Source of the DNA: an uncultured Chloroflexia bacterium
GTDB taxonomy: Bacteria; Chloroflexota; Limnocylindria; Limnocylindrales; CSP1-4
NCBI GenBank assembly: GCA_963712745.1
Contig: CAVQJC010000002.1
Location: 64,001-128,000 of the forward strand
Length of the DNA stretch: 64,000 nt
Direction: 5' to 3'
The translations under genes were made by a program, and so were the position numbers. Within the stretch, counting starts at the first letter, position 1. Every line of letters starts with the position of its first letter. Positions 1 through 64,000 of the stretch are shown in pieces. The notes beneath the pieces were generated by a model. That model saw only the letters and a program-made list of their open reading frames with translations, did not search any database and was not told the DNA's origin.

Positions 1-1545
1 GAAACCGGTCAGTCTCGCCGCATGTCCGAAGGCATCTTCGAGTAGCGGCACGATGGCCGCCGAGTTCGGCTGCGCCTTGATCCCGGGGAGCGCCTGCCCG
101 GCCGACGACTCCATGGCCACCGCGATGCTCTCCGCGGCCGACGCTGACAACCCCGGCACGTCGGCAAGCTCGTTGCGCACACCGGCGCCCAGGCTCACGA
201 GGAGGATCGTGCCCAGGATGGCGATGCCCAGGGCCGAGCCGACCTGTCGCAACGTGGAGTTGGCACCCGATGCCACGCCCGACTTTTCCACCGGGATATC
301 CGAGAGCGTCACGCTCGTCAGCTGCGCCGTGGCGAGGCCGACGCCGAGGCCGTAGACGAAGAGTGGCAGCACGAGCTGCAGGCCGGTCACCGTCGCGCCG
401 AGCTGGATGGTCACGAGCAGGATGCCCACCGCCTCGAGGGCCATGCCCAGGCTCACCGTGCGCCGCGGACCGTAGCGGTTCGCCAGCTTGGCCGCGATCG
501 GTGCCGCGACGAAGGCTCCGATCGCGAGCGAGAGGAAGATGACGCCAGTGTCGAACGCTGACAACCCGAGCGCTGCCTGGAGGAACAGCGGCAGCACGAA
601 CAGCAACCCGAACTCGCCGAGGGAAACGATCGTGCCCGCCAGGTTCCCGTAGCGGAAGGCCGGGAAGCGCCAGAGCTCGAAATCGAACAGGAAGAACTTG
701 CCGGCGCGGGCACGGTGACGCTCCACCCAGGCGAACAGCCCGAGCGCCAGGATGCCGAAGCCGAGGGCGACGGGGATGATCGAGATCCCTTCGAGAGGCC
801 ACGTCCAGCCAAGGATCTCGAGAGGCTGCTTCGGGCTCCACCAGCCGTAGGTGTTGCCCTCGATGAGGCCGAAGATGAACGCCCCCAGGCCGAACGTGAT
901 GAGCAGGAAGCCGGGCAGGTCGAACCCCGCCTGGGCGTGCTCGTCGCGCGACTCCCTGATGAAGTACAGCGTGCCCACGATGGCCACGATGCCCACGGGG
1001 ATGTTGATGAAGAACGACCAGTGCCAGCTCAAGTTGGTGGTGAACCAGCCGCCGAGCAGCGGGCCCAGGGCGGCCATGCCGCCGATGACCGCGCCCCAGA
1101 TGCCGAAGGCGATGGCTCGATCGTGGCCGCGGAAGTTCGAGTTCAGGATCGACTGCGTGGAGGGCACGATCATGGCGCCGCCGACACCCTGCAGCAGTCG
1201 GGCGCCGATGAGCATCATCCCGCTGTTGGCGAACCCCGCGATGACCGATGCGACCATGAAGACCACCAGGCCCAGCAGGTACATCCTGCGACGACCACGC
1301 TGGTCGCCCAGTCGGCCCAGCGTGATGAGCAGCGCGGCGAACACCAGCGCGTACGTCGTGTTGACCCACTCGGCCTCGGTGCCCTTGATGTCCAGGTCCC
1401 GGATGATCGTGGGCACCGAGACGTTCACGATGGTGGCGTCCACGATGATCATGGCGACGCCGAGGCTAAGCATCGCCAGTCCCAGCCAGCGCCCTCGCCC
1501 CGTCTCGTCCATGGAGGCTGCGGTCTGCACGTGGTCACCCGTCAT
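1..1545 (-). CDS. MFS efflux transporter, DHA2 (EmrB/QacA) family; 3' end runs off the window
   Basis: Manual translation from ATG 1545: MTGDHVQTAASMDETGRGRWLGLAMLSLGVAMIIVDATIVNVSVPTI, then LGRLGDQRGRRR (MFS motif A) and many hydrophobic segments. AGGAG lies upstream. Absent from the ORF track because no stop codon falls in the window. Confidence 0.9.
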   Translation of the reverse strand, partial: MTGDHVQTAASMDETGRGRWLGLAMLSLGVAMIIVDATIVNVSVPTIIRDLDIKGTEAEWVNTTYALVFAALLITLGRLGDQRGRRRMYLLGLVVFMVASVIAGFANSGMMLIGARLLQGVGGAMIVPSTQSILNSNFRGHDRAIAFGIWGAVIGGMAALGPLLGGWFTTNLSWHWSFFINIPVGIVAIVGTLYFIRESRDEHAQAGFDLPGFLLITFGLGAFIFGLIEGNTYGWWSPKQPLEILGWTWPLEGISIIPVALGFGILALGLFAWVERHRARAGKFFLFDFELWRFPAFRYGNLAGTIVSLGEFGLLFVLPLFLQAALGLSAFDTGVIFLSLAIGAFVAAPIAAKLANRYGPRRTVSLGMALEAVGILLVTIQLGATVTGLQLVLPLFVYGLGVGLATAQLTSVTLSDIPVEKSGVASGANSTLRQVGSALGIAILGTILLVSLGAGVRNELADVPGLSASAAESIAVAMESSAGQALPGIKAQPNSAAIVPLLEDAFGHAARLTGF

Positions 1546-1820
1546 CTGCGGTCATCTCCTTCGGCGATGCTGGGATGAAACGTAGCACTCGATGGGCCGC
1601 GGCCCCGCGCGTGGCTGGGTCCTTGTTGCCATCCGCTGTCGGGCCGCTCCACGCTCGACACGATAGGCAGTGCCCCGCCGAGTGGGCGGGGCACTGCTTG
1701 TGCGCAAGGGGCATCCGAAGGGTCGAGTGCCACACGTACTGTGATTTCGATCGACCCGACCGGAGGTAGGTCTGGGCGCCCTCCTGCCGGCTCGCGGGGT
1801 ACAAACGGGGCTGCAAGGCC

Positions 1821-1855
1821 AAAGAGAACGACCCTCCACGCTCCGCGGAGGGTCG
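1821..1855 (-). terminator. Probable intrinsic terminator of the tRNA pair
   Basis: Stem CGACCCTCC/GGAGGGTCG followed on the minus strand by TTCTCTTT, about 20 bp downstream of tRNA-Arg. Confidence 0.65.
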
Positions 1856-1873
1856 ATATCACACTCAGATGCG

Positions 1874-1949
1874 TGGCGCGCCCGGCGAGACTCGAACTCA
1901 CGACCTTCTGGTCCGCAACCAGATGCTCTATCCACTGAGCTACGGGCGC
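1874..1949 (-). tRNA. tRNA-Arg (anticodon GCG)
   Basis: Reverse complement GCGCCCGTAGCTCAGTGGATAGAGCATCTGG-TTGCGGA-CCAGAAGGTCGTGAGTTCGAGTCTCGCCGGGCGCGCCA: 76 nt cloverleaf with encoded CCA. Confidence 0.95.
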
Positions 1950-1956
1950 CCTAGCG

Positions 1957-2048
<92 letters not shown>

Positions 2049-2062
2049 TCTTCAGCCGGCCG

Positions 2063-2071
2063 ATGGTAGCA
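2063..2071 (-). promoter_or_regulatory. Extended -10 element for the tRNA operon
   Basis: TGCTACCAT (TGn-TAnnnT) about 14 bp upstream of tRNA-Ser. A similar TGCTATCCT precedes tRNA-Ser(TGA) at 46371-46379. Confidence 0.5.
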
Positions 2072-2235
2072 CGCAGCCGAGGAAGGGCGAGTATCATCGG
2101 TCTCCCACCACCACCCAAGACGTGTCGGGCTGTGTCCGGCGCGTCTATTTGATAACAGTGGGCGATCGGGGGAGCCTGCCCCGCCTGCTCACGCCGCGGG
2201 CGCCCGACCGCTCGCGACCCCGGGAGATGTCGATC

Positions 2236-3186
2236 ATGACGAAACGCGTCGTACTTCTCGGCCAGCCGGTCACCCACTCGCTGTCCGAAGCACTGCAGGA
2301 GGCAGCCTTCGCGGCTGCCGGCATCGATGCGCACTACGAGCCCATCGACACCCCCACCGTCGATCTGGCGGCCGCCGTCGAGGCGCTCCGCGGCGACGAG
2401 TACCTGGGCGCCAACATCGGCCACCCGCACAAGGACCGCGTGGCCTCGATGCTCGACCGGCTGACCGAGGAGGCCCAGGTCACCGGCGCGGTCGACACCA
2501 TCACCTGCGACGGCGACCAGCTGGTCGGTCACAACATCGACGTCATCGCCTTCAAGCCCGCGCTCGAGGAGCTGGTGGGCAACCAGAAGATGCCGCGCAA
2601 CGCGGTCGTGGTCGGGGCGGGTGGTGGTGGCCGCGCGGCCATCTACGCGCTCATCCAGGCCGGCTTCCAGAACGTGGCCCTCTTCAATCGCCACCTCCAC
2701 CGCGGCGAGCGCCTGGTCAAGCACTTCGCTCGCAGCGCCGCGCACATGGAGCTCAAGGCCCGGCCCTGGCACGAGTCGGTCATCGAGGCCGAGCTGGCCA
2801 AGACAGACATCCTCATCAACGCCAGCGCCATGGGCAGCGACCCCGACGAGACGCCCATCCCGGCCGAGCTGCTGCCGCCAGACATCCTCGTTCTCGACCT
2901 GCACGTGGTGCCCGAGGAGACCCGGCTGCTGCGCGAGGCCAAGGCCGCCGGAGCGACCAAGGTCATGAACGGCGACGTGATGCTCATCGACCAGACCGCC
3001 GCCGCATTCACGCTGTGGACGGGCGAGCAGGCTCCGCTGGATGTCATCAAGAAGCAGCTCAAGGCATCGCGCAACAAGCCCGACGTCCCGGTGCCGCCTG
3101 CCGAGGAGCGGGCCAACGGCGAGCCGGCCGCCGAGGAACCGGCCACCGAGGCAGGCGCCACCCACGAGGCAGGCGCGGCGGAGTGA
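2236..3186 (+). CDS. aroE: Shikimate dehydrogenase family protein
   Basis: LGQPVTHSLS, GANIGHPHK, GAVDT, GHNID, GAGGGGRA, NR and LINAS motifs. GGAG lies 9 nt before ATG 2236. Confidence 0.85.
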   Translation: MTKRVVLLGQPVTHSLSEALQEAAFAAAGIDAHYEPIDTPTVDLAAAVEALRGDEYLGANIGHPHKDRVASMLDRLTEEAQVTGAVDTITCDGDQLVGHNIDVIAFKPALEELVGNQKMPRNAVVVGAGGGGRAAIYALIQAGFQNVALFNRHLHRGERLVKHFARSAAHMELKARPWHESVIEAELAKTDILINASAMGSDPDETPIPAELLPPDILVLDLHVVPEETRLLREAKAAGATKVMNGDVMLIDQTAAAFTLWTGEQAPLDVIKKQLKASRNKPDVPVPPAEERANGEPAAEEPATEAGATHEAGAAE

Positions 3187-4211
3187 CCGCCGAGAAGACC
3201 CCCTCCCCCTACGCGACCGAGCGCCGCTTCGCCATCGAGGCAGTCGTGGCCGCCGCGCGCCTGACCAAGGCCGTACGCGACGACTTCGACCCCGGGGCGG
3301 AGGCCGTGTCCAAGGCCGACTCATCACCGGTGACCGTGGCCGACCTGGGCGCGCAGACGCTGGTGAGCATGGCCCTCGCGGAAGGGCTTCCCGACGACGG
3401 GATGCTGGGCGAGGAGGACTTCGGTCCGCTGGCTGATTCGACCGAGCTGGCCGAAGCCGTCCTGGCCCGAGTCCGGGCCCAGCGGCCGGACGTCACGCTC
3501 GACGATGTGCGCGTCGCGCTCGATGCCTGCGACGACCCGGGCGGTCCGGGGCGCCGCTGGTGGACCCTGGACCCGGTCGACGGCACCAAGGGCTTCCTGC
3601 GCAACGAGCAGTACGCGGTCGCGCTGGCGCTCATCGAGGACGGCGAGGTGGTGGTGGCAGCCATGGGTTGCCCCAATCTCCCCTACCGCGGTGAGCCGGG
3701 CGATCTGTCGGTCGAGGGACCGATCGGTGTCCTGTTCGTGGCCGAGCGCGGCCGGGGCACACGCATGATGCCGCTCTTCGAGGCCACGGCCGACCAGGCT
3801 GGCGAACCCGTCCAGGCCGCTGCGCCGGCGACCACGGCGCAGGCGCGCTACGCCGAGTCGGTCGAGGCCGCCCACTCCGACCAGTCGGAAGCCGCACGGA
3901 TCGGCGCCGCCCTCGGCATCACCGCCGAACCCGTCCGCCTTGACTCGCAGACGAAGTATGCGATGGTGGCGCGCGGAGATGCCTCCATCTATCTGCGGGT
4001 CCCACGAGGCGACTACCGCGAGAACATCTGGGATCACGCCGCGGGCATGCTCATCGTGAGCGAGGCAGGCGGACGCGTGTCCGACGTGGAGGGCAAGCCC
4101 TTCGACCTCACCGCCGGCCAGCGCATGACCCGGAACCGTGGGGCGGTCGTCACCGCCGCGGGCATCCACGACGAGGTGGTGGTGGCCGTGCGGTCGGTGC
4201 TGGAGGGGTAA
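3183..4211 (+). CDS. 3'(2'),5'-bisphosphate nucleotidase, HAL2/inositol monophosphatase family
   Basis: KADSSPVTVAD, GEED, WTLDPVDGTKGFLR, DSQTKY and IWDHAAG motifs. GTG overlaps the aroE stop. Confidence 0.9.
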   Translation: MTAEKTPSPYATERRFAIEAVVAAARLTKAVRDDFDPGAEAVSKADSSPVTVADLGAQTLVSMALAEGLPDDGMLGEEDFGPLADSTELAEAVLARVRAQRPDVTLDDVRVALDACDDPGGPGRRWWTLDPVDGTKGFLRNEQYAVALALIEDGEVVVAAMGCPNLPYRGEPGDLSVEGPIGVLFVAERGRGTRMMPLFEATADQAGEPVQAAAPATTAQARYAESVEAAHSDQSEAARIGAALGITAEPVRLDSQTKYAMVARGDASIYLRVPRGDYRENIWDHAAGMLIVSEAGGRVSDVEGKPFDLTAGQRMTRNRGAVVTAAGIHDEVVVAVRSVLEG

Positions 4212-4260
4212 CCGCTCCAGCACGGCGTTCACGCCATACGACGTACCATCGCGGCACGTG

Positions 4261-5859
4261 ATGCATCTGCTGCCGCGAGCGCTCGTCGTCTTCATCCTCG
4301 CCCTCGGCCTGGTGCTGATGGCGCTGCCGGCCACGGCAGACGACCGGCTGGAGCAGCGCGAGGTCTTCGGCTTCCTGCCCTACTGGGAACTGGGTCGTTC
4401 GGACGGGATCGACCTCGACACCCTCACGACCCTGGCCTGGTTCGGCGTGGAGGCAGGCCGGGACGGCCGACTCGTGCGCGAGACTCCCGAGGGAGAGCTG
4501 ACGCCCGGCTGGGCGGGCTGGACGAGCGAGGAGTTCGCCGCGCTCCGTGAGCGAGCACAGGCTGCCGGCGTGCGGGTGGTGCTGACGATCGAGCAATTCT
4601 CGTGGTCGGAGGCCGGCAGGCGAGAGACGAAGAAGCTCCTCTCCGACCCGGCGGCGAGGGCGATGCTGGCCCGCGAGATCACCGACTCTGTCACCGCCGC
4701 CGGGGCCGACGGCGTGAACCTTGACTTCGAGCCGCTCCCCAGGAGCAGCCGCGGGGACTTCGTGCAACTCGTGCGCAAGGTGCGTCGTGTGCTCGATACG
4801 GCTGATCCATCCCTGCAGCTGACGTTCGACCTGACTCCGGATGTCACGTCGTTCCCCTTGAAGCGGCTGGTGGCGGAAGGGGCGGCCGACGCCGCGGTGC
4901 TCATGGGTTACGAGTACCGCACGCCCGGCAGCAAGGTCGCGGGCTCGGTCGCTCCGCTGCGAGATCCAGACGGACTCGATGTCAGGGATTCGGTAGAGCG
5001 AGCCGTATCGCGAGCGCCCGCCGAGCGTGTGATCCTGGCCATGCCCTGGTACGGCCGGGCATGGTCGACGAGGACGGCCGAGGTCGGGGCTCGAACCCGG
5101 CGGAGCGACCGGTTCCTCGCATCGTCCACGGCCTTCTACCGTGTCTCGGTGCCGCGCGCCGCCTCGGCGGGCCGGCTCTACGACGCCAAGCAGGCATCCG
5201 CCTGGAGCGTCTACGGGTCGCAAGCCTGCGAGACCTGCCCACTGAGCCCGAGACAGCTCTGGTACGACGACGTCGACAGCGTACGGGCGAAGGTCGGCCT
5301 GGCCCGCCGCAAGGGCCTGCGCGGGGTGGGCATCTGGGCACTCGGCTACGAGGGCGAGCGGACCGAGCTCTGGTCGGCGCTGCGCTACGCCATGGACCGT
5401 CCGCAGGACGAGATCGCGCCCGTGGGCACCGCGCGCATCAGCGGCGAAAGCGTGCTCGGCCAGCGTGACGAGCTTCCGGTCGTCGGCGAGACGGTGACGC
5501 TGGAACTCTCGGCGATGGACGGGATCGGTGGCAGCGGTGTCGCGTTCGTACGCGTCGCTCGACGTGGCCAAGTCGGGGAAGACGGCGAGCTCAAGCGTGG
5601 CACGACGTACCCGGCGGTCGAGTCGGTGAGCGTTACCATGCCGGACGTCGACCCGGCAGACGAGGTCTTTGCCCCCGACGTGGTGAGCCCGTCACCCGAG
5701 CCGGCTTCCGACGAGGTCCTGGCGGAACCCGGGGTGGTCGCCATCCGGGTCCAGTGGCGAGACATCGCCGGCAACTGGTCCGCGCCCGTGACGTTGCGCG
5801 CGTACTTCGACCCCGGGGCCGGAGCGGCCTCAGTGGCGGACGGTGGCCTCTCGCAGTGA
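4261..5859 (+). CDS. Secreted glycoside hydrolase family 18 protein with C-terminal beta-rich domain
   Basis: Signal peptide; catalytic DGVNLDFE; MGYEY; LWYDD; GVGIWALG. Confidence 0.85.
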   Translation: MHLLPRALVVFILALGLVLMALPATADDRLEQREVFGFLPYWELGRSDGIDLDTLTTLAWFGVEAGRDGRLVRETPEGELTPGWAGWTSEEFAALRERAQAAGVRVVLTIEQFSWSEAGRRETKKLLSDPAARAMLAREITDSVTAAGADGVNLDFEPLPRSSRGDFVQLVRKVRRVLDTADPSLQLTFDLTPDVTSFPLKRLVAEGAADAAVLMGYEYRTPGSKVAGSVAPLRDPDGLDVRDSVERAVSRAPAERVILAMPWYGRAWSTRTAEVGARTRRSDRFLASSTAFYRVSVPRAASAGRLYDAKQASAWSVYGSQACETCPLSPRQLWYDDVDSVRAKVGLARRKGLRGVGIWALGYEGERTELWSALRYAMDRPQDEIAPVGTARISGESVLGQRDELPVVGETVTLELSAMDGIGGSGVAFVRVARRGQVGEDGELKRGTTYPAVESVSVTMPDVDPADEVFAPDVVSPSPEPASDEVLAEPGVVAIRVQWRDIAGNWSAPVTLRAYFDPGAGAASVADGGLSQ

Positions 5860-6648
5860 CCGCACCAGCGCCGCCATCGTCTCGATGTCCCGGCCGTCGG
5901 GCCCAAGCGCGTCGACCAGAGCGGAAGCGGTGATGATGCCGTCGGCCACCGGTGCGAGCTGGCGGGCGTGGGCAGGCTTGGACACGCCGAAGCCGACGGC
6001 CACCGGAACCGGGCTGACCTCGCGCACGGACCGCAGGAAGCGCTTCACGCCAGGCGGCAGCGAGGTGCGCGCGCCGGTCACGCCGGCCAGCGACACCGCG
6101 TAGAGGAAGCCCTGCGACCGACTCGCCACGAACGGCCGGCGCTCGACCGGAGTCGTCGGCGCCACCAGGTAGACGATGCCGATGCCGAACCCGGCGGCCT
6201 CGGCCTCCAGCCCGGCACCTTCGTCGGGCGTGAGGTCGGCCAGGATGAAGCCGGACACGCCGGCCTCGCCCAGCCGTCGCAGCACGGTCGCGCCGTCCTT
6301 CCCGCCGAGCACCTGGTTGACGTAGCCCATGGCCACCAGCGGGGTCTTCGGCCGGGCCTCGTGGATGCGCCCGACCAGCGCGATCGAGTCGTCGAGCGTA
6401 GCCCCGTTGGCCAGCGCTACGGTCGACGCGCGCTGCAGCGTCGCCCCATCGGCCAGGGGGTCGGAATAGGGCAGCCCGATCTCGAGCAGGTCGGCGCCTG
6501 CGTCGATCTGGGCCACGGCGATCTGGAACGAGGTATCGGCATCGGGGTAGCCGGCCACCGTGTACGGGATGAGCGCGGCGCGCCCCTCGTCGTTCGCCGC
6601 CCGGATGGCCTTGGTGATGCGGCTGGCACCCCTTGCCTTCTTGCTCAC
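5830..6648 (-). CDS. trpA: Tryptophan synthase alpha subunit
   Basis: [24 protein letters not shown] and VGFGVS motifs. GTG start overlaps the upstream TGA. Confidence 0.95.
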
Positions 6649-9467
6649 GCCGCTCCCCCGTCCATGCCGGCCATCAGCCGGTCCTCGATGGCCGCGATGT
6701 CCTTGTCGCCGCGACCCGACAGCCCGAGCAGGACGATGTCGTCGGCCTCGGCCGCCTCCACGCCGTTCCCTTCCAGCAGATCGGTCAGTGCCCAGATCGC
6801 GTGGGCCGGCTCCAGCGCGGGCAGGATGCCCTCGGTCCTGGTCAGCAGGCGCACGCCCTCGAGCGCCTCGTCGTCGGTGGCGGAGAGGATCTCCAGCCGC
6901 CCGGCCTCGAAGAGCGCCGAGAGCTGCGGGCCGATGCCCGGATAGTCCAGCCCTGCCGAGATGGAGAAGGCCTCGGTGATCTGGCCGTCGTCGTCCTGCA
7001 GCAGGTACGAGCGCGAGCCGTGGAGCACGCCGGCATGGCCCGCCGAGAGGGCCGCCGCATGACGACCGTCGAGCCCCTCCCCCGCGGCCTCGACGCCGAC
7101 CAGGCGCGTACCGGTCTCGCCGATGAAACGGGTCATCAGGCCGATCGCGTTCGAGCCGCCGCCGAGACAGGCCATGGCGATGTCCGGCAGGCGTCCCTCG
7201 ACCGCCCGGACCTGCTCGGCCGCCTCGTCGCCGATGACGCGCTGGAGGTCTCGCACGATCGAGGGGAACGGATGCGGACCGACGGCGGAGCCGAGCACGT
7301 AGTGGCTGGTCTCGACGTTGGTGACCCAGTCGCGCATCGTCTCGTTGACCGCGTCCTTGAGCGTGGCCGTGCCGGAGGTGACCTCGCGGACCTCGGTCCC
7401 GAGCGCGCGCATGCGCAGCACGTTCGGCGCCTGGCGGCGGATGTCCTCTGCGCCCATGTACACGACACACTCCAGGTCGAGCAGGGCGCAGGCCGTGGCG
7501 GTGGCCACGCCGTGCTGGCCGGCCCCGGTCTCAGCGATGACGCGGTGCTTGCCCAGGCGCTTGGTCAGCAGCGCCTGGCCCAGTGCGTTGTTGATCTTGT
7601 GGGCGCCGGTGTGGTCGAGGTCCTCGCGCTTGAGGTAGAGGCGCAGCTGCCCCGCTTCGCGACCCGTCCGGCGCTCCATCTCGGCCGCCAGGCGGTCGGC
7701 GCGATAGACGGGCGTGGGCCGGCCGACGAAGGTGGCCAGGAGCTCGCGGAACTCGGCCCAGAACGAGGGGTCGCCGCGCAGGTCGTCGTAGGCCGCCTCG
7801 AGGTCGAGCAGCGCGGCCATGAGCGTCTCGGGCACGAAACGTCCGCCGAACGAACGATCGGTGCCCCAGCGACCCGCTCCGTCAGCGTCCAGCAGTCCGG
7901 GGTCGACCGGGCGCGGCCCGAAGGCCACAGTGGGACGGTCGACGCGAGCGGCGTTGGCGCGCTTGACCAGGAGTGCGACCTTCAGCGGGTCCTTGTATGG
8001 GCGGCCCTGCGGACGCGGCACTGGCTCGACGCCGCTGGAGACGTCGATGCCGATGGCCGGTACATCGAGGAGCGCTTCGGCCACGTTGGCCGCGGTCAGG
8101 CCGCCCGCGAGGATGAGCGGGATCCGGTCGGCGATGGCCCGGGCCGCCTCGACCGACGCGCGGCGACCGGTGCCCCCGAGGGCCGTCGGGTCGCTGGTGT
8201 CGAGCAGGATCGCCTGCAGGTTGGACTTGGCCTCGTAGGCCTCGGCCGTGGCGACGAGATCACCCGCGGAGGCCTCGGCATCGTCGGCAGCGGGGATGTG
8301 CAGCACCTTCAGCACCGGCAGCGGGATGGCGTCGAGGTCGCTCGGGGGCTCGGAACCGTGGAGCTGTACGGCGTCGAGATCAAGGCGGGCAGCGATGGCT
8401 GCCACCTCGGCCGGATCGCGGTCAGCGAAGACACCTACCAGTAGCGGGCCGTTGCCGGGGGCGTCGGCGGCGCGGGCAGAGGCGACGAGTGCCGCGGCCT
8501 CCCCTTCCTCGAGCGCACGGGGCGTGCCCGGCACGAAGTTGAGGCCGATGGCATCGGCACCGGCGGCGATGGCGGCATCCAGTCCGGCCGGCTCAGTGAT
8601 GCCGCAGATCTTGACGAACGGCGCGCGGCCATCGACCGCGGGGTCGACGCCGGGCCCGGGCAGGGCACCGGCACCTACGAGCGTGGCCACGCGGGCCTCG
8701 ACGGCGCCGGGGTCGGTCCCAGCGCGCATGAGGTCCTCGCCGACCAGCGCCCCGTCGAAGCCGAATGCCCGCCAGCGACGGACGGTGGCAGCGTCGTGGA
8801 CGCCGGATTCGGCGATGACGACGCGGTCGTCGGGCACCTCGGCCCGCAGTCGCTCGCACAGCGAGGTATCCACCGCCAGCGACTTCAGGTCGCGGTTGTT
8901 GATGCCGACGAGGCGCGCGTCGGTGGCCACAGCTGAAGCCAGTTCCTTGGAGGAGTGCGCTTCGACCAGCGGCTCCAGGCCGACGTCAAGGGCGACGCTC
9001 ACCAGTCGGGCAAGACGTTTGGGCGGATGGAGCGCGGCCAGCAGGAGCACCGCGTCCGCACCCGCGGCACGCAGTAGCGGCAGCTGGCGCGGGTCGACCA
9101 CGAACTCCTTGGCCAGCACCGGCAGGGTCGTGGCCGCGCGCGCGGTGCGCAGGTCGTCGAGCGAACCGCTGAACCAGTGCGGCTCCACCAGCACCGAGAT
9201 CATCGAGGCGCCGCCGGCCTGGTAGGCACGAGCGCGCTCGGCCACGTCCAGCGCGCCGTCGACCATGGAACCCGCCGAGGGGGACGACCGCTTGATCTCG
9301 GCGATGAGGTGCAGCCCGGGTCGGGCAAGTCGGCCGTTCACGTCCCGTCGCATGGGCCCTTCTGGCGCTTCGCGGATGACCGTCTTGAGGTCGCGGTCGC
9401 CCAGCTCGGCGGCGACGTCGGCCGCGCGCCGTTGGGCGATCTGGTGGAGGACGGAAGAAGCAACCAT
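6645..9467 (-). CDS. trpCFB: Fused indole-3-glycerol-phosphate synthase / phosphoribosylanthranilate isomerase / tryptophan synthase beta (TrpC-TrpF-TrpB)
   Basis: One ORF carrying [12 protein letters not shown] and GINNRDL (TrpC), VKICGIT, VQLHGSE and ILAGGL (TrpF), and [31 protein letters not shown] and SGRGDKD (TrpB). Confidence 0.92.
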
Positions 9468-10621
9468 CAATCGGCCGTCCGGGCGGCGTCGGCAGTCCCG
9501 GCAGCGTCTCTCATGCCGGCTGCTTGGGCAGCCCCGGTGGCCTGGTCCGTCCCGGCAGCTTCGGCAGCCCCGGTGGCATGGTCCGTCCCGGCAGCTTCAG
9601 CCGCGCTCGTCCGCAGTCGCTCGAGTTGCTCACGCGCGGCTCCCGACGCGATGGTCGCCGCGGCCAGTTCGACGCCGGCCCGAAGGTCGTCGGCACGACC
9701 GGCCACCACCAGCGCCGCGCCGGCGTTGAGTGCCACCACGTCGTGCGCGGCGCCGGTCGGCTGGCCCTCGAGGATGGCCACGATGAGCGCCGCGTTGGCC
9801 TCGCCGTCCCCGCCCCGCAGCTCGTCCGTCTCGACCTCGGCCAGACCGTGGTCGGCCGTGCTCACGGTGCGCCGCTCCACGCCCGCCGGCGAGACGTCGA
9901 AGATGACACCGGAGCCGTCGAGCGGCAACTCGTCGAGGCGGTCGCCGTGGACCACGAACGCCCGCTCCGATCCGAGCTCGTGGAGAGCTGCCGCGACCGA
10001 CTCGGCGGCCGCTTCATCGGGCACACCCACGAGCTGTCGGCGTGGCCGGGCCGGGTTGGCCAGCGGGCCGATCATGTTGAACGCCGTGCGCACGCCGAGC
10101 TCCATGCGCACCGGGCCCGCGTGGCGCATGCCCGGATGGAAAGACGGCGCGTGCAGATAGGCGAAGCTGTCCTTGCGCAAAGACGCCTCGGCCTGCTCGG
10201 CCGACTGCTCGACGCGCAGCCCCAGCGACCGCATCACGTCCGACGAGCCGGCCTGCGACGAGACGGCGCGATTGCCGGCCTTGGCCACCGGCACACCGGC
10301 CGCTGCCACCACCAGCGCAGCGGCCGTGGAGATGTTGAACGTGCCCCGCACATCGCCACCGGTGCCGCAGGTGTCGATGGTGCCGTCGGGTGCCTCCACC
10401 GCGTGAGCCCGCGATCGCATCGCACGCACGAACCCGGCCAGTTCGCCGGGCGTCTCGCCCCGGGCGTGCATGCCCACGAGCATGCCGCCGAGCTGGGCGG
10501 ACGTAACCTCGCCGTCGAGCACGGCCGCCATGAACGCCTCGGCCGCCTCTGGCGATAGTGGCTGGCCGGTCGAGACCGTCCGAAGCGCGTCGCGGATGGC
10601 CTCGGGAACAGGTTCGGGCAC
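9467..10621 (-). CDS. trpD: Anthranilate phosphoribosyltransferase
   Basis: [27 protein letters not shown] and [13 protein letters not shown] motifs. GTG 10621 follows GAGGAGG. Confidence 0.93.
9519..9602. repeat. 36-bp in-frame tandem repeat in the trpD C-terminal tail ([12 protein letters not shown])
   Basis: GGCAGCCCCGGTGGCCTGGTCCGTCCCGGCAGCTTC occurs about twice. Confidence 0.8.
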
Positions 10622-10702
10622 GGGGTCAGGGCCTCCTCGGGTCGTGGGCTGTCGAGTGCGGTCCGCAGATGCTACCCGAGAGGCGCCTGCTATCGTGCTG
10701 CG

Positions 10703-11494
10703 GTGACCATTGACAGCAGCACCAGGCCCGATCTCGACGGGCGCACGCCCACGGCCGAGGACGTCCGGGTCGCTTTCGCTGACACCTGGGGAGACATGGG
10801 TCCCGCCTGGAACGTCACGCCCTCGGTGGCGCGCGTCCACGGCTACCTGCTGGTCGACGGTGGCACGCTCACCGAGCGCGACATCCGCGAAGCGCTGGGC
10901 CTGAGCCATCGCGCGGCCTCGCTGGCTCTGGCAGAACTGGAGGAGTGGCGACTCGTCGAACGCGTCGATGACGCTCCGCGAGACCCGCGGCCGGGCCCGT
11001 CAGCGGTGGCCTGGCGCGTGGTCGGCGATCGCTGGCGCTGGTTCCAGCGCGTGGCCGAGGAGCGGCGTGCGCGCGAAGCCGACCCGCTCCAGCCTCGCCT
11101 GGCCGTCTGCCTGGAGCTGGCCGATGAGGCCATCGAGGCCAGGCCGGACGACGAGGAGGCCCGACGACTGCGAACCTGGATCGCCGAGATCCAGGGCCTG
11201 GCCACGCTCTTCGACCGCGCGCTTCGGACGCTGTCGAGGGCCGAGACCGACGAGATCGCGCGTGGCTTCAGCGTGCTTGCCCGGGTCTCGGACGAGGCGC
11301 TCGACAGCCTATTGCGCCTGTTCGGCTCGCTGCCCGAGGACGAGCTGGCTGAGACGCTCGAGTCGCTGTCGCGGACCTCGCCCACGACCGCCCGGCGCGT
11401 ACTCAAGGCGGCCAACCGGATAGCACGGTCTGGGCCGCTAGGACACGCTAGGAACCGTCTGCGCACGGAACTGCGACCTACAATCCGGCCATGA
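10703..11494 (+). CDS. GbsR/MarR-type winged-HTH transcriptional regulator
   Basis: FADTWGDMGPAW, ARVHGYLL and LGLSHRAASLALAELEEWRLV. Divergent from trpD and coupled to the downstream dehydrogenase. Confidence 0.75.
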   Translation: MTIDSSTRPDLDGRTPTAEDVRVAFADTWGDMGPAWNVTPSVARVHGYLLVDGGTLTERDIREALGLSHRAASLALAELEEWRLVERVDDAPRDPRPGPSAVAWRVVGDRWRWFQRVAEERRAREADPLQPRLAVCLELADEAIEARPDDEEARRLRTWIAEIQGLATLFDRALRTLSRAETDEIARGFSVLARVSDEALDSLLRLFGSLPEDELAETLESLSRTSPTTARRVLKAANRIARSGPLGHARNRLRTELRPTIRP

Positions 11495-12534
11495 CTGCGA
11501 CCACCTCCGACACACCAGCGATGACCGGCCTGATCAAGCGCGACCGGGGGTCCGAGAATGTCGGTCTCGGCCAGGTCCCGCGTCCGGTCGCCGGAACCGA
11601 TGAGGTCATCATCGAGGTCTACGCGGTGGGCATCTGCGGCACCGACCTCCATATCCAGGACGACGAGTTCCCGAGCACCCCGCCGGTGGTCATGGGCCAC
11701 GAGGTCAGCGGGCGCGTGGTCGAGGCCGGGCCCGGGGCCGAGGACTGGGTCGGGGAGCGCGTCAGCCCCGAGACCTACTTCTACACCTGCGACCGCTGCC
11801 CGGCCTGCCTCGCGGGCCGGCGCAACCTCTGCCCGGCCCGCCGCTCCATCGGCAGCCACGTCGACGGCGGCTTCGCCAGGTACGTGAAAGTGCCGCAGCG
11901 CAACCTCCACGCCGTCCACGAGTCGGTCGGTGAGCACGCCGGCGCCCTCTATGAGCCCTTGAGCTGCGTGGCCCAGTGCCTGTGCGATCCGGCCGTGGCC
12001 AGCCCCGGTGACAGCGCCCTCGTGATCGGCCCCGGTGCCATGGGCATCCTCACCGCGCAGGTGCTCCGGAGCCAGGGTGCCGAGGTGACCATCTCCGGTA
12101 CGCCGGGTGACCGGCAGCGGCTCGACATCGCCGAGTCACTGGGCCTGACCACGGTCCTCGCGGCCGATCTCGAGAGCGTCATCCCCGGCGTCGGCTTCGA
12201 CGTCGTAGCCGATGCCTCGGGGGCAGAGCGCGGCATCGACGCGGGATTGCGCGCCATCCGCAAGGGCGGCCACTACGTGCAGGTCGGCCTCACCGGCAAG
12301 CCCATCAGCGTCGACATCGACCTGGTCTGCCTCAAGGAGCTGGTGGTGACCTCGGGCTTCGCCTCTACCCCACGCTCGTGGCACCGGGTCGAGAAGCTCA
12401 TCGCCTCTGGCGCGGTCGTGCTCGACCCGCTCGTCACCGACGTCGCGCCGCTCAGCGCGTGGGAGACCTCGTTCGGGCGTACGCGAAAGGCCGATGGGCT
12501 CAAGCTCATGCTCGATCCACGCATGGACGCCTAG
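11491..12534 (+). CDS. Zinc-dependent alcohol/polyol dehydrogenase (MDR family)
   Basis: GICGTD, GHE, CDRCPACLAGRRNLC, EPLSC and GPGAMG motifs. Confidence 0.9.
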   Translation: MTATTSDTPAMTGLIKRDRGSENVGLGQVPRPVAGTDEVIIEVYAVGICGTDLHIQDDEFPSTPPVVMGHEVSGRVVEAGPGAEDWVGERVSPETYFYTCDRCPACLAGRRNLCPARRSIGSHVDGGFARYVKVPQRNLHAVHESVGEHAGALYEPLSCVAQCLCDPAVASPGDSALVIGPGAMGILTAQVLRSQGAEVTISGTPGDRQRLDIAESLGLTTVLAADLESVIPGVGFDVVADASGAERGIDAGLRAIRKGGHYVQVGLTGKPISVDIDLVCLKELVVTSGFASTPRSWHRVEKLIASGAVVLDPLVTDVAPLSAWETSFGRTRKADGLKLMLDPRMDA

Positions 12535-12575
12535 GCCGAATCACCACACCGAGTCAACCACAGGAGGACCCCCTG

Positions 12576-13391
12576 ATGAGCGCCACCTTCAGCCTCGACG
12601 GCAAGAACGCCGTGGTCACCGGCCTGTCCACCGGCATCGGCCGGGCCATCGCAGAAGCCCTCGCGCGCGAAGGAGCCAACGTCGCGGGCGACTATCAGAA
12701 GGACGCCGAGGCAGCCCGTATCACGCGGGGCCTCATCGAGGCACAGGGTCGCGAGGCGCTCATCCTGCAAGGTTCGACGGCTGACGAAGCTCATGTCGAC
12801 GACATGGCCGACCGAGTCGTCGAGCAGTGGGGCAGCCTCGACATCTGGGTCAACAACGCCGCGCGCATCTTCGTCAAGCCGTTCCTCGAACTCGCGACCG
12901 AGGAGTGGCACGGGCTGCTCGCGGCCAACCTCCACGGCTACATGTTCGGCTGCCGCGCGGCGGCTCGGAAGATGGCGGTCCAGGCGGGCCCCGGGCGCAT
13001 CATCAACATCACCAGCCAGTCGGATATCCAGGCCATCAGCGGCTTCAGCGCCTACATCACGGCCAAGGGCGGCATCAACGGTCTCACCCGGGTGCTCGCG
13101 CTGGAGCTCGCCGACTACGACATCACCGTCAACTCGGTCTCGCCCGGACCCACGGATACGCCCTTGAACGCGACCGCCTGGACGCCGAAGGCCCGGGCCA
13201 CGTATCTCGAGCGCATCGGTCTGCATCGCATCTCGGTGCCGGAGGAGACGGCCGATGTCGTCTGCTTCGTGGCCTCGCATGCGTCGCGCTTCATGACCGG
13301 GCAGGAGATCATCGTCGACGGCGGCCTCTCCATCAACGGCAACGTGGGTCACGCCAAGACCGACCTCGAGGGCGGCGAGGTCGACAAGTAG
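12576..13391 (+). CDS. SDR family oxidoreductase
   Basis: TGLSTGIG, NNA, YITAK and TGQEIIVDGG motifs; AGGAGG RBS. Confidence 0.9.
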   Translation: MSATFSLDGKNAVVTGLSTGIGRAIAEALAREGANVAGDYQKDAEAARITRGLIEAQGREALILQGSTADEAHVDDMADRVVEQWGSLDIWVNNAARIFVKPFLELATEEWHGLLAANLHGYMFGCRAAARKMAVQAGPGRIINITSQSDIQAISGFSAYITAKGGINGLTRVLALELADYDITVNSVSPGPTDTPLNATAWTPKARATYLERIGLHRISVPEETADVVCFVASHASRFMTGQEIIVDGGLSINGNVGHAKTDLEGGEVDK

Positions 13392-14269
13392 TGCGCCGTA
13401 GGTCTTGGGGGTCGCGGGCTTGGGGACCGACTGCTGTCGCGCTGGCGCTCGTGGCGGCGGGTGCGGCCGTGGCGCTCTCCGTGCAGCTTGCGAAGGCGGG
13501 ACCTGAAACGACTCTCCTCGACCCGGGCGCCGAGCCCCGCGTCACGCTTCGCTTCGAGCTCGACGAAGGCACCAGCACCGACTACGTGATCACCACCGAC
13601 CGCTCCGATCGCCTGACCGTGGACGGCGAAGCGGAGCCACGGGAACGCACGGCTTCGACTGCCCTCGGGACGCGGACGGTCACGGGGGTCGCCGCGGATG
13701 GACGCTACCTCATCGAGACCTTCACCGCGATCGACGGAGGGCGGCCGTTGAAGGCTGGCGCACCCGACGTCGATGTCCGACCGTGGCTCATGGACGATCG
13801 CGGTCGGATCTGGGAGGCCGGCGCAAGTGAAGGGCCCGACGGGCCTGCCTCGCTCATCCTGCCGGAGGAGCCGGTCGGGGTAGGAGCGACCTGGGAGACG
13901 GTCGCTATCGCAGGTGGGCCGCTCGGCGGGGAGCCGGTCTTCGAGGCAACGACGGTCACGACCACGACGCTCGTGGACATCCTTCCCGATGGCCGCTACG
14001 CGCTGCGCGGCGAGGTCGTGATGACCGCGAGCGATCAGGCGGTCCCGTCTTCAAGGTTGCCCGACGGGGTCACGGCCGTATATGACCAGATCGACCTTGC
14101 GGGTGAGTATCGATGGCTACTCGACCCGTCGGACCCGGTCGTCTTGTCGGATGGGCACATCGAGGGCAGCACGTCGGTCGTGGTCACCATGGATGGCCTG
14201 GCGAGGACCTACCTGAGCGAGTCCGTCGCGGATGTTGCCATTGACCCAGCGGATGGCACCCCGGAGTAG
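13391..14269 (+). CDS. Hypothetical secreted or membrane-anchored protein
   Basis: N-terminal hydrophobic helix; LPEEPVGVGATW motif; coding-like codon bias. Confidence 0.65.
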   Translation: MRRRSWGSRAWGPTAVALALVAAGAAVALSVQLAKAGPETTLLDPGAEPRVTLRFELDEGTSTDYVITTDRSDRLTVDGEAEPRERTASTALGTRTVTGVAADGRYLIETFTAIDGGRPLKAGAPDVDVRPWLMDDRGRIWEAGASEGPDGPASLILPEEPVGVGATWETVAIAGGPLGGEPVFEATTVTTTTLVDILPDGRYALRGEVVMTASDQAVPSSRLPDGVTAVYDQIDLAGEYRWLLDPSDPVVLSDGHIEGSTSVVVTMDGLARTYLSESVADVAIDPADGTPE

Positions 14270-14390
14270 GCGGCCCCACGTCTCGCCGTCCCTGCTCCCA
14301 TACGTGCGTGAAATGAGTCTTTCCCCGATGCCGTGAGTTCGGCTTAGTCCGACGCTTGCCTCGACGTTCAGAATCGAATGGGGCAAGACG

Positions 14391-15653
14391 ATGCGTACGA
14401 TGGAGCCACCTGGAGCTGACAGGCTCCGGGCTGCCGCGGCCTATGTCGCGCGCGAGAGTTGCCCCATGCTGGCCTGCCTCCTCGTGCCGGCGGCCATCGT
14501 CCTCGCCATCGCCCTGCAGGGCGCCACACCGGCCGAGCCAGCCGAGCCAGCTGCCATCTCGCGTCCGGGGCCGTACGCCGACTTCCGCTTCGAGCAGGTG
14601 GGTGTTGGCGTCAGGCGGCTGATCGACGACGGGGTCGGGCATCGACCCGGGGACTGGAGCCTGTTCCGCGGGACCCAGGCCGATCTGGTCGCGGTCGAGC
14701 CCAACGGTTCGGTGCTCACGTGCTGCGACCGGCCCAACGTTCTCATCGAGGCGCGGGACGAGGCCGAGATCCATCGCCTTGGCGACCCCGAGCCTGCCGC
14801 GGCCTGGAGTTTCCCCAAAGTCGGCATCGGCGACATCGCCGACATGACCGTAGCTGACGACGGAACGCTGTGGGTCGTCGGCGCGGGCGTCGCGTCCGTC
14901 GTCGATGACGAGTGGAACCGGCTTCATCGCAATACCGATAGCGGACTCGTGGTGGCCGGAGCTGACGGCACGGTCTGGGCAGAGGTCTCTGGCAAGTCGC
15001 TGGGCGTCCTGCGCGTCCGTGGCGAGCACGACCGGAAGTTCTCGCCACGGGCCGGCCTGCCCAAGGCGACCCTGACTTGGGGTTCCCGCGTCACGGGCAT
15101 CGCTGCCACGCCCAACGGCGAAGCGTGGGTCGGGGTGAGCGCTGGTCGCGACAATCCCGGCGGCCTGCTCCGCTTCGACGGCAAGCGGTGGAAGATCATC
15201 CGGCCGCTTGGCCGCGGCGTCGCGGCCCGCGTCTACGGCGTTGCGTCAGCGCCCGACGGGACCGTGTGGGTCTACCTCAGTGCAGACGCACGCAAGGACA
15301 CCGTGTCGAAGCTGCCTTCCGCCCACCTGGCCCGCTTCGACGGTGAGGGCTGGACGGTGTTCGACGAGGAGGACGGGGTACCCCCGCTGCGACGCAGGTT
15401 CATCAACTCGGATATCGGCGTGCCGATGCGGGCAGGAGCAGACGGGACGTTGTGGCTGGCGCCACCGATCGGCCACGGATGCAGCCGGCTGATGCGTTTC
15501 GCCAGCGCAGGCACGACCGCATATCTCGGGGAGTCCTCGTGCGTCCGCGATCTCGAGCTCGACACCGATGGCCGAGCCTGGGTCTCGGTCGTCGAATGGA
15601 CCGAGTCGAGCGGGAGCACGTGGCGGGCCGCCCTCTACCTCATCGAACCCTGA
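14391..15653 (+). CDS. Secreted beta-propeller repeat protein
   Basis: Repeated (A/P)DGTxWV and L.RFDG..W motifs. C-terminus is similar to 45248..46105. Confidence 0.7.
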   Translation: MRTMEPPGADRLRAAAAYVARESCPMLACLLVPAAIVLAIALQGATPAEPAEPAAISRPGPYADFRFEQVGVGVRRLIDDGVGHRPGDWSLFRGTQADLVAVEPNGSVLTCCDRPNVLIEARDEAEIHRLGDPEPAAAWSFPKVGIGDIADMTVADDGTLWVVGAGVASVVDDEWNRLHRNTDSGLVVAGADGTVWAEVSGKSLGVLRVRGEHDRKFSPRAGLPKATLTWGSRVTGIAATPNGEAWVGVSAGRDNPGGLLRFDGKRWKIIRPLGRGVAARVYGVASAPDGTVWVYLSADARKDTVSKLPSAHLARFDGEGWTVFDEEDGVPPLRRRFINSDIGVPMRAGADGTLWLAPPIGHGCSRLMRFASAGTTAYLGESSCVRDLELDTDGRAWVSVVEWTESSGSTWRAALYLIEP

Positions 15654-15686
15654 CACCGCCTGTCTGGCGCGGCACGCTGCGAGATG

Positions 15687-15948
15687 CCGGGCGGTCGGGC
15701 ATCGGGAGCCGGCCGTGTTCCCGTCCAACGGGACAACGCAACGCGGACCCGGGCGGTCGGGCACCGGGAGCCCGCCGTGTTCCCGTCCAGCGGGACAACG
15801 CAACGCGGACCCGGGCGGTCGGGCACCGGGAGCCCGCCGTGTTCCCGTTCAGCGGGACAACGCAACGCGGACCCGGGCGGTCGGGCACCGGGAGCCCGCC
15901 GTGTTCCCGTTCAGCGGGACAACGCAACGCGGACCCGGGCGGTCGGGC
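15687..15948. repeat. 61-bp tandem repeat (about 4.3 copies) carrying palindrome TTCCCGTYCARCGGGAC
   Basis: CCGGGCGGTCGGGCACCGGGAGCCCGCCGTGTTCCCGTTCAGCGGGACAACGCAACGCGGAC with period 61. Confidence 0.95.
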
Positions 15949-16015
15949 CCCTCCCTTCGCGTTGAACGGGAAGCCGTGTCACCGCGTCCCGCTCAGCGGC
16001 AAATAAGGTGCACCT

Positions 16016-16187
16016 CAGGCGCAGGGCGCGCCAGGTGCGGGCGCTGCACGCGTCGAGTTGTCCCGTTCAGCGGGAGGCAGCCAAGCTTACGAGCGCTCCA
16101 GGCGCAGGGCGCGCCAGGTGCGGGCGCTGCACGCGTCGAGTTGTCCCGTTCAGCGGGAGGCAGCCAAGCTTACGAGCGCTCCAGGCG
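16016..16187. repeat. 83-bp tandem repeat (2 copies) carrying the same palindrome
   Basis: CAGGCGCAGGGCGCGCCAGGTGCGGGCGCTGCACGCGTCGAGTTGTCCCGTTCAGCGGGAGGCAGCCAAGCTTACGAGCGCTC at 16016 and 16099. Confidence 0.95.
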
Positions 16188-16237
16188 GAGCCCCGCACCG
16201 TCACTGCGCGTCGATGGCGCTGCGGCCGCTTCCTGAC

Positions 16238-16492
16238 CTATCCGGCGGCGGCAGCCTCTCCCGCGTCGAGCGAGGCAGTCATCTCGCCGTCGATGAAATC
16301 GAGGTCACCGGTGATGACCTTCTCGACCTCTTCGATGGTCGACACCTTGGGGTCGATGTCATCGGCCACGACCTGGCCTCGGCGCAGCACGATGATGCGG
16401 TCGACCACCTGGAAGACGTGGTGGATGTTGTGGGCGATGAAGATGCAGGAGTGGCCGGAGTCGCGCGCGTTGCGCACGAACTTCAACACACC
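16238..16492 (-). pseudogene. C-terminal fragment of a sugar ABC transporter ATP-binding protein
   Basis: VLKFVRNARDSGHSCIFIAHNIHHVFQVVDRIIVLRRG (H-loop region) is present. Walker A, Walker B and the signature motif are missing. Confidence 0.8.
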
Positions 16493-16748
16493 GTTCAAGG
16501 AGGCCACACAAGGGCGCACCACCGTGCTCGGCGTGGTCGATCCGTCGGAGGTCATCGCGCGCGGCACTCCCGAGGCCGTGGCTGAGGCCGTGCGCGAGGA
16601 ACTCGAGGTGCTGGCACCGGGTGGCGGTCTCATCATCGGCCCCGGCTGTGCGCTCCCGCCGGAGACCCCGGCCGAGAACATGCACGCCTTCGTGGAGGCG
16701 GCGCAGCGACACGGCCGCTACGCACCCGACGGCAGCCTCGCGAGCTGA
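16493..16748 (+). pseudogene. C-terminal fragment of a uroporphyrinogen decarboxylase/MtaA-CmuA family protein
   Basis: LGVVDPSEVIARGTPEAVAEAV...GGGLIIGPGCALPPETPAENMHAF. No N-terminal part is present. Confidence 0.8.
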
Positions 16749-16799
16749 GGGTCGGCCGTCGGCGCGTGGGTCGGCCGGTTGGCGCGTGGGTCGGCCGGT

Positions 16800-17150
16800 T
16801 CAGTCGACCGGGTCGAGGCGGAAGATCGGTCCGGCCACGGCCTTGTCCGCGCTGGTGAAGGGCGGTGCCAGGCTCCTGGCCGCCGCCAGACGCTCGTCGT
16901 CCTCGAGCTCGGTGGCGCTGAACTCGGCCGTCGCTCCCTTCACCGTCAGCTTGCAGCGTCCGGCAGCACGCAGGTTCCTGGCCCACTGGTGCGACTCATC
17001 CCCGGCGACCACGTAGTAGCCACCTCCGGGCGCGGACTTCTTGTTGACGATCGCCGTGCGCTCGAGGCCGCTCTTGCGGCCGACCACCGTGATCTGGGCG
17101 AGCATCCCGAGGCGAAGCATCGCGCTGGCCATCCACCCGGGCATCTCCAT
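16800..17150 (-). CDS. Deazaflavin (F420)-dependent nitroreductase-like protein
   Basis: ITVVGRKSGLERT, HQWARNLRA and C-terminal PIFRLDP, typical of the Ddn split-barrel family. Confidence 0.75.
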   Translation of the reverse strand: MEMPGWMASAMLRLGMLAQITVVGRKSGLERTAIVNKKSAPGGGYYVVAGDESHQWARNLRAAGRCKLTVKGATAEFSATELEDDERLAAARSLAPPFTSADKAVAGPIFRLDPVD

Positions 17151-17232
17151 CTCGTCTCGTCCCCTCGTGCCTGCATCGGATCGGTGACCTGACGCTAGCA
17201 CCAAGGCCCGGCTGAGGCCGTAGAGTCGGGCC

Positions 17233-18207
17233 ATGCCCACGCGAGTGATGGTCATCGGCCGCCAGGCAGGTCTGCCGCCCGCAGGTCTGCCCGAGACGCG
17301 TACGGGCGTCGAGTACGTCATGGCCGACACCATGGATCAGGTCCGGGCTGGTCTGGCCGACTGCGACGTGGTCTTCCATTACGGGCACCCACGAGATGCG
17401 CTCTCGGCCAACTGGGAGCTGGCCGGCCGATTGCGCTGGCTGCACATCGGCGGCGTGGGCATCGACTGGGCCCTGTTCCCCGAGCTGATCGAGAGCGATG
17501 TCGTGCTGACCAACAGCCGCGGCGTCTTCGACGTGACGCTGCCGGAGTACCTGCTGACGCTGATGCTGGCGCTGGTCAAGGACCTGCCGGCCACCCTCGC
17601 AGCCCAGGGTCGCCACCAGTGGCAGCACCGGTTGCTCGAACCCCTTGCTGGCGGTCGCGCGGTCATCGTGGGCGCAGGATCGATCGCTCGTGCCGCCGGT
17701 CGGCTGCTGCGCTCGATGGGGCTTGGGGTGACGCTGGTCGGGCGCAGCGAGCGTGACGGTGATCCCGGCGAGGGTCGCGTCCGCGCTGTCGCCGACCTCC
17801 ACGAGCTGCTGCGGTCGGCCGACTGGCTCATCGTAGTGGCGCCGCTGACGCCGGAGACGAGAGGCTTCATCGGTGCGGCCGAGCTGGCGCAGCTGCCGCG
17901 CGGTGCCCGCTTCGTCAACATCGGCCGCGGCCCCACGGTCGTGCAGGACGACCTCATCGAGGCGCTGCGCTCTGGAGCGCTGGCCGGCGCCGCGCTCGAC
18001 GTCTTCGAGGAGGAGCCCCTGCCCGCGGCCAGCCCACTATGGGACATGCCCAACGTCATCGTCTCCCCGCACATCGGGGGCGACGAAGCCAGCACCCCGC
18101 TCGCCTTCGGAGAGGCCTTTCTGGCCAACCTCGAGCGCTACCTGGCCGGCCAGCCGCTGGCCAACGTGGTCGACAAGCACCTCGGCTTCGTCCCGGGCGA
18201 GCGTTAG
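17233..18207 (+). CDS. D-2-hydroxyacid dehydrogenase
   Basis: GAGSIA, PLTPETRG, VNIGRG, LDVFEEEPLP and SPHIGG motifs. Confidence 0.92.
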   Translation: MPTRVMVIGRQAGLPPAGLPETRTGVEYVMADTMDQVRAGLADCDVVFHYGHPRDALSANWELAGRLRWLHIGGVGIDWALFPELIESDVVLTNSRGVFDVTLPEYLLTLMLALVKDLPATLAAQGRHQWQHRLLEPLAGGRAVIVGAGSIARAAGRLLRSMGLGVTLVGRSERDGDPGEGRVRAVADLHELLRSADWLIVVAPLTPETRGFIGAAELAQLPRGARFVNIGRGPTVVQDDLIEALRSGALAGAALDVFEEEPLPAASPLWDMPNVIVSPHIGGDEASTPLAFGEAFLANLERYLAGQPLANVVDKHLGFVPGER

Positions 18208-19868
18208 GTCCGCGCTGGGCTCGCCACCACCATCAGCCAGCGACGAAATGGTGGCAGGCGCCAGGCGCCACCGTCCCGCGACAACGGCCGCACATCACCG
18301 TCGGAGCTCCAGGGACTGGCAGCCACGGGCGAGGCCGCACCGGGCCAGACGACCCGAAGATCCTCGGCTTCCAGTGCCGGCCGCTTCGGTGCGTCCCAGT
18401 ACAGGTCGGCCTGTTCGCGCAGGTCCACCAGGTGAAGCATCAGCTGGCCAGCCGCCACGCGCGCGGCCCGAGCCCACACCATGCCCGGCTCGGGAATGGC
18501 CGACCAGCGCACGTCGCGCCCGTCGGCGTCCTGGAGGCGAAGATCCGGAACCTCGGCTGGCGCCAGGCCCGGATCCGAGAGCAGATGCACGTATCGCGCG
18601 CTGAAGCGCCATAGCGCCTGCAACTCGACGGCCTCGGCGGGCGTCATGGCCACGGCCGCCGGGTAGTAGCCCTCGACCAGGAGACGGTCGCCTTCAGCGA
18701 GCGTGTGGTGGTAGGCGCCCGCGGCGGCGATGACCGAGCCCAGCAGCACCGTGGGTTCGAACGCGGACGCACGATCGTCCACGGCGTCGCCGTCCCTGAG
18801 CGCGGCGGCATAGGCAGCGATGATGACCTGCCGGTCGCCGGCGAGGGCGCGGGCCCGGTCGATCCAGCCGACGACATCGCCCAGGGCGCGATCGGGCGGC
18901 CAAAGCTCGAGGTAGAGCGCGGCGGCCGGGGCCGGCGCCACCGACTCGAGCGGAAAGCCGTCGACGCAGTTGAACAGCACCCGTGCAGCCGGGTCGGCAT
19001 GGGCCACGACCGCGGCAGCCTCCTCGATGAGCCCGGGATAGAGCTCGGCGAAGTCGATGGCCTCGCCGTCGGCGGAGACGGCTCGGTGCGGCGGACCGTA
19101 GGTGTCCATGTGGATGCCATCGAAACCGAAGCGGCCGATCGCATCGCTGTACTCGGCGAGGATGCGAGTTCGCCAGGGGCTGCCCGGGCGGATGTCGTTG
19201 ATGAAGAAGGTGCCGCCCAGGCTCAGGGACTCGCCCGCGTCGTCGAACACACGTTCATCGGGGTGGTCTTCGACGTACTCAGGCTCGGCGCCGTAGACGG
19301 AGCCGTAGGCCAGCGAGGCGATGCCGTATTCGCGACCTGTCTCAACGGAGGCATGAACGGCATCATGCGAGACGAAGCGGCCCAGAGCATCGGCGAACTC
19401 CCTCGCTCCGTCGGGCGGGCTGTAGCGATAGTGCCGCCACATCCAGTCGTAGTGCTGGACGACGTTGACATGCCAGTCACGCAGCGCATGGGCCGCACGG
19501 CTGCTGGCGTCGGCATCGGCGTAGTCGGTGACCGCGGCATGACGTGGGGACTGCCACCAGCCCTCCAGCGCCTCCACCGCGGAGGTCGCCTCGGCGATGG
19601 CGGTCCCAGCATGGAGCACGAGTCGAAGCCCGTAGCCATGTCGGGACGCAGCGGGCAGATCCAGGGCGAGGTCGTGGGTCGTCGTGCCCACACCCAGTTC
19701 GAGCGCGCCTCGGACCACGGCTGCCTCGCGATCGAGATCCAGGAGCGTCAGGCTCGCCGACGCTGCAACCGCTTCTTCCGAAGTCACCGAGAACTCGACG
19801 GTGATGGACTCGCCTGGTCGGCCCCAGGCCCTCGCAGGCCGGATCGATCCGACAGTACAGAGCGTCAC
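18204..19868 (-). CDS. Glycoside hydrolase family 66 (dextranase/cycloisomaltooligosaccharide-active), no signal peptide
   Basis: VNVVQHYDWMWRH, GFDGIHMDTYG, YLELWP and GYYP motifs. Confidence 0.8.
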   Translation of the reverse strand: MTLCTVGSIRPARAWGRPGESITVEFSVTSEEAVAASASLTLLDLDREAAVVRGALELGVGTTTHDLALDLPAASRHGYGLRLVLHAGTAIAEATSAVEALEGWWQSPRHAAVTDYADADASSRAAHALRDWHVNVVQHYDWMWRHYRYSPPDGAREFADALGRFVSHDAVHASVETGREYGIASLAYGSVYGAEPEYVEDHPDERVFDDAGESLSLGGTFFINDIRPGSPWRTRILAEYSDAIGRFGFDGIHMDTYGPPHRAVSADGEAIDFAELYPGLIEEAAAVVAHADPAARVLFNCVDGFPLESVAPAPAAALYLELWPPDRALGDVVGWIDRARALAGDRQVIIAAYAAALRDGDAVDDRASAFEPTVLLGSVIAAAGAYHHTLAEGDRLLVEGYYPAAVAMTPAEAVELQALWRFSARYVHLLSDPGLAPAEVPDLRLQDADGRDVRWSAIPEPGMVWARAARVAAGQLMLHLVDLREQADLYWDAPKRPALEAEDLRVVWPGAASPVAASPWSSDGDVRPLSRDGGAWRLPPFRRWLMVVASPART

Positions 19869-20998
19869 GCTGGCTCGGCCACGAGCTCAGAGCGGGCAGC
19901 CAGCTCCGCCCGCAGCGACAGGTACGCGGCGTGCGACCACAAGAGCGGGCGTGCCGACTCACCCCAGAGCTCGCGCCACTCGTCGATGCGGTCCGGGGCG
20001 AGAGCATGGCTGGCTACCTGTTCAGGCAGTCGCCCGTGCGCATCGGCCTGTGCCTCGATCCAGCGCAGCGCCGCCGTCGCGGCCTCGAGGTCACCGGGCT
20101 GACCCCGCCTCAGGAGCACTCGTCCGTAGGCCGAAGTGAGCACCGGCCAGGCTCCGCCACCGTAGTACGTATCGGAGAGGTACCGGTGTACGCCGGGCCC
20201 ATCGCTGACGATCTCAACGTCGATGCGCTGCAACGTGGCTGCGAAGCGCGGCTCCGTCGCGAGCACCGAGTCGTAGGGGGCCGCCATCCACAGCAAGCTG
20301 CCGTCCACCTCGCTGTTGCCGACCCACTTGGTGAAGGCGCCATCGACCACCGACATCCGGCCCTCGATCTCGTCACGCAAGCGCCTGATGGCCGGGGCCG
20401 CCGAGAGGGAAGGCTCGATCGAGACGGCCGCCTCGATGCCCGCGCGGATGGCGGCCAGGGTGCTGGTATGGACGTGCTCGGGGAACTCCTCCCAGGCATC
20501 GGCACAGGGCACCATCCAGAGGTCTCCCAGGTAGCCGGCCGTGATGACGACCGCTTCGCGCAGCTCGGTGTCCAGATGCCCGCCGTGACGGAGATGGTGG
20601 GCCAGGCTCCAGAGCCAGATGCCGGGCCCGTCGAGCTGGAAATTCGGCCAGTCGGTAGTGTCATCCGCCGGCTGGCCGTCAGCGTCGTAGCGGCAGTGCA
20701 GATAGTCGGCCGCGTCCGGGATCCGTCCTGCCTGTGCCGCCGCCCGAGCGCGAGCGAGACCGGGCGCCGTGGAGATCACTACCCGGGCCACCCACTGGTG
20801 GAACCGTGCGGCCCATTCGAGACGACCGACATGGTCCAGCGCCTCGGCGATGAACGAGCCATCGCGGAACCACGAGTAGCCGTACTGGCTGAAGGTCGGT
20901 CCGGCCAGGAACGCCCCGCTCGAGGCCTGGCTCGAGCCGATGACCTCGAGGCTGGCGGCTACGAGGTCGCGGCCGGAAGACGTGCCTGGTCCTGTCAT
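19865..20998 (-). CDS. Glycoside hydrolase family 15 (glucoamylase/glucodextranase-like)
   Basis: YSWFRDG, QLDG, DAWEE, DTYYGGGAW, LPEQ and PLLWSHA motifs. Confidence 0.88.
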   Translation of the reverse strand: MTGPGTSSGRDLVAASLEVIGSSQASSGAFLAGPTFSQYGYSWFRDGSFIAEALDHVGRLEWAARFHQWVARVVISTAPGLARARAAAQAGRIPDAADYLHCRYDADGQPADDTTDWPNFQLDGPGIWLWSLAHHLRHGGHLDTELREAVVITAGYLGDLWMVPCADAWEEFPEHVHTSTLAAIRAGIEAAVSIEPSLSAAPAIRRLRDEIEGRMSVVDGAFTKWVGNSEVDGSLLWMAAPYDSVLATEPRFAATLQRIDVEIVSDGPGVHRYLSDTYYGGGAWPVLTSAYGRVLLRRGQPGDLEAATAALRWIEAQADAHGRLPEQVASHALAPDRIDEWRELWGESARPLLWSHAAYLSLRAELAARSELVAEPA

Positions 20999-21002
20999 GT
21001 CG

Positions 21003-21845
21003 TCACCCCTTGGTCGCGCCCACGAAGGCACCGCTGACGAACTGCCGCTGGAGCGCGATGAACAGGACCAGCACCGGCGCGAGGGCGATGAGCGAGGCGG
21101 CGAAGACGAGGCCCCACTCGGTCGACTGTGCGCGCTGCAGCATGCGGATACCGATGGGCAGCGTATACAACTCCCGGTCGGCAAGGATCGTGATGGCCCA
21201 CGTGAACTCGTCCCAGGCCGCCAGCCAGCTGAAGATGGTCACTGTGGCGAGGCCCGGTTTCGACAGCGGCAGGGCGATAGAGCGGAATGCCCGCCACGGC
21301 CCGGCTCCGTCGACCGACGCGGAGTCGAAGAGCGCCTGGGGCATGGCCGCATAGAAGCCACGGAGCAGGAACGTGTTGAGCCCGAGGTTCATGACCGAGT
21401 AGACCACGATGAGCCCCCAGAGGCTGTTGAGCAGCCCGAGGTCGCGCGCGAGCATGAACTGCGGGATGAGCAGGAGCATGCCCGGCACCATCATCGTGAA
21501 CAGCAGCGCGCCGAAGAGCAGTCGGCTGCCCGCGAAGCGATAGCGAGCGAAAGCGAAGCCCAGCATCGCCGCAAGCGAGACCGAGATGGCTGTGCTGGTG
21601 ACAGTCACGACCACACTGTTGACGAAGAAGCGGGCGAAGTCCCCGCTGTTCCAGGCGCGCGCGAAGTTGTCGAGCGTCGGCTCCTGGGGGATGAGTTGTG
21701 GCGGGATCTCCAGCACGTAGGCATGGGGTTTGAAGGCAGTGCTCACCATCAGCACGAAGGGCGCGATCATGAGCAGGCCGAAGGCCAGGGCCAGGCTGAA
21801 CGAGACCCAGCGCTGCAGCCGGGCTCGCCGGTATCCGCCGATCAT
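21003..21845 (-). CDS. Carbohydrate ABC transporter permease (MalG-like)
   Basis: About six TM segments; EAA-like DSASVDGAG motif. Confidence 0.92.
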   Translation of the reverse strand: MIGGYRRARLQRWVSFSLALAFGLLMIAPFVLMVSTAFKPHAYVLEIPPQLIPQEPTLDNFARAWNSGDFARFFVNSVVVTVTSTAISVSLAAMLGFAFARYRFAGSRLLFGALLFTMMVPGMLLLIPQFMLARDLGLLNSLWGLIVVYSVMNLGLNTFLLRGFYAAMPQALFDSASVDGAGPWRAFRSIALPLSKPGLATVTIFSWLAAWDEFTWAITILADRELYTLPIGIRMLQRAQSTEWGLVFAASLIALAPVLVLFIALQRQFVSGAFVGATKG

Positions 21846-22822
21846 GTCTGCTCCTGCTGGCGGGCGAAGCGGAACTCGACGACGCTGATGGCGGCTACCA
21901 CTGCAGCGATCATGAACGAGAGCGCCGCACCGTAAGCCAGGTCGATCTCCTGGAAGGCCTGCTTCCAGGTGTAGGTGAGCACGACCTCCGTGCTGTTCAG
22001 GGGCCCGCCCAGCTGACCGACCGCGGCGGTCGACATGACGAAGATGCTGATGAAGGCGCTGAAACCACCGATAGTCAGCACGATCAGCAGGAATGTGGTC
22101 GTCGCGCGCAGGAAGGGGATGGTCACGTTGCGGAAGCGGGCCCAGGTGCCGGCGCCGTCGATGGCGGCCGCCTCGTGCAGCTCATGCGGTACGCCCTGCA
22201 GCCCGGCGAGGTAGACGACCATCGTCCAGCCGATGCCCTTCCACACGCCCAGGATGGCGATGGCCCACAGCGCGGTCGCCGGCTCGGCCAGCCAGGCCAC
22301 GTTCTTGTCGATGATCCCGAGCACGTCCTTGAGCAGCCAGTTCAACACGCCCGACTGGCCGTTGTAGAGCCACACGAAGATGAGCGAGACGATGACCCAG
22401 CTGGTGATCACCGGCAGGTAGTAGACCAGTCGGAAGACCGACCGCCCGTGGATCTTCTCGTTGAGCAGCAGCGCCGCACCCAGCCCGAGGACCAGCTGGC
22501 CGGCAACGGTCACGACGGTGTAGCCGACAGTAGCGCTCAGCGCTCGCCAGAACAGCGGGTCATGGAGGGCACGGACGTAGTTGTCGAGCCCGACGAAGGA
22601 GGAGTCGCCGCGCAGCTTCCAGTCGGTGAAGCTCATCACGAACGATTCCAGGACCGGGATCAGCGCCCAGGTGGCGAAGAGCAGCAGACCCGGCAGGATG
22701 AGCCCGTAGATGGGGAGCAGTCGCCGCAAACGACTGCTCCACGGTTCCACGAGCACGGTGCCCGTGGGAGGAGGGTCGGGTCGCCGCCCCAGCGTCATCA
22801 CGGAGCGGCGACTCATCCCCAT
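21842..22822 (-). CDS. Carbohydrate ABC transporter permease (MalF-like)
   Basis: FVGLDNY and EAAAIDGAG motifs. Confidence 0.92.
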   Translation of the reverse strand: MGMSRRSVMTLGRRPDPPPTGTVLVEPWSSRLRRLLPIYGLILPGLLLFATWALIPVLESFVMSFTDWKLRGDSSFVGLDNYVRALHDPLFWRALSATVGYTVVTVAGQLVLGLGAALLLNEKIHGRSVFRLVYYLPVITSWVIVSLIFVWLYNGQSGVLNWLLKDVLGIIDKNVAWLAEPATALWAIAILGVWKGIGWTMVVYLAGLQGVPHELHEAAAIDGAGTWARFRNVTIPFLRATTTFLLIVLTIGGFSAFISIFVMSTAAVGQLGGPLNSTEVVLTYTWKQAFQEIDLAYGAALSFMIAAVVAAISVVEFRFARQQEQT

Positions 22823-22855
22823 ATCGGTCGAAGACTACGCGCGTGCGCTCGAGAC

Positions 22856-24139
22856 CTACTGGGCCAGCAGGCCGTCGACGATGCCGGCAGCCTCGGCGAG
22901 TGCTGCCTGGACCTCCATATCGCCACGCAGAGCCTTCAGCACGGCATTACCGATGGCCTCGTCGATCTTCGGCCACGAGGGGACAGGGGTTCGTGCGTTG
23001 CCGTTCTCAAGCTGCTCCATGAAGGTGGGGTAGTAGTCGGGCAGGTCCGGATGGCCGACGAGGCTGGAGAGCACCGGCATCTGGCCGACCTTGCCCATGG
23101 CCAGCTGGGATTCCTCGGAGAGCATGTGGCGGACAAAGGCCAGCGCGGCGTCCTTGTTCTCTGTCGTGTTGAAGACCACGATGTCCTCGCCGCCGACGAC
23201 CGACTGACTGCCAGCCGGCCCGGCGGGCACCGGGGTGAAGCTGAAGCCGAGTTCCGGGAACTGGTTGCTGAAGATGCTCGGCATCCAGGGGCCCTCCAAG
23301 ACGGTAGCGGTCTGGCCGTTCCCGAACTGGTCGGATGTGTTGGTGCCACCCCCGAGGATGCTTGGGCTCATGTAGCCCTTGTCGAGCCAGTCCTTGAGCA
23401 TCGCCACGGCCGCCACGGTGCCCTCACCATCTAGGTACCCGCTGGCCGTGGTCAGATCTGCGTCGGTGACCGACCCGCCCATGGTCCAGATCCAGGGCAG
23501 GACACTCCACGCGCCGGTGCCACCTTCGGCATAGCCGTAGACGCCCTCGCCCTGTGTCTCGGCGACGGTCGCCAGCATGGCCTCGAAGTCCTCGATGGTA
23601 GTCGGCATCTCGCTGATGCCGGCAGCTTCGAGGACGGCGTCATTGGTGAAGATGATGCGGGTGTTGGTATCAAGGGGCAGCCCGTAGTAGTGGTCACCCC
23701 ATCTGTTCGTCGAGAGTGGGCCGGGGAACACCGCCTCACTCAGTTCGGCGAAGTCGGGCATCTCCTCGTCGAGCGCGAGCAACACGTCCTGATCGGCGAA
23801 CTCCGGCACCCAGATGATGTCCGAGCGGAGGACGTCGGGGAGCACGCCACCAGCCAGACCGGTGATGAGCTTCTGGCGCAGATCGTTGTAGGGGATCTCC
23901 TGGGTCTCGACGGTGACGTTCGGGTACATCTCCTGGAACGCCGGCAAGACCTCATCGCGGAACGTGGTGATCTCGTCGCCGTCCGCGCCGTAGCCGTTCC
24001 AGAACACGACGGTGCCGCTGACGGACTCGTCTGGCGCCATCGCGTCGTCCTGGGCGAGAGCGAGGCCGCTGAAGGCCAGCGACAGAGCTGCGGGCAATGC
24101 CACGAGAGCGGTCAGCCGCTTCCGGTCGATCACATCCAT
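22856..24139 (-). CDS. Carbohydrate ABC transporter substrate-binding protein
   Basis: Signal peptide; PDVLRSD, YGLPLDTN and EGPW motifs (SBP family 1). Confidence 0.92.
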   Translation of the reverse strand: MDVIDRKRLTALVALPAALSLAFSGLALAQDDAMAPDESVSGTVVFWNGYGADGDEITTFRDEVLPAFQEMYPNVTVETQEIPYNDLRQKLITGLAGGVLPDVLRSDIIWVPEFADQDVLLALDEEMPDFAELSEAVFPGPLSTNRWGDHYYGLPLDTNTRIIFTNDAVLEAAGISEMPTTIEDFEAMLATVAETQGEGVYGYAEGGTGAWSVLPWIWTMGGSVTDADLTTASGYLDGEGTVAAVAMLKDWLDKGYMSPSILGGGTNTSDQFGNGQTATVLEGPWMPSIFSNQFPELGFSFTPVPAGPAGSQSVVGGEDIVVFNTTENKDAALAFVRHMLSEESQLAMGKVGQMPVLSSLVGHPDLPDYYPTFMEQLENGNARTPVPSWPKIDEAIGNAVLKALRGDMEVQAALAEAAGIVDGLLAQ

Positions 24140-24157
24140 GGTGTTCTCCTCCTTGGC

Positions 24158-25399
24158 CTACGAGGCCGCTGCTGGTGAGGGTTCGCCCCTCGCGTTGGTC
24201 TGGCCACCGGCGGGCAGTCGTTCGCCGCGCAGGTGGGCCGGTGTGAAGAGCTCGCGCAGGACCAGGCTGGCCGCTCCGCGTGCCCACGCTTCGTCGCCCC
24301 ACGGCTCGAAGACGAGGTCGGGCTCGACTTCGGGCAGGAGGCCCTGGTGGATCCCGTCGCGGATCCCATCGAGATAGTTGTGGCCCAGTCGGACACCCTC
24401 GCCTGAGACCACGACACGCTGTGGGTCGAGCAGTGTGATGGCGTTCGCGACCGACCGGCCGACCAGCCGTCCGGCTCGGCTGAGGAGGCCAGCGATGCCG
24501 GCGTCGCCGTCAGCGGCCGTCGCCAGCTCGCCGGGTGGGATGACCTGTCCGGTCGACGCGAGGACGTCGCGCACGATCGCCGGCTCGGCCGCTTCCGCCT
24601 CGAGACAGCCGCGTTTGCCGCACCAGCACTCGTGCCCGTCAGCCACCACCTCCACATGGCCGATCTCGCCGAGCGCGCCGCGGGCGCCACGAGCGATGGC
24701 GCCGTCGATTACCACACCCATGCCGATACCGCGACCGACGGAGATGACCAAGAGGTAGTCGCAGCCACGTCCGGCGCCGTAGAGATGCTCGGCGACGGTC
24801 AGGGTGTTGACGTCGTTGTCGATGAGAACCGGCACGCCGAGTCGCGACTCGAGCGTGGCCGCGAGATCCCAGCCGACCCAATCGGGCAGCGGCGAGCGAC
24901 TCGCGTCGCCGGTCGCGGGGTCGATGGCTCCGGGCATCCCTACACCCATGCCGAGCGGCCGTTCGCCGACCAGTCCGGCCTCACGTTCCAGCTGCTGCAG
25001 GGCCAGGCGGAGCAATCCGACGATCTCGTCGAGCGAAGCCTGCGAGCGGTGCGGCAGCGAGACCATGGCCTGCGGCTGGGCATCGAGGTCGGTGATCGTG
25101 GCGGTCAGCGACTCAGGGGCAAGCTTGACGCCCACGACGTGGCGAGCAGCGGGATCGACCCGCAGGAGCGTCGCCGGACGGCCGACGGACCCGCTACGGT
25201 CGCGGTCGCGCGAGCCTGGTCCCTCCTCCACCAGCAGCTCGTCTGCGAGGAGCGAGGCCGTGATGGAGGTGACCGTCGAGGGGCTGAGCCCAGTGATGCG
25301 AGCGATGTCAGCACGCGAGATGGCACGGCGCTCGCGCACGAGATTCAGGACGAGGGCACGGTTCAGGTCGCGAATCAGTTCGCGTCGTCCGGTTCGCAT
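24158..25399 (-). CDS. ROK family transcriptional regulator
   Basis: N-terminal HTH (ISRADIARITGLSPSTVT), IDNDVN, GEIGH and CWCGKRGCLE motifs. Confidence 0.92.
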   Translation of the reverse strand: MRTGRRELIRDLNRALVLNLVRERRAISRADIARITGLSPSTVTSITASLLADELLVEEGPGSRDRDRSGSVGRPATLLRVDPAARHVVGVKLAPESLTATITDLDAQPQAMVSLPHRSQASLDEIVGLLRLALQQLEREAGLVGERPLGMGVGMPGAIDPATGDASRSPLPDWVGWDLAATLESRLGVPVLIDNDVNTLTVAEHLYGAGRGCDYLLVISVGRGIGMGVVIDGAIARGARGALGEIGHVEVVADGHECWCGKRGCLEAEAAEPAIVRDVLASTGQVIPPGELATAADGDAGIAGLLSRAGRLVGRSVANAITLLDPQRVVVSGEGVRLGHNYLDGIRDGIHQGLLPEVEPDLVFEPWGDEAWARGAASLVLRELFTPAHLRGERLPAGGQTNARGEPSPAAAS

Positions 25400-25427
25400 C
25401 TGCCCTGGTAGCCCTCCACGGCACCTA

Positions 25428-25480
25428 TTCATTCGGTCGTCGAACGAAATAATCGTACCAAGGGCGGGAAGCCGTGTCCA
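25428..25480 (-). promoter_or_regulatory. Sigma70-type promoter with adjacent candidate ROK operator
   Basis: Minus strand TGGACA (25480-25475), 17 bp spacer, TACGAT (25457-25452, preceded by TG). Inverted repeat TTCATTCG-N5-CGAACGAA at 25428-25448 covers the expected start site. Confidence 0.6.
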
Positions 25481-25548
25481 GTGATCGAGGCAGCGGTCGC
25501 CCCCGCGAGCACGGAGGAGGCGATCGCATGGCCTGGCTTCTTCTCGGG

Positions 25549-26120
25549 TTCTCGCGCAGCGGGCCACCTCGACCGCGCGTGGTCGGCGTGCTGCGTCCAG
25601 CAGGACAGATGCGCACGGTCTTCCCGCTGAGCGAGACGCTGTGACGATCTATGCCGCCAGGCGCGAAGGATCGGGCCGGGAGCACGTCCCGAGGGTCGCG
25701 GGGGCGCGATGCACCTCGCGTTGGCCCGCTGAACGGGAGCGTCCCCAAGCCGACCCGGCGGACCCCCGGTCGCATCAGCCCTGGCCGACCGGCGGACCCC
25801 GGCAATTCCCGGATACCGGGCCGCTTCGGCCCAGTCCGCCATCAGGCCGATCGGACCCGAACCGTCACTGGGCCCAAGGCAGGCGCCGAGCGCACCGAGC
25901 ATCGCCGATGCCGGCTCTGCTGACCGTCTTCCCGCTGAGCGGGCCAACTCGACCGCAGATGCACGGGATGACGTGTCCAGCAGGTCAGATGCGTCGGCCC
26001 TTGCCGCTCAGCGGGACATCGTGTCGATTCCTGCCGCGACGCGGCGAGGATGGGACCGTCGGTACCTTCCGGGTGTGGTCGAGGGTGCGGAGCACGTCGC
26101 GTTGTCCCGCTGAACGAGAA
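25549..26120. repeat. Intergenic cluster of about 6 CCCGCTSARCGGG-type palindromes in two diverged ~190-bp units
   Basis: Motifs at about 25550, 25622, 25725, 25930, 26004 and 26105. Flanks GGGCCA.CTCGACCGC and GTCCAGCAGG.CAGATGCG recur at about 380 bp spacing. Confidence 0.8.
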
Positions 26121-26221
26121 CGACCCACGACGGGCGCCGGCCGGCACCGGGCCCAGGGCGGGTCCCGGGCGGAACGGGGGCGGCGCGTTCCACCGGCAGC
26201 GCCGGGGTAGACTCGGCCCAC

Positions 26222-27241
26222 ATGTCTCTCGTCGCCCTCGACGGGCTCACCAAGCGCTTTCCTGGGGGCGTCACCGCGCTCGATGGACTGACGCTGACCA
26301 TCGAGCCGGGGATCGTCGGCCTCGTCGGCGCCAACGGCGCGGGCAAGTCGACGCTCATCAAGATCCTGCTCGGGCTGCTCGAGCCGACCAGCGGGTCTGC
26401 CCAGGTGCTCGACCTCGACGTGGCCACCCAGGGCCTGGCCATCCGCCAGCTGGTGGGCTACATGCCCGAGCACGACTGCCTGCCCAACGACATCTCGGCC
26501 AGCGACTTCGTCAATCACATGGCGCGCATGTCCGGCCTGCCGCGGGCCTCGGCTCGCGAGCGCACCGCCGAGGTGCTCCGCCACGTAGGCCTGTTCGAAG
26601 AACGGTACCGGCCGATGGGCGGCTACTCCACGGGCATGAAGCAGCGCGTCAAGTTGGCCCAGGCGCTGGTCCACGACCCGCGGCTGCTCTTCCTCGACGA
26701 GCCCACGAACGGGCTCGACCCGGCCGGTCGCGATGACATGCTGGACCTCATCGAGCGCACCGGCACAGAGTTCGGCATCGCCATCGTCATGGCCAGCCAC
26801 CTGCTGGGCGAGATCGAGCGCGTGGGCCAGTACCTGGTGGCCATCGACGCCGGGCGCCTGCTGCGCGCTGCAGAGCTGCACACCTTCACCCAGCGCACGG
26901 GCACGCTCATCGTCGAAGTGGACGACGGGCACGAGGCGCTGGCCGGCAAGCTGACCGAGGCCGGCCTGACCGCCGTGGTCGATGGCAGCCACGTGCTCGT
27001 CGAGCTGCGCGGCGACGAGACCCACGACCAGGTGCTCGACGCCGTCGTGGAGCTGGGCCTCGCGCTCATCCGCGTGCAGCCCCGGCGCAGCAGTCTCGAG
27101 GACCTGTTCCGCGACAGCAAGCCAGGCGACGACCCGATCGACGACAGCAAGCCGGGCGACGACAGCGACGACGAGGCGGACGCCGCCATCATCGGCCACG
27201 GTGACAACAAGACTGCCGGTCTCGGAGTTCCGCAGCCGTGA
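26222..27241 (+). CDS. ABC transporter ATP-binding protein (ABC-2 exporter)
   Basis: [17 protein letters not shown] and LDEPT motifs. Confidence 0.93.
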
Positions 27242-28173
27242 CCGCCACACCCGCGGACCGTCGGCCCGAGGCCGGACGCGGCGGCTCCATCTACGACCTC
27301 GGCTATCGCGGCTACGAAGGCCCCCGCCTGGGGCGTCGAGCGGCTATCTGGGCGCTCCTGGCCCACAGCGTGCGCACGGCCTACGGTTTCGGCCGCAGCG
27401 CTCGCTCCAAGGTCATGCCGGTGGGCCTCGCGGTCATGGCGGTGCTGCCCTCGCTGCTGGCCCTGGGCATCCTCATGCTCATCTCCACCCTGGGCCCCCC
27501 GGGCGAGGCGCTCGAGGCCATCTCGCCGGTGCAGTACTCGACGCTCTTCCCCATGATCGCCACGCTCGTCTTCCTCTTCTGCGCCTCGCAGGCGCCGGAG
27601 CTCTTCGGCCGTGACCAACAGATGGGCGTCCTGCCGCTGTACTTCTCGCGAGCGGTCGGCCGCCTGGACTACGCCATCGCGCGCTTCCTGGGCCTGTTCC
27701 TCTCACTTCTGGTGCTGGTGCTGGTGCCCTACCTGCTGCTCCTGCTGGGGCGTGTGCTGGTGGCGCCGGACCTCTTCGACGGACTGGCCGACGAACTGCC
27801 CAGCGTGCCTACCGCGCTGATGGTGGGGTTCTCCATCGGCACGCTCGTGGGCAGCATCTCAGCAGCGGCAGCCTCACTGACACCACGTCGCTCCTACGCG
27901 ACCGTGGCCATCATCGCCGTCTTCCTCATCCCCAACATCGCCGCGGCCATGCTGGTGGGCCTCGAGGCCGGCATCGTCGGCCAGGTCGCCACGCTCCTCA
28001 GTCCAGCCGATGTGCTCGACGGCGTGAACGCCTTCCTCTTCGACGTGCCGGCGGAGAACATCACCGTGCGACGGGCCGGACTCGAGGGGTGGGCCTACGT
28101 CGTGGCCTCCATCGCCTGGATCGTGGGCTCGCTGGCCGTGCTGGCCCGACGCTACCTGCGGATGGCGCTATGA
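27238..28173 (+). CDS. ABC-2 type permease
   Basis: Multiple TM helices; LPLYFSR motif; translationally coupled. Confidence 0.85.
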
Positions 28174-29099
28174 CCGGCAAGCGGACTCCCATCGCGATCT
28201 CGGTAGAGCACACTTCGCGCTGGTACGGCGACGTGGTCGCGGTGAACGACATCTCGTTCGAGATCGGCCCGGGCGTGACCGGCCTGCTCGGGCCCAACGG
28301 GGCGGGCAAGACGACGCTGCTGCACATGATCGCGGGACTCATGTCCCCCTCGGCCGGATCGGTGCTGGTTGGCGGCAAGCCCACCTGGCGGCGGCCGGCC
28401 GTGTACCGCCAGGTCGGCCTGGTGCCCGAGCGCGAAGCGGTCTACCCGTATCTGACGGGCCGCGAGTTCGTCCTGCTCAACGCCAAGCTGCACGGGCTCC
28501 CCGACACGGAGGCGGCAGTCGAGCGAGCCATCGAGCTGGTCGATCTGGGCCCTGCCGCCGATCGTCGCGTGGGCACCTACTCCAAGGGCATGCGTCAACG
28601 CATCAAGGTCGCGGCAGCGCTCGTGCACGACCCCTCGGTGCTGGTGCTCGACGAGCCCTTCAACGGCATGGACCCGCGCCAGCGGCTGCACATGTTCGAG
28701 CTGCTGCGCACGATGGCCGAGGAAGGCCGGACGGTCCTGCTCTCGTCGCACATCCTGGAGGAGGTCGAGCGCATCGCCGACTCCGTGCTCGTCATCTACG
28801 CGGGGCGGCTCGCCGCCTCGGGTGACTTCCGCTCCATCCGCCAGCTCATGACCGACCGGCCCCACGCCTTCTCCGTGCGCTCCTCGGACGACCGGCGCCT
28901 GGGCTCGATGCTGCTGGCGGAGACGTGCGTCTTTGGCGTCGAGCTCGATGCCAACGGTCTCAGGGTGCGGACGTCCGACTACGGAGAGTTCACCCGTCGC
29001 ATGCCGGTCGTGGTGCGCGACGCGAACATCCGCCTGTTCGAACTTCGGCCGACCGATGACTCGCTCGAATCGGTCTTCGCCTACCTGGTGGGCCGATGA
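28170..29099 (+). CDS. ABC transporter ATP-binding protein
   Basis: GPNGAGKTT, YSKGMRQR and LDEPF motifs; ATG overlaps the upstream stop. Confidence 0.93.
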   Translation: MTGKRTPIAISVEHTSRWYGDVVAVNDISFEIGPGVTGLLGPNGAGKTTLLHMIAGLMSPSAGSVLVGGKPTWRRPAVYRQVGLVPEREAVYPYLTGREFVLLNAKLHGLPDTEAAVERAIELVDLGPAADRRVGTYSKGMRQRIKVAAALVHDPSVLVLDEPFNGMDPRQRLHMFELLRTMAEEGRTVLLSSHILEEVERIADSVLVIYAGRLAASGDFRSIRQLMTDRPHAFSVRSSDDRRLGSMLLAETCVFGVELDANGLRVRTSDYGEFTRRMPVVVRDANIRLFELRPTDDSLESVFAYLVGR

Positions 29100-29821
29100 T
29101 CGGACGCTGGCCCATCGTGGCCCTCACGCTGCGGGCGCTGCTCGACCGCAAGCGCACCTGGCTGATGATCGGGCTCGCCGCCATGCCTGTGCTGTTGGTC
29201 GCGCTGGCGGTCGCGCTGGGCCCTGCCGAGATCGAGGCCGACGACTTCGACTCCATCATCATCGCCACCATCCTGCCGCTCATCGCGCTCGTCTTCGGCA
29301 CCTCGGCCATGGGTCCGGAGCTCGAAGAAGGCACCATCATCTACCTGCTCAGCAAGCCCATCCGGCGCCTCCGCCTGGTGACCGCCAAGTCGGTCGTGGC
29401 GGCAGCCTTGACGGCGGCCCTGGTCGCCCCGGCCACGCTGCTGGCCGGGCTCGTCGCCACGCTCGGTGGGAGCGATGTGGCGGGAGTAGCGGTCGCGTAT
29501 GCAGTGGCCGCAATGGCCGGTGGGGCTGCCTACGCGGTCGTGTTCCTGGCGGTCAGCACGTTCACCCGCTGGGCCCTCATCGTGGGCTTGCTCTACGTGC
29601 TGCTGTGGGAGGGCTTCCTGGCCGACCTGCTGCCCGGCACCAACACGTTCTCCATCCGGCAGGCCACCCTGGGCGTGGCCCGCGAACTCTCGGGCGAGCG
29701 CGTCCCCCCCGATGCCGCCACGCTCGAACAGGGCCTGCTGACCCTGACGCTGACCATCCTCGCTGCCCTCGCCGTGGCGACCTGGCGCATGTCGCGTTTC
29801 CAGCTCCGCGGAGGCGACTGA
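29096..29821 (+). CDS. ABC-2 type permease
   Basis: ELEEGTIIYLLSKPIRR motif; TM helices. Confidence 0.88.
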   Translation: MIGRWPIVALTLRALLDRKRTWLMIGLAAMPVLLVALAVALGPAEIEADDFDSIIIATILPLIALVFGTSAMGPELEEGTIIYLLSKPIRRLRLVTAKSVVAAALTAALVAPATLLAGLVATLGGSDVAGVAVAYAVAAMAGGAAYAVVFLAVSTFTRWALIVGLLYVLLWEGFLADLLPGTNTFSIRQATLGVARELSGERVPPDAATLEQGLLTLTLTILAALAVATWRMSRFQLRGGD

Positions 29822-29875
29822 TCCCCATCGCTGACCACCAGGCGCCGCCTGCGGGCTACCGAGCGGCGCCTGCGC

Positions 29876-31102
29876 CTATGCCTGGTAGCTGAAGTCCTCG
29901 GGGAAGGTGACGGCGCCTTGCCACCAGGCGGCGACATCCTCGGATGAGGCCGTGCCCAGGTCGATCGGATCCCAGATGAAGGCCTGCTCCATCTGGTCGC
30001 CGAGCGCCAGGAGCCGTGCGCCGAGGCGAACCTGCTCATCACTCCAGGCGGCCAGGGCCGCATCAAGGTCGTCAGTGCGCCCGAGCTCGGGCAGCAGCCC
30101 GCTCACGTTCTGGTAGCCCTTGAACACGCCCGACCCAGTGAAGGGCTGCGCGACCACGCCCGAGTCGCCGATGACGCACATGCGACCCCTCGCGTAGGTC
30201 GACAGCTGCGCGGTGTAGATGAGCTGGACGAACGTGTCCCTCGTCTTGCCGATCATGCGGCCGTGCCAGTCGGGCAGGTTCTGCCGCATCAGCGCCTTGA
30301 GGCGGGCCTCCTCGTCGAGCCGCATGGCCCCCGGCGGGATGGAGCCGTGACGCTCGCGACCGTCGCGGTCGACCATGAACGCCGCCACCTCCTCCTCTGC
30401 CAGCGGGATGTAGCAGGCCCAGTTGATGGTGCGGTCCCCGGCACGTGCCGAGCCATCGGAGCCGGGCACGAAGTAGGCGGTGGCGTTGCCGGGCAGGTCG
30501 GCATACGAGAGGCGAGGAACGTCATTGCCCAGCGGAGCATCGGTGACGGCCGATTCGGGCAGCAGACCGCGCCAGAGCATGTAGCCGCGGTACTCCAGCT
30601 CCGTCCCGGGAGAGACCAGCCCCCGGCCGACCGACTGGTAGCCGTCCGCGAAGAGGACCAGGTCGAAGCGGTCGGCGCTGCCGTCCTCGAAGGTCACGTC
30701 GACCGCCTCCGAGCCGACCGCCTCGGCGCCGCTGACGGCGATTCCCTGGTGATAGATGTCGTCGGGGATACGCCGGCGCAGCTGACCCCAGAGCTCGGTC
30801 CACTGGAAAGTGCGCATGTCGAGGGGGATGGCGAACGGCGAGCGGCCGACCGAGGGCTCCTGAGGCGTGCGCACGATGAAGGGCATCTTGCCCGACTTGA
30901 TGTGGGGCATATGGAGGTCGATGATGTCCCGGTCGACCAGCTCCTCGTACATGGGGCCGGTCGTGGCGATGCCGCCACCTCGCCCCACGAGGCCTCCGCG
31001 CGAGCGCTCGAACACGCGTACATCGTGACCGGCACGAGAAAGCAGGATGGCTGCCGAACAGCCCGCGATGGATCCCCCAACGATGCCGATCGAAAGGCGC
31101 AT
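29876..31102 (-). CDS. FAD-dependent monooxygenase (2,6-dihydroxypyridine 3-hydroxylase-like)
   Basis: GGSIAG, FERS, FADG, WRG and IGD motifs. Confidence 0.8.
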   Translation of the reverse strand: MRLSIGIVGGSIAGCSAAILLSRAGHDVRVFERSRGGLVGRGGGIATTGPMYEELVDRDIIDLHMPHIKSGKMPFIVRTPQEPSVGRSPFAIPLDMRTFQWTELWGQLRRRIPDDIYHQGIAVSGAEAVGSEAVDVTFEDGSADRFDLVLFADGYQSVGRGLVSPGTELEYRGYMLWRGLLPESAVTDAPLGNDVPRLSYADLPGNATAYFVPGSDGSARAGDRTINWACYIPLAEEEVAAFMVDRDGRERHGSIPPGAMRLDEEARLKALMRQNLPDWHGRMIGKTRDTFVQLIYTAQLSTYARGRMCVIGDSGVVAQPFTGSGVFKGYQNVSGLLPELGRTDDLDAALAAWSDEQVRLGARLLALGDQMEQAFIWDPIDLGTASSEDVAAWWQGAVTFPEDFSYQA

Positions 31103-31174
31103 GGCCCTCCCCTGTGCGCGTATGTCCGCGACACCTTGCTCGATTCGCAGATGGAACGCAAACTCAGGGGCACC

Positions 31175-31645
31175 ATGACACAACAGCGCACGACACCCGG
31201 TGGCGCCGCATCCGCCGGGCCGATGTCGATGCTCACCTGCAGCCAATGCGGCAAGAAGAACAAGATCCGACCCGCCGAACGCGGCTCACCGCATTGCGGT
31301 GCCTGTGGCCAGCCGTTGCCCTGGCTGGTCAACGCCACCGACGCGACGTTCGCCTACGAAGCGCGCTCGTCGGTGGCCATCCTCGTGGACCTGTGGGCGC
31401 CGTGGTGTGGCCCCTGCCGCGTGGTGGGTCCGATGCTCGAGAACCTGTCGAAGGAGTACGCGGGGCGCATCAAGGTGGTCAAGGTGAACGTGGACGAGAA
31501 CCCGGGCCTGGCCCAGCAGTTCGGGGCCACCTCCATCCCGACCATGGTCGTCATCAAGGGCGAGCGCGTGGTCGACCGGATCGTGGGCGCGCTGCCACCC
31601 AACGACCTCAAGATGCGGCTCTTCCCGTACCTGATGAGGACCTAG
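31175..31645 (+). CDS. trxC: Thioredoxin with N-terminal zinc finger (TrxC type)
   Basis: CSQC...CGAC followed by WAPWCGPC. Confidence 0.85.
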   Translation: MTQQRTTPGGAASAGPMSMLTCSQCGKKNKIRPAERGSPHCGACGQPLPWLVNATDATFAYEARSSVAILVDLWAPWCGPCRVVGPMLENLSKEYAGRIKVVKVNVDENPGLAQQFGATSIPTMVVIKGERVVDRIVGALPPNDLKMRLFPYLMRT

Positions 31646-33024
31646 GCGTCCGGTGCTGCGGTCGGCTCGGCCGTGGCCTCCTCGGTTCCCGGTGACGCTT
31701 CGGCGGCACTGTCTGTCGTCTCGTCGATGGCCGGGCTCTCGGCTGCCTGGGCGCAGCTGAGATCACCGGCCACCAGGCCATCGAGTCCGTCACCGGTCAG
31801 CACCCCGGCTCGGCCGGTGAGTGACGACGCGTCGATGATCGACTCGCCGGCGGGCGTCCTGAGCTCGAGCTCGTCGGCCAGCGCGAACGTCCACTGGCCC
31901 GCGGGAGCTTCGAACGACAGGGAGACGGCATTGCCGGCCGGTGAGACCGAGAGCTCGCCGGTGACGGTCGTCGGCTCGGCATCGCCGGCCACCGGGTCGA
32001 GCACGACCTCCACCGGGCCCATGACCTCGATGGCGGCCTTGAGCGTGCTCGCAGCCGCCGCCGGGTCGGCCGCGGCCTCCACGCCGGCCGTGTAGCGGAT
32101 GAGCGTGGACGCAGGATCGTCGAGCTCCACCACGCCCGAGGCTCCGCTGAAGGTCTCCAGCGAACGGCAGGTCAGCAGCAGGCGCTGGCCCTTGGGCGTG
32201 AAGCCGCCGGTGGGGTCGCGCAGATCCACGAAGTGGCCGCCACCGGGCAGCTGCAGGCGGTCGATGACCTGCCCGGACCCGGTGCTGCTGCGAACGCTGA
32301 CGGTGACCGAGCGGGCATCCTTGGGCCGGGGCATGATCACGTACCAGGTGGCCTTCTTGGGGTCGTAGTAGCCGAACACGCCCGAGGCCACGTTGTAGTA
32401 GTCGATCTCGTCACCGGGTGCACGGCCACTGACATCGGTCGTGCCGGTGGCCCAGGTGCCATCGCGGAAGAGACCGCTCAGCGAGAACCGCTCGACGCCG
32501 GCGAGGGTGTCGTGCTGGGTCCCGACCTGGACGGGCGTGGCCGCATCGCCGTCGATGCCGATCTCTACCTGCTGCCCGCGGATGCCATCGGGCATCCGCT
32601 TGGCCATCTCAACGGCCACGAAGACGATGGGATGCTTGCTCCGGAACTCGGCGGCCTTGCCGTAGAACGAGCGCGCCACACCGGGCGGATAGTCGTCGGC
32701 CAGCTTGCCCACCAGCTTGGCGGTGGCCTTCGTGTTGGCCACGTAGACGGCCGAGATGTCCGACCACTCGGGCGCGTCTGGGGCGGGAGTCCCGTCGCGG
32801 GTCACCTGGTCCGAGGCCCCGTCCGCGATGCGCGTGATCTGCGGGGCCATCCGCGTGCGGGCCATGCGGAAGGCCTTGCCCTTGATCGATTCGATCGGAG
32901 CCGGGGGAGCCTGCTCCTTCGCCTTTTCCTTCTTGGCGGCGCCGACCGGGCCGGTCGCGGCGGTCGCGATCAGCGCAGTCGCCAGCATCGCTCCGGCTGC
33001 GGCTCCCAGGGCTCGACGGATCAT
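31642..33024 (-). CDS. Hypothetical secreted protein
   Basis: MIRRALGAAAGAML signal peptide; long ORF with high-GC coding bias; GGAG RBS. Confidence 0.7.
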   Translation of the reverse strand: MIRRALGAAAGAMLATALIATAATGPVGAAKKEKAKEQAPPAPIESIKGKAFRMARTRMAPQITRIADGASDQVTRDGTPAPDAPEWSDISAVYVANTKATAKLVGKLADDYPPGVARSFYGKAAEFRSKHPIVFVAVEMAKRMPDGIRGQQVEIGIDGDAATPVQVGTQHDTLAGVERFSLSGLFRDGTWATGTTDVSGRAPGDEIDYYNVASGVFGYYDPKKATWYVIMPRPKDARSVTVSVRSSTGSGQVIDRLQLPGGGHFVDLRDPTGGFTPKGQRLLLTCRSLETFSGASGVVELDDPASTLIRYTAGVEAAADPAAAASTLKAAIEVMGPVEVVLDPVAGDAEPTTVTGELSVSPAGNAVSLSFEAPAGQWTFALADELELRTPAGESIIDASSLTGRAGVLTGDGLDGLVAGDLSCAQAAESPAIDETTDSAAEASPGTEEATAEPTAAPDA

Positions 33025-33098
33025 GGGCACTCCCCTTGCTGCAGTCCTTGTCGGTCCTGATTATCAGGGCCCCGCCGGCTTCTCGCCGAGAGGTGTGT

Positions 33099-33215
33099 TC
33101 AGCCGATGACCAGGAGCAGCAGTGCGAGCAGGGCGATCCCGACCGCCGACAGGGCCACGGCGCAGCTGCCCAATCCACCGATGTCCTTGCCCAGCCCCTT
33201 GCCCAGATCGTCCAC
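33099..33215 (-). CDS. Small 38-aa membrane peptide (not in ORF track)
   Basis: AGGAGAGGAG RBS, then GTG: MDDLGKGLGKDIGGLGSCAVALSAVGIALLALLLLVIG*. Confidence 0.6.
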   Translation of the reverse strand: MDDLGKGLGKDIGGLGSCAVALSAVGIALLALLLLVIG

Positions 33216-33588
33216 CCTGGCTCCTCTCCTAGTGCCGGCGGGGACTGCCGTCCGAGGGCCAGCGGCCATCGTCCATCAGCTCCAGCCCGCGCACGGCCTC
33301 GGGCACCCCTCGCGCGGCCTGCTCCTCGTAGGTAGCCCGAAGCTCATCCCACGAACAGGCTCCTGCTCCTTCACCGGCCGCCCATCGAGGCCGTTGGCGG
33401 TCACGTCTTCGGGGGCGGCGAGAGGAGCGAAGGCGAGCGATGACCCGGTGCATCGCCAGATGGTATCGGGCCTGGCCAGCCCGAGTCGATGGGGCCGGTC
33501 ACTCCTGCCGCATCCCGGCAACGCCAGTGCATCTGCTGGCCTAGGATGGACGTGTCGTTGCATCGTCAGCGCAATGCAGGAGGATCGG

Positions 33589-34823
33589 ATGGCCGGCAGG
33601 CGGAAGCTCTCGGTGGACCAGTCGCGGACGGACCTGTTCGAGCGATTGGTGGCGGCCAAGGACTCGATCGTACGCACGACAGCGAAAGACACTGACATCG
33701 AAGTCGTGCACATCGAACCGGCCTTCGACCGTGTCCTCGACCTCGTGGCCGAGCCGGTCCCGACGCCCGAGCAGATCGCCGCATGGCGCGAGGAAGGAGT
33801 CCGCCTCGCCCGGGACGGCGCCGCCGCGGAGCGAGTGCTCGATGGCTATCTCTCGCTCAACTGGGCCATCTGGGAAGCCGCCATGCGGGAGGAGGACATC
33901 GCCCGCGAGGTCATCCTCGACTTCGCGGACCGGCTGTTGCGCGGCCTCGACGACGCCCTCGCCGCCATCTCGGAGGGCTATATCCGCGTGGAGGTCGAGC
34001 TGGCCGCGGCCCACTCGGACGAGCGACGCGCAGTGCTCGAGGAGCTGTTGACAGCGCCGCGCGCGACGCCGGAGGACCGCGCGCGGATCCGCCGCCGCAG
34101 CGAACGCCACGGGCTCTCTCCCCAGGGCTCGTACCGGCTCATCCTGGTCTACGTGCCGGGCATGAGTGACGCCGGGATCGAGAACGCCATCGATGACCTG
34201 GAGAAGCGCATCCGTGTCCCCGGCGCGAACCATCGCGACAAGCCCGGCATCCGTCTCCCGGTCGTGCTCGACTGGCGCGGGCACGTGCTCGTCTTCGCCA
34301 AGGGCGAGTGGGCCGGCGAGCGAAGGCTGCGTGAAGCCCTGCCATACGTCGTGGGGGAGGACGTCGTGGTCATCGACACCGGCCCGGTCGAGGGTTGCGA
34401 GGCGCTCGCCGACGCCCTGGCCCAAGCCGACTACAGCGCCACCGTGGCCACCAACCTCGGCCGACGCGGCTGGATCGGGATCCCGGCGAGCTGGCGCTCG
34501 AGTCGACCTTCCTGCTCGACGATGCCCTCGTCCGAGCCGCCGTGCAGCAGGAGCTGGGGCCGCTGCTGGCCGACCAGCGCATGGGAGACGAGCTGCTCGA
34601 GACCCTGGAGGTTTACCTCGGCGCGCGCCAGAACACGCGCGAGACCGCGCGCCGCCTGCACCTTGCCCCGCGCACGGTGGCCTACCGCCTGGAGCGCATC
34701 GAGACGCTGCTGGGCCGTGAGCTCGACGGCGACGCGGCCGTTCGGCTGAGCGCGGCGCTGCTGGCCCTGCGTGTGAGCCGCCAGGCCGGGACCGCCGCGG
34801 CCGCCGCTCAACCCGCACAGTAG
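33589..34823 (+). pseudogene. PucR/CdaR family regulator, frameshifted near 34478 (or sequencing error)
   Basis: N-terminal frame ends ...LGRRGWIG. The C-terminal HTH (LLETLEVYL...ETARRLHLAPRTVAYRLERIETLLG) is in another frame; one extra G in GGG restores it. Confidence 0.85.
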
Positions 34824-34918
34824 CCTCGCGTCGGGCGTCGGGCGTCGGGCGTCGGGCCCGCGGACGGGTCCCTCAGCTGAAGACCGAGAGACCCGTCGAA
34901 GGCTACGGCATCGAGGAC

Positions 34919-35232
34919 CTACTGCTGGGGGAAGTTCTCGGGTGCCGAAGGTGGACCCTCCGGGGTGATGTGGCCGCTCAACTTGCAGCAGGGGCTGCTG
35001 TAGTCGATGACGACGTAGGCCATCAAGCCCTCGTAGGCATCCTCACCGACGAGCCAGCCAGAGCCCGGTCGGTCCCGACCTCGTCGATCGTGATGAACTC
35101 CAAGGTACCTTCCCACGCACCGTCGTTGTTGACGACACGAACGAGGGAGGAACCGACGGCGCCGGTCAGACCGGTGGACGAGTCCGCGACCCGCGGCGCG
35201 ACCAGGGCACAGAGGACCGCGATCGCGAACAT
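34919..35232 (-). pseudogene. Degenerate member of a secreted GEDAYEGL-motif protein family
   Basis: VNNDGAWEG...WLVGEDAYEGLMAY...GHITPEGPPSAP split over two frames near 35070. Confidence 0.6.
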
Positions 35233-35275
35233 GGGGCCCGCCGGGACAGCAGGCATCCAGGTCGTCCCTACCGGT

Positions 35276-36451
35276 CTAGCCGAGCCGTACGGTCTCCGCC
35301 TCCAGTCCGCCACCCTCAGGCAGCTTGCTCCAGCTCCTGCGCTGCCACTCTTCCTTGAGCACCTCCATCGCGGCCTGTTCCAGGAACTCCGGCGCGCTCC
35401 ATTCATCGACATCGAAGTCGTTCTGGATGTAGCCGTGGCTGAACATGAAATCCTTGCCGATATTGATGGTCTGCATGTTCATCGCGCTCAGGCTGGGCAC
35501 CATGTCCACGTCCTTGATGCCCTGGTAGGTGTCCTCGGCATCGAGGTAGAAGGTCTGGCGGTTGAGGATCGCACCGGCCGCCCGCTTGTGTTCATTGGCC
35601 CAGCGGCCGACCTTGATCATGGCCTTCATGTAGGCGATGACGAGCTCGGGGTGCTCCTCGGCCATGACGTCCGTACAGGTAATGACCGCCGGGGTATTGG
35701 CCACCTGGATGGTCCAGTCGGGGTACTTCGAGAGGTCCTCGATCATCTTGATTCGGCCGGTGGCCTCCTGCAGGTGCTGGAAGACCTTGCTTTGCGTGTA
35801 GATGGCGTCGACCTTGCCCTCCAACAGCGCGTTCTCCAGCGGACGAAAGGCGAGGTCGTGCTTGTGGTCACGCTTGAGCCACGTCTCGGACGGATTGTTG
35901 ATGGGCGCCAGCATCTTGGGATCGTCGTACCAGTCATCGGGGTAGGGGAACTCGACGAGCTCGATGTCATCCATGGTCATGTCGTTGAGCCTGAGCATGG
36001 ACTCGATGCCCATGTGCTCCTGGATGCGCCACCAGTCGTTCTTGATGGTGTTGAGGCTCTTGGTGAGACCGACCTTCTTGCCCCGGAGGTCCTCCATCCG
36101 AAAGATCGGGTCGCGGGCGCGCACGGCCATGCAGCCGCCCTCGTAGACCCAGGTCGCGCCCAGCAGCCTGGTGCGGCGGATGTCGGCGTTGACCGCGATC
36201 GGCGGGTACAGGCCACCGAAGCGGATGAGGTTGTCGAGGTTGTGGATGTAGTGCGGGTACCAGTTGTTCTCGGGCGAGTGGCGGAAGTAGTCGTACTCCA
36301 CGCCGATCTTCTTGAACTCCTCGCGGCACCAACCCAGTTCCTGGTCCACGTTGTTGGCCGAGACCATGGGGCAGTTCGTGTACCAGACCTCGTTCCAGTC
36401 GAGGGGCACGGTGCTGGAGACCCGCTTGGGGTCTTCGTTCTTGGTCGTCAT
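35276..36451 (-). CDS. DszB-like (aryl-sulfinate desulfinase fold, SsuA/NitT superfamily) cytoplasmic protein
   Basis: YTNCP, PHYIH, IRFGG and RTRLLG match DszB YSNCP/H/RFGG/RTRLLG as I recall them. No signal peptide; AAGGAG RBS. Confidence 0.75.
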   Translation of the reverse strand: MTTKNEDPKRVSSTVPLDWNEVWYTNCPMVSANNVDQELGWCREEFKKIGVEYDYFRHSPENNWYPHYIHNLDNLIRFGGLYPPIAVNADIRRTRLLGATWVYEGGCMAVRARDPIFRMEDLRGKKVGLTKSLNTIKNDWWRIQEHMGIESMLRLNDMTMDDIELVEFPYPDDWYDDPKMLAPINNPSETWLKRDHKHDLAFRPLENALLEGKVDAIYTQSKVFQHLQEATGRIKMIEDLSKYPDWTIQVANTPAVITCTDVMAEEHPELVIAYMKAMIKVGRWANEHKRAAGAILNRQTFYLDAEDTYQGIKDVDMVPSLSAMNMQTINIGKDFMFSHGYIQNDFDVDEWSAPEFLEQAAMEVLKEEWQRRSWSKLPEGGGLEAETVRLG

Positions 36452-36583
36452 GATCGGTCTCCTTGGTGGCGTTGAGGACTCGCTTCGCATAGATGGACTG
36501 CAGGAAGGCACCAGCTGGCGCGTTCCGCCTGGGCCCCGCCGGACCAGCCCGGGCCGGCGGCTGGGTCGCTCACGCCTTCGCTG

Positions 36584-36943
36584 TCATGCTCGGTATCCGT
36601 CGAAATGTTCGAGCGCCACAGCCACGTCGTAGCCGAGTGCATCGGCGATGCGAGGAGCGACGCCGATCAAGCGAGCCAAGCCGATCGATGGACCGACCGT
36701 CAGTAGAACGCCCACCACTTCCTCGCGAGAGGCTCCGGCGGCGAGGGCGGCGTCGACCTCGGCGCCGAGCGCCGAGCTGGCGGCGTCGATGGCGATCAGG
36801 GCCCCCAGCCGGACGAGGCTGTCGGTCTTGGGCTCGAGCGGTCCCTCACGATCGGGCTGTGGGCTTCCAGCAAGCACGCCACGCACAAACCGCTCATCGT
36901 TGAGCGTCAAGCGGCGAAGTGTGTCCTCGTAGTCGGGCGGCAT
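36584..36943 (-). CDS. Carboxymuconolactone decarboxylase family protein
   Basis: LEPKTDSLVRLGALIA...ALAAGASREEVVGVL. Confidence 0.75.
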   Translation of the reverse strand: MPPDYEDTLRRLTLNDERFVRGVLAGSPQPDREGPLEPKTDSLVRLGALIAIDAASSALGAEVDAALAAGASREEVVGVLLTVGPSIGLARLIGVAPRIADALGYDVAVALEHFDGYRA

Positions 36944-37057
36944 GCGGCCCATGTCTCCATCGGTGGTGTCCCGTGAACGTTCAGCCGGGCCTTGCGATTG
37001 AAGCACGCTCGGGAGCGTTCGATGCCACCCGAACCAGGTGAGACTGGCCTCGCTTCT

Positions 37058-39298
37058 TCAGGTGTCGCGAGCACCCAGGACGACAGCTGTCATGGCGGCC
37101 GGGTCGATGAGCCCGGCCCGTACCGCATGCTCCACAGCTTCAGCGCGCGTGGTCGCATCGAGCTTCCGATAGAGAGACATCACGTGGGTCTTGACGGTGT
37201 TCTCGGAGATGTGCAGGCGGTCGCCGATCTCACTGAACTTGAGATGCGTGGCCAGCATGGGGACGATGCGCAGCTCCGCCCCGGTCAGCGTCGACGCTCC
37301 CACCGAACCGCTGCGCAACTCGACCAGCTGGGCGCGGATCTCCTCGACCTCACCGTTGAGCATGCCCACATCGGGACGACGATGGAGGATGTCCCCGATC
37401 TCGAGGGCCAACGTCCTGGCGCCGGGCACGTCAGCCAGCGAGAGACGTGCACGAGCCAATTCGAGGCGGGTGATGAGCGCCAGCCCCGGCAAGGCCCACG
37501 TGAGCTGGGGCCGCAGGTTTTGCGCGTGGGCCAATCGGCGTCTGGCCTCGTCGGGTGCATCCATCGCGATGGCGACCCTGGCTGACAGTGCATCCTGGAA
37601 CGCCTGCGGGCCCTGCTCACCGAGCGCACCGATACGCCGGATCTCGTCCGCCGCATCCAGGAGATCACGAGCAGCGGAGATGTCCGAGCGGGCGAGCGCC
37701 AGCCGGGCCCGCAGTCCAAGGGCTATCGCTCGGGCATTGGGGGCGGCGCCCACGATGGCCCGCTCCCCACCGATGCTCGAAAGCACCGCCTCAGCCTGGT
37801 CGTCCTCGCCCTCGAGGAGCAAGGCGAAGCCGAGGGCAAGCCGTGTGGGACGCCACCAGGGGTGGGCGGGCGGGATGAGCTCACAGGCCAGTGCACCATC
37901 GACAAGCGACTGCGCCGCACCCCGCTCGCAGAACAGACTACGTACGAGCGCCTGCCAGCCATCGACTCCCGGGTCACCATCAGTGGTCCGGCCCCGCGGT
38001 TCCATCGCGTACAGGGCGCTGGCGAAGCGCTCCGCACGCTCGGCCTCTCCGCTCATGGCCAGAGCGATGGCTCCCGACATCGCCAACTCCGGCTCCACTC
38101 CCAGCAGGTCGCCTGCTTCGGCCCAGGCCCACCAGGCGTTGAGCGTCCCGGTCCTTCCCTGGCCGTACAGTTGCTGCGTATAGGCGGCCATCATCCGTAC
38201 CGTGGCGGCGTCATCTCCGGCGTGCTGTCGGTAGTGGACCGCTTCCACCGGCATCAGGTTCGCCGCATGCCATTCCGCTGCGCGCGTGCGCAGGAGCGCT
38301 GGCGACGCTGGATCCTCGCGCTCCAAGTTCGCCAACAGCGCCTCACGGATCAAGTCATGGCAGCGATGCCAGCGTTCATCGCCACCGAGAGCCATGACGA
38401 ATGCGTTGGAACGCTCAAGGTCCTGCAGGATCGCTCCTGATCCAGACTGCTGCAACACGAAGTCACACAAGGCCGGCGACATTCGGAGCAGGACCGAAGT
38501 CTGCAGCATGAAGCGCGACTCCTCAGGCGAGAGGTACGCGAGCAGCTCGGTACGCACGTACTCGGTGAACACGCGATCGCGTCCAGCCGGCTGCCAGCTC
38601 GCAACGAGTGACCCCGAGCCCAAGCCCGAGAGCGCAGCCAGACGTAGGCCCGCAGGCCAGCCCTCGCAGCGCTCATTCAGCCGCTCGGCATCCTCCTTCG
38701 TCGCCTCGACGCCGGTCGAGGACAGGAGCTCGAGCGCTTCCGTGTTCGAGAATCGCAGCTCCGCGGCGCCTATCTCCAGCAGGCGACGAGCCAGCCGGAT
38801 CCGGGCCAGGGGGAGCCCGTTCCCAGGCCGCCCGACCAGCATGATCTGCGAGTGCGTCGGCAGACTGAGCGCCAGTGCAGCGAGCACATCCAGCGCCTCC
38901 TGCGAGCTCAGCTCGTGGATGTCGTCGAACACGATGAGGATCGGAGCGATGGTGGACAGCGCAGCCAGCAGACGAGGCATGACGATCGCCCAGATCGACG
39001 CACCAGGCGCCGCCAGCCCGAGCCTCACGGAGGCGTCGATCTCCGACACTCGCTCGATGGCATCCACGAGTTTGGAGACCAGCACGACCGCGTCATCATC
39101 GTGCTGGTCGAGCGTCACCCACACGCTTGGGCGCTCCTGTCGCAGTGCGTGCTGGACCACGAACGTGGTCTTGCCGTAGCCAAGGGGCGCGAGGACAGCG
39201 ACGACCTCGGCAGGACGCAGCGCCGCGAGCAAACTGTGGCGCTCGACGGAACCGGCACGTAGCGGTGGCAGGAACGCGGTGCCAGCCCTGCGTTTCAT
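37058..39298 (-). CDS. MalT-like ATP-dependent LuxR regulator
   Basis: APLGYGKTT, FDDIH, EGWPAGL and C-terminal LuxR HTH (ISENTVKTH). Start position uncertain. Confidence 0.9.
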   Translation of the reverse strand: MKRRAGTAFLPPLRAGSVERHSLLAALRPAEVVAVLAPLGYGKTTFVVQHALRQERPSVWVTLDQHDDDAVVLVSKLVDAIERVSEIDASVRLGLAAPGASIWAIVMPRLLAALSTIAPILIVFDDIHELSSQEALDVLAALALSLPTHSQIMLVGRPGNGLPLARIRLARRLLEIGAAELRFSNTEALELLSSTGVEATKEDAERLNERCEGWPAGLRLAALSGLGSGSLVASWQPAGRDRVFTEYVRTELLAYLSPEESRFMLQTSVLLRMSPALCDFVLQQSGSGAILQDLERSNAFVMALGGDERWHRCHDLIREALLANLEREDPASPALLRTRAAEWHAANLMPVEAVHYRQHAGDDAATVRMMAAYTQQLYGQGRTGTLNAWWAWAEAGDLLGVEPELAMSGAIALAMSGEAERAERFASALYAMEPRGRTTDGDPGVDGWQALVRSLFCERGAAQSLVDGALACELIPPAHPWWRPTRLALGFALLLEGEDDQAEAVLSSIGGERAIVGAAPNARAIALGLRARLALARSDISAARDLLDAADEIRRIGALGEQGPQAFQDALSARVAIAMDAPDEARRRLAHAQNLRPQLTWALPGLALITRLELARARLSLADVPGARTLALEIGDILHRRPDVGMLNGEVEEIRAQLVELRSGSVGASTLTGAELRIVPMLATHLKFSEIGDRLHISENTVKTHVMSLYRKLDATTRAEAVEHAVRAGLIDPAAMTAVVLGARDT

Positions 39299-39378
39299 TC
39301 GGGAATAGTGCCCCATCGACCCGCCCGCCGTCCGGTGCCACAGGGCGGCGCTGACGCTCGCGCCCGGGTTCGTCCGGT

Positions 39379-39660
39379 CTAGTGCCACAGGCTACAGATC
39401 ACTGCGTACATGAACGCGTTCAGCCCTTCGTACGCATCCTCGCCGACGAGCCACGCGCCGAAGCGGCTTGCGCCAGGCATGCCAGCCACGTCGCCACCAA
39501 GGCCCAGTGCATCGCTCCACGTGCCTTGCTCTTCCTGGATGCGGACCGCTCCGGACGCATCTCTCGTATGGACAGCCACGTGTCCGTCGAGCCGGGGGTC
39601 GCTCGCATCCATGCTGCCCCTGAAGACGCGCTCAGCCACGCTCGAGGCCCCGTGGAGCCA
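39379..39660 (-). pseudogene. Second degenerate GEDAYEGL-family member
   Basis: ASDPRLDG...GTW...WLVGEDAYEGLNAF. Lacks a signal peptide and the proline-rich C-terminus. Confidence 0.55.
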
Positions 39661-39846
39661 TGGGTCACGTCTGGACTCCCATAGCCTTAACCGATAGCCG
39701 AAGTAGCGGACCCGCTGGTGGACATGTCCACTTGACATGTCCACCTTGTCCACCAGAGCGGAGGGCATGGCCTTCGACGGCAGCCGCGACCTACTCCTCG
39801 GCGGGCAGGAGCTCGAAGGTCTCGGTGGGCAAGCCGCGCTCCAGCG

Positions 39847-40269
39847 TCAGGGACCAGACGGCTTGGCAGGAGGTGGTACGCGGCGAGCCACGAGCCGGAG
39901 GAGCGCGCCGACCGCGAGCGCCAGGCCAGCGGCGGCCATGGCGAGGAACAACGCCAGATCGTAGTCAGTGCCCCCGGAGGCGCCGCCGGTGATGACCAAG
40001 CCGAACCCGGCCAGCGCCAGCAGCAGTCCGAAAAGGCCGCCGCAGCCGAGCGCAGCGGTGACATTCCTGAGCATCTGCACGAGCAGGAGCACGTAGCCGA
40101 AGAGGATGGCTAGCAGAGGCACCTGAACAGGAGGTCCTTCAACACCCATCGACATGAAACCGACCTCGGCGTGGAAGACCACGGCTGTCACCAACAAGAA
40201 CACGCCGAGCGACCCGGCGATAGCGACTCCCAAAGCGACCAGGCCGCGCCCCACGCGGTCGTACCACAT
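39847..40269 (-). CDS. Hypothetical 4-TM membrane protein
   Basis: Four hydrophobic segments; GGGGAG RBS. Confidence 0.65.
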   Translation of the reverse strand: MWYDRVGRGLVALGVAIAGSLGVFLLVTAVVFHAEVGFMSMGVEGPPVQVPLLAILFGYVLLLVQMLRNVTAALGCGGLFGLLLALAGFGLVITGGASGGTDYDLALFLAMAAAGLALAVGALLRLVARRVPPPAKPSGP

Positions 40270-40374
40270 CCTGGTCTCCCCTTGCGGATGGCCCCATCCT
40301 CCGCGCCCCGGTCAGCGGGTCAAGGGCCGGACGGCCCGCCGCCATGGCGCAGGCAGCCGAGGCGGCCGGTGGGC

Positions 40375-40928
40375 TCAGGCTCGGTCGTCCAGTCGGCGCG
40401 GTGACCGCGGGATCGGTGAGGCCTGCGAGGGTGGCTCGACCAGGCCACGGGTCGCCTCGATGAACTCGAGCAGGACATCGGCGGTCAGCTCGGAGGTGAC
40501 GGTGAGGCCCTGGTGCTGGCTGATCGATGACGGCCTGGCGAACAGCACCTGGGAGCGGTCGATGATGAGGCACGCATCGCGGGGTGTCATGGACCAGGCG
40601 GGCTCCTCGGTGATGCGGCCGTCGGGCTGCCTGACCAGCTTCGTCGCCTGCAGGTCGGCCCTGAACCTGGCGATGGCCTCGAGGACCTCGTCGTGGATCT
40701 CGGCCTGGCGGTCGGCCATGCGCTCGGCGTGGTGCTCGATGAAGGACTCCGACGCCGGGCCTGATACGTCTCGCGCTTCTTCTCCCAGTCCCCCTTCTGG
40801 GCCTGGACGACGACGGCGGAGTGGGCGGTGATGCCGTGCTGGCGGCACAACGCCCTGATGGAGATGTCGGTGGTGATGAACTCGCGCTCGAGGGCGTGGT
40901 AGTCGTGGGACTTGTTGATGACGACCAC
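40375..40928 (-). pseudogene. Phage terminase small subunit-like HTH protein, frameshifted near 40757
   Basis: DYHALEREFITTDISIRALCRQHGI resembles TerS N-terminal HTHs. The continuation ASESFIEHHAERMA is in another frame. Confidence 0.5.
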
Positions 40929-41238
40929 CCTTTCGGGCTGTCTCGGCCTCCGGCCTCTCCTCGCCGCGACGAGGGGCGGAGTCACCGTCTGGCTCCATCG
41001 TAGCCCTCGATGCAAGCGGACGGATGCGTGCGGGGTGGTGGCGCTGTTCCAGCGTGCAGGAACTGCTGGAGCACGTCATGGGACCGCCCGCAGACGACCA
41101 GTCGGGTCGATGGTGTCGGAGTGGAGGTCTGTATGGGTGAGCTGGCTCGCGGCGCCGCCAGGGCTGAGCGTGGGGACCGGACAAGAGATGGACACGTCGT
41201 GGGCTGTCTGGTCGCCGCGAACCTTCTCCGACACGAAG

Positions 41239-41264
41239 AGGCCCGCCCCTCGCGGGACGGGCCT
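41239..41264. terminator. GC hairpin 3' of the SBP-fusion gene (copy 1)
   Basis: AGGCCCGCCCCTCGCGGGACGGGCCT; near-identical copy at 42966. Confidence 0.6.
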
Positions 41265-41290
41265 TCGAAGAACCTGAGCCGATGAGGCGC

Positions 41291-42745
41291 CTACTCGGTC
41301 GTCGGCTCCAACGACTCGGGCGGCGGTGGCATCGTCCCGAAGTAGATGCCACCCTCGAACACCGACCTGACTCGGCTGGCCTCCTCAGGCGTCCTCTCGG
41401 CCAAGACCGCGTAGAGGCCCTCGTAGGCTCCGTGCCCGGTGAGGACGACCAGCCCACGGCAGCGGTCCTGCGCGTCACAGTAGCCGCTCCAAGGACCCGT
41501 CCAGTAGCCATCGGGACCCTCGAGCAGCCAGGTGCTGCTGATAGCCACGCCGGACTCACCGTACGCCTCGAAGTTCGTAACACCCTCACCCTGGCTGGGC
41601 AGACGCGAGTCGCTCCACTCGTACGCAGCCGTGTGCTTGAGTCCGCGGCCGTGCCCGACCGAGCCGGGCTGGTCGACCGGGCCCTCTTCGGAGAACTCCA
41701 TCTGGGACGGGTCCGTGCCCTGCCACAGCATGGAGCCGGTGACAAGGGCGGTCGGATCGGTGGCCGGCTCGTCCTGAGCAGCCTCAGCCGCGACCACCTC
41801 ACCGGCCAGGAACTGGTCCACGTTGTCGGCGGTCACGAGGATCGTCTCGATGGGGATGAACGGTTCGACCGTCTCGCCGGCCGCAGCCGCGATGGCGGCC
41901 TCGACGGCCTTCTGGCCCATGAGCCGGGGCTGCTGGGCCACCGTCGCGTCGATGCTGCCGTCCTTGACCATCGCGAGGATGTCCGGTTCGGTGTCGAACC
42001 CGACGACCCGGACCTGGCCCTCCATGCCTGCCGCGGAAACCCCTTCGATGGCCCCATAGAGCATGCCCAGGTTGGCGGCGAACACGCCGCCGATGTCGGG
42101 GTCCTCCTCGAGTGCCTGCTGCGTCGCCCGGAGCGCCATGCCGTATTCGAAGTAGGCCGGTGCCTGCACCACGCGGGTGATGCCGGGAGCGGCATCGAGC
42201 GCCTCCTGGAAGCCCTCGCTGCGCCGCGCACCGGACGACACCGCCATGTCACCCTGGATCTCGACGACCTTGCCAGCGCCACCCATCGTCTCGAAGAGGA
42301 ACTCCCCGGCCATCCGACCACCGGCCACGTTGTCAGAGGCGATGAGCGAGGCCACCGTGCCGCCACTCGCGGTGCGGTCCACGGCGAGGAGCGGTATCCC
42401 TGCTGCGTTGGCGGCCTCGACGGAAGCCACGATGGCGTCAGGGTCGACAGGGGTGATGATGATGGCGTCCACGCCTTTCTCGATGAAGCCGCGGACATGG
42501 TTCGCCTGCGTGGTGGGGCTCCCCCAGGCGGTCTCGACGAGGAGATCGACCCCAGCCGCCGCGGCGGCCTCCCGTGCGCCCGCCTCGATGTCGCTAAAGA
42601 AGCCGTCGTCCTGGAACACGTTGGTGAACCCGATGGTCGTGCTCGCGGCGGATGGCTGCTCCGACGACTCCTGCCCTGCTGCCGGCAGCCCGCCCAGCGC
42701 CAGACACAACACGATTGCCGCACTCGCGGCCCACATCCTGCGCAT
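41291..42745 (-). CDS. RbsB-like sugar-binding protein fused to a C-terminal GEDAYEGL-family domain
   Basis: Signal peptide; IASDNVAGG, VVGFD and TVAQQP motifs; C-terminal SDSRL...GYWTG...LTGHGAYEGLYA...GTMPPPP. Confidence 0.85.
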   Translation of the reverse strand: MRRMWAASAAIVLCLALGGLPAAGQESSEQPSAASTTIGFTNVFQDDGFFSDIEAGAREAAAAAGVDLLVETAWGSPTTQANHVRGFIEKGVDAIIITPVDPDAIVASVEAANAAGIPLLAVDRTASGGTVASLIASDNVAGGRMAGEFLFETMGGAGKVVEIQGDMAVSSGARRSEGFQEALDAAPGITRVVQAPAYFEYGMALRATQQALEEDPDIGGVFAANLGMLYGAIEGVSAAGMEGQVRVVGFDTEPDILAMVKDGSIDATVAQQPRLMGQKAVEAAIAAAAGETVEPFIPIETILVTADNVDQFLAGEVVAAEAAQDEPATDPTALVTGSMLWQGTDPSQMEFSEEGPVDQPGSVGHGRGLKHTAAYEWSDSRLPSQGEGVTNFEAYGESGVAISSTWLLEGPDGYWTGPWSGYCDAQDRCRGLVVLTGHGAYEGLYAVLAERTPEEASRVRSVFEGGIYFGTMPPPPESLEPTTE

Positions 42746-42767
42746 GACCCTACCCCCCCCTCACTTG

Positions 42768-42842
42768 CGCGGGCCGGGTCCGCCAGTGGCTTGGCACGGT
42801 CCCGGCGGCCAGGGTATGGGCCGTGCCTCATCGCCTCCCGCG
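42768..42842 (-). ncRNA. c-di-GMP-II-like riboswitch (copy 1)
   Basis: CGCGGGAGGCGATGAGGCACGG...CCGCC...CCGTGCCAAGCCACTGGCGGACCCGGCCCGCG: P1, GATGA kink-turn strand, P3 and CCGCC/GGCGG pseudoknot, just 5' of the RBS. Confidence 0.75.
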
Positions 42843-42965
42843 TATGCGTGGATTCTCCCACTCGTGGCTATCAGGTCAGCCTGAGACCAGGTACCGGCTG
42901 CGTATCCACCAAGTGCGAGATGGGCCCAAGGGCGGCGGTGCTGCGGGACGCGCTGGGAATAAGAT

Positions 42966-42993
42966 GAGGCCCGCCCCTCGTGGGACGGGCCTC
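42966..42993. terminator. GC hairpin 3' of the BNR-like gene (copy 2)
   Basis: GAGGCCCGCCCCTCGTGGGACGGGCCTC. Confidence 0.6.
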
Positions 42994-43030
42994 TTGGTCT
43001 TCGCATCGCCGGCGAGGTGCGGTCCATTGA

Positions 43031-44356
43031 TCAGGACTGGGGTGGGCTGAGGAGAGCGACAGAGACGAGGTCGTCGCCATCGTCAGTACCTGAGACGGTC
43101 ACGACCAGGCGGTCGCCGGCGACGGCCATGTCCACGTCGTAGATCCACATGCCAGCCACAGGCAGTATCGGCTGTGCCTCCTCCAGTGCCCAGTTGGTGC
43201 CGTCACTGGATGCCCAGAGCGCCAGCAGGTCGCCGTCCTGGCCCCCTTGCGCGCTCGGGCCCACGAGCAGGGCGAAGAAGTGGCCGCCCTGGACGGTGAG
43301 GGCCTTCAACTGGCCGTCCACGGGACTGCCGTAGGCGACATGCCACTCGGTGCCGTCAGGGGTGAGCAGCATGGCCGAGCCGCACGGGTCCAAGCAGATA
43401 GGGGCATCGACCACCAGCCGCTCCGCCACTGCGGCGACCGAGGTGATCGCGCCATGGGGACGGGGCATCGCGCTCGCCTCCTTCTTCCACGAGAGCCCGT
43501 CCGGCGAGCGCCAGAGCTGCCCCCAGCAGGTGCCGTTCCAGGCCCAGGGGTCCTTGTCGAAGGCTGGCATGCAGGCCTGTCCCACGGCGACGACGCCGTT
43601 TGCCAACAGTCCGGCCCCGCTTTCCGTGCCCGCATAGAAGCCGAAGGCGTCGACGCCCCCAGCCGATGGATCCTCCATCGTGTCGATGTAGCCACCGATC
43701 TCGAAGACCTCCTTGGCCCTGGCCTGGGTCCAGGTCTTGCCATCCGGACTGGACCAGATGGCGGCGCGAGGTGCCTTCTCGAGGTAGATGACGCCGCCCA
43801 GCAGGTAGCCGTCGTCGGCACCGAGCATCGTGCGCAGCCGGGTGCCCGTCGGGAAGGCGTCCATGGCGGTGGCCCGCTCCCATGATGTCCCATCGTCCGA
43901 GCGCCAGACCGCCGATCGCTGACCACCCTGCTCGGCCACGCGCCCGAAGACGAGGAAGCCCGCAGGGCCGTACGTGACCCCTTGCAGGCCGATCTCCGGG
44001 CCGCTGGTGGTGGGCCGCATGATTCCGAGGTCGAGGCCAGACGAGCGAGGGTCCACGGCCTCCCAGGTGATGCCATCGGGGCTGGTCCAGGCCGGCCCCC
44101 AGCAGCGCGACGTCTCTCGTCGCCCCTGGATGCAGGCCCGCTGCCCGACCGCGACCATCGATGATGGCCCGACCGCGATGCCGACAGCCATGGTCGTGCC
44201 GATGGTCTGGGGCAGCACGGTGGCTGTCCAGCCGTTCGCGCTTGCCGTGGTCTCGCCCCGGTCGTCTTGTGCTTGAGCCACCGGAGCCAGCGCCGGCACC
44301 CCACCGATCACGAGGAACGTCAACATAGCCGCAGCAGCGGCCCACGGACTGCGCAT
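43031..44356 (-). CDS. Secreted beta-propeller protein with Asp-box/BNR-like repeats
   Basis: Six W.S.DG..W-type repeats; signal peptide; AAGGAGG RBS. Confidence 0.75.
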   Translation of the reverse strand: MRSPWAAAAAMLTFLVIGGVPALAPVAQAQDDRGETTASANGWTATVLPQTIGTTMAVGIAVGPSSMVAVGQRACIQGRRETSRCWGPAWTSPDGITWEAVDPRSSGLDLGIMRPTTSGPEIGLQGVTYGPAGFLVFGRVAEQGGQRSAVWRSDDGTSWERATAMDAFPTGTRLRTMLGADDGYLLGGVIYLEKAPRAAIWSSPDGKTWTQARAKEVFEIGGYIDTMEDPSAGGVDAFGFYAGTESGAGLLANGVVAVGQACMPAFDKDPWAWNGTCWGQLWRSPDGLSWKKEASAMPRPHGAITSVAAVAERLVVDAPICLDPCGSAMLLTPDGTEWHVAYGSPVDGQLKALTVQGGHFFALLVGPSAQGGQDGDLLALWASSDGTNWALEEAQPILPVAGMWIYDVDMAVAGDRLVVTVSGTDDGDDLVSVALLSPPQS

Positions 44357-44379
44357 GACAAGCCTCCTTCGGCTCATGC

Positions 44380-44452
44380 GCGGGTCGGGTCCGCCAGTGG
44401 CTCGGCGCGGCCCCGGCGGCCAGGGTGTGGGCCGCGCCTCATCGCCTCCCGC
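44380..44452 (-). ncRNA. c-di-GMP-II-like riboswitch (copy 2)
   Basis: GCGGGAGGCGATGAGGCGCGG...CCGCC...CCGCGCCGAGCCACTGGCGGACCCGACCCGC. P3 shows a compensatory change relative to copy 1. Confidence 0.78.
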
Positions 44453-44561
44453 TCTGCTGGGTATGACGCCACAGCAGTAGCAGGTCGTTCAAGAGGCGGA
44501 GGTCACGAAGGCTCGCGGCGCTGTTTTCAGGGGTCCGTGGCGCTGTCCTCAGTGCCCAGCC

Positions 44562-45217
44562 GTGGTGTCGAACTCGGTATCGCTGCGGTAAAGGAGGGGC
44601 AGACGCCATGGGTGTCTGTGTCTATCCCTATGGGGATCTGGCTCACGGCGCTGAGCGTGGAGGGTGGTCGGTCGGTGGTTCGCGTCCTCGAGGCCGGTCA
44701 GGGCAGTTCCCTGATGATGGTGGCCTTGAAGGGCGCGGCCAGCAGCCCCAGGAGACGGGTGAAGACCGAATCGTCCGCCATCGCATGCATCGACGCCACC
44801 CGCGCCTCGGGTGACTCCCACTCGGCGATCTCCACCAACAGGTCGGGATCGTCGAGCACTTCGTAGCGCGAGCTGCCGAGGTAGCCGGGGACGGGCTCGT
44901 CCGGGACGTGGCTCACGAGCAGTCCCTTGAGCTCATCGCGCCGGCCAGGCTGGGCCCGCAGCTCGATGATGACCTTGACCGTCATGTCTGACCTCACCTA
45001 CGCGGACGCGGTCGACTCCTCCGCCATCCGGGGATGGAGCATAGGGCGTGGCGAGCAGCCCACCAAGAGCGCATCCCCTGTTCCCTGGGCACCGCTGTGG
45101 TGTCGAAGTCGGTGTGGCGCAGCTCGAGCAGGGATAGATGCCCATCGTGTCGGTCTCTATCCCTGGATGGATCTGGCTCGCGGCGCTAAGCGTGGAAGGT
45201 GGTCGGGTGGCGGTCGG
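44562..45217. repeat. Two diverged ~121-bp direct repeats (44562-44682 and 45097-45217) bracketing a small gene
   Basis: GTGGTGTCGAA.TCGGT...TCTATCCCT...GGATCTGGCTC.CGGCGCT.AGCGTGGA.GGTGGTCGG shared between copies. A partial third copy lies at 41111-41175. Confidence 0.75.
44698..44985 (-). CDS. Antibiotic biosynthesis monooxygenase (ABM) family protein
   Basis: AQPGRRDEL...PGYLG...EWES pattern; GAGG RBS. Confidence 0.75.
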   Translation of the reverse strand: MTVKVIIELRAQPGRRDELKGLLVSHVPDEPVPGYLGSSRYEVLDDPDLLVEIAEWESPEARVASMHAMADDSVFTRLLGLLAAPFKATIIRELP

Positions 45218-45247
45218 GTGGTGGCCTGGTTGGCGGCTGCCGCGCCC

Positions 45248-46105
45248 CTACTCCGTGCCCGCCACGGCCTCGGGGGTGATGACGTAGGTGTCGACTCCCG
45301 ACGAGCCGTCCTGCGACCGGGCCACCGCCCAGACGCTGCCGTCGGGAGCGATATCGAAGTCCGAGATGCATCGCCCGGCTAGGTAGGGGGTCCATGTATC
45401 GCCGTCGAAGCGGGCCAAGCCATCGCAGTCGCCTCCGTCGTTCGTCACATTCACCCAGGCGCCGCCGTCTGGAGCGACCTCGACGACCGCCATGCGCACC
45501 TGGAAGACATAGGGCTGGCCCCATGGGCCGACGCCATCGGCGTCGGTGAAGACGGTCCAGCCGGAGCCGTCGAGACGGGCGAGGCTGTGATGTAGTTGCC
45601 CCAAGTCACCGGCGGTCCACAACGTGCCGTCGGGACCGACATCGAACGTCCTCCCTGGCTGAGACGACCAGTCGATGCCATCGGGTGAAGGCACGACCTG
45701 CCAGTCGGTGCCGTCGAAGCGCAGCAATGTCCCGACGGCAACTTCACCTTCGTGCGAGAAGACCAGGAGCCACGCCATGCCGTCGTCGTTCACCGAAAGC
45801 CCAGTGACATCGTTGCCGTACACGTCGGCCCAGTCGCTCCCGTTATCCCACCCTTCCGGCGGTGTCCACGAGAGGCTATGATCGCCGACCGCCCACACGG
45901 TGCCGTCGCCCCCGACCGCGAGGGCCGAGAGGTCGCAGCACATGTCGTCCTCCGCCCACGACCCGCCATCGAACACCCGGAGACCCCCCAACGCGAGGGT
46001 CCATAGCCGGCCATCGGGGCCCGCCTCGGTGTTGGCTTGACCGATCTCCACCAAGCCGGGGTCGTAGCTCCAAGACGGAGCCGCGCCCACGCACGCCGCG
46101 CTCAC
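45248..46105 (-). CDS. Beta-propeller repeat protein, probably 5'-truncated
   Basis: PDGxxW and RFDG repeats; paralog of 14391..15653; no signal peptide. Confidence 0.65.
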   Translation of the reverse strand: MSAACVGAAPSWSYDPGLVEIGQANTEAGPDGRLWTLALGGLRVFDGGSWAEDDMCCDLSALAVGGDGTVWAVGDHSLSWTPPEGWDNGSDWADVYGNDVTGLSVNDDGMAWLLVFSHEGEVAVGTLLRFDGTDWQVVPSPDGIDWSSQPGRTFDVGPDGTLWTAGDLGQLHHSLARLDGSGWTVFTDADGVGPWGQPYVFQVRMAVVEVAPDGGAWVNVTNDGGDCDGLARFDGDTWTPYLAGRCISDFDIAPDGSVWAVARSQDGSSGVDTYVITPEAVAGTE

Positions 46106-46265
46106 GTTCCCTCGTCCTCTTGGGTTTGGTCATCCCGACATCAAGGTGACGGTGGTGACCCACATGCTCATGCCGGGAGCATATCCCGTAGCCTTAACCC
46201 CGTAGCCTTAAGCAGCAGAGTCTGTCAACACCGAGGACGGTCCATCAGAGGCCATTGCACGCTCG

Positions 46266-46359
<94 letters not shown>

Positions 46360-46456
46360 CGCAGCGCGGCAGGATAGCAGCGCGAAGTCAGGTCCCTCGA
46401 GCGGCCTGCCGACGTGGAGGCGGAAGTCTGATAGGGCGCCGGCAACAGCCGACGGC

Positions 46457-48145
46457 TCAGCCCACCTCGGCCGGCTGCTGCACCGCGAGGTCGAATCCCG
46501 CCTGTTCGGCAGCGGCGATCATGGCGTCCACCACCGGGGCCATCACCCTCGGCAGCTCGGCGTCTTGTGGCTCTGCCCCAGAGCCTGCCGGTCCGCGGTG
46601 GAGCGGCCGGTACAGCACGATCTTCTGGATGACGCCGATGCCGTCGTCGACCTGCGCCCACTCGAGCGCCGGGATCGCCTGCCGCCACAGCAGCGCCACG
46701 AACGAGTCGCACGATACGAGCGCCCCCTCCCGCAGCGAAGTGAGGCCGACCGCGGCGCAGCCGGCGGTCTCGACGACGTTGTCGAACTCGTTCCGGCTCG
46801 TGGTGGGCAGGGAGTCTTGCAGCAGGGTAGCCACGGGCTCGCCGTCGAGGGTCACCTCGCACGTCACGGCACCGCTCCTGGCCACGCCCGGAGTGGCTAC
46901 GAGGCGACCGGCGGCGCCATCGAACAGGTCGGCCGAGGCAAGCGCAGCCACGACCTGGGGACCGCAGATGTCGGCGTTCGACTCCAACTGCCCGCATTCA
47001 GGTGTTCCCAGCGCGTCACCGACACTGTCGATCCCGAACAAGCCGGTGCGGAGGGCGAGGCCGATACGCTGCAACGGCGAGGCATTCGGCTTGGGCACGT
47101 TACCCTCAGGCGGGGCCACCGCGGCCGACCTGGCATCCGGGTCGTCGATGGTGAACAGGGCCCGGTACAGGCCCATGGCCGGGATCCGGGTCCACAGGCC
47201 CTCGACCGTATCGAGCAGCTGCTTCTCCGCGTCGTACGTCTCGAGCTGGAGCTTGGCCAGCTCCTCCGCGCTGAAGTCCCCGAGCGCCTGGATGTGAAGC
47301 TCCACCTGCCGGCGTCCGTCGCTCAGCGGCGCCGCGGACGTCCTCACGCACGCCACCGAGCTGAGGTCGAGGCCATCGCGGAACCGCTGGAACTGGCTCC
47401 CGCCCGGGGCGTAGACGACGTCGCGCGTGGGGGGCACCGGGGGGTCGGCGAAGGGCTTTGTGCCCTCGACCGTGATGCGGTGGTGGCGGGCCCACTTGTC
47501 CACCGGCACGACCATGACCATCACGCCGTCGGGCATGACGATGCCGCCGGCGCCCGCGGCCATCTCCGCGAACCAGGCCACACCGTCGGCGGTGACCGGC
47601 GAGCTCCCGTTCTGAGGAAAGAGCCGCCCGTCATCGAACCACACACCGCCCGAGTGGAGCAGGCGCGTGCCCGACGCCAGGTCCTGCTGCCTACCGGGCA
47701 CGGTCAGGTCTCCCCCACCGGCGAGGCCCAGGTGTACGACCGCGGTCTGATCTCCGTCGAGCGTGGGCGGGTCGGCCAGCTTGACCAGGACGATCAGTAC
47801 CGGCGTGCCTTTGGGCGGCAGCGTGCCCCAGCCGTACTCGCTCGCGACCAGCTCCTTGAGCCACGTACGCAGCTTGCTGGGCACCTCGATGAGACCGCTG
47901 GCAGCCCACTCGGCATCGGCCCCGTCGACGTCACCGACGGCATCCAGCGCTACATCCAGCTGCCCCGCCTTCAGCCCGGGGACGCCGCGGAGGTACTCGT
48001 GGACCTCGTCGACGGACGGCGTCTGCGCCTGTGCGGCAGATGGCACGACCGACATCGTGGCAACGAGCAGGGCCAACGGGAGGAGGGCAGCGAGCAGACG
48101 GGAACGGCGGGACCGACGGCCTCGTGCGCGACGGACAATGCTCAT
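46457..48145 (-). CDS. Hypothetical secreted protein
   Basis: Arg-rich n-region, hydrophobic helix and AQA cleavage site; GGGAG RBS. Confidence 0.7.
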   Translation of the reverse strand: MSIVRRARGRRSRRSRLLAALLPLALLVATMSVVPSAAQAQTPSVDEVHEYLRGVPGLKAGQLDVALDAVGDVDGADAEWAASGLIEVPSKLRTWLKELVASEYGWGTLPPKGTPVLIVLVKLADPPTLDGDQTAVVHLGLAGGGDLTVPGRQQDLASGTRLLHSGGVWFDDGRLFPQNGSSPVTADGVAWFAEMAAGAGGIVMPDGVMVMVVPVDKWARHHRITVEGTKPFADPPVPPTRDVVYAPGGSQFQRFRDGLDLSSVACVRTSAAPLSDGRRQVELHIQALGDFSAEELAKLQLETYDAEKQLLDTVEGLWTRIPAMGLYRALFTIDDPDARSAAVAPPEGNVPKPNASPLQRIGLALRTGLFGIDSVGDALGTPECGQLESNADICGPQVVAALASADLFDGAAGRLVATPGVARSGAVTCEVTLDGEPVATLLQDSLPTTSRNEFDNVVETAGCAAVGLTSLREGALVSCDSFVALLWRQAIPALEWAQVDDGIGVIQKIVLYRPLHRGPAGSGAEPQDAELPRVMAPVVDAMIAAAEQAGFDLAVQQPAEVG

Positions 48146-48281
48146 ATCGGATCGACGCTCCCCTGCACCAGTTTGAAGACCCAAAGCATGGCCCGCAGCC
48201 TGCGCGCAGTCAACGTCCGGGACGACGGGCGACCAAAGGGCCACTGCCCCGTCAGGGGCGTGACGTTATGCTCGGCGCCTC

Positions 48282-49418
48282 GTGGATCGTCGCTACCAGC
48301 CTCGCGCTCTGGCCACCCTGCTCGCCGTCACCGTGCTGATCACCGCGGGCGCCGGCCCAGCCACCGCCCGGCCGCCCTCGGTCGACCCGGAGCTGGCGAC
48401 CGAGCTCCAGCTGCGCCTCGACCGCTGGCGGGTGAACCATCGCGCCCCAGGTGTGGCGGCTGCGGTACGGCTGCCCGATGGATCGCGCTGGGTCGGCACC
48501 TCCGGCAAGCGCGCGACCGGCAAGAGTGCCAGGGACATCAAGACCTGGACACCGTTCGCGGTGGGCTCCCTGACCAAGACGTTCATGGCAGCGCTCATCC
48601 TCCAGTTGCGCGAAGAGGGCCACCTGACACTCGGCTCCAGCATCGCACGCTGGCTGCCGGCCTATCCGAAGGCGCGCAAGATCACCGTGAAGATGCTGCT
48701 CAACCACACCAGCGGCATCTACGACTACTTCGCGCACCCCAGGTACGAGGGGCTCGTCTTCGGCCGGCCCAAGCACCGCTGGAAGACCAGCGAGATCCTG
48801 GAGCTGGTGGGGCCGCGCTACTGCGCGCCGGGCGCCTGCTACAGGTACTCGAACACGAACTATGTGCTGCTCGCCAAGATCGTCAAGAGGATCACCGGCC
48901 GCCACGCCGCGGTCGAGATCCGGCAGCGCTTCCTCAAGCCGCTCGGCCTGACCGACACGTTCTTCCAGGGTCGCGAAGCCGTCGGCCTTGAGCCGGCCAA
49001 GGGCTATCTCGCCACCACCTCGGGCTGGCGCGGCTTCTGGGATGGGACGCGGCTGCGGCCGCATACCTCGGGGGCCACGGTGGCAAACGCTGCCGGCGCG
49101 ATGGTCTCGTCGGCGAGGGACATCTCCGACTGGCAGGACGCACTCTTCGGCGGAGACGTCCTTTCCCCCGAGTCACTGGAGCGGATGCTCAGGTTCCCCT
49201 CCTCGGGCTACGGCCTGGGCATACGTCACGCCTATCTCGACGGCCAGCTGGGGTACGGCCACGGCGGTTCGCTGCGCGGGTTCGTCTCACTCATGTACCG
49301 CCTGCCGGACGAGTCGCTCGATGTGGTGGTGATGACGAACCTGGGCCGGGTGGACCTCCAGGGCCTGGCCGACAAGCTGACCCGCGCCGCGCTCAAGCAC
49401 GTCGAGTCCGGACCGTAG
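48282..49418 (+). CDS. Secreted serine hydrolase, beta-lactamase class C / D-Ala-D-Ala peptidase family
   Basis: SLTK, LLNHTSG, YSN and HGG motifs. Confidence 0.88.
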   Translation: MDRRYQPRALATLLAVTVLITAGAGPATARPPSVDPELATELQLRLDRWRVNHRAPGVAAAVRLPDGSRWVGTSGKRATGKSARDIKTWTPFAVGSLTKTFMAALILQLREEGHLTLGSSIARWLPAYPKARKITVKMLLNHTSGIYDYFAHPRYEGLVFGRPKHRWKTSEILELVGPRYCAPGACYRYSNTNYVLLAKIVKRITGRHAAVEIRQRFLKPLGLTDTFFQGREAVGLEPAKGYLATTSGWRGFWDGTRLRPHTSGATVANAAGAMVSSARDISDWQDALFGGDVLSPESLERMLRFPSSGYGLGIRHAYLDGQLGYGHGGSLRGFVSLMYRLPDESLDVVVMTNLGRVDLQGLADKLTRAALKHVESGP

Positions 49419-49677
49419 TCCTGTCCCTGTCCTCCTATGCCTGTTCGAACGGGTTCACGAGCGTCACACCGGCGATCTTCCGTCCGTGCTGGAGGTCCTC
49501 GGTCGACAGCACGGATGCGCCGGTCCGGGCGGCCCCGACGCGGTCCGGGCGGCCACGACGATTACGAGTGCGTCCCAGAGCGAGAGCCGATACCGCTGTC
49601 CGAGCTCGGGAGGCGGCGACGGCCGCCCTTCCCTCATCTGACCGGCCGCCCGGGTAGTCGACCCAGCAGCGACGCAG

Positions 49678-50997
49678 TTACGTTGCGCTGATGCGCTCGC
49701 CCAGCCGGGGCTGCAGCACCTCCGGCACCACGACCGAGCCGTCGCTCTGCTGGTAGACCTCGAGGATGGCTGCGACGACGCGCGCCAGGGCCAGGCCGGA
49801 GCCGTTGAGCGTGTGCAGCACCTCAGGCCTGGCCCCGGGTTCCGGCCGCCAGCGGATGGACATGCGCCGAGCCTGGTAGTCGCGGAAGTTGGAGACCGAG
49901 CTGACCTCCAGCCAATCCTCCACGCCCGGAGCCCAGACCTCCAAGTCGTACTTCTTGGCCTGGGTGAAGCCCATGTCGCCGGTGGCCATGAGCTTGACCC
50001 GATACGGCAGCCCCAGCTTCTGCAGGCAGACCTCGGCGCGCTGGGTCATCCACTCGAGCGTGTCGTTGGAGTCCTCCGGCTTGACGAAGGCGACCATCTC
50101 GACCTTGTCGAATTGGTGCACACGCAGGATGCCCCGGGTCTTGGCCCCGGCCGCACCAGCTTCCCGCCGGAAACAGGGCGAATAGGCCACGTAGTGGATG
50201 GGCAGATCCACAGCCTCGACGATCTCGTCGCGGTGGATGTTCGTGACGGGCACCTCCGCGGTCGGCACCAGGTACAGGTCGTCGCGCGTGACCACGTACA
50301 TCTGATCTTCCTTGTCCGGGATCTGGCCGGTACCGCGGGCCGAGTCCTCGTTGACCACCACCGGCGGCCAGACCTCGGTCATGCCGTGCTCGTGGGTGTG
50401 CAGGTCAAGGAAGAAGTCGATGAGCGCGCGCTGCAGCGCCGCACCGGCGCCCTTGTACAGCGGCCAGCCGGAGCCCGTGATCTTGGCGCCGGCTGCGAGG
50501 TCGATCATGCCCAGGGACTCGGCCACCTCCCAGTGCGGCTTGCGGGCCCAGCCTTCTTCTGCCTCCCTGGCCGGCTCCTCGTGCGGCGTGACCGGTTCAC
50601 CCCAGGTGCGCACGATCCGGCTGGCCTCCTCGCCGCCCTCGGGGACATCAGGATCGGGTGGGTTGGGGATGCGCAGGAGCAGGTCGTCGAGGCGGCCACC
50701 GATCTCAGCCAGCTGGGCCTCCATGCCGCTGATCTCGGCACTGATCCAGTTGGACTGCTGCTTGAGCTGTGAGACGCGCGGGCCGTCGGGCTGCTCGCCG
50801 CTCTTGATGGCGACGCCGATCGACTCGGAGATCTGCTTCTTCTGGGCGCGCAGCGTATCGGTCCGGCCCAGCAGTTCACGTCGCTCAGCATCGATGACCA
50901 GCGCCTGGTCGACCAGCGTCGGATCCTCGCCCTTGGCCACGCAGCCCTTGCGGATGACGGCCGTGTCTTCGCGCAGTCGTGCCGGTCCGACGCTCAT
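49678..50997 (-). CDS. serS: Serine--tRNA ligase
   Basis: PTAEVP, CFRREAG, RVHQFDKVE, EVSSVSN and HTLNGSGLA motifs. Confidence 0.97.
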   Translation of the reverse strand: MSVGPARLREDTAVIRKGCVAKGEDPTLVDQALVIDAERRELLGRTDTLRAQKKQISESIGVAIKSGEQPDGPRVSQLKQQSNWISAEISGMEAQLAEIGGRLDDLLLRIPNPPDPDVPEGGEEASRIVRTWGEPVTPHEEPAREAEEGWARKPHWEVAESLGMIDLAAGAKITGSGWPLYKGAGAALQRALIDFFLDLHTHEHGMTEVWPPVVVNEDSARGTGQIPDKEDQMYVVTRDDLYLVPTAEVPVTNIHRDEIVEAVDLPIHYVAYSPCFRREAGAAGAKTRGILRVHQFDKVEMVAFVKPEDSNDTLEWMTQRAEVCLQKLGLPYRVKLMATGDMGFTQAKKYDLEVWAPGVEDWLEVSSVSNFRDYQARRMSIRWRPEPGARPEVLHTLNGSGLALARVVAAILEVYQQSDGSVVVPEVLQPRLGERISAT

Positions 50998-52613
50998 GCC
51001 TCTCCTTCACCTGCGCCAGCGGCCGCCGGAGCGGCGGCGGCGGCTTCACGCAGTCGCTCGACCACGAACGACTCATCGAGACTAGCCAGCAGCCAGCCGG
51101 CGCGTGGGCCGTTGCTGCGGCCCAGGAACCCCAGGTAGACCGCGGCGAAGGCATCTCGCGAAGAGACGCCGCGGGCCTGGCCGGCGCGGAAGATGAGGTC
51201 CTGCCAGGCGTCGCCGCCCGACGGGTGCTCGTCGCCGGCTCCGCGGGCCAGGTCTGCGAGGAAGAGCGCCTGCACTTCGGTCAGATCGGCGACTTCGGAG
51301 GGCAGGTCGTCGCGGACCGAGACCTGGTAGCGCTCAGGGGCCCAGCCGTCGAGCCAGGTCCTTGCGACTCCCGCGCGCTCGGCCAGGATGGCCGTCTCGA
51401 CCTCGTCGAGCGGCGCGCCCTTCTCGGCCGCCATGCGCGCGTCGAGGTCCACGCCCGGCACCTGCACCAACAGGGTCAGGTGGCGGAAGGGCGGGCGGAA
51501 CCGGGCCGCTTCCGCGTCCACGTCGGCATCGGGGTCGACCAGGCTGAGCCGGAAGATGCGATCGAAGTCGGCCGGCAGCTCACCGCGCACCGGGCGCCCA
51601 TCGACGGCGGCGGCCAGTCGGTCGAACTCGTCGAAGAGCCCCGGGATAGCGTCCCCGCCGGGATCGAAGTCGAGCGCCTTCTTGGGCTTGTGCCGCAGGA
51701 AGAGGAAGCGGATGAGTTCTGGCGGAAGGAGGTCGGCCATCTCGTGAGCCGCGGCCCCAGAGCCCTTCGAGGTCGACATCTTGCGTCCGCCGACGTTGAG
51801 GAACTCGTAGACCACGTTGAGCGGCGGTTCGCGGTCGAAGACCTCGCGGCTGATGGCATCGCTGCGGTCGCGGCTGCCGCCCTTGGTGCCTAGATCCTTG
51901 CCGCAGCCCTCGATGGTGATGCCGAAGTGGCTCCACTTGGCGGCCCAGTCGACGTTGAAGGGCAGCTTGGCTCGGCCGCCGGCGGGCACCAGTCGACCAC
52001 TGTGACCACACCCGGTGGCCCACTGCACGTAGTCGGGCTGGCACTGGTAGGCCACCGTCTCGCCGTCCCAGTCGGTGGCGAGGGTGGTGCCGATACGCCC
52101 ACAGTCCTCGCAGATGACCGAGACCGGCAGCCAGCCTGGTGGCCGCTCGACGTTGCTCACGCGCAGGTAGATGTCGCGCACCACCTCCGCCCGGTCCAGC
52201 GCCAGGCGGATGAAGCGGTCCATCGAGCCGTCGCCGTAGAGCTGGCTCATCCAGTAGATCTCGGGGTGGATGCCGAGGCCCTCGAAGGTGCCCATGAAGA
52301 GCTCACCTACGAAGTAACGGGCATAGCTCTCGGCTGTGCTGCCCTCAGGGGCGGGCACGTTGGCGAGCGGTACGCCCATGTAGCGCTCCACCGCGTCCGG
52401 CGTCAGCAGTGCCTGCGAGTCCATGGGGTCCAGGTCGTCGACGCCGTAGAGGTTGCGACTGGGCAGGCCGGCCTGCACGAGCGCGCGGTGGATGACGTCG
52501 TGCAGCACGACACCGCGCAGCGAGCCGATGTGGACTGTCCCCGAGGGCGTCTTCGAGTCGTTGACGATCTGCGGTCCGTCGAAGCGCGCGGCTAGCTCGT
52601 CAGCCCAGTACAT
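50994..52613 (-). CDS. lysK: Lysine--tRNA ligase, class I
   Basis: YWAD...TPSGTVHIGS, DWAAKW, GKD, KMSTSKG and GPRAG motifs. Confidence 0.93.
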   Translation of the reverse strand: MYWADELAARFDGPQIVNDSKTPSGTVHIGSLRGVVLHDVIHRALVQAGLPSRNLYGVDDLDPMDSQALLTPDAVERYMGVPLANVPAPEGSTAESYARYFVGELFMGTFEGLGIHPEIYWMSQLYGDGSMDRFIRLALDRAEVVRDIYLRVSNVERPPGWLPVSVICEDCGRIGTTLATDWDGETVAYQCQPDYVQWATGCGHSGRLVPAGGRAKLPFNVDWAAKWSHFGITIEGCGKDLGTKGGSRDRSDAISREVFDREPPLNVVYEFLNVGGRKMSTSKGSGAAAHEMADLLPPELIRFLFLRHKPKKALDFDPGGDAIPGLFDEFDRLAAAVDGRPVRGELPADFDRIFRLSLVDPDADVDAEAARFRPPFRHLTLLVQVPGVDLDARMAAEKGAPLDEVETAILAERAGVARTWLDGWAPERYQVSVRDDLPSEVADLTEVQALFLADLARGAGDEHPSGGDAWQDLIFRAGQARGVSSRDAFAAVYLGFLGRSNGPRAGWLLASLDESFVVERLREAAAAAPAAAGAGEGEA

Positions 52614-52652
52614 GCACGGTCCCCTCTCACGACCAGGCGGGCCCGGACGACG

Positions 52653-53123
52653 TCAGCGGATATTGACGATGGTGTAGGTCGAGTCCCCAGCGGGCACCGT
52701 GACGGTCACCGCCTCACCCTTCTTCTTGCCCAGGAGAGCGCGGCCGACCGGCGACTCGTTGGAGATGCGACCCTCGTCGGGCGCGGCTTCGGCAGCACCG
52801 ACGATGGTGTACTTCTCCTTGCCGTTGTCGCCCTGGATGGTGACTGTCGAGCCGATCTGGACATACGTGCGCGAATGCTTCTCATCGATGAGGACCGCGT
52901 TCTTGATGATGGCGGTCAGCGACTGGATGCGCCCCTCGACGAAGGCCTGCTCGTTCTTGGCATCCTCGTACTCGGCGTTCTCGGTCACGTCGCCGTATTC
53001 CTTGGCGTCGTGGATACGCTGAGCGACCTCTGGCCGCTTGACGTTCGTGAGCTCGGCGAGTTCGGCCTTGAGCTTTGCGAGTCCTTCGGCCGAGAGGTAT
53101 TCGGGCTTGTTCGCGTTCACCAT
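52653..53123 (-). CDS. greA: Transcription elongation factor GreA
   Basis: GDVTENAEY and ISNESPVGRALLG motifs. Confidence 0.95.
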   Translation of the reverse strand: MVNANKPEYLSAEGLAKLKAELAELTNVKRPEVAQRIHDAKEYGDVTENAEYEDAKNEQAFVEGRIQSLTAIIKNAVLIDEKHSRTYVQIGSTVTIQGDNGKEKYTIVGAAEAAPDEGRISNESPVGRALLGKKKGEAVTVTVPAGDSTYTIVNIR

Positions 53124-53325
53124 GGATCCTCGTGATGCGCCCGGCACCGGGACGCGTGGGGCACGGGTGGTAGCGGCTTGTCAGGGTAGGGTCCTGACGG
53201 ACGGCCACATCGCCCAGTGAGAACAGGCGGATCAGGCGCCGTTCAGAACCGAGATTGTACACCGTCGGGCCCCGAATCGACGCCTGCCGACCGGGCGTGC
53301 AGTGTGGTCGGGGTCGACTCGGCCA

Positions 53326-54582
53326 TCAGGCCAGGCGGCTCTGGCTGTCCTTGACCACGGCCCCGCCCTGTAGCACGGCCACCACGTTGTCAGGCTCGGC
53401 CAGCAGCGAGATGTCGTCGAGCGGCTGGCCCTGGACGAGCACGAGGTCCGCGCGCTTGCCGGTCTCAACGGTGCCGATCTCGTCTGCCAGCCCGAAGAGC
53501 TCGGCGTTGACCTGGGTGGCGCTGATGATGGCCTGGTGCGCTCCCAGGACGCGGGCCTTGTACATCAACTCCTCCCCACGACGACCCTGCCAGGGACCGA
53601 CCACGTCCGAGCCCGAGGCCAGCTTCACGCCGGCATCGCGGGCGACCTCGATCGACCGGTACGCGCGCTTCACGAATCCGTCGAGGAGAGCCAGCTTCTC
53701 GGGGGCCAGGCCCATGCGGTCGGGATGGGCTATGAACGACTCCATGGTCTGCAGCGTGGGCACGATGAAGGCACCCGCCGCCGCCACGCGCGCGGCGGTC
53801 TCCGGTTCCAGCATCGAGCCGTGCTCGATGGAGCGGACACCGGCCTCGAGCGCCATCTCCACGGAGGGCGAGGTGTGGCAGTGGGCCATGACGTAGGTGC
53901 CCCAGCTGGCAGCGACCTCGACCGCCACCGCGATCTCCGCCACCGAGAGCTGCAGCGACTCGAGTGGATCGGTCGGACTGATGAGACCGCCGCTGGCCAT
54001 GAGCTTGATCTGGGTGGCCCCTCGCCGGAGCTGTTCGCGGGCGGCACGGCGCACCTCGTCGATGCCGTCGACGACCTCGTGGCCGGCCACCAGCCCGGGG
54101 ATCGTGTGGCTCGCGTGCTGAGCCTCGTGCCGCTGACGGTCGTCGGCGTGGCCGCCGGTCTGAGAGATGGCCGAGCCGGCCGGCAGGATGCGCGGCCCCG
54201 GGAGCGCCCCGGACTCGACCGCCCGGGCCCAGGCCGGCTCCAGGCCCCCGGCGTCGCGAACGGTGGTGAAGCCTTCCTGCAGGGCGCCGCTGATGAAGTC
54301 GGCCACGGTCAGCACATGCATGATCCAGGTGTCGCTGCCGTGATCGCCCTTGCGGCCGATGAGCGCGAAGTGCACGTGGGCATCGGTGAGGCCGGGGAGC
54401 AAGGTGGTGCCGCTGCCGTCGAGGACCGGCACCCCGGCGGCCACTTCGGCCACGGCTCCCAGGCGAGCGATGCGGCCATCCTCCACGAGGACATCGCCGC
54501 GGCCATCGGGCTCGGCGCCCGTGGCGTCGATGACCGCGACGTCGCGGATGACCAGGCGGTCCGGCTGCTCGGTCTTGGCCAT
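53326..54582 (-). CDS. Metal-dependent amidohydrolase (prolidase-like)
   Basis: PGLTDAHVH, GFTTVRDAG, TGGH, SIEHG and GSD motifs. Confidence 0.88.
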   Translation of the reverse strand: MAKTEQPDRLVIRDVAVIDATGAEPDGRGDVLVEDGRIARLGAVAEVAAGVPVLDGSGTTLLPGLTDAHVHFALIGRKGDHGSDTWIMHVLTVADFISGALQEGFTTVRDAGGLEPAWARAVESGALPGPRILPAGSAISQTGGHADDRQRHEAQHASHTIPGLVAGHEVVDGIDEVRRAAREQLRRGATQIKLMASGGLISPTDPLESLQLSVAEIAVAVEVAASWGTYVMAHCHTSPSVEMALEAGVRSIEHGSMLEPETAARVAAAGAFIVPTLQTMESFIAHPDRMGLAPEKLALLDGFVKRAYRSIEVARDAGVKLASGSDVVGPWQGRRGEELMYKARVLGAHQAIISATQVNAELFGLADEIGTVETGKRADLVLVQGQPLDDISLLAEPDNVVAVLQGGAVVKDSQSRLA

Positions 54583-54639
54583 GGGTACCCTCCCCTGCGA
54601 TCGTTCGGTGGTGTTGGTCGGTCGACGGTCCCGGGCCGG

Positions 54640-55122
54640 CTACCGGCCCAGGTGGAGCAGGCGCTTGCGCACACGGAACAGCGCGCGCTCGTCGGCACAG
54701 GCGACGAAGAGCGTGTCGTCGCCGGCGATGGTGCCGAGCACGTCGGGCCAGCGAGCGCGGTCGAGTGCGGCAGCGATGGCGTGGGCCGCACCCGGCACCG
54801 CGCGGATGACCAGCATGGAACCCGAGTGGCGGACGTCGACGGGCAGGTCGCTGAGCAGCTGGCGCAGGCGCTGCTCGCCCTCCAGCTCGACCGCGGCCTC
54901 AGCCGACGGCAGGGCGTACACCTGGGCCCCGGCCACGCGCACCTTGACCAGGCCCATCTCCGTGATGTCGCGACTGACGGTGGCCTGGGTCACACGGAAA
55001 CCCTTGTCCTGCAGAGCCGCCACCAGCTCGCGCTGGGTCCGCGGCCGCCGGTCGCGGACGACATCGGCGATGGCCTGCTGGCGGGCGCGCTTGAGGATCT
55101 CGCTCGTACCGCTGCGTGCCAT
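54640..55122 (-). CDS. argR: Arginine repressor
   Basis: TQATVSRD and GTIAGDDT motifs. Confidence 0.95.
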   Translation of the reverse strand: MARSGTSEILKRARQQAIADVVRDRRPRTQRELVAALQDKGFRVTQATVSRDITEMGLVKVRVAGAQVYALPSAEAAVELEGEQRLRQLLSDLPVDVRHSGSMLVIRAVPGAAHAIAAALDRARWPDVLGTIAGDDTLFVACADERALFRVRKRLLHLGR

Positions 55123-55124
55123 GG

Positions 55125-55955
55125 TCAGCCGTTCAGCAGGAGGAGCACGAGGAAGACGACGGCGGCGATGAGCCGGTAGACGATGAAGATGTAGGTGCTG
55201 TGATCGCGCAGGTAGCGCAGGAGCAGGCCGATGGCCAGCCAGCCGGAGACGGCCGCGGCGATGACCCCGGCCGCGAGCACGGCGATGTCGATGTCGCCCG
55301 CCCCACCACTGACGATGGTGCGTGTCTTCCACAGTCCGGCTCCAGCGATGATGGGGATGCCCATCAGGAAGGCGAAGCGCGCGGCAGCGTCGCGCTTGAG
55401 TCCGCGCGCGAGCCCGGCCGCGATGGTCACACCCGAGCGACTGATGCCGGGGAAGAGCGCGAAGGCCTGAGCCACGCCGATGACGGCAGCATCCGCGTAC
55501 TCGGTCTGCTCGAGGTCGCGCTCGCGGGTGCCGATGATCTCGCCCAGCCACAGGAGCCCTGCGCCGCCGACCAGGATGAACGGGATGACGATGACCGCGT
55601 CGTAGAAGAACTCGTCGATCCATTCCTCGAAGAGGAGGCCGAAGAGCGCAGCCGGGATGATCGTCAGCAGCAACACCAGCGAGAGCTTGCGATCGGGGTC
55701 GCCGCCGAAGGAACGCTCGCGCAGCAAGGCCACGAACGCCTTGACGAGCACGAGGACGTCGCGCCAGAAGTAGAGCAGCAGCGCCGCCAGCGTGCCCATG
55801 TGCAGCATGACCACGAACTCTGAGCTGTTGATGAGCGCGTCATCCCAGCCCAGGATCCGCGGCAGCACGATGAGGTGGGCAGAAGATGAGACCGGCAGGA
55901 ACTCGGTCAGCCCCTGCACGATACCGATGATGATGGCCTGGACGATCTCTTCCAA
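55125..55955 (-). CDS. uppP: Undecaprenyl-diphosphatase
   Basis: QGLTEFLPVSSSAH and PGISRSG motifs. Confidence 0.95.
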   Translation of the reverse strand: MEEIVQAIIIGIVQGLTEFLPVSSSAHLIVLPRILGWDDALINSSEFVVMLHMGTLAALLLYFWRDVLVLVKAFVALLRERSFGGDPDRKLSLVLLLTIIPAALFGLLFEEWIDEFFYDAVIVIPFILVGGAGLLWLGEIIGTRERDLEQTEYADAAVIGVAQAFALFPGISRSGVTIAAGLARGLKRDAAARFAFLMGIPIIAGAGLWKTRTIVSGGAGDIDIAVLAAGVIAAAVSGWLAIGLLLRYLRDHSTYIFIVYRLIAAVVFLVLLLLNG

Positions 55956-56060
55956 CCGCTCCTCCGATGGGCGACGGCGTCAGCCGGCGCTTTCTGAGGG
56001 TACCCGGGAATCGCACGAGCGCCGGTGAAGGCACCGGCGGTCGGTTCGGGCGAATCGCCC

Positions 56061-56145
56061 GGGTGGGTCGACAGGGCAGCTCGGTCGGGCGGGTCGACAG
56101 GGCAGCTCGGTCGGGCGGGTCGACTGGGCAGCTCGCTCGGGCGGG
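56061..56145. repeat. 26-bp tandem repeat (about 3.3 copies) between ndk and uppP
   Basis: GGGCGGGTCGACAGGGCAGCTCGGTC repeated. Confidence 0.9.
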
Positions 56146-56162
56146 GCCCGGGCAGCGCCTGC

Positions 56163-56615
56163 CTACTCCACGATCCAGGCGTCGATGGCACGCTCGTAGT
56201 CGAGCAACTCGGCGTCGTCGAACCAGAGGGCCAGTTCGGCGGCGGCGTTCTCGGAGCTGTCCGAAGCGTGGACGATGTTCATGCCGGTCTCGAGCGCGAA
56301 GTCACCGCGAATCGACCCGGGCGCGGCCTCGTTGGGGCGGGTGGCGCCGTTGATGGCGCGGCAGACCTCGATGGCCTTGGGACCTTCGACCGCCATGGCC
56401 ACGAGCGGGCCGGAGGTGATGAACTCGATGAGGCCGGCGAAGAACGGCTTGTCCGAGTGCACCGCGTAGTGGCGCTCGGCGAGCGAGCGCTCGGCCTGCA
56501 TGAGCTTGAGGCCGGCGACACGCAGGCCGCGCGCCTCGTAGCGATCGATGACGCGGCCGATGAGGGCGCGCTGAACGCCGTCGGGCTTGATCAGGATGAG
56601 GGTTCGCTCGCTCAC
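56163..56615 (-). CDS. ndk: Nucleoside diphosphate kinase
   Basis: IKPDGV, GSIRGDF and NIVHASDS motifs. Confidence 0.96.
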   Translation of the reverse strand: MSERTLILIKPDGVQRALIGRVIDRYEARGLRVAGLKLMQAERSLAERHYAVHSDKPFFAGLIEFITSGPLVAMAVEGPKAIEVCRAINGATRPNEAAPGSIRGDFALETGMNIVHASDSSENAAAELALWFDDAELLDYERAIDAWIVE

Positions 56616-58309
56616 ATGGGCTCCTTCGATGACGGCCCTTGACCCAGGGCCTGGTGCGCTGTTTGGTAGGCCGCGGCCGCCTCGGTGTCGCGTCCGAGGA
56701 AGCGGTAGGCATCACCTCTGACGAGATGGATGGCCGCCAGGTCGGCGCTGCCGGGAGGGGCGGCGGAAGCGGCTCGGTCGGCTGCCGACAGGATGATAGG
56801 GGCCAGCGCCGGGTCCAGCCGCAGGAGCACGGCCAGTCGCTGGACGGCCGCGCGGATGTCGCCGGCATCGAGGGCACGGTCGACAGTCTCGAGTTCCGCA
56901 CCGGCGAGGCGTCCGCTAATGACCACCGCGCCGGTACTGCTGGCACCGCCCGGCAGCATCGGTCCGCCACGGCCAACGGGCACGGGGAGCGGGGCCGTGA
57001 GCGGAGCCGGGATCGGCTGGACGATGGGCTCGAGTCGCCAGGTCTCGGGGGTAGGCGCCGTGACCTCGCTGCCGCCGGCCAACAGGCCCCAGTGGCCGGG
57101 CTCTGCCGCCCCGGTCATCATCCAGCCCTCGTCGGCCGGGGGCCAGGCCTGGCTGCGCGGCTCCAGTGCGAAGAGGACGTCGATGGCGCCGCCGACTCGC
57201 TCCTGTACCGACACTGCGGTGGTTCGAGCGTCGGCGTCCTGTTCGCTGCCGGCCAGTTCCTCGGCCAGGATCAGGGCAGCCAGGGGCTCGTCGCCGCCCG
57301 ACGCCTGGTGAGCGCGCGCGGCCTCGGCCGCACCCAGGAGGTCCCCGCTGCGCCAGCGCACCTCGGCGAGGTCGGCCATGGCTTCGCGGTCCAGGGTCCC
57401 ATCACCAGCCATGCCCTCGAGCCGGGCCCGCGACAGCGTGAGCAGGCCTCCACGAAGGTGTACGCGCGCGAGGCGTGCGTCCGCGGAGCGGCTCGCGACC
57501 GCGGCCTGGTCGTCCGTGGGGCCGGGGAGCGGCGCATCGGACGTCGCCGCCGGCATCGTCAGCGGCACCGAGCCTCCGGGGCGTGGACGCGATGGAGCCG
57601 GTCGAGGTCCCGACGGCTCGGGCGCAGCAGGTGGCGCAGGCCGCGCAGGCGGAGACGGACGCGCCGTCCCAGGAGCCGGCGGCATCGGAGCGGAGCGGGT
57701 CATGCCCGGTGGCGGTGGCGGCCCGGCGTACCGCGGGGGCGGCGGGCCTGGATATGCACCCGGCGCCGGGCCGGGGTACGGGCCGGGCGGCGGCATGGCA
57801 CCCGACGGTGTCATGGCACCCCGCGGTGGCATGCCGGGGCCACGTGCGACGTTGGGTGGCGGCGGCATGCCGGGGCCCATGGGCATGCCTGGACGCGGCG
57901 GCATCGGACGGCCCGCCGGTGGCGGACCCGGCGGCATGGGACCCGGTAGCCCCGCGGCGGGTGGCATGGGACCGGGTGGCATGGGACCGGGTGGCATGCG
58001 CGCGGGTGGCATGCGCGCGGGCGACACGGGCGTGGGGCCGCCCGGCTGCCCAGGCGGGGCCGGCGTGCCGGGCTGGGTCGTGGCGTCCGGCTCAGGCGGG
58101 AACCCTGATGGCGTCGCGTCGTCCGACTCGGCGATCGGGCCAGGCTCGGCCGCGCTGCCTGATTCATTCGAGACGCCCGGATCAGGCCCCTCGGCCGGGC
58201 TGCTCGGCTCGTTTCGGACAACCGGATCAGGCCCCTCGGCCGCAAGATCCCCCTTGGGCCAGTCGGCCGGCTGCTTCGGCCCTTCCCGCTTGGGCTGTTC
58301 CTCACTCAT
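56612..58309 (-). CDS. Hypothetical protein: Pro/Gly/Met-rich disordered N-half plus TPR-like helical C-half
   Basis: PPGPM repeats; C-terminal HLVRGDAYRFLGRDTEAAAAY. Translationally coupled between the peptidase and ndk. Confidence 0.7.
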   Translation of the reverse strand: MSEEQPKREGPKQPADWPKGDLAAEGPDPVVRNEPSSPAEGPDPGVSNESGSAAEPGPIAESDDATPSGFPPEPDATTQPGTPAPPGQPGGPTPVSPARMPPARMPPGPMPPGPMPPAAGLPGPMPPGPPPAGRPMPPRPGMPMGPGMPPPPNVARGPGMPPRGAMTPSGAMPPPGPYPGPAPGAYPGPPPPRYAGPPPPPGMTRSAPMPPAPGTARPSPPARPAPPAAPEPSGPRPAPSRPRPGGSVPLTMPAATSDAPLPGPTDDQAAVASRSADARLARVHLRGGLLTLSRARLEGMAGDGTLDREAMADLAEVRWRSGDLLGAAEAARAHQASGGDEPLAALILAEELAGSEQDADARTTAVSVQERVGGAIDVLFALEPRSQAWPPADEGWMMTGAAEPGHWGLLAGGSEVTAPTPETWRLEPIVQPIPAPLTAPLPVPVGRGGPMLPGGASSTGAVVISGRLAGAELETVDRALDAGDIRAAVQRLAVLLRLDPALAPIILSAADRAASAAPPGSADLAAIHLVRGDAYRFLGRDTEAAAAYQTAHQALGQGPSSKEPM

Positions 58310-59568
58310 GGCAGTCGCAAGGCCCCCTCAAGGCTGCCGGCTTCGAGGTTCGGACCGATGACCGCAGCGCACAGGGCTTCGTCGCGGAATAGCCGGCCGG
58401 CCAGTGCCCGGATGTCGTCTGCAGTCACCCCTCGCAACGCCTCGATCACCTCTTCCATCGTCATCACGCGCTCGTGCAGAGCCTCCTGGCTGCCCAGGAA
58501 CGACGACACGGCGCGTGACTCCTCCAGCCTTAGCTCCAGCCGGCCGATCGTGTAGTTGCGAGCTCGTTCGAGCTCTGCGGCCGGAACCGCCTCGTCACGC
58601 AATCGTGCCAGCTCCGAGAGCACGCCCCGGGTCGCCGGTACGACGTCATCGGCATCGACGCCCATGTATACCTGAAGCAGGCCCGTATCAGCGTAGTCCG
58701 TCTGGAATGAGTGCACGTCGTAGGACAGCCCGTCCTCCTCGCGGATCTTCATGAACAGCCGCGAGGACGTGCCGTCTCCGAGGATGGTGTTGAGCAGGTC
58801 CAGCGTCCACTGGTCAGCGTGATCGCGAGGCAGGGCGGGGACACCGATGCACACGTGCGCCTGGGCAGTGTGCCGATGATCGAGTCGCATGCGCTCGAGC
58901 GGGCCTGCCGGTGCCGGCTCGTATGCCTGGGCCACACCGTTCCCACGGCCGAAGTGCCGCTGGACCAAGTCCACGGCTTCGTCGTGGCCGATGTCGCCCG
59001 CCAGCGAAACGACCATGTTGGAGGGCTGGTAGGCGGCAGCCCAGAAGTCGCGGATGTCCACGTCGGTCAGCGAGCGCACCGACTCCTCGTCGCCGGCGAT
59101 CTCCCAGCCCAACGGCGTGTCGCCGAAGAAGGCCTCGTCCCAGATGTTGTAGATGAACTGGGCCGGATCGTCGCGATAGGAGCGGATCTCGTCGACGATG
59201 ATCTCGCGCTCGTGGGCGATGTCCGCGCTGCGGAGTCGCGGGTGCAGTGTCAGCTCCGAGAGGACGTGGACGGCACGATCGGCCTCGCGGATCGGCAGCC
59301 GTGCCCAGTAGACGGTGACTTCGCGATCGGTGGCCGCGTTCGAGCTGCCGCCGACCCCTTCGATGGCGTCCGAGACCTCCCGGGTCGTCACGAGGTCGCG
59401 CGTGCCCTTGAACGTGATGTGCTCCATGAAGTGCGCGAGGCCCGACTTCGCGCGCGTCTCGCCGCGTGAGCCGACCATGACGTACACGGCCACCGACAGC
59501 GAGCGCATGCCGGGCAGACGGGCGGTGATGACGCGCGGCCCATCGGGCAGCTCGGTACGTTCGAACAT
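58306..59568 (-). CDS. M16 family (pitrilysin-like) zinc peptidase
   Basis: GLAHFMEH, NAAT and SSRLFMKIRE motifs. Confidence 0.92.
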   Translation of the reverse strand: MFERTELPDGPRVITARLPGMRSLSVAVYVMVGSRGETRAKSGLAHFMEHITFKGTRDLVTTREVSDAIEGVGGSSNAATDREVTVYWARLPIREADRAVHVLSELTLHPRLRSADIAHEREIIVDEIRSYRDDPAQFIYNIWDEAFFGDTPLGWEIAGDEESVRSLTDVDIRDFWAAAYQPSNMVVSLAGDIGHDEAVDLVQRHFGRGNGVAQAYEPAPAGPLERMRLDHRHTAQAHVCIGVPALPRDHADQWTLDLLNTILGDGTSSRLFMKIREEDGLSYDVHSFQTDYADTGLLQVYMGVDADDVVPATRGVLSELARLRDEAVPAAELERARNYTIGRLELRLEESRAVSSFLGSQEALHERVMTMEEVIEALRGVTADDIRALAGRLFRDEALCAAVIGPNLEAGSLEGALRLP

Positions 59569-59667
59569 CGGGGCGCCATCGTACACGGGCTTGCCCTGTC
59601 GACCCTGCGGCACCCAGTCGCAACGTGCCGGCGCGCGTGTGGGGTGGGCTGCACATCGCGCGGCTGA

Positions 59668-59741
59668 GCCGCGGCGTGGTCGTGTGGTCGCTGAGTTGCG
59701 GGGCTAGGCCGCGGCGTGGTCGTGTGGTCGCTGAGTTGCGG
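59668..59741. repeat. 40-bp tandem duplication
   Basis: GCCGCGGCGTGGTCGTGTGGTCGCTGAGTTGCGG occurs twice. Confidence 0.9.
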
Positions 59742-59768
59742 CGCGGTCGCGGGCTCGCTGGGTCTCCA

Positions 59769-60020
59769 TTCCCGTTCAACGGGACAACGCAACCCGTTCG
59801 CGACCCGGACTGATCGGCTCGTTGCGTCAGACGGGAAGAAGGGACCTGATGTCCCGCTCAACGGGACGTCCGCGCGAATCCCACGTCCGGCATGTCCAGA
59901 TGTCCCGCTCAACGGGACGTCCGCGCGAATCCCACGTCCGGCATGTCCAGATGTCCCGCTCAACGGGACGTCCGCGCGAATCCCACGTCCGGCATGTCCA
60001 GATGTCCCGCTCAACGGGAC
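59769..60020. repeat. Palindrome copy (59769) plus 51-bp tandem array (3.4 copies from 59848) with GTCCCGCTCAACGGGAC
   Basis: GATGTCCCGCTCAACGGGACGTCCGCGCGAATCCCACGTCCGGCATGTCCA at 59848, 59899 and 59950, with a partial copy at 60001. Confidence 0.95.
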
Positions 60021-60113
60021 AACGGCTCTGCCGAATGGTCGGCCCAGCCAGGACCGGTTCGCCGATCGCCCTGAACGACGACCTTGGGTGACGGCCGGGG
60101 GGAGGGCGAGACC

Positions 60114-60767
60114 CTAGAGGAGGATGACCGAGTCTCCGCCAGGATCCCGAGAAGCCGCCAGTCGCTCGAGTGCGATCGCACCGGGGACTGGGAAGTCGGC
60201 ATGGAAGCCCGCGCCGGCCCCTCGCATGAAGGCACGGTTGTGCCGCGTGTCCGAGAGAAGGAGGATGAGGTGGTCGACTCCACCGTCGCGGCGCTTCAGC
60301 ACCAGGCGGCGCTGCAACGCCTGAGAGTCGCGCGCCCGCGTCTCCGCCTCCACGCCGATCCGCACGGGCGGCATACGGATGAGCGCGTCCCACGCCCTGC
60401 GGTCCCGCACGTTCGGCAAGGGGACCTCCGTCTGCCACAGGATCTCCTCCCCAAGGCGAACCCGCAGTCGCTCGAGCAGGGCCAGGTGGGCACGGTCGCG
60501 CAGCGCGTCGCCACCGGGGTAGGCGCGCACTCGGAGGTCGAGTCCGACCGCGGCCGCGGCTCGAACGAAGTCTGTCAGCGGCAGGAACGGCGATTGGCCT
60601 CGCTCGAGCCGACTCCAGGCCGAGACGGACTTGCCGACCGCGCCACTCACGGAGCGCTGGCTCAGGTTCCGGTCCAGCCGGGCCTCTCGTATCTCCCGGC
60701 CGAGGTCCATGACGATCAGGCGGGCGACCCTTCGCGCCCGGTCGTCGCTGCGCTCATGTCCTGACAT
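60114..60767 (-). CDS. XRE-type HTH fused to a putative PD-(D/E)XK/Vsr-like endonuclease domain
   Basis: LGREIREARLDRNLSQRSVSGAVGKSVSAWSRLERG (HTH), then TEVP...RAWDALI...IGVEAET (E..D..ExE). Confidence 0.7.
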   Translation of the reverse strand: MSGHERSDDRARRVARLIVMDLGREIREARLDRNLSQRSVSGAVGKSVSAWSRLERGQSPFLPLTDFVRAAAAVGLDLRVRAYPGGDALRDRAHLALLERLRVRLGEEILWQTEVPLPNVRDRRAWDALIRMPPVRIGVEAETRARDSQALQRRLVLKRRDGGVDHLILLLSDTRHNRAFMRGAGAGFHADFPVPGAIALERLAASRDPGGDSVILL

Positions 60768-60926
60768 GGGTGCGATGGTGACGGTCGGCCCTTACCTGGC
60801 GCTTCACTCGACCGTATCCGGGTGCATGTCTACATTGCGTGTCCTGGGTCGAAGCAGTTGGCGTGTTCCTCCTCGCAGGCCGGTGTCAGGCGGCGAGGAG
60901 GTCTCGTCCAGGGGCTTGACCGGCGC

Positions 60927-61078
60927 GTTCCCGTTCAGCGGGAGAAGTCGACGTCATCGAGCCTGGGTATGCCGCGGCCATTGCGCTCAGTGCAACGGAC
61001 GGACAGTGCGTCCCGTTCAATGGGAATCCAAGACCGAATCGGGAGTTGGTGTGTCGCGTTGTCCCGCTCAGCGAGAAC
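60927..61078. repeat. Three to four further palindrome copies upstream of the HTH-nuclease gene
   Basis: TTCCCGTTCAGCGGGA (60928), TTGCGCTCAGTGCAA (60981), GTCCCGTTCAATGGGA (61010) and GTCGCGTTGTCCCGCTCAGCGAGAAC (61053). Confidence 0.8.
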
Positions 61079-61091
61079 CGGTTCAGGGGCA

Positions 61092-61233
61092 CGCGGCAGG
61101 GGCCCGCAGGTGCGCGGCAGGGCACGCAGGAAGGGCACGCAGAAGCAGGATGCGCAGGTGCGCGGCAGGGGCCCGCAGGTGCGCGGCAGGGCACGCAGGA
61201 ATGGCACGCAGAAGCAGGATGCGCAGGTGCGCG
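61092..61233. repeat. 69-bp tandem duplication rich in GCAGG
   Basis: CGCGGCAGGGGCCCGCAGGTGCGCGGCAGGGCACGCAGGAA.GGCACGCAGAAGCAGGATGCGCAGGTG at 61092 and 61161. Confidence 0.9.
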
Positions 61234-61285
61234 CGGCAGACCCAAGTGGCCGCAGGGCTCAGGCCCCGGGCTCCGGCCGTAGGGC

Positions 61286-61828
61286 TCAGGCCTCCGTGCC
61301 GGCCTCCCCGGACTCGGCCGCTGGCGGGCCCTCTCCGGCCGGCGGACCCTCGCCGGCGCCGGAGCCGTCATCGTCGGCTGCCGTGCTCCCGCCCTCGACC
61401 GACTCGGCGGTGTCGAACGCGCCAAGCTCCATCTGGATGTAGCCGGGCGCGACCTGGAACGGCAGCGGCTCCTGCACGACCTCCTCGCCTTCGCCACCCG
61501 GCGGTGGCACGAACTCGAGCACCACGCGCTCATCGCTCTGCACCAGGGTGTAGGTGATGAGCTGATCGGGCCGCGTCTCGAACTCGAGGTGCTCCCAGGA
61601 GGCCACCGAAAGGCAGATGGAGAGGGGCGTGAAGAAGGAGGAGACGTCGGGCCGGTCGGCCACGATGCGCTCGACCCAGCCGGTCCCATGCGACACGACC
61701 TCGCGTCCACGGACGTAGCGGTAGGCCACGGTCTGGCGCAGCAGCGGCCGCAGCAGGTGATAGATGTCGACGGGGTTCGAGACCAGCCCAGCGTTGACGA
61801 AGAACTTGGCCGGCAGCTCCCTCGACAC
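61286..61828 (-). CDS. Hypothetical protein
   Basis: GGGAGG RBS plus GTG; globular N-part with an acidic tail; coding-like bias. Confidence 0.7.
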   Translation of the reverse strand: MSRELPAKFFVNAGLVSNPVDIYHLLRPLLRQTVAYRYVRGREVVSHGTGWVERIVADRPDVSSFFTPLSICLSVASWEHLEFETRPDQLITYTLVQSDERVVLEFVPPPGGEGEEVVQEPLPFQVAPGYIQMELGAFDTAESVEGGSTAADDDGSGAGEGPPAGEGPPAAESGEAGTEA

Positions 61829-61998
61829 GCACCCTCCCGCAGCATGCGGCCCGCGTCCGCTTCGGACCATTCGACGACGTCGCGGCCGATGGTATCGCAG
61901 AGTCCTGCCCCTCGGCCCGCCCCCGTCGCACTCCGTCGGACTCCGCCGCAGCCGCCATGCACCGGCCGAGCCTGCCTCACGGGCCTATCATCGGCAGC

Positions 61999-62823
61999 GT
62001 GATCCTGGCAGTGGACATCGGCAACAGCGCCGCCAAGGCCGCACTCGTGGATGGGGCGAGCATCCTCGCGTCGGGCCGGCTGGACACGTCCTCGGCCAGT
62101 ACGGAGGACCTAGCCGACGGGCTGCGCGTGCTCACCGGCAGACCCGAGGAAGCGCCCACCCGCATCATCACGGTCAGCGTCGTGGACCGCTGGACCGAAC
62201 GACTGGAGCACGTGGCCGACGAGCTGGGCCTCCCGCTCACCGTCGTCGCGGCCAGCCATATCCCCATCAGCACCGCGCTGGTGCGCCCGGACCAGACCGG
62301 CCCCGACCGCCTCATCGCGGCCTGGGCAGCGGCGCAGCTGCACGGCACGCCGGTCATCGTGGTCGACCTGGGTACGGCCACCACTGTCGATGCCGTCGAT
62401 GCCGACGGCTTCTTCCTGGGCGGGGCCATCCTGCCGGGCCTGGGCCTCGCCGCCGACTCGCTTGCCGAAGGCACGGCCCGCCTGCCGCGTGTCGAGCCCG
62501 CGTTGCCGCCAGACGCCATCGGCAGCGACACCACCTCTGCCATCGCCAGCGGCGTGGTCTTCGGTCATATCGGTGCCGTACGCGAGCTCGCCCTGCGCAT
62601 GCATGAGCGCATCGAGCCCGGCACCCCCCGGCGGGCGCCGACCAAGGTCGTCGTCACCGGCGGCTATGCTGCAGCCGCGTGGGCCGAGGCCGCCTGGCGC
62701 GCACCCGCCGCAGCAGGTTTGCCGGCCATCGCCGACGTGCTCGACCCCGATCTCGTGCTGCGCGGGCTCGGCCTGCTCGCCGAGCACATGGGCGCGCGGC
62801 CATCCGCAGGAGCCACCCGATGA
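61999..62823 (+). CDS. coaX: Type III pantothenate kinase
   Basis: LAVDIGNS, GPDR, VDLGTATT and GGAILPG motifs. Confidence 0.93.
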   Translation: MILAVDIGNSAAKAALVDGASILASGRLDTSSASTEDLADGLRVLTGRPEEAPTRIITVSVVDRWTERLEHVADELGLPLTVVAASHIPISTALVRPDQTGPDRLIAAWAAAQLHGTPVIVVDLGTATTVDAVDADGFFLGGAILPGLGLAADSLAEGTARLPRVEPALPPDAIGSDTTSAIASGVVFGHIGAVRELALRMHERIEPGTPRRAPTKVVVTGGYAAAAWAEAAWRAPAAAGLPAIADVLDPDLVLRGLGLLAEHMGARPSAGATR

Positions 62824-64000
62824 CCGACCAGACCAACCCCAAGCCCGCCGACCGTCCGCTCCAGGGACGGTTGATCCTGCTCGGCGTGACCGGCTCCATC
62901 GCCGCCTACAAGGGGGCCGAGTTGCTGCGCGAGTTCGTCCGCGCAGGAGCCGAGGTACAGGTGATGATGAGCGAGGCCGCGACCCACTTCATCGGCACGC
63001 TGACGATGGAGGCGCTCTCAGGACGGGCGGTCATGCTCGACCCCCTCGAGCTGCAGTCCGACAGCCGTATCGGGCACATCGTCGCCGCCGACGCGGCCGA
63101 CGCCATCCTCGTCGCGCCCGCCACAGCCCGCTGGCTGGGGGCCATGGCCAACGGCCTGGCCAACGACGTCATCACCGCCACCTGCCTGGCCTCGAGTGCG
63201 CCGGTGGTGGTGGCGCCGGCCATGGACGGCGACATGTACGTCCATCCGGCCACCGTGGCCAACGTGGCCCGGCTGCGCGAGTTCGGCTACACCATCGTCG
63301 ACCCCGACACCGGCGCCCTGGCCTCTGGACAGGAAGGCATCGGCCGGCTCGTCGACCTGCCCACGCTGGTCGAGGCCGTGACGCAGGCCATCACCGGACG
63401 AGCCATTCGCCAGCCCGATCCCGCGTCCCGGCCGCCGCGTTTCGAGCCTCCACGTGAGGCCGACCTTGCGGGCATGCATCTCGTCGTCAGCGCCGGCGGC
63501 AACGCCGAGCCCATCGACCCGGTGCGCTTCATCGGCAACCGCTCCAGCGGCAAGATGGGCATGGCCATCGCGGCGGCGGCCATGGCCCGGGGCGCGCGCG
63601 TGACCCTGGTCAAGGGCACGACCAGCGTCGAACCGCCCGCCGGCGCGGACGTGGTGGAGGCCGAGACGGCCGCTGCCATGCGCGAGGCCGTCCTGGGCGC
63701 CCTCCCCACCGCCGATGCCCTGATCATGGCCGCAGCAGTGGCCGACTTCCGCCCCATCGACAGCGCGAGCGCCAAGATCGCCCGTGCCGATGGCCTCGAC
63801 CTGCGCCTGGAGCCAACGACGGACATCCTGGCCGAGGCTGCGGCCCGGGCACGCGCGACCGGCGAGGGTCCCACCGCGCGCCCGGTCATCGTCGGCTTCG
63901 CGGCCGAGACCGGCTCGCTCGATCGCGCTCCTGAGAAAGCCGCGCGCAAGGGCGTCGACCTGCTGGTGGCCAACGACGTGTCCGAGCCCGGATCGGGCTT
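62820..64000 (+). CDS. coaBC: Bifunctional phosphopantothenoylcysteine decarboxylase/ligase; runs off the window
   Basis: GVTGSIAAYK, APATA, PAMDGDM, EPIDPVRFIGNRSSGKMG, VGFAAET and ANDV motifs. Confidence 0.95.
   Translation, partial: MTDQTNPKPADRPLQGRLILLGVTGSIAAYKGAELLREFVRAGAEVQVMMSEAATHFIGTLTMEALSGRAVMLDPLELQSDSRIGHIVAADAADAILVAPATARWLGAMANGLANDVITATCLASSAPVVVAPAMDGDMYVHPATVANVARLREFGYTIVDPDTGALASGQEGIGRLVDLPTLVEAVTQAITGRAIRQPDPASRPPRFEPPREADLAGMHLVVSAGGNAEPIDPVRFIGNRSSGKMGMAIAAAAMARGARVTLVKGTTSVEPPAGADVVEAETAAAMREAVLGALPTADALIMAAAVADFRPIDSASAKIARADGLDLRLEPTTDILAEAAARARATGEGPTARPVIVGFAAETGSLDRAPEKAARKGVDLLVANDVSEPGSG

Follow-up and report, generated by a model that had tools for sequence, protein, structure and literature searches.

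The window analysed here, a stretch of 64,000 nucleotides from the metagenome-assembled genome (MAG) of an uncultured Chloroflexota bacterium (84.55% complete), carries two consecutive minus-strand genes that are each preceded by a copy of the same leader (Table 1). Gene A encodes a PF13407 protein (Peripla_BP_4, a periplasmic sugar-binding-type domain; E 1.4e-57) whose C-terminal ~190 residues have no family match, and no ABC permease or ATPase family was detected in the neighbouring ORFs. Gene B has no Pfam match at E values up to 1, and its 128 homologues are all unnamed or annotated as hypothetical, several under the label Candidatus Limnocylindrales. Its beta-propeller features repeated S-x-D-G-x-x-W motifs, and the structure model of the protein is all-beta (pLDDT 85.9, pTM 0.86), with Foldseek matches to sortilin Vps10p, sialidases, CylK and kelch propellers at TM scores of 0.3-0.5. 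A longer gene B reading frame, with its start at 44377, would have that start inside aptamer 2. The signal-peptide-like N-termini of both proteins were judged by inspection. Near relatives of the source MAG are labelled Limnocylindria or Limnocylindrales.

In both units the ATG lies 17 nt beyond the end of the aptamer and is preceded by a ribosome-binding site (RBS), in agreement with a preliminary description that had placed a repeated leader just upstream of the RBS of two exported-protein genes. A terminator-like hairpin with a 12-pair stem and the tail AUCUUAUUCC (one site, against 0.4 expected from shuffled sequences) separates gene B from aptamer 1, which makes it probable that these are two separate transcription units, each with its own leader. 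A strict sigma-70 promoter scan of 42600-44700 found no sites. The conserved block GUGACCUCCGCCUCUUGAAC, which is common to units of the same upstream type and is found in the same or nearly the same form before seven other elements (h06, h15, h27, L050, L052, L120 and L146), is possibly a promoter region.

Table 1. Features of the two leader-gene units, in window coordinates
Feature	Position	Strand	Basis or remark
Aptamer 1, c-di-GMP-II clan	42763..42847	-	best model RF03170, 67.5 bits, E 2.9e-10
Aptamer 2, c-di-GMP-II clan	44374..44458	-	best model RF03170, 59.1 bits, E 3.2e-08
Aptamer 1 pocket	A69 = 42779, C70 = 42778, G73 = 42775	-	cmscan alignment and sequence
Aptamer 2 pocket	A69 = 44390, C70 = 44389, G73 = 44386	-	cmscan alignment and sequence
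RBS of gene A, G-rich GAGGGGGGGG	42753..42762	-	begins 1 nt past aptamer 1 match
RBS of gene B, AAGGAGG	44363..44369	-	sequence
Gene A, 484 aa	41291..42745	-	signal-peptide-like N-terminus, Peripla_BP_4 at residues 38-291
Gene B, 441 aa from ATG at 44356	43031..44356	-	signal-peptide-like N-terminus, then beta-propeller
Terminator-like hairpin 3' of gene B	42966..42993	-	12-pair stem
Predicted alternative hairpin, unit 2	44342..44393	-	model; -22.4 kcal/mol, z -1.97; 7/200 shuffles fold as well or better
Conserved upstream block	44487..44506	-	common to units of same upstream type

A cmscan search of the whole window at gathering thresholds returned two matches to RF03170 (c-di-GMP-II-GCG), both on the minus strand, both spanning model positions 1-85 of 85 and both above the gathering cut-off of 47.9 bits. 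RF03170 is the top-scoring family of clan CL00127 for each aptamer, while the canonical c-di-GMP-II model RF01786 gives 45.4 bits for aptamer 1 and 37.7 bits for aptamer 2, against a cut-off of 53.5 that neither reaches. When 42600-44700 was scanned at permissive settings, there was no further match with E < 0.9. The two aptamers are identical at 71 of 85 positions, and the cmscan alignments display every leader feature listed in the preliminary description: the P1 stem, the GAUGA motif, a compensatory change in P3 (GCACGG/CCGUGC in copy 1, GCGCGG/CCGCGC in copy 2) and a pseudoknot between the loop CCGCC and GGCGG. The strings GGAGGC and ACCCG(G/A)CC are also found, with copy 1 reading ACCCGGCC rather than ACCCGACC. 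The Infernal check proposed in that description therefore bears out its assignment to class II, and the two leaders almost certainly belong to the c-di-GMP-II clan. As read from their sequences, they are predicted aptamers with the c-di-GMP-II riboswitch fold, comprising P1, P2, P3 and a loop-to-tail pseudoknot.

The ligand pocket was mapped by setting the consensus lines of three Rfam families against the numbering used in a 2026 crystal-structure paper (PMC13715770). The junction consensus lines of RF01786 (AGUgGUGCAACCGg), RF03169 (c-di-GMP-II-GAG; AgUGGCGAGACCGa) and RF03170 (AgUGGCGAGCCCGa) have an identical 14-nt spacing from the ceiling nucleotide A61, which makes junction positions 9, 10 and 13 equivalent to positions 69, 70 and 73. 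According to PMC13715770, in the solved structure of the canonical aptamer (3Q3Z) G-alpha is read by A69 and G-beta by G73, and A70 intercalates between the two bases of the ligand. At the level of the consensus sequences, this alignment indicates that the family names stand for these three positions: AAG in canonical members, GAG and GCG in the variants. The window junctions ACUGGCGGACCCGG and ACUGGCGGACCCGA both map to A69-C70-G73. Relative to the canonical pocket, the floor A12, the ceiling A61, A69 and G73 are all kept and the sole change is A70 to C. The elements match the second and third letters of the RF03170 triple but not the first, and depart from RF03169 (G69-A70-G73) at positions 69 and 70, although they share its clan and its pseudoknot sequence. 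They resemble RF03170 in helices, the GGCG/CGCC pseudoknot, C70 and G73, and RF01786 in architecture and junction spacing, although the canonical pseudoknot is GUGC/GCAC.

The preliminary description had mapped two normally adenosine pocket positions to G and C and had suggested a GCG-type variant. The C at position 70 stands. The G of GGAGGC, however, belongs to the first P2 pair, which is commonly g-c in the RF01786 consensus as well, and so does not set these RNAs apart from canonical members. Likewise, the GCG assignment is right in that RF03170 is the best model and RF01786 falls below its cut-off, but position 69 is A rather than G. On their sequence the window elements would be better described as ACG, which is nearer to canonical than a true GCG aptamer is, and ACG would be a fourth combination, after AAG in canonical members and GAG and GCG in the catalogued variants. 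Since A69 and G73 are canonical, the earlier suggestion that these RNAs sense a different ligand is weakened.

A search for further copies, also suggested in the preliminary description, identified ~47 such elements in the source genome. The pocket tally in this single genome is ~40 ACG, three AAG and one true GCG, on near-identical scaffolds; the AAG copies (h27, h30 and h40) come from the same paralogous set and carry the canonical A70. On the contigs of this genome h27 lies at C17:173582-173667 and the GCG copy, h03, at C7:63326-63413. None of 37 RF01786 matches in the genome reaches the cut-off of 53.5. About 31 of the 47 elements stand before signal-peptide proteins, and most of the 47 units have their first plausible start codon 1-20 nt past the aptamer match, preceded by a G-rich ribosome site. 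Inclusion of relatives gave 69 distinct aptamers (57 ACG, 6 GCG, 2 AAG, 2 ACA, 1 GCA and 1 ACC), so that 67 of the 69 have another base in place of the intercalating A70. The true GCG copies of the lineage are single-copy and stand before a DUF5658-like membrane protein in all six cases seen. A separate pattern scan of genome contigs, which supplies record titles for relatives and no distribution, gave at least 116 loci; among the loci listed, 12 contain an aptamer according to the nhmmer profile, and the other 104, in which the profile found no aptamer, were rejected as chance matches in GC-rich genomes.

RF03170 was reportedly defined by Weinberg and colleagues in 2017, in a paper on the GAG and GCG variants that is said to have proposed other signals as their possible ligands. 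No ligand for RF03170 is reported in the literature searchable here, and none for the GAG and GCG variants in the literature found by family name, which lists the name only. For the ACG elements we modestly favour c-di-GMP, given that the base-reading A69 and G73 are kept, that paralogues on the same scaffold carry the canonical A70, and that L063, from a sister genus, scores 65.3 bits on the canonical model yet has C70. Cyclase genes, for which the preliminary description suggested a search, are present, as eight GGDEF domains and a c-di-AMP synthase (DAC) domain. EAL domains occur at four places; together with the GGDEF domains and the lack of any match above the canonical cut-off, this also favours c-di-GMP. 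That preference is less sure because A70 stacks between the ligand bases and a C could alter affinity or specificity. Another guanine-containing cyclic dinucleotide seems improbable, while a ligand of some other kind is a doubtful but appreciable prospect.

A different ligand would leave the fold and the control point unchanged and make the ACG pocket a new specificity class, with 3',3'-cGAMP, c-di-AMP, a linear dinucleotide such as pGpG or a new signal as candidates; we regard this as possible, though doubtful. The near-universal loss of A70 is in its favour, as is the demonstration that single-nucleotide or single-pair changes shift this scaffold among c-di-GMP, 3',3'-cGAMP and 2',3'-cGAMP (PMC13715770). 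In that study, an engineered c-di-GMP-II-Bh aptamer and its A9G/U55C mutant tolerated pocket-edge changes and bound 3',3'- and 2',3'-cGAMP, and the pair change altered Kd several-fold; the G-C pair of the mutant corresponds to the G13-C60 pair of the window copies. The Bh aptamer, however, was derived from a Bacillus aptamer by an engineered deletion; it keeps the intercalating adenine and does not represent a natural regulon, whereas the window elements are natural and carry C70. The DAC domain, in a genome where no c-di-AMP riboswitch match was found, also points towards another signal, and the presence of a single true GCG copy alongside the ACG ones would be consistent with two distinct ligands. 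Against this, the nucleotides that read guanine are unchanged, three paralogues retain A70 on the same scaffold, and C70 also occurs in the sister-genus copy that exceeds the canonical cut-off. No SMODS-type cyclase was detected in the 84.55%-complete genome. A Ser or Thr in the GGDEF signature marks cGAMP-making enzymes; none of the eight GGDEF domains has either, and six have the Asp of GHxxGD.

A bolder extension, which we put forward only tentatively, is that A69-C70-G73 defines a fourth, undescribed specificity class that was copied with its ribosome site and export signal before ~45 unrelated genes in this Limnocylindria-like lineage, while the lone GCG copy before the DUF5658 membrane protein reads a second signal. 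If so, this would be among the largest single-genome riboswitch regulons known, and a single cell would rely on one RNA fold in two retuned forms to read two nucleotide messengers, of which one would govern much of the secretome. In GEMM riboswitches, one pocket substitution can retune ligand specificity. Work by Sudarsan in 2008 and by Kellenberger and Nelson in 2015 on GEMM-I (c-di-GMP-I) regulons and GEMM-Ib cGAMP riboswitches is said to include ~30 copies in one Geobacter genome. Such regulons resemble the present set in having many copies per genome before exported or surface proteins, but GEMM-I has the class I fold, whereas the copies here are class II, more numerous (47) and joined to the heads of signal-peptide genes. 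The GAG and GCG variants are catalogued orphan riboswitches, and this locus yields a tool-based reading of their names as positions 69, 70 and 73; the abundant elements of the lineage represent a distinct ACG combination that retains both base-reading nucleotides. The coexistence of ACG, AAG and GCG copies in one genome provides natural controls with which the question of the ligand can be tested directly. The regulon would place dozens of secreted proteins, in an uncultured group of Chloroflexota from soil and freshwater, under the control of a nucleotide second messenger.

Canonical class II members in the phylum use terminators, whereas the window elements adjoin the ribosome site and leave no room for one, so control is likely to be exerted on translation. 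Considered as a whole, the locus is probably best explained by a translational riboswitch that is likely to be switched on by its ligand and to sense c-di-GMP, where we infer both ligand and direction. Taken separately, ON is somewhat favoured over OFF on the basis of modelled folds. Without ligand, the C-rich pocket and the 3' strand of P1 (positions ~66-85) would be free to pair elsewhere, with the G-rich ribosome site in unit 1 (proposed switching strand GACCC, partner GGGUC) and with the start-codon region in unit 2 (proposed strand GCGCAUGA, partner UCAUGCGC). Bound ligand would hold this strand in P1 and the pocket, freeing the initiation region. In the predicted local fold of unit 1 (-20.3 kcal/mol, z -1.59), the G run of the RBS and the following GGGUC pair with GACCC/GCCC of the pocket and P1-3' strand, and in the modelled unit 2 hairpin positions 66-70 of the aptamer, together with GCGCAUGAGCC, are paired to GGC...UCAUGCGC and GUCCG, burying the AUG. 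Full-length folds of the two units are unexceptional (z -0.68 and -0.50).

Among canonical class II elements of other Chloroflexota, six of ten loci have an exact complement of the last six AACCGRCC bases within 6 nt past the aptamer, with 5-7 T among the next eight bases; this reading of strand complements covered 14 of 17 loci, and L185-L187 were judged from folds alone. Modelled in this way, such elements are predicted terminators that a ligand-held P1 would block, which corresponds to ON wiring. When P1 and P2 were enforced and the junction blocked in a constraint model, the unpaired probability of the Shine-Dalgarno sequence and AUG increased from 0.48 to 0.59 and accessibility rose in 31 of 38 units (unit 2 was flat, at 0.45 to 0.45), where the units are paralogous rather than independent and where, in models of this kind, accessibility tends to go up whichever partner strand is blocked.

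A start-site-sequestering hairpin was given up as a family-wide feature, as the folds are no more stable than shuffled sequences: from the P1-3' strand to AUG+15 the mean z was -0.21 (a fraction of 0.24 of 41 below -1), and from position 66 it was +0.34 (4 of 38 below -1.5). Nor did cognate pairs of aptamer and initiation region exceed non-cognate pairs in longest perfect match (6.20 versus 6.09 nt) or in duplex energy (mean z -0.20; 11 of 41 below -1). Unit 2 has a 9-nt match between aptamer positions 24-32 and codons 4-7, a length equalled or exceeded in 23 of 1446 non-cognate pairs, which is only suggestive of pairing. The modelled ON mechanism is thus not supported across the whole family; the two window units do have predicted local hairpins (z -1.59 and -1.97). 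An RNA-library contig (X2, record 9) is identical over 42650-42813 and so links a portion of aptamer 1 with the beginning of gene A; RNA libraries may contain DNA, and this contig counts weakly for the ON model. The two RNA-library runs, X1 and X2, have shares of 0.13 and 0.07, and most of their contigs match the aptamer core alone before running into unlike flanks, so they probably originate from paralogues or relatives.

These family-wide statistics, which lend no support to a conserved sequestering helix and leave the close spacing of P1 and ribosome site as the sole constant feature, are what one might expect if the aptamers were real but ligand binding turned translation off, through a ligand-stabilised compact fold 6-10 nt 5' of the ribosome site that would hinder 30S loading, or if they acted on mRNA stability instead of initiation. 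We consider this pair of alternatives unlikely, given that the terminator-bearing class II relatives in the phylum are wired as ON switches and that both window units have moderately stable predicted hairpins burying the SD or AUG. In Clostridioides difficile, too, the c-di-GMP riboswitches of class II that have been studied are reported to be ON switches.

Covariation across the 69 distinct aptamers from the source genome and relatives indicates that the fold has been maintained, with the helices and pseudoknot of RF03170 kept by compensatory change. Standard pairs occupy 75.7% of cells at the model pairs; sliding the 3' partners by 1-3 columns lowers this share to 32-47%, and the observed covariation score was reached by none of 500 shuffles. 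Double-sided changes are found at seven of the eight P3 pairs, and four pseudoknot pairs are formed in 64-68 of the 69 aptamers. Whereas the RF03170 model has a P1 of 11 pairs, only the inner five are kept here, each formed in 61-68 of the 69 aptamers; the outer six are mostly unpaired (38-56 of 69). It is accordingly very improbable that the repeats are relics, spread with a duplicated promoter-leader-signal-peptide head and no longer able to sense a ligand: 47 copies do have shared flanks, conservation does extend from ~20 nt 5' of the aptamer to ~75 nt inside the coding region, and four copies (h36, h42, h44 and h47) are truncated or degenerate, but stems are preserved through compensatory change while loops drift, the nucleotides of pocket and pseudoknot show at least 90% conservation among the 69 distinct copies from several species, and 23 of 24 sampled genomes of the genus retain at least one copy.

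When the whole window was screened with cmscan at gathering thresholds, RF03170 (the c-di-GMP-II-GCG family) matched twice at full length, each time above the family cut-off of 47.9 bits, and three tRNAs were reported as well. The canonical c-di-GMP-II model RF01786 reached 45.4 bits (aptamer 1) and 37.7 bits (aptamer 2) at the same sites, below its cut-off of 53.5, and a permissive scan of positions 42600-44700 gave no further match with E < 0.9. The two aptamers are identical at 71 of 85 positions, and the alignments display all of the leader features listed in the preliminary description, including P1, GAUGA, P3 and a loop CCGCC opposite GGCGG, as well as a compensatory P3 change from A-U to G-C between the copies. 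Each leader lies just ahead of the ribosome site of a gene with a signal-peptide-like start, as had been described. The observation is therefore confirmed, and the covariance-model matches of both copies show that their assignment to the c-di-GMP-II class was right.

Positions of the aptamers and associated features (window coordinates unless a contig of the source genome, G000, is named; h numbers denote aptamer units of that genome)
Feature	Position	Strand	Description
Aptamer 1	42847..42763	-	RF03170, 67.5 bits, E 2.9e-10
Gene A	42745..41291	-	484 aa, signal-peptide-like start, Peripla_BP_4 domain (E 1.4e-57)
Terminator-like hairpin	42993..42966	-	Between gene B and aptamer 1
Aptamer 2	44458..44374	-	RF03170, 59.1 bits, E 3.2e-08
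Gene B	44356..43031	-	441 aa, signal-peptide-like start
h03	C7:63326-63413 (locus L003:1501-1588)	-	True GCG aptamer (G69-C70-G73), DUF5658-like gene behind
h27	C17:173582-173667		AAG aptamer
h30	C7:68231-68315		AAG aptamer
h40	C17:38849-38951		AAG aptamer

RF01786, RF03169 (GAG) and RF03170 (GCG) share a single architecture (11+1+3+6+8+loop+8+3+3+14+11 positions), with loops of 16, 18 and 17 positions, respectively; the GAG and GCG variant families were reportedly defined by Weinberg et al. in 2017. To read the ligand pocket, the 14 nt junction between P2-3' and P1-3' was compared across cmscan alignments of canonical class II elements from other Chloroflexota and of GAG- and GCG-type elements. 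The junction consensus is AGUgGUGCAACCGg in RF01786, AgUGGCGAGACCGa in RF03169 and AgUGGCGAGCCCGa in RF03170, which places A, A, G; G, A, G; and G, C, G, respectively, at positions 69, 70 and 73. In the solved c-di-GMP-II structure, the first P2 pair (A14-U60) lies beside the ligand backbone and adjoins a ceiling adenine, taken to be A61, while A69 reads the upper guanine via its sugar edge, A70 is intercalated between both ligand bases and G73 reads the lower guanine (PMC13715770, PNAS 2026). The ceiling adenine corresponds to junction base 1 and positions 69, 70 and 73 to junction bases 9, 10 and 13, so the alignments and this structure together indicate that the family names spell these three positions.

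The window junctions read ACUGGCGGACCCGG or ACUGGCGGACCCGA, and both aptamers thus carry A69, C70 and G73. Two altered pocket positions had been proposed: the C at position 70 holds, but the change from GGAAAC to GGAGGC falls in the first P2 pair, for which the RF01786 consensus also has g-c, leaving the intercalator position 70 as the single pocket difference from the canonical family. The proposed GCG type stands insofar as RF03170 scores best, whereas its name-giving G69 is replaced by A69 in both copies. Given that G69 is absent and only the intercalator differs from the canonical pocket, we file these elements as an "ACG" variant of the c-di-GMP-II clan and not as plain RF03170 members.

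Conservation of the fold was assessed in 69 distinct aptamers: 40 from G000, 17 from ten additional genomes within the genus and 12 from among the matches listed in a public pattern scan. Exact duplicates (h15, h22), truncated copies (h44, h47), a copy with a long insertion (h40) and degenerate copies (h36, h42) from G000 were left out. With the Rfam structure and pseudoknot, standard pairs fill 75.7% of cells, compared with 32-47% in a control with 3' partners slid by 1-3 columns. Both sides change in 16 of 27 pairs and the observed covariation score was reached by none of 500 shuffles, figures that count as support and not as a probability because the aligned aptamers are related. Most covariation comes from P3 (7 of 8 pairs), while P2 and four pseudoknot pairs are nearly invariant. 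P1 retains its inner five pairs (GCGGG/CCCGC) in 61-68 of the 69 aptamers, and its six outer model pairs are unpaired in 38-56.

A search for further copies in G000 (4.2 Mb in 20 contigs, 68-69% G+C, completeness 84.55%, contamination 5.03%), of which the window covers C2:64001-128000, yielded 47 RF03170 matches at E <= 0.001, 32 of them above the cut-off, while none of 37 RF01786 matches passed, such that no canonical class II element was detected in this genome. Of 24 other genomes sampled from the genus, 23 carry between 1 and 31 copies, and the remaining one, without a match, is 57% complete. RF03170 matched in none of 16 genomes (~1.1 Mb) of the neighbouring family. In an even sample of the phylum, RF03170 passed its cut-off in 21 of 151 genomes (at most 7 per genome besides G000) and RF01786 in 25 of 151; these tallies take in one genome flagged as unpublished (G184), which is among the 25 and not among the 21 and underlies none of the other results. 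As the window elements belong to a catalogued family cluster, they do not represent a system of a new kind. Features that extend past the catalogue are the ACG pocket, a ribosome site joined directly to the aptamer and the scale of a 47-copy regulon, compared with ~30 copies in the largest class I set to our knowledge.

The triples at positions 69, 70 and 73 of the 69 aptamers are 57 ACG, 6 GCG, 2 AAG, 2 ACA, 1 GCA and 1 ACC, and a regular-expression reading of all 47 G000 copies gave 35 ACG, 3 AAG (h27, h30 and h40), 1 GCG, 3 other and 5 unparsed. The genus harbours two subtypes side by side: a single-copy true GCG type, which reads GAGCAGUGGCGAGCCCGGUCCCG, and the expanded ACG type of the window. 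In all six cases seen (h03 and the extracted loci L055, L056, L107, L124 and L162), the GCG type precedes a small membrane protein with a common N-terminal motif. The h03 protein resembles DUF5658 (E 4.9e-05, narrowly missing Pfam's cut-off), and such a protein may be the ancestral target of the variant. The three AAG copies place the canonical A70 on the scaffold of the expanded set and offer naturally occurring controls for what C70 does. The ACG type is also found in another Chloroflexota family (loci L188-L191), and one aptamer above the cut-off of the canonical model (locus L063, 65.3 bits) has C70.

In the window, an ATG follows 17 nt past each aptamer and is preceded by a ribosome site, GAGGGGGGGG in unit 1 (aptamer 1 and gene A) and AAGGAGG in unit 2 (aptamer 2 and gene B). 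Gene A encodes a periplasmic sugar-binding-type protein whose ~190 C-terminal residues have no family match, and no transporter partner was recognised downstream of it. No Pfam family was found for gene B, and each of its 128 homologues is either unnamed or annotated as "hypothetical", a few being labelled Candidatus Limnocylindrales or Limnocylindria. Its structure is confidently predicted as an all-beta propeller (pLDDT 85.9, pTM 0.86) with Foldseek matches to sortilin Vps10p, sialidases, CylK and kelch domains (TM 0.3-0.5). The terminator-like hairpin between gene B and aptamer 1 leads us to read the units as two transcription units. Unit 2 recurs on contig C20 (4101-4185; locus L015) with an identical aptamer and 30 nt upstream, one base difference further upstream and a 99% identical protein. 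This recurrence reflects either duplication in the very recent past or the binning of two strains together (contamination 5.03%). Elsewhere in the window, the only feature recognised in a 776-aa ORF (37058-39388, minus strand) is a LuxR-type (GerE) helix-turn-helix at its C-terminus.

Most G000 units have their first plausible start 1-20 nt past the aptamer match. Pfam analysis of 45 downstream ORFs identified the sugar-binding protein of gene A, three SRPBCC proteins, five class I methyltransferases and one each of a rhodanese, an alpha/beta hydrolase, a 4Fe-4S protein and a META-domain protein, with weaker matches to a cupin, a deaminase and a dynamin-like GTPase; 24 of the 45 had no Pfam family. 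Signal-peptide-like N-termini were counted in 25 of 42 proteins by a crude hydrophobic-window rule, with several start codons mis-set, and in ~31 of 47 units by eye when the rule result and ORF calls were combined. Mean pairwise identity of the units exceeds the background of 0.29 solely in a stretch that opens ~20 nt ahead of the aptamer and reaches ~75 nt into the gene. By eye, roughly a third of the units feature an upstream block in which CAUGGCGAUUC and GGACGCCCGCGAGAGAAUCG are separated by ~25 nt (for example, ~1460-1518 of locus L045, before h45). The ends of this block, GCGAUUCUC and GAGAGAAUCGC, are inverted repeats, and it could be a stem-loop that punctuates gene cassettes rather than a promoter. 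A unit of matching design, with an upstream block, an ACG aptamer, a G-rich ribosome site and an MRTLRLSL signal peptide, occurs in a record titled uncultured Gammaproteobacteria MAG (locus L120), a contig that is probably mis-binned or mislabelled.

The gap between aptamer and ribosome site is too short for a terminator, so translation initiation or mRNA stability is the only plausible output. In the unbound state, the pocket and P1-3' strand would pair with the initiation region, and a ligand that holds P1 would prevent this hairpin and switch expression on. In related class II elements with terminators, the pocket and P1-3' strand form the terminator 5' arm: at 6 of 10 canonical loci, a sequence exactly complementary to the strand's last six bases lies no more than 6 nt past the aptamer, with 5-7 T among the 8 bases behind it, and the arm pairs likewise in folds of L064 and L067 (without the T run) and of the ACG-type loci L188 and L190. 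Ligand-held P1 would block this terminator hairpin, which would make these elements ON switches. In predicted folds of the window units, the pocket and P1-3' strand can likewise reach the initiation region: unit 1 pairs its GACCC and GCCC with GGGUC and with the ribosome-site G run (-20.3 kcal/mol, z -1.59), and unit 2 forms a hairpin burying the AUG (-22.4 kcal/mol, z -1.97). With P1 and P2 enforced and the junction blocked, modelled accessibility of the SD and AUG increased in 31 of 38 units (mean 0.48 to 0.59); in the same model, unit 1 rose from 0.66 to 0.84 and unit 2 was unchanged at 0.45. All family-wide tests for a conserved sequestering helix were null, the units are paralogous and the full-length folds of the window units are unremarkable (z -0.68 and -0.50); ligand-dependent activation of these units is therefore only slightly more likely than not.

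Evidence of expression is slight: one RNA-library contig is identical over 42650-42813 and connects aptamer 1 with the beginning of gene A, although such libraries can hold DNA and the contigs show no ends. Several short contigs from two metatranscriptome runs match the aptamer cores only (42769-42844 and 44380-44453) at 90-99%, with unlike flanks on both sides, the pattern expected of a community with many paralogous or related units.

Judged from pocket and gene content, c-di-GMP is a candidate ligand of the window aptamers. Both base-reading nucleotides (A69 and G73) are canonical, paralogues carry a canonical pocket on the same scaffold, and G000, which has no canonical class II element, encodes eight GGDEF domains along with EAL domains at four places. 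The Asp of GHxxGD is present in six GGDEF domains and replaced by Asn in one, and one domain is degenerate. Ser or Thr at this position marks cGAMP-making GGDEF enzymes, and none of the eight has this signature. The preliminary description had raised a different ligand, and this is also a candidate, as the adenine replaced in the ACG aptamers is the intercalator at the core of the solved pocket and small changes retune the c-di-GMP-II scaffold between cyclic dinucleotides (PMC13715770). A GCG copy alongside the ACG copies hints that two signals are read, and the cyclase search identified one DAC domain in G000, where no c-di-AMP riboswitch was found; a SMODS cyclase was not found in this 84.55% complete genome. 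No published ligand for RF03170 was found in the searched literature, which leaves out most subscription papers, and mentions of the family name merely enumerate Rfam models. The presence of AAG, ACG and GCG pockets on near-identical scaffolds in one genome makes the question of c-di-GMP or another ligand unusually easy to test. The GGDEF domain with Asn in place of Asp (C17:336188-336646) might differ in nucleotide specificity, and one EAL domain (C20:465497-466190) matched as two adjoining pieces, which may reflect a frameshift or an assembly error.

Follow-up and report, generated by a model that had tools for sequence, protein, structure and literature searches.

Short palindromes lie on both sides of a gene for a 217-aa protein in the 64-kb stretch of DNA analysed here (the window), and we were interested whether gene and palindromes belong to one system comparable to a REPtron, in which a RAYT gene (TnpA-REP, an HUH Y1 transposase) is flanked by REP/REPIN repeats, as described in excerpts of PMC3337134, PMC3116915, 10.1101/2022.05.22.493013 and PMC3733652. 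Both the palindrome family and the helix-turn-helix (HTH)-nuclease gene, first noticed in an initial annotation, were confirmed. To the reading that they make up one REPIN/RAYT-like system built on a different protein we assign a probability of roughly one half, the link between gene and palindromes being one of association.

Palindromes and the four-site module

In the 64-kb window, TCCCGYTSARCGGGA was matched 21 times with up to two mismatches (1.06 expected) and CCCGYTSARCGGG 12 times exactly (0.10 expected), a count reached by none of 100 shuffles. Downstream of the gene TCCCGYTSARCGGGA occurs in the annotated five copies (59770, 59852, 59903, 59954 and 60005), four of which reflect a 51-bp tandem amplification, and upstream in three (60929, 61011 and 61062), where three to four had been annotated. 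The gene-free sites hold eight copies at 15719-16158, in agreement with the annotation, and a cluster at 25622-26119 with five copies, where about six had been reported for 25.5-26.1 kb. The unit at 59769, described as nearly identical to the 15.7-kb unit, shares 24 of 25 bases with it as read by eye.

The annotated consensus palindrome is real, and its copies turned out to be parts of a larger module of ~150-170 bp, in which four TCCCG-N5-CGGGA palindromes follow each other at spacings of 51, 30 and 51 bp and the 24-nt ends are inverted (features in Table 1). What different genomes have in common is the pair of 5-bp stems TCCCG/CGGGA around a 5-nt centre that varies. Alignment of 26 modules from four genomes led to the consensus TTCCCG-N5-CGGGAC-AAC..GAC / TCCCG-N5-CGGGA / TCCCG-N5-CGGGAAG / GGTCG.GTTG-TCCCG-N5-CGGGAA; the flanks of these modules bear no relation to one another, and no target-site duplication was evident by eye at their ends. 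Palindrome spacings of 51 bp were counted 38 times, of 30 bp 21 times and of 61/62 bp six times, with 30, 51 and 61 bp close to whole helical turns. Folded as single-stranded DNA, the upstream module did not stand out from its shuffles (z -0.59), which favours recognition of the duplex. Rfam at gathering thresholds gave no match at three palindrome clusters. A CRISPR array was ruled out, as the 'spacers' within the 51-bp and 62-bp arrays are identical, where unique ones of ~30 nt or more would be expected; these arrays are tandem duplications. A CGAC/GTCG tag was found beside 7 of the 24 TCCCG units and 12 of the 20 GTGCA units, counts inflated by tandem copies, versus 15% of other noncoding palindromes; it was rejected as a universal tag of all families and retained for module end units alone.

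Table 1. Coordinates of the gene, its protein parts and the repeat elements in the window.
Feature	Position	Strand	Evidence or content
Gene, 217-aa protein	60114..60767	-	ORF listing; HTH_31 match; AF2 model; fold matches; conservation
Protein, N-terminal part	residues ~7-86		N-terminal helix and XRE-type HTH
Protein, C-terminal part	residues ~92-217		Predicted PD-(D/E)XK-fold domain with E114, D127, E140, E142
3'-side module of gene	59755..59917	.	nhmmer module profile E 2.2e-20; palindromes 59770, 59852, 59903
Outer end of 3'-side module	start 59769		TTCCCGTTCAACGGGACAACGCAAC
51-bp tandem array, four palindrome units	59852..60019	.	Partial module match 59941-60019, E 4.9e-07
5'-side module of gene	60915..61085	.	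nhmmer E 1.3e-11; palindromes 60929, 61011, 61062, spaced 82 and 51 bp
Outer end of 5'-side module	61053-61076		GTCGCGTTG-TCCCGCTCAGCGAGA
Gene-free cluster, between convergent genes	15712..16163	.	Full module 15898-16078, nhmmer E 4.7e-20
Gene-free module, weaker copy, divergent intergenic region	25539..25746	.	nhmmer E 8.6e-09; palindromes 25622, 25724
Gene-free module, same divergent region	25922..26133	.	nhmmer E 1.4e-15; palindromes 25930, 26002, 26105

A full module is present on either side of the gene, and the gene-free clusters, as annotated, are complete copies of this bracketing module. The tandem array at the 3' side consists of amplified inner module units with a CAAC extension on the last one, and in the 15.7-kb cluster one full module is accompanied by three to four tandem end units of 62 bp and a duplicated end unit of 83 bp; the flanking gene of this cluster was found in only 4 of 49 genomes, too few for a comparison with an orthologous empty site. 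Two unrelated tandem repeats also adjoin the gene (59640-59740 and 61090-61230), and many others occur elsewhere in the genome. In contigs from four public read runs, which were short and of thin coverage, gene and upstream module were covered with few or no differences, and no contig joined across the gene or a module; the single joint observed, in one run, skipped 40 bp within the tandem repeat of 42 bp at 59667-59708.

The genome holding the window (G000, a MAG of 84.6% completeness and 5% contamination) contains 21 module loci according to the nhmmer module profile, whose seed alignment included four of them; five lie in the window. Intergenic enrichment, which the annotation proposed to test, was found at both levels: 24 of the 30 TCCCG-N5-CGGGA palindromes are noncoding, and all 21 modules are intergenic (at least 85% noncoding under a crude mask from a GC3-based gene caller made for this analysis). 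Nine modules lie between convergent, eight between tandem and four between divergent genes (intergenic background 582/2148/580), which is an enrichment at convergent gene ends (9/21 vs 18% of intergenic regions). The family had been described as dispersed across the window; the copies are there, but all 12 exact 13-mer matches on contig C2, out of 30 genome-wide, fall in the window, so the family is concentrated there and not evenly dispersed. As read by eye, only one G000 pair of inverted end units is separated by more than 200 bp, and the gene lies within it; inverted end units around any other gene were not found in this genome. Near-identical whole modules, which would point to recent movement, were not seen at different G000 sites.

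The encoded HTH-nuclease-like protein

The annotated HTH and E..D..ExE motif were both recovered, with TEVP, AWDAL and VEAET all present in the 217-aa protein. A Pfam profile search matched HTH_31 (PF13560) to residues 21-82, scoring 42.3 bits where the cut-off is 27; with this curated cut-off exceeded and a five-helix lambda-repressor-like fold seen in the AF2 model (pLDDT 94), the domain belongs to the XRE type, and HipB, C.BclI and C.AhdI were its structural matches (Z 9.3-10.2). Beyond the HTH, no family was matched in Pfam, NCBIfam, PADLOC or PHROGs, and no transposase family in Pfam or NCBIfam. A PDB sequence profile search matched the HTH and nothing else, matches in the ESM Atlas were confined to unnamed Chloroflexota clusters, and no methyltransferase or sensor domain is attached to the protein or adjoins it.

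For the C-terminal part, annotated as PD-(D/E)XK-like, modelling (pLDDT 93.2) agrees in predicting a restriction-endonuclease-like fold with conserved acidic residues. The model has the alpha-beta-beta-beta-alpha-beta core (H4-14, E22-28, E37-44, E47-54, H60-74, E78-83) that is common to the nuclease domains of BamHI, NucS, AF1548, XisH and Can2/Card1. The top structural matches were AF1548 (Z 9.6, rmsd 3.1, 101 aligned) and XisH (Z 9.0), followed by NucS (Z 8.2) and Card1 (Z 8.1); nearly all of the top 50 have the PD-(D/E)XK fold, and every leading match is a PD-(D/E)XK nuclease. Foldseek E-values for these matches are weak (at least 0.027), no match at E <=0.001 was obtained against the PDB with the full or the C-domain model, and BamHI at rank 3 has 22% identity over 76 columns (E 0.042). 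The acidic residues lie on strands 1-3, with D127 and E140-x-E142 in the place of the catalytic D...(D/E)-x-K motif of strands 2 and 3 and a glutamate where lysine is expected, an ExE variant resembling E111/E113 of BamHI. This departure from the classic motif counts against the one-system reading. Among 59 homologs, each of E114, D127, E140 and E142 is either invariant or conserved to at least 90%, and in 42 C-domains all four are invariant; this conservation argues for catalysis.

The protein is predicted to form a dimer: a homodimer model scored 0.72, a mark attained by 20 out of 30 proteins whose solved structure is a same-chain pair and by 1 out of 23 with a single-chain structure, and the best of three controls scored 0.00. 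The runs agreed in at least 75% of contacts with a partner pLDDT of at least 83, and placed the interface at residues 4-29 and 60-86. As XRE dimers have already been solved, this result may reflect likeness to them.

Homologs, paralogs and the M16-coaX insertion site

A search with a narrow alignment gave 327 loci of the family. The annotation proposed to check homologs for palindromes that co-vary with them, and palindromes were found beside part of the homologs, with different ones at different paralogs. TCCCG-type sites with at most one mismatch, whose background is 0.3 per locus, adjoin homologs in G049:C5 (9), G013:C16 (10), G059:C13 (7), G054:C26 (5) and G042 (4), and in G049 full modules stand on both sides (E about 1e-35). 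The neighbouring genes M16 and coaX are absent nearby at four TCCCG-flanked contexts of other genomes, and homologs bracketed by the TCCCG module occur in at least three distinct gene contexts. A further homolog (G001:C14, 40% identical) has 13 copies of ACCCG-N5-CGGGT, likewise on both sides. At least four exact copies of one palindrome were present at 10 of 47 homolog loci, and at 11 of 78 in a wider, overlapping set, compared to 25 of 1144 random 3.65-kb windows (2.2%); the other 37 of the 47 loci have fewer than four copies. In a small and non-independent set, TCCCG at five loci is accompanied by the recognition-helix pattern G-[KR]-S-x-S-[AT]-W, and [IV]-D-R-S with GTGC-type sites in four of five. 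In the protein tree the TCCCG-flanked proteins do not come out as one clade, the G059/G054 pair grouping with palindrome-free loci, and the star-like window-like clade supports neither co-divergence nor its opposite.

The paralogs in G000 are 43-67% identical to each other, and the repeats beside each are one private family and not a mixture; an evident private palindrome is absent at two of the six family members (C1 and C14). When every 5-bp-stem palindrome with loops of 0-8 in G000 was screened without bias, GTGCA-N5-TGCAC (20 of 22 noncoding) and TCCCG-N5-CGGGA were the top two for noncoding enrichment, and both adjoin family paralogs. The former is the extended form of TGCAC-N3-GTGCA, which flanks the paralog C15:33884 in 11 copies and forms gene-free clusters on C11, C17 and C20. 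C12:56881-57660 is a distant two-domain member (hhalign probability 97.3%) with a canonical E..D..ExK motif, and after it come four GTCGC-N5-GCGAC units, 51-bp spaced, which are dispersed elsewhere too. The canonical D...E-L-K is found in the distant paralogs C12 and C14.

Both empty and filled M16/coaX sites exist, as foreseen in the annotation: gene and modules form a ~1.7-kb insertion, filled in 3 of 12 syntenic up565-M16-hyp194-coaX blocks, and a fourth site filled with the HTH gene is in G006. The M16-hyp194 site is a hot spot, which carries ACCCG/GCCCG-type palindromes without the gene in G001 and G010 and other tandem repeats in G021. The closest homologs (G006 and G014, 71% identity, same M16 site) have no adjoining module, and their genomes have no end units. 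The ortholog of the G049 locus in G010 has a gene without its 5' part, and its two modules have either disappeared or decayed. The proposal that the palindrome would be scarce in genomes lacking the gene stood only in part, as 32 and 29 end units were counted in G001 and G010 compared to 31 in G000, with no intact family gene within reach of a unit in either genome and all window-like copies truncated. Plain TCCCG-N5-CGGGA counts were rejected as a marker across the genus because of G047, which has 55 of them, only two extended units and no family protein; the 12 G047 sites read had no extended consensus and no clustering, and looked coding.

A candidate mechanism, its alternatives and known repeat systems

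From the bracketing modules, the private repeat families and the predicted fold, we infer that the protein may bind TCCCG sites, cut, and drive the spread of modules. A dimer held by the N-terminal helix and the XRE HTH domain would read one 15-bp site, with TCCCG and CGGGA as half-sites and a free 5-bp centre. Four such sites, ~5, 3 and 5 helical turns apart, would make up the ~150-170-bp module with its 24-nt ends as inverted copies. The PD-(D/E)XK domain with its BamHI-like E..D..ExE site would then cut or nick at or near the module, and modules would be copied in trans to new intergenic sites while the gene stays single-copy between two of them.

In the best surviving alternative, which we consider unlikely, the gene would encode a selfish or accessory nuclease, whether of the homing-endonuclease, the solitary restriction-like or the defence type, and would insert or persist in repeat-rich intergenic hot spots, while the modules would be spread by a different agent or by recombination and would not be acted on by the protein. 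It would account for the gene-free repeats at the M16-hyp194 hot spot in three genomes, for the end units kept in G001 and G010 beside truncated genes, for truncated and frameshifted family-gene copies, which are common, and for a gene that evolves faster than its neighbours (63-71% vs 83-90% aa identity). It does not explain why each paralog has one private repeat family, why one module brackets homologs in different gene contexts, or why the two palindromes most enriched in noncoding DNA are those beside two paralogs. PADLOC matches only the HTH, and no other candidate mobiliser was found in G000: no other gene is enclosed, and Y1_Tnp (PF01797) had no match in this 84.6% complete genome, with a control search positive in 6 of 14 known genomes.

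Alternatively, the protein might be a transcription or nucleoid regulator with the palindromes as phased operators for cooperative binding, the nuclease-like domain serving oligomerisation or ligand sensing and the modules being regulon or structural sites that do not move. Palindromic operators, in many cases next to the gene of the regulator itself, are the usual targets of XRE HTH dimers, and the predicted dimer, the helically phased spacings, the folding result favouring duplex DNA and the four modules in divergent promoter regions are all consistent with this. The invariant acidic residues, the enrichment at convergent gene ends and the hallmarks of an inserted element (sharp ends, inverted termini, tandem amplifications, presence and absence among relatives) speak against a regulator and make it distinctly unlikely. 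Coincidence, in a lineage rich in intergenic tandem and palindromic repeats of which some happen to lie beside a multi-copy gene family, is very improbable: the many unrelated tandem repeats, two of them beside the gene, and the homolog loci without repeated palindromes would fit, but the excess over random windows, the tie of one module to homologs in several genomes and contexts, and the unbiased screen would not.

The REPtron-like reading draws on several likenesses to the systems described in excerpts of PMC3337134, PMC3116915, 10.1101/2022.05.22.493013 and PMC3733652: a single-copy gene with short, GC-rich palindromic repeats on both sides, further copies of these repeats scattered through intergenic DNA as inverted doublets and mainly at gene 3' ends, several gene-repeat pairs in one genome, and mostly vertical inheritance with loss. 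The gene with its 21 modules corresponds to the flanked gene plus intergenic inverted doublets by which a REPtron is recognised. The differences are that the REPtron protein is HUH/Y1 and the one here XRE HTH plus a predicted PD-(D/E)XK domain; that the unit is a four-palindrome module of fixed spacing instead of a doublet; that copy number is low compared to REPs; and that recognition probably involves duplex DNA instead of single-stranded hairpins. The GTAG tag given for REPs in excerpts of PMC3733652 is absent from the module consensus, whose heads are TTCCCG and GGTCG.GTTG.

According to excerpts of Di Nocera et al. 2013 (PMC3733652), CGTC-tagged REPs are palindromic, intergenic and mostly head-to-head dimers with no dedicated transposase known, and have 8-9-bp stems starting with A/T pairs right after the tag, 4-5-nt loops and a CCA tail. 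Of the end units described here, about half have cGTCG as their head (by eye), but the stem has 5 bp (TCCCG), GTCG is 5 nt away, there is no CCA tail, and CGTC REPs occur in a different phylum. As in a MITE/IS pair, a short non-coding element shares terminal inverted repeats with a longer gene-bearing copy; unlike there, the gene is not of a known transposase class, no target-site duplication was seen, and each family has one gene-bearing copy, diverged between paralogs.

In the main texts of freely accessible literature, no paper was found that links an XRE or restriction-endonuclease-fold protein to REP-like repeats, and the HTH-PD-(D/E)XK type looks new to such repeats. To our knowledge, REP/REPIN sequences are the only well-studied long-lived, vertically inherited bacterial repeat populations, and all known cases depend on HUH RAYTs. 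A wider reading, which we put forward tentatively as possible, would make gene and palindromes a new class of prokaryotic DNA system, mobile or domesticated, in which a dimeric HTH-PD-(D/E)XK nuclease, unrelated to HUH, DDE, serine and tyrosine enzymes, would recognise duplex palindromes of 5-N5-5 form and propagate four-site modules in trans, with many co-existing specificities (TCCCG, GTGCA, ACCCG, GTCGC and others) set by few recognition-helix residues, as an independent REPIN-RAYT analogue of Limnocylindria (Chloroflexota). If the REPtron-like reading is true, a second, unrelated protein type with REPIN-like modules would mean that such a lifestyle evolved more than once. It would also hint where to seek the missing partners of orphan repeats such as the CGTC type, a large class of REPs for which no mobiliser is known in excerpts of PMC3733652, and would add a nuclease family of small size (217 aa), with a site preference that, from sequence comparison, seems to vary with few residues.

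Palindrome modules in the window and the host genome

The initial annotation had described palindrome copies around the HTH-nuclease gene and in gene-free clusters, and these were recovered at the same places, with 21 copies of the 15-mer (up to two mismatches) in the window versus 1.06 expected: the gene has five on its downstream and three on its upstream side, and the clusters at 15.7-16.2 kb and 25.6-26.1 kb have eight and five. Exact copies of the 13-mer CCCGYTSARCGGG number 12 in the window versus 0.10 expected and 30 in the whole assembly (G000; 4.2 Mb, 20 contigs, 68.5% GC), all 12 copies on contig C2 lying inside the window, and a looser scan of G000 placed clusters on eight contigs. 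The description could be sharpened, as the extended unit GTTG-TCCCG-N5-CGGGA (end unit) forms inverted pairs 128-170 bp apart. Alignment of 26 such pairs, drawn from G000 and the related G001, G010 and G049, revealed a module of the order TTCCCG-N5-CGGGAC-AAC..GAC, ~25 nt, TCCCG-N5-CGGGA, 15 nt, TCCCG-N5-CGGGAAG, ~30 nt, GGTCG.GTTG-TCCCG-N5-CGGGAA, with sharp bounds, conserved stems, free loops and spacers, and unrelated flanks. No target-site duplication was seen at the ends of the 26 aligned modules, and near-identical dispersed modules were not seen either. Folding of the upstream module as single-stranded DNA was no better than that of shuffles (z -0.59), and Rfam gave zero matches at the palindrome clusters. 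Elsewhere in the window two c-di-GMP-II-GCG riboswitch aptamers (67.5 and 59.1 bits; Rfam gathering threshold 47.9) and tRNA genes were found.

Searching G000 with an nhmmer profile of the alignment gave 21 loci with a module, of which four were seed sequences, and all 21 were at least 85% noncoding under our crude GC3-based gene caller, by which 82% of G000 is coding. Neighbouring genes were convergent at 9 loci, tandem at 8 and divergent at 4 (intergenic background 582/2148/580 for convergent/tandem/divergent), an orientation bias that is REP-like. Five of the modules lie in the window, and the window gene therefore has one full module each side, plus a 51-bp tandem amplification of inner units; its inverted end-unit pair is the only one in G000 that encloses a gene. 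Public contigs from four runs confirmed the gene-module junctions; their sole joint was a 40-bp skip in an unrelated 42-bp tandem repeat (59667 to 59708), of which one run holds a single unit.

When all palindromes with 5-bp stems and loops of 0-8 were ranked by noncoding enrichment in G000, the top two were GTGCA-N5-TGCAC, with 20 of 22 copies noncoding, and TCCCG-N5-CGGGA, with 24 of 30. The latter brackets the window gene; the former is an extended form of TGCAC-N3-GTGCA, 11 copies of which flank a 67%-identical paralog on C15. Gene-free arrays of this C15 family lie on C11, C17 and C20; their periods are 39+53, 41 or 51-52 bp, and GAGTCCGAC often comes after a unit. A third family, GTCGC-N5-GCGAC, has four 51-bp-spaced units directly after a distant HTH-nuclease member on C12 and is dispersed elsewhere too, and tandem repeats containing CCCAT-N5-ATGGG lie locally at the C17 paralog; nothing comparable was found beside the family members on C1 and C14. 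Two further repeats stand apart: a different conserved element with the same 13-mer core, ~ggcccTTGACCCGCTGAGCGGGGcgcgGAGGATGa, lies outside the module family and looks promoter- or leader-like, and an array of GTCGCCGGCCGCGAC on C6, flagged as coding, probably belongs to a large repetitive protein gene outside the palindrome system.

Coordinates of features (window positions unless a contig is named; contigs of G000 unless another genome is named)
Feature	Position	Strand	Remark
HTH-nuclease ORF	60114-60767	minus	217 aa
Module, gene-free	15898-16078		nhmmer
Module, gene-free	25539-25746		nhmmer
Module, gene-free	25922-26133		nhmmer
Module flanking gene	59755-59917		nhmmer
Module flanking gene	60915-61085		nhmmer
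51-bp tandem amplification, inner module units	59852-60019		
Unrelated tandem repeats just outside both modules	59640-59740, 61090-61230		about 42 bp x2, about 77 bp x2
565-aa ORF	56612-58309	minus	N-terminal half very proline-rich
Riboswitch aptamers	42763-42847, 44374-44458	minus	
tRNA genes	1877-2048, 46273-46359		
67%-identical paralog	C15:33884-34534		
Distant two-domain member	C12:56881-57660		hhalign probability 97.3%
Distant two-domain member	C14:53715-54593		hhalign probability 98.0%
Gene-free GTGCA-N5-TGCAC arrays	C11:335413-335757, C17:107851-107917, C17:281536-281632, C20:550091-550260		
Third family, tagc-GTCGC-N5-GCGAC-gcctggcta	C12:57751-57918, C11:323738, C4:285514-285724, C5:9818-10029		long imperfect stem
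ggcccTTGACCCGCTGAGCGGGGcgcgGAGGATGa-type element	C1:113232, C8:4560, C10:37638, C10:50122, C10:173675, C17:17957, C17:164512, C17:170430		
GTCGCCGGCCGCGAC array	C6:256179-259403		12 copies, alternating spacings ~200 and ~400 bp
Diverged conserved blocks	C1:463000-472000, window 55000-64000		about 73-76% aa identity
40%-identical member (L084)	G001:C14:153041-156688		ACCCG-type sites

The protein family and its predicted fold

Pfam HTH_31 matches residues 21-82 (42.3 bits, cut-off 27), and residues 90-217 were not covered by any Pfam, NCBIfam, PADLOC or PHROGs model. Clustered at 50% identity, the family numbers 1269 clusters at E <=1e-3 (770 at E <=1e-10). Of 327 loci in a species-representative collection, the best 80 came almost only from Limnocylindria/Chloroflexota MAGs; 36 of 49 genomes of the window's genus gave a match at E <=1e-40, and no member was found in 16 genomes searched from a sister family with 1.1-Mb genomes. 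Several copies per genome are frequent, truncated or frameshifted ones among them. In 59 aligned members R30, D91, D127, D147, Q149, R153, D161 and P209 are invariant, and conservation is 90% or more at E114, E140, E142, K158 and R160.

AlphaFold2 modelled the protein with a pLDDT of 94.0 (93.2, pTM 0.88, for residues 89-217 alone). The C-domain model has the order alpha-beta-beta-beta-alpha-beta; strands 1 and 2 carry E114 and D127, and strand 3 carries E140-x-E142, an ExE arrangement that we take to resemble BamHI. The nuclease fold suspected initially for this domain is borne out by the model: a structure search independent of Foldseek matched almost only restriction-endonuclease-fold proteins, namely AF1548 (Z 9.6, rmsd 3.1, 101 aligned), XisH (Z 9.0), NucS (Z 8.2) and Card1 (Z 8.1), followed by Can2, Bax1, Hjc, SdaI, Vsr and TnsA. 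Foldseek itself gave weak E-values (at least 0.027) with McrC, AF1548 and BamHI on top. The two distant two-domain members of G000 carry the canonical D...E-L-K motif. A homodimer model passed with a score of 0.72 versus 0.00 for the best of three controls; of proteins with solved structures, 20 of 30 one-chain pairs and 1 of 23 single chains attained the pass mark. Runs agreed in at least 75% of contacts with a partner pLDDT of at least 83, and the predicted interface (residues 4-29 and 60-86) is the HTH half. Because solved XRE dimers exist, this pass may reflect likeness.

Homologs and insertion sites in related genomes

TCCCG-type sites (up to one mismatch; 0.3 expected per locus) numbered 10, 9, 7, 5 and 4 beside the homologs on G013:C16, G049:C5, G059:C13, G054:C26 and G042:C231. 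By profile, the G049 gene has a full module each side (E about 1e-35) and modules adjoin the G059, G054 and G042 genes; the gene contexts of these four differ from that of the window, one being common to G049, G042 and G010 and another to G059 and G054. At L084, 13 ACCCG-type copies flank the gene on both sides, with at least four ACCCG-N5-CGGGT units upstream and downstream a 10-unit array of ~62-bp period, the largest private array seen. The G060 homolog has TTGCA/TGCAT sites, and other homologs have 5-N5-5 sites of GACCG, GTGCC, GTGCG, TTCCG, TCGAC, GCCCG and ATACG. The claim that homologs are flanked by palindromes holds in part: 10 of 47 loci have at least four exact copies and the others fewer (one locus is in this set twice); a wider, overlapping set gave 11 of 78, L145 (AT run) and L178 (Ns) being dropped from the count. 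In small, non-independent samples the recognition helix G-[KR]-S-x-S-[AT]-W went with TCCCG sites (five loci) and [IV]-D-R-S with GTGC-type sites (four of five loci). The protein tree leaves the clade of window-like proteins unresolved and groups the G059/G054 pair with palindrome-free loci.

Motif abundance is partly at odds with a tie to the gene. End units number 31 in G000, 32 in G001, 29 in G010 and 26 in G049, then at most 12, with 0-3 in controls; near the end units of G001 and G010 no intact family gene was found, and the window-like copies in these two genomes are all truncated. The G049 locus has an ortholog in G010 whose two modules and 5' gene part are absent or decayed. Among homologs the closest, at 71% identity, are those of G006 and G014; no module adjoins them, and end units number 0 in both genomes. 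REPINs have been proposed to persist once their gene is lost, and the G001/G010 pattern fits both such persistence and independence from the gene.

The comparison of filled and empty sites suggested by the initial annotation turned up both kinds. The 565-aa ORF lies upstream of the M16 peptidase gene in synteny kept across the genus, and among 12 copies of this conserved block (565-aa ORF, M16, hyp194, coaX) the HTH gene sits between M16 and hyp194 in three (window, G014, G013), with a gap of ~1.65-1.8 kb versus ~10-435 bp (tblastn boundaries) in the nine without it; G006 is a fourth filled site. One empty block is a second, diverged copy on C1 of G000, so that only one of its two blocks carries the insertion; either the bin (contamination 5%) combines two related organisms or the duplication may be real. 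The gap of G001 and G010 holds ACCCG/GCCCG-type palindromes and no gene, which makes the site a repeat hot spot. This speaks for the rival reading of a selfish nuclease gene lodged in such hot spots, which we regard as unlikely.

A candidate repeat-mobilizing system

Between palindrome centres, distances of 51, 30 and 61/62 bp occur 38, 21 and 6 times and correspond to about 5, 3 and 6 helical turns. A regulator whose operators lie in phased arrays is a slightly less probable reading than the selfish nuclease gene. Coincidence is improbable: of 1144 random 3.65-kb windows of G000, only 25 have at least four copies of one exact palindrome.

REPs form two groups, GTAG-tagged ones tied to RAYTs and CGTC-tagged ones without dedicated transposase (PMC3733652), and the modules fit neither definition as given there. 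No Y1_Tnp (RAYT/IS200) gene was found in G000, and in the main text of openly accessible papers no link of an XRE or restriction-endonuclease-fold protein to REP-like repeats was found. The initial proposal that the HTH-nuclease may drive palindrome spread is partly supported by association, fold and filled versus empty sites, its function being predicted from sequence and models. With a probability of about 0.5, the best reading is a REPtron-like system, comparable to a RAYT gene flanked by its own repeats, with a new type of protein linked to its repeats by association. In such a system a dimer would recognize the 15-bp duplex sites through its HTH, and its PD-(D/E)XK domain would make cuts in or close to the module. 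The gene would remain single-copy, with the modules spreading in trans.
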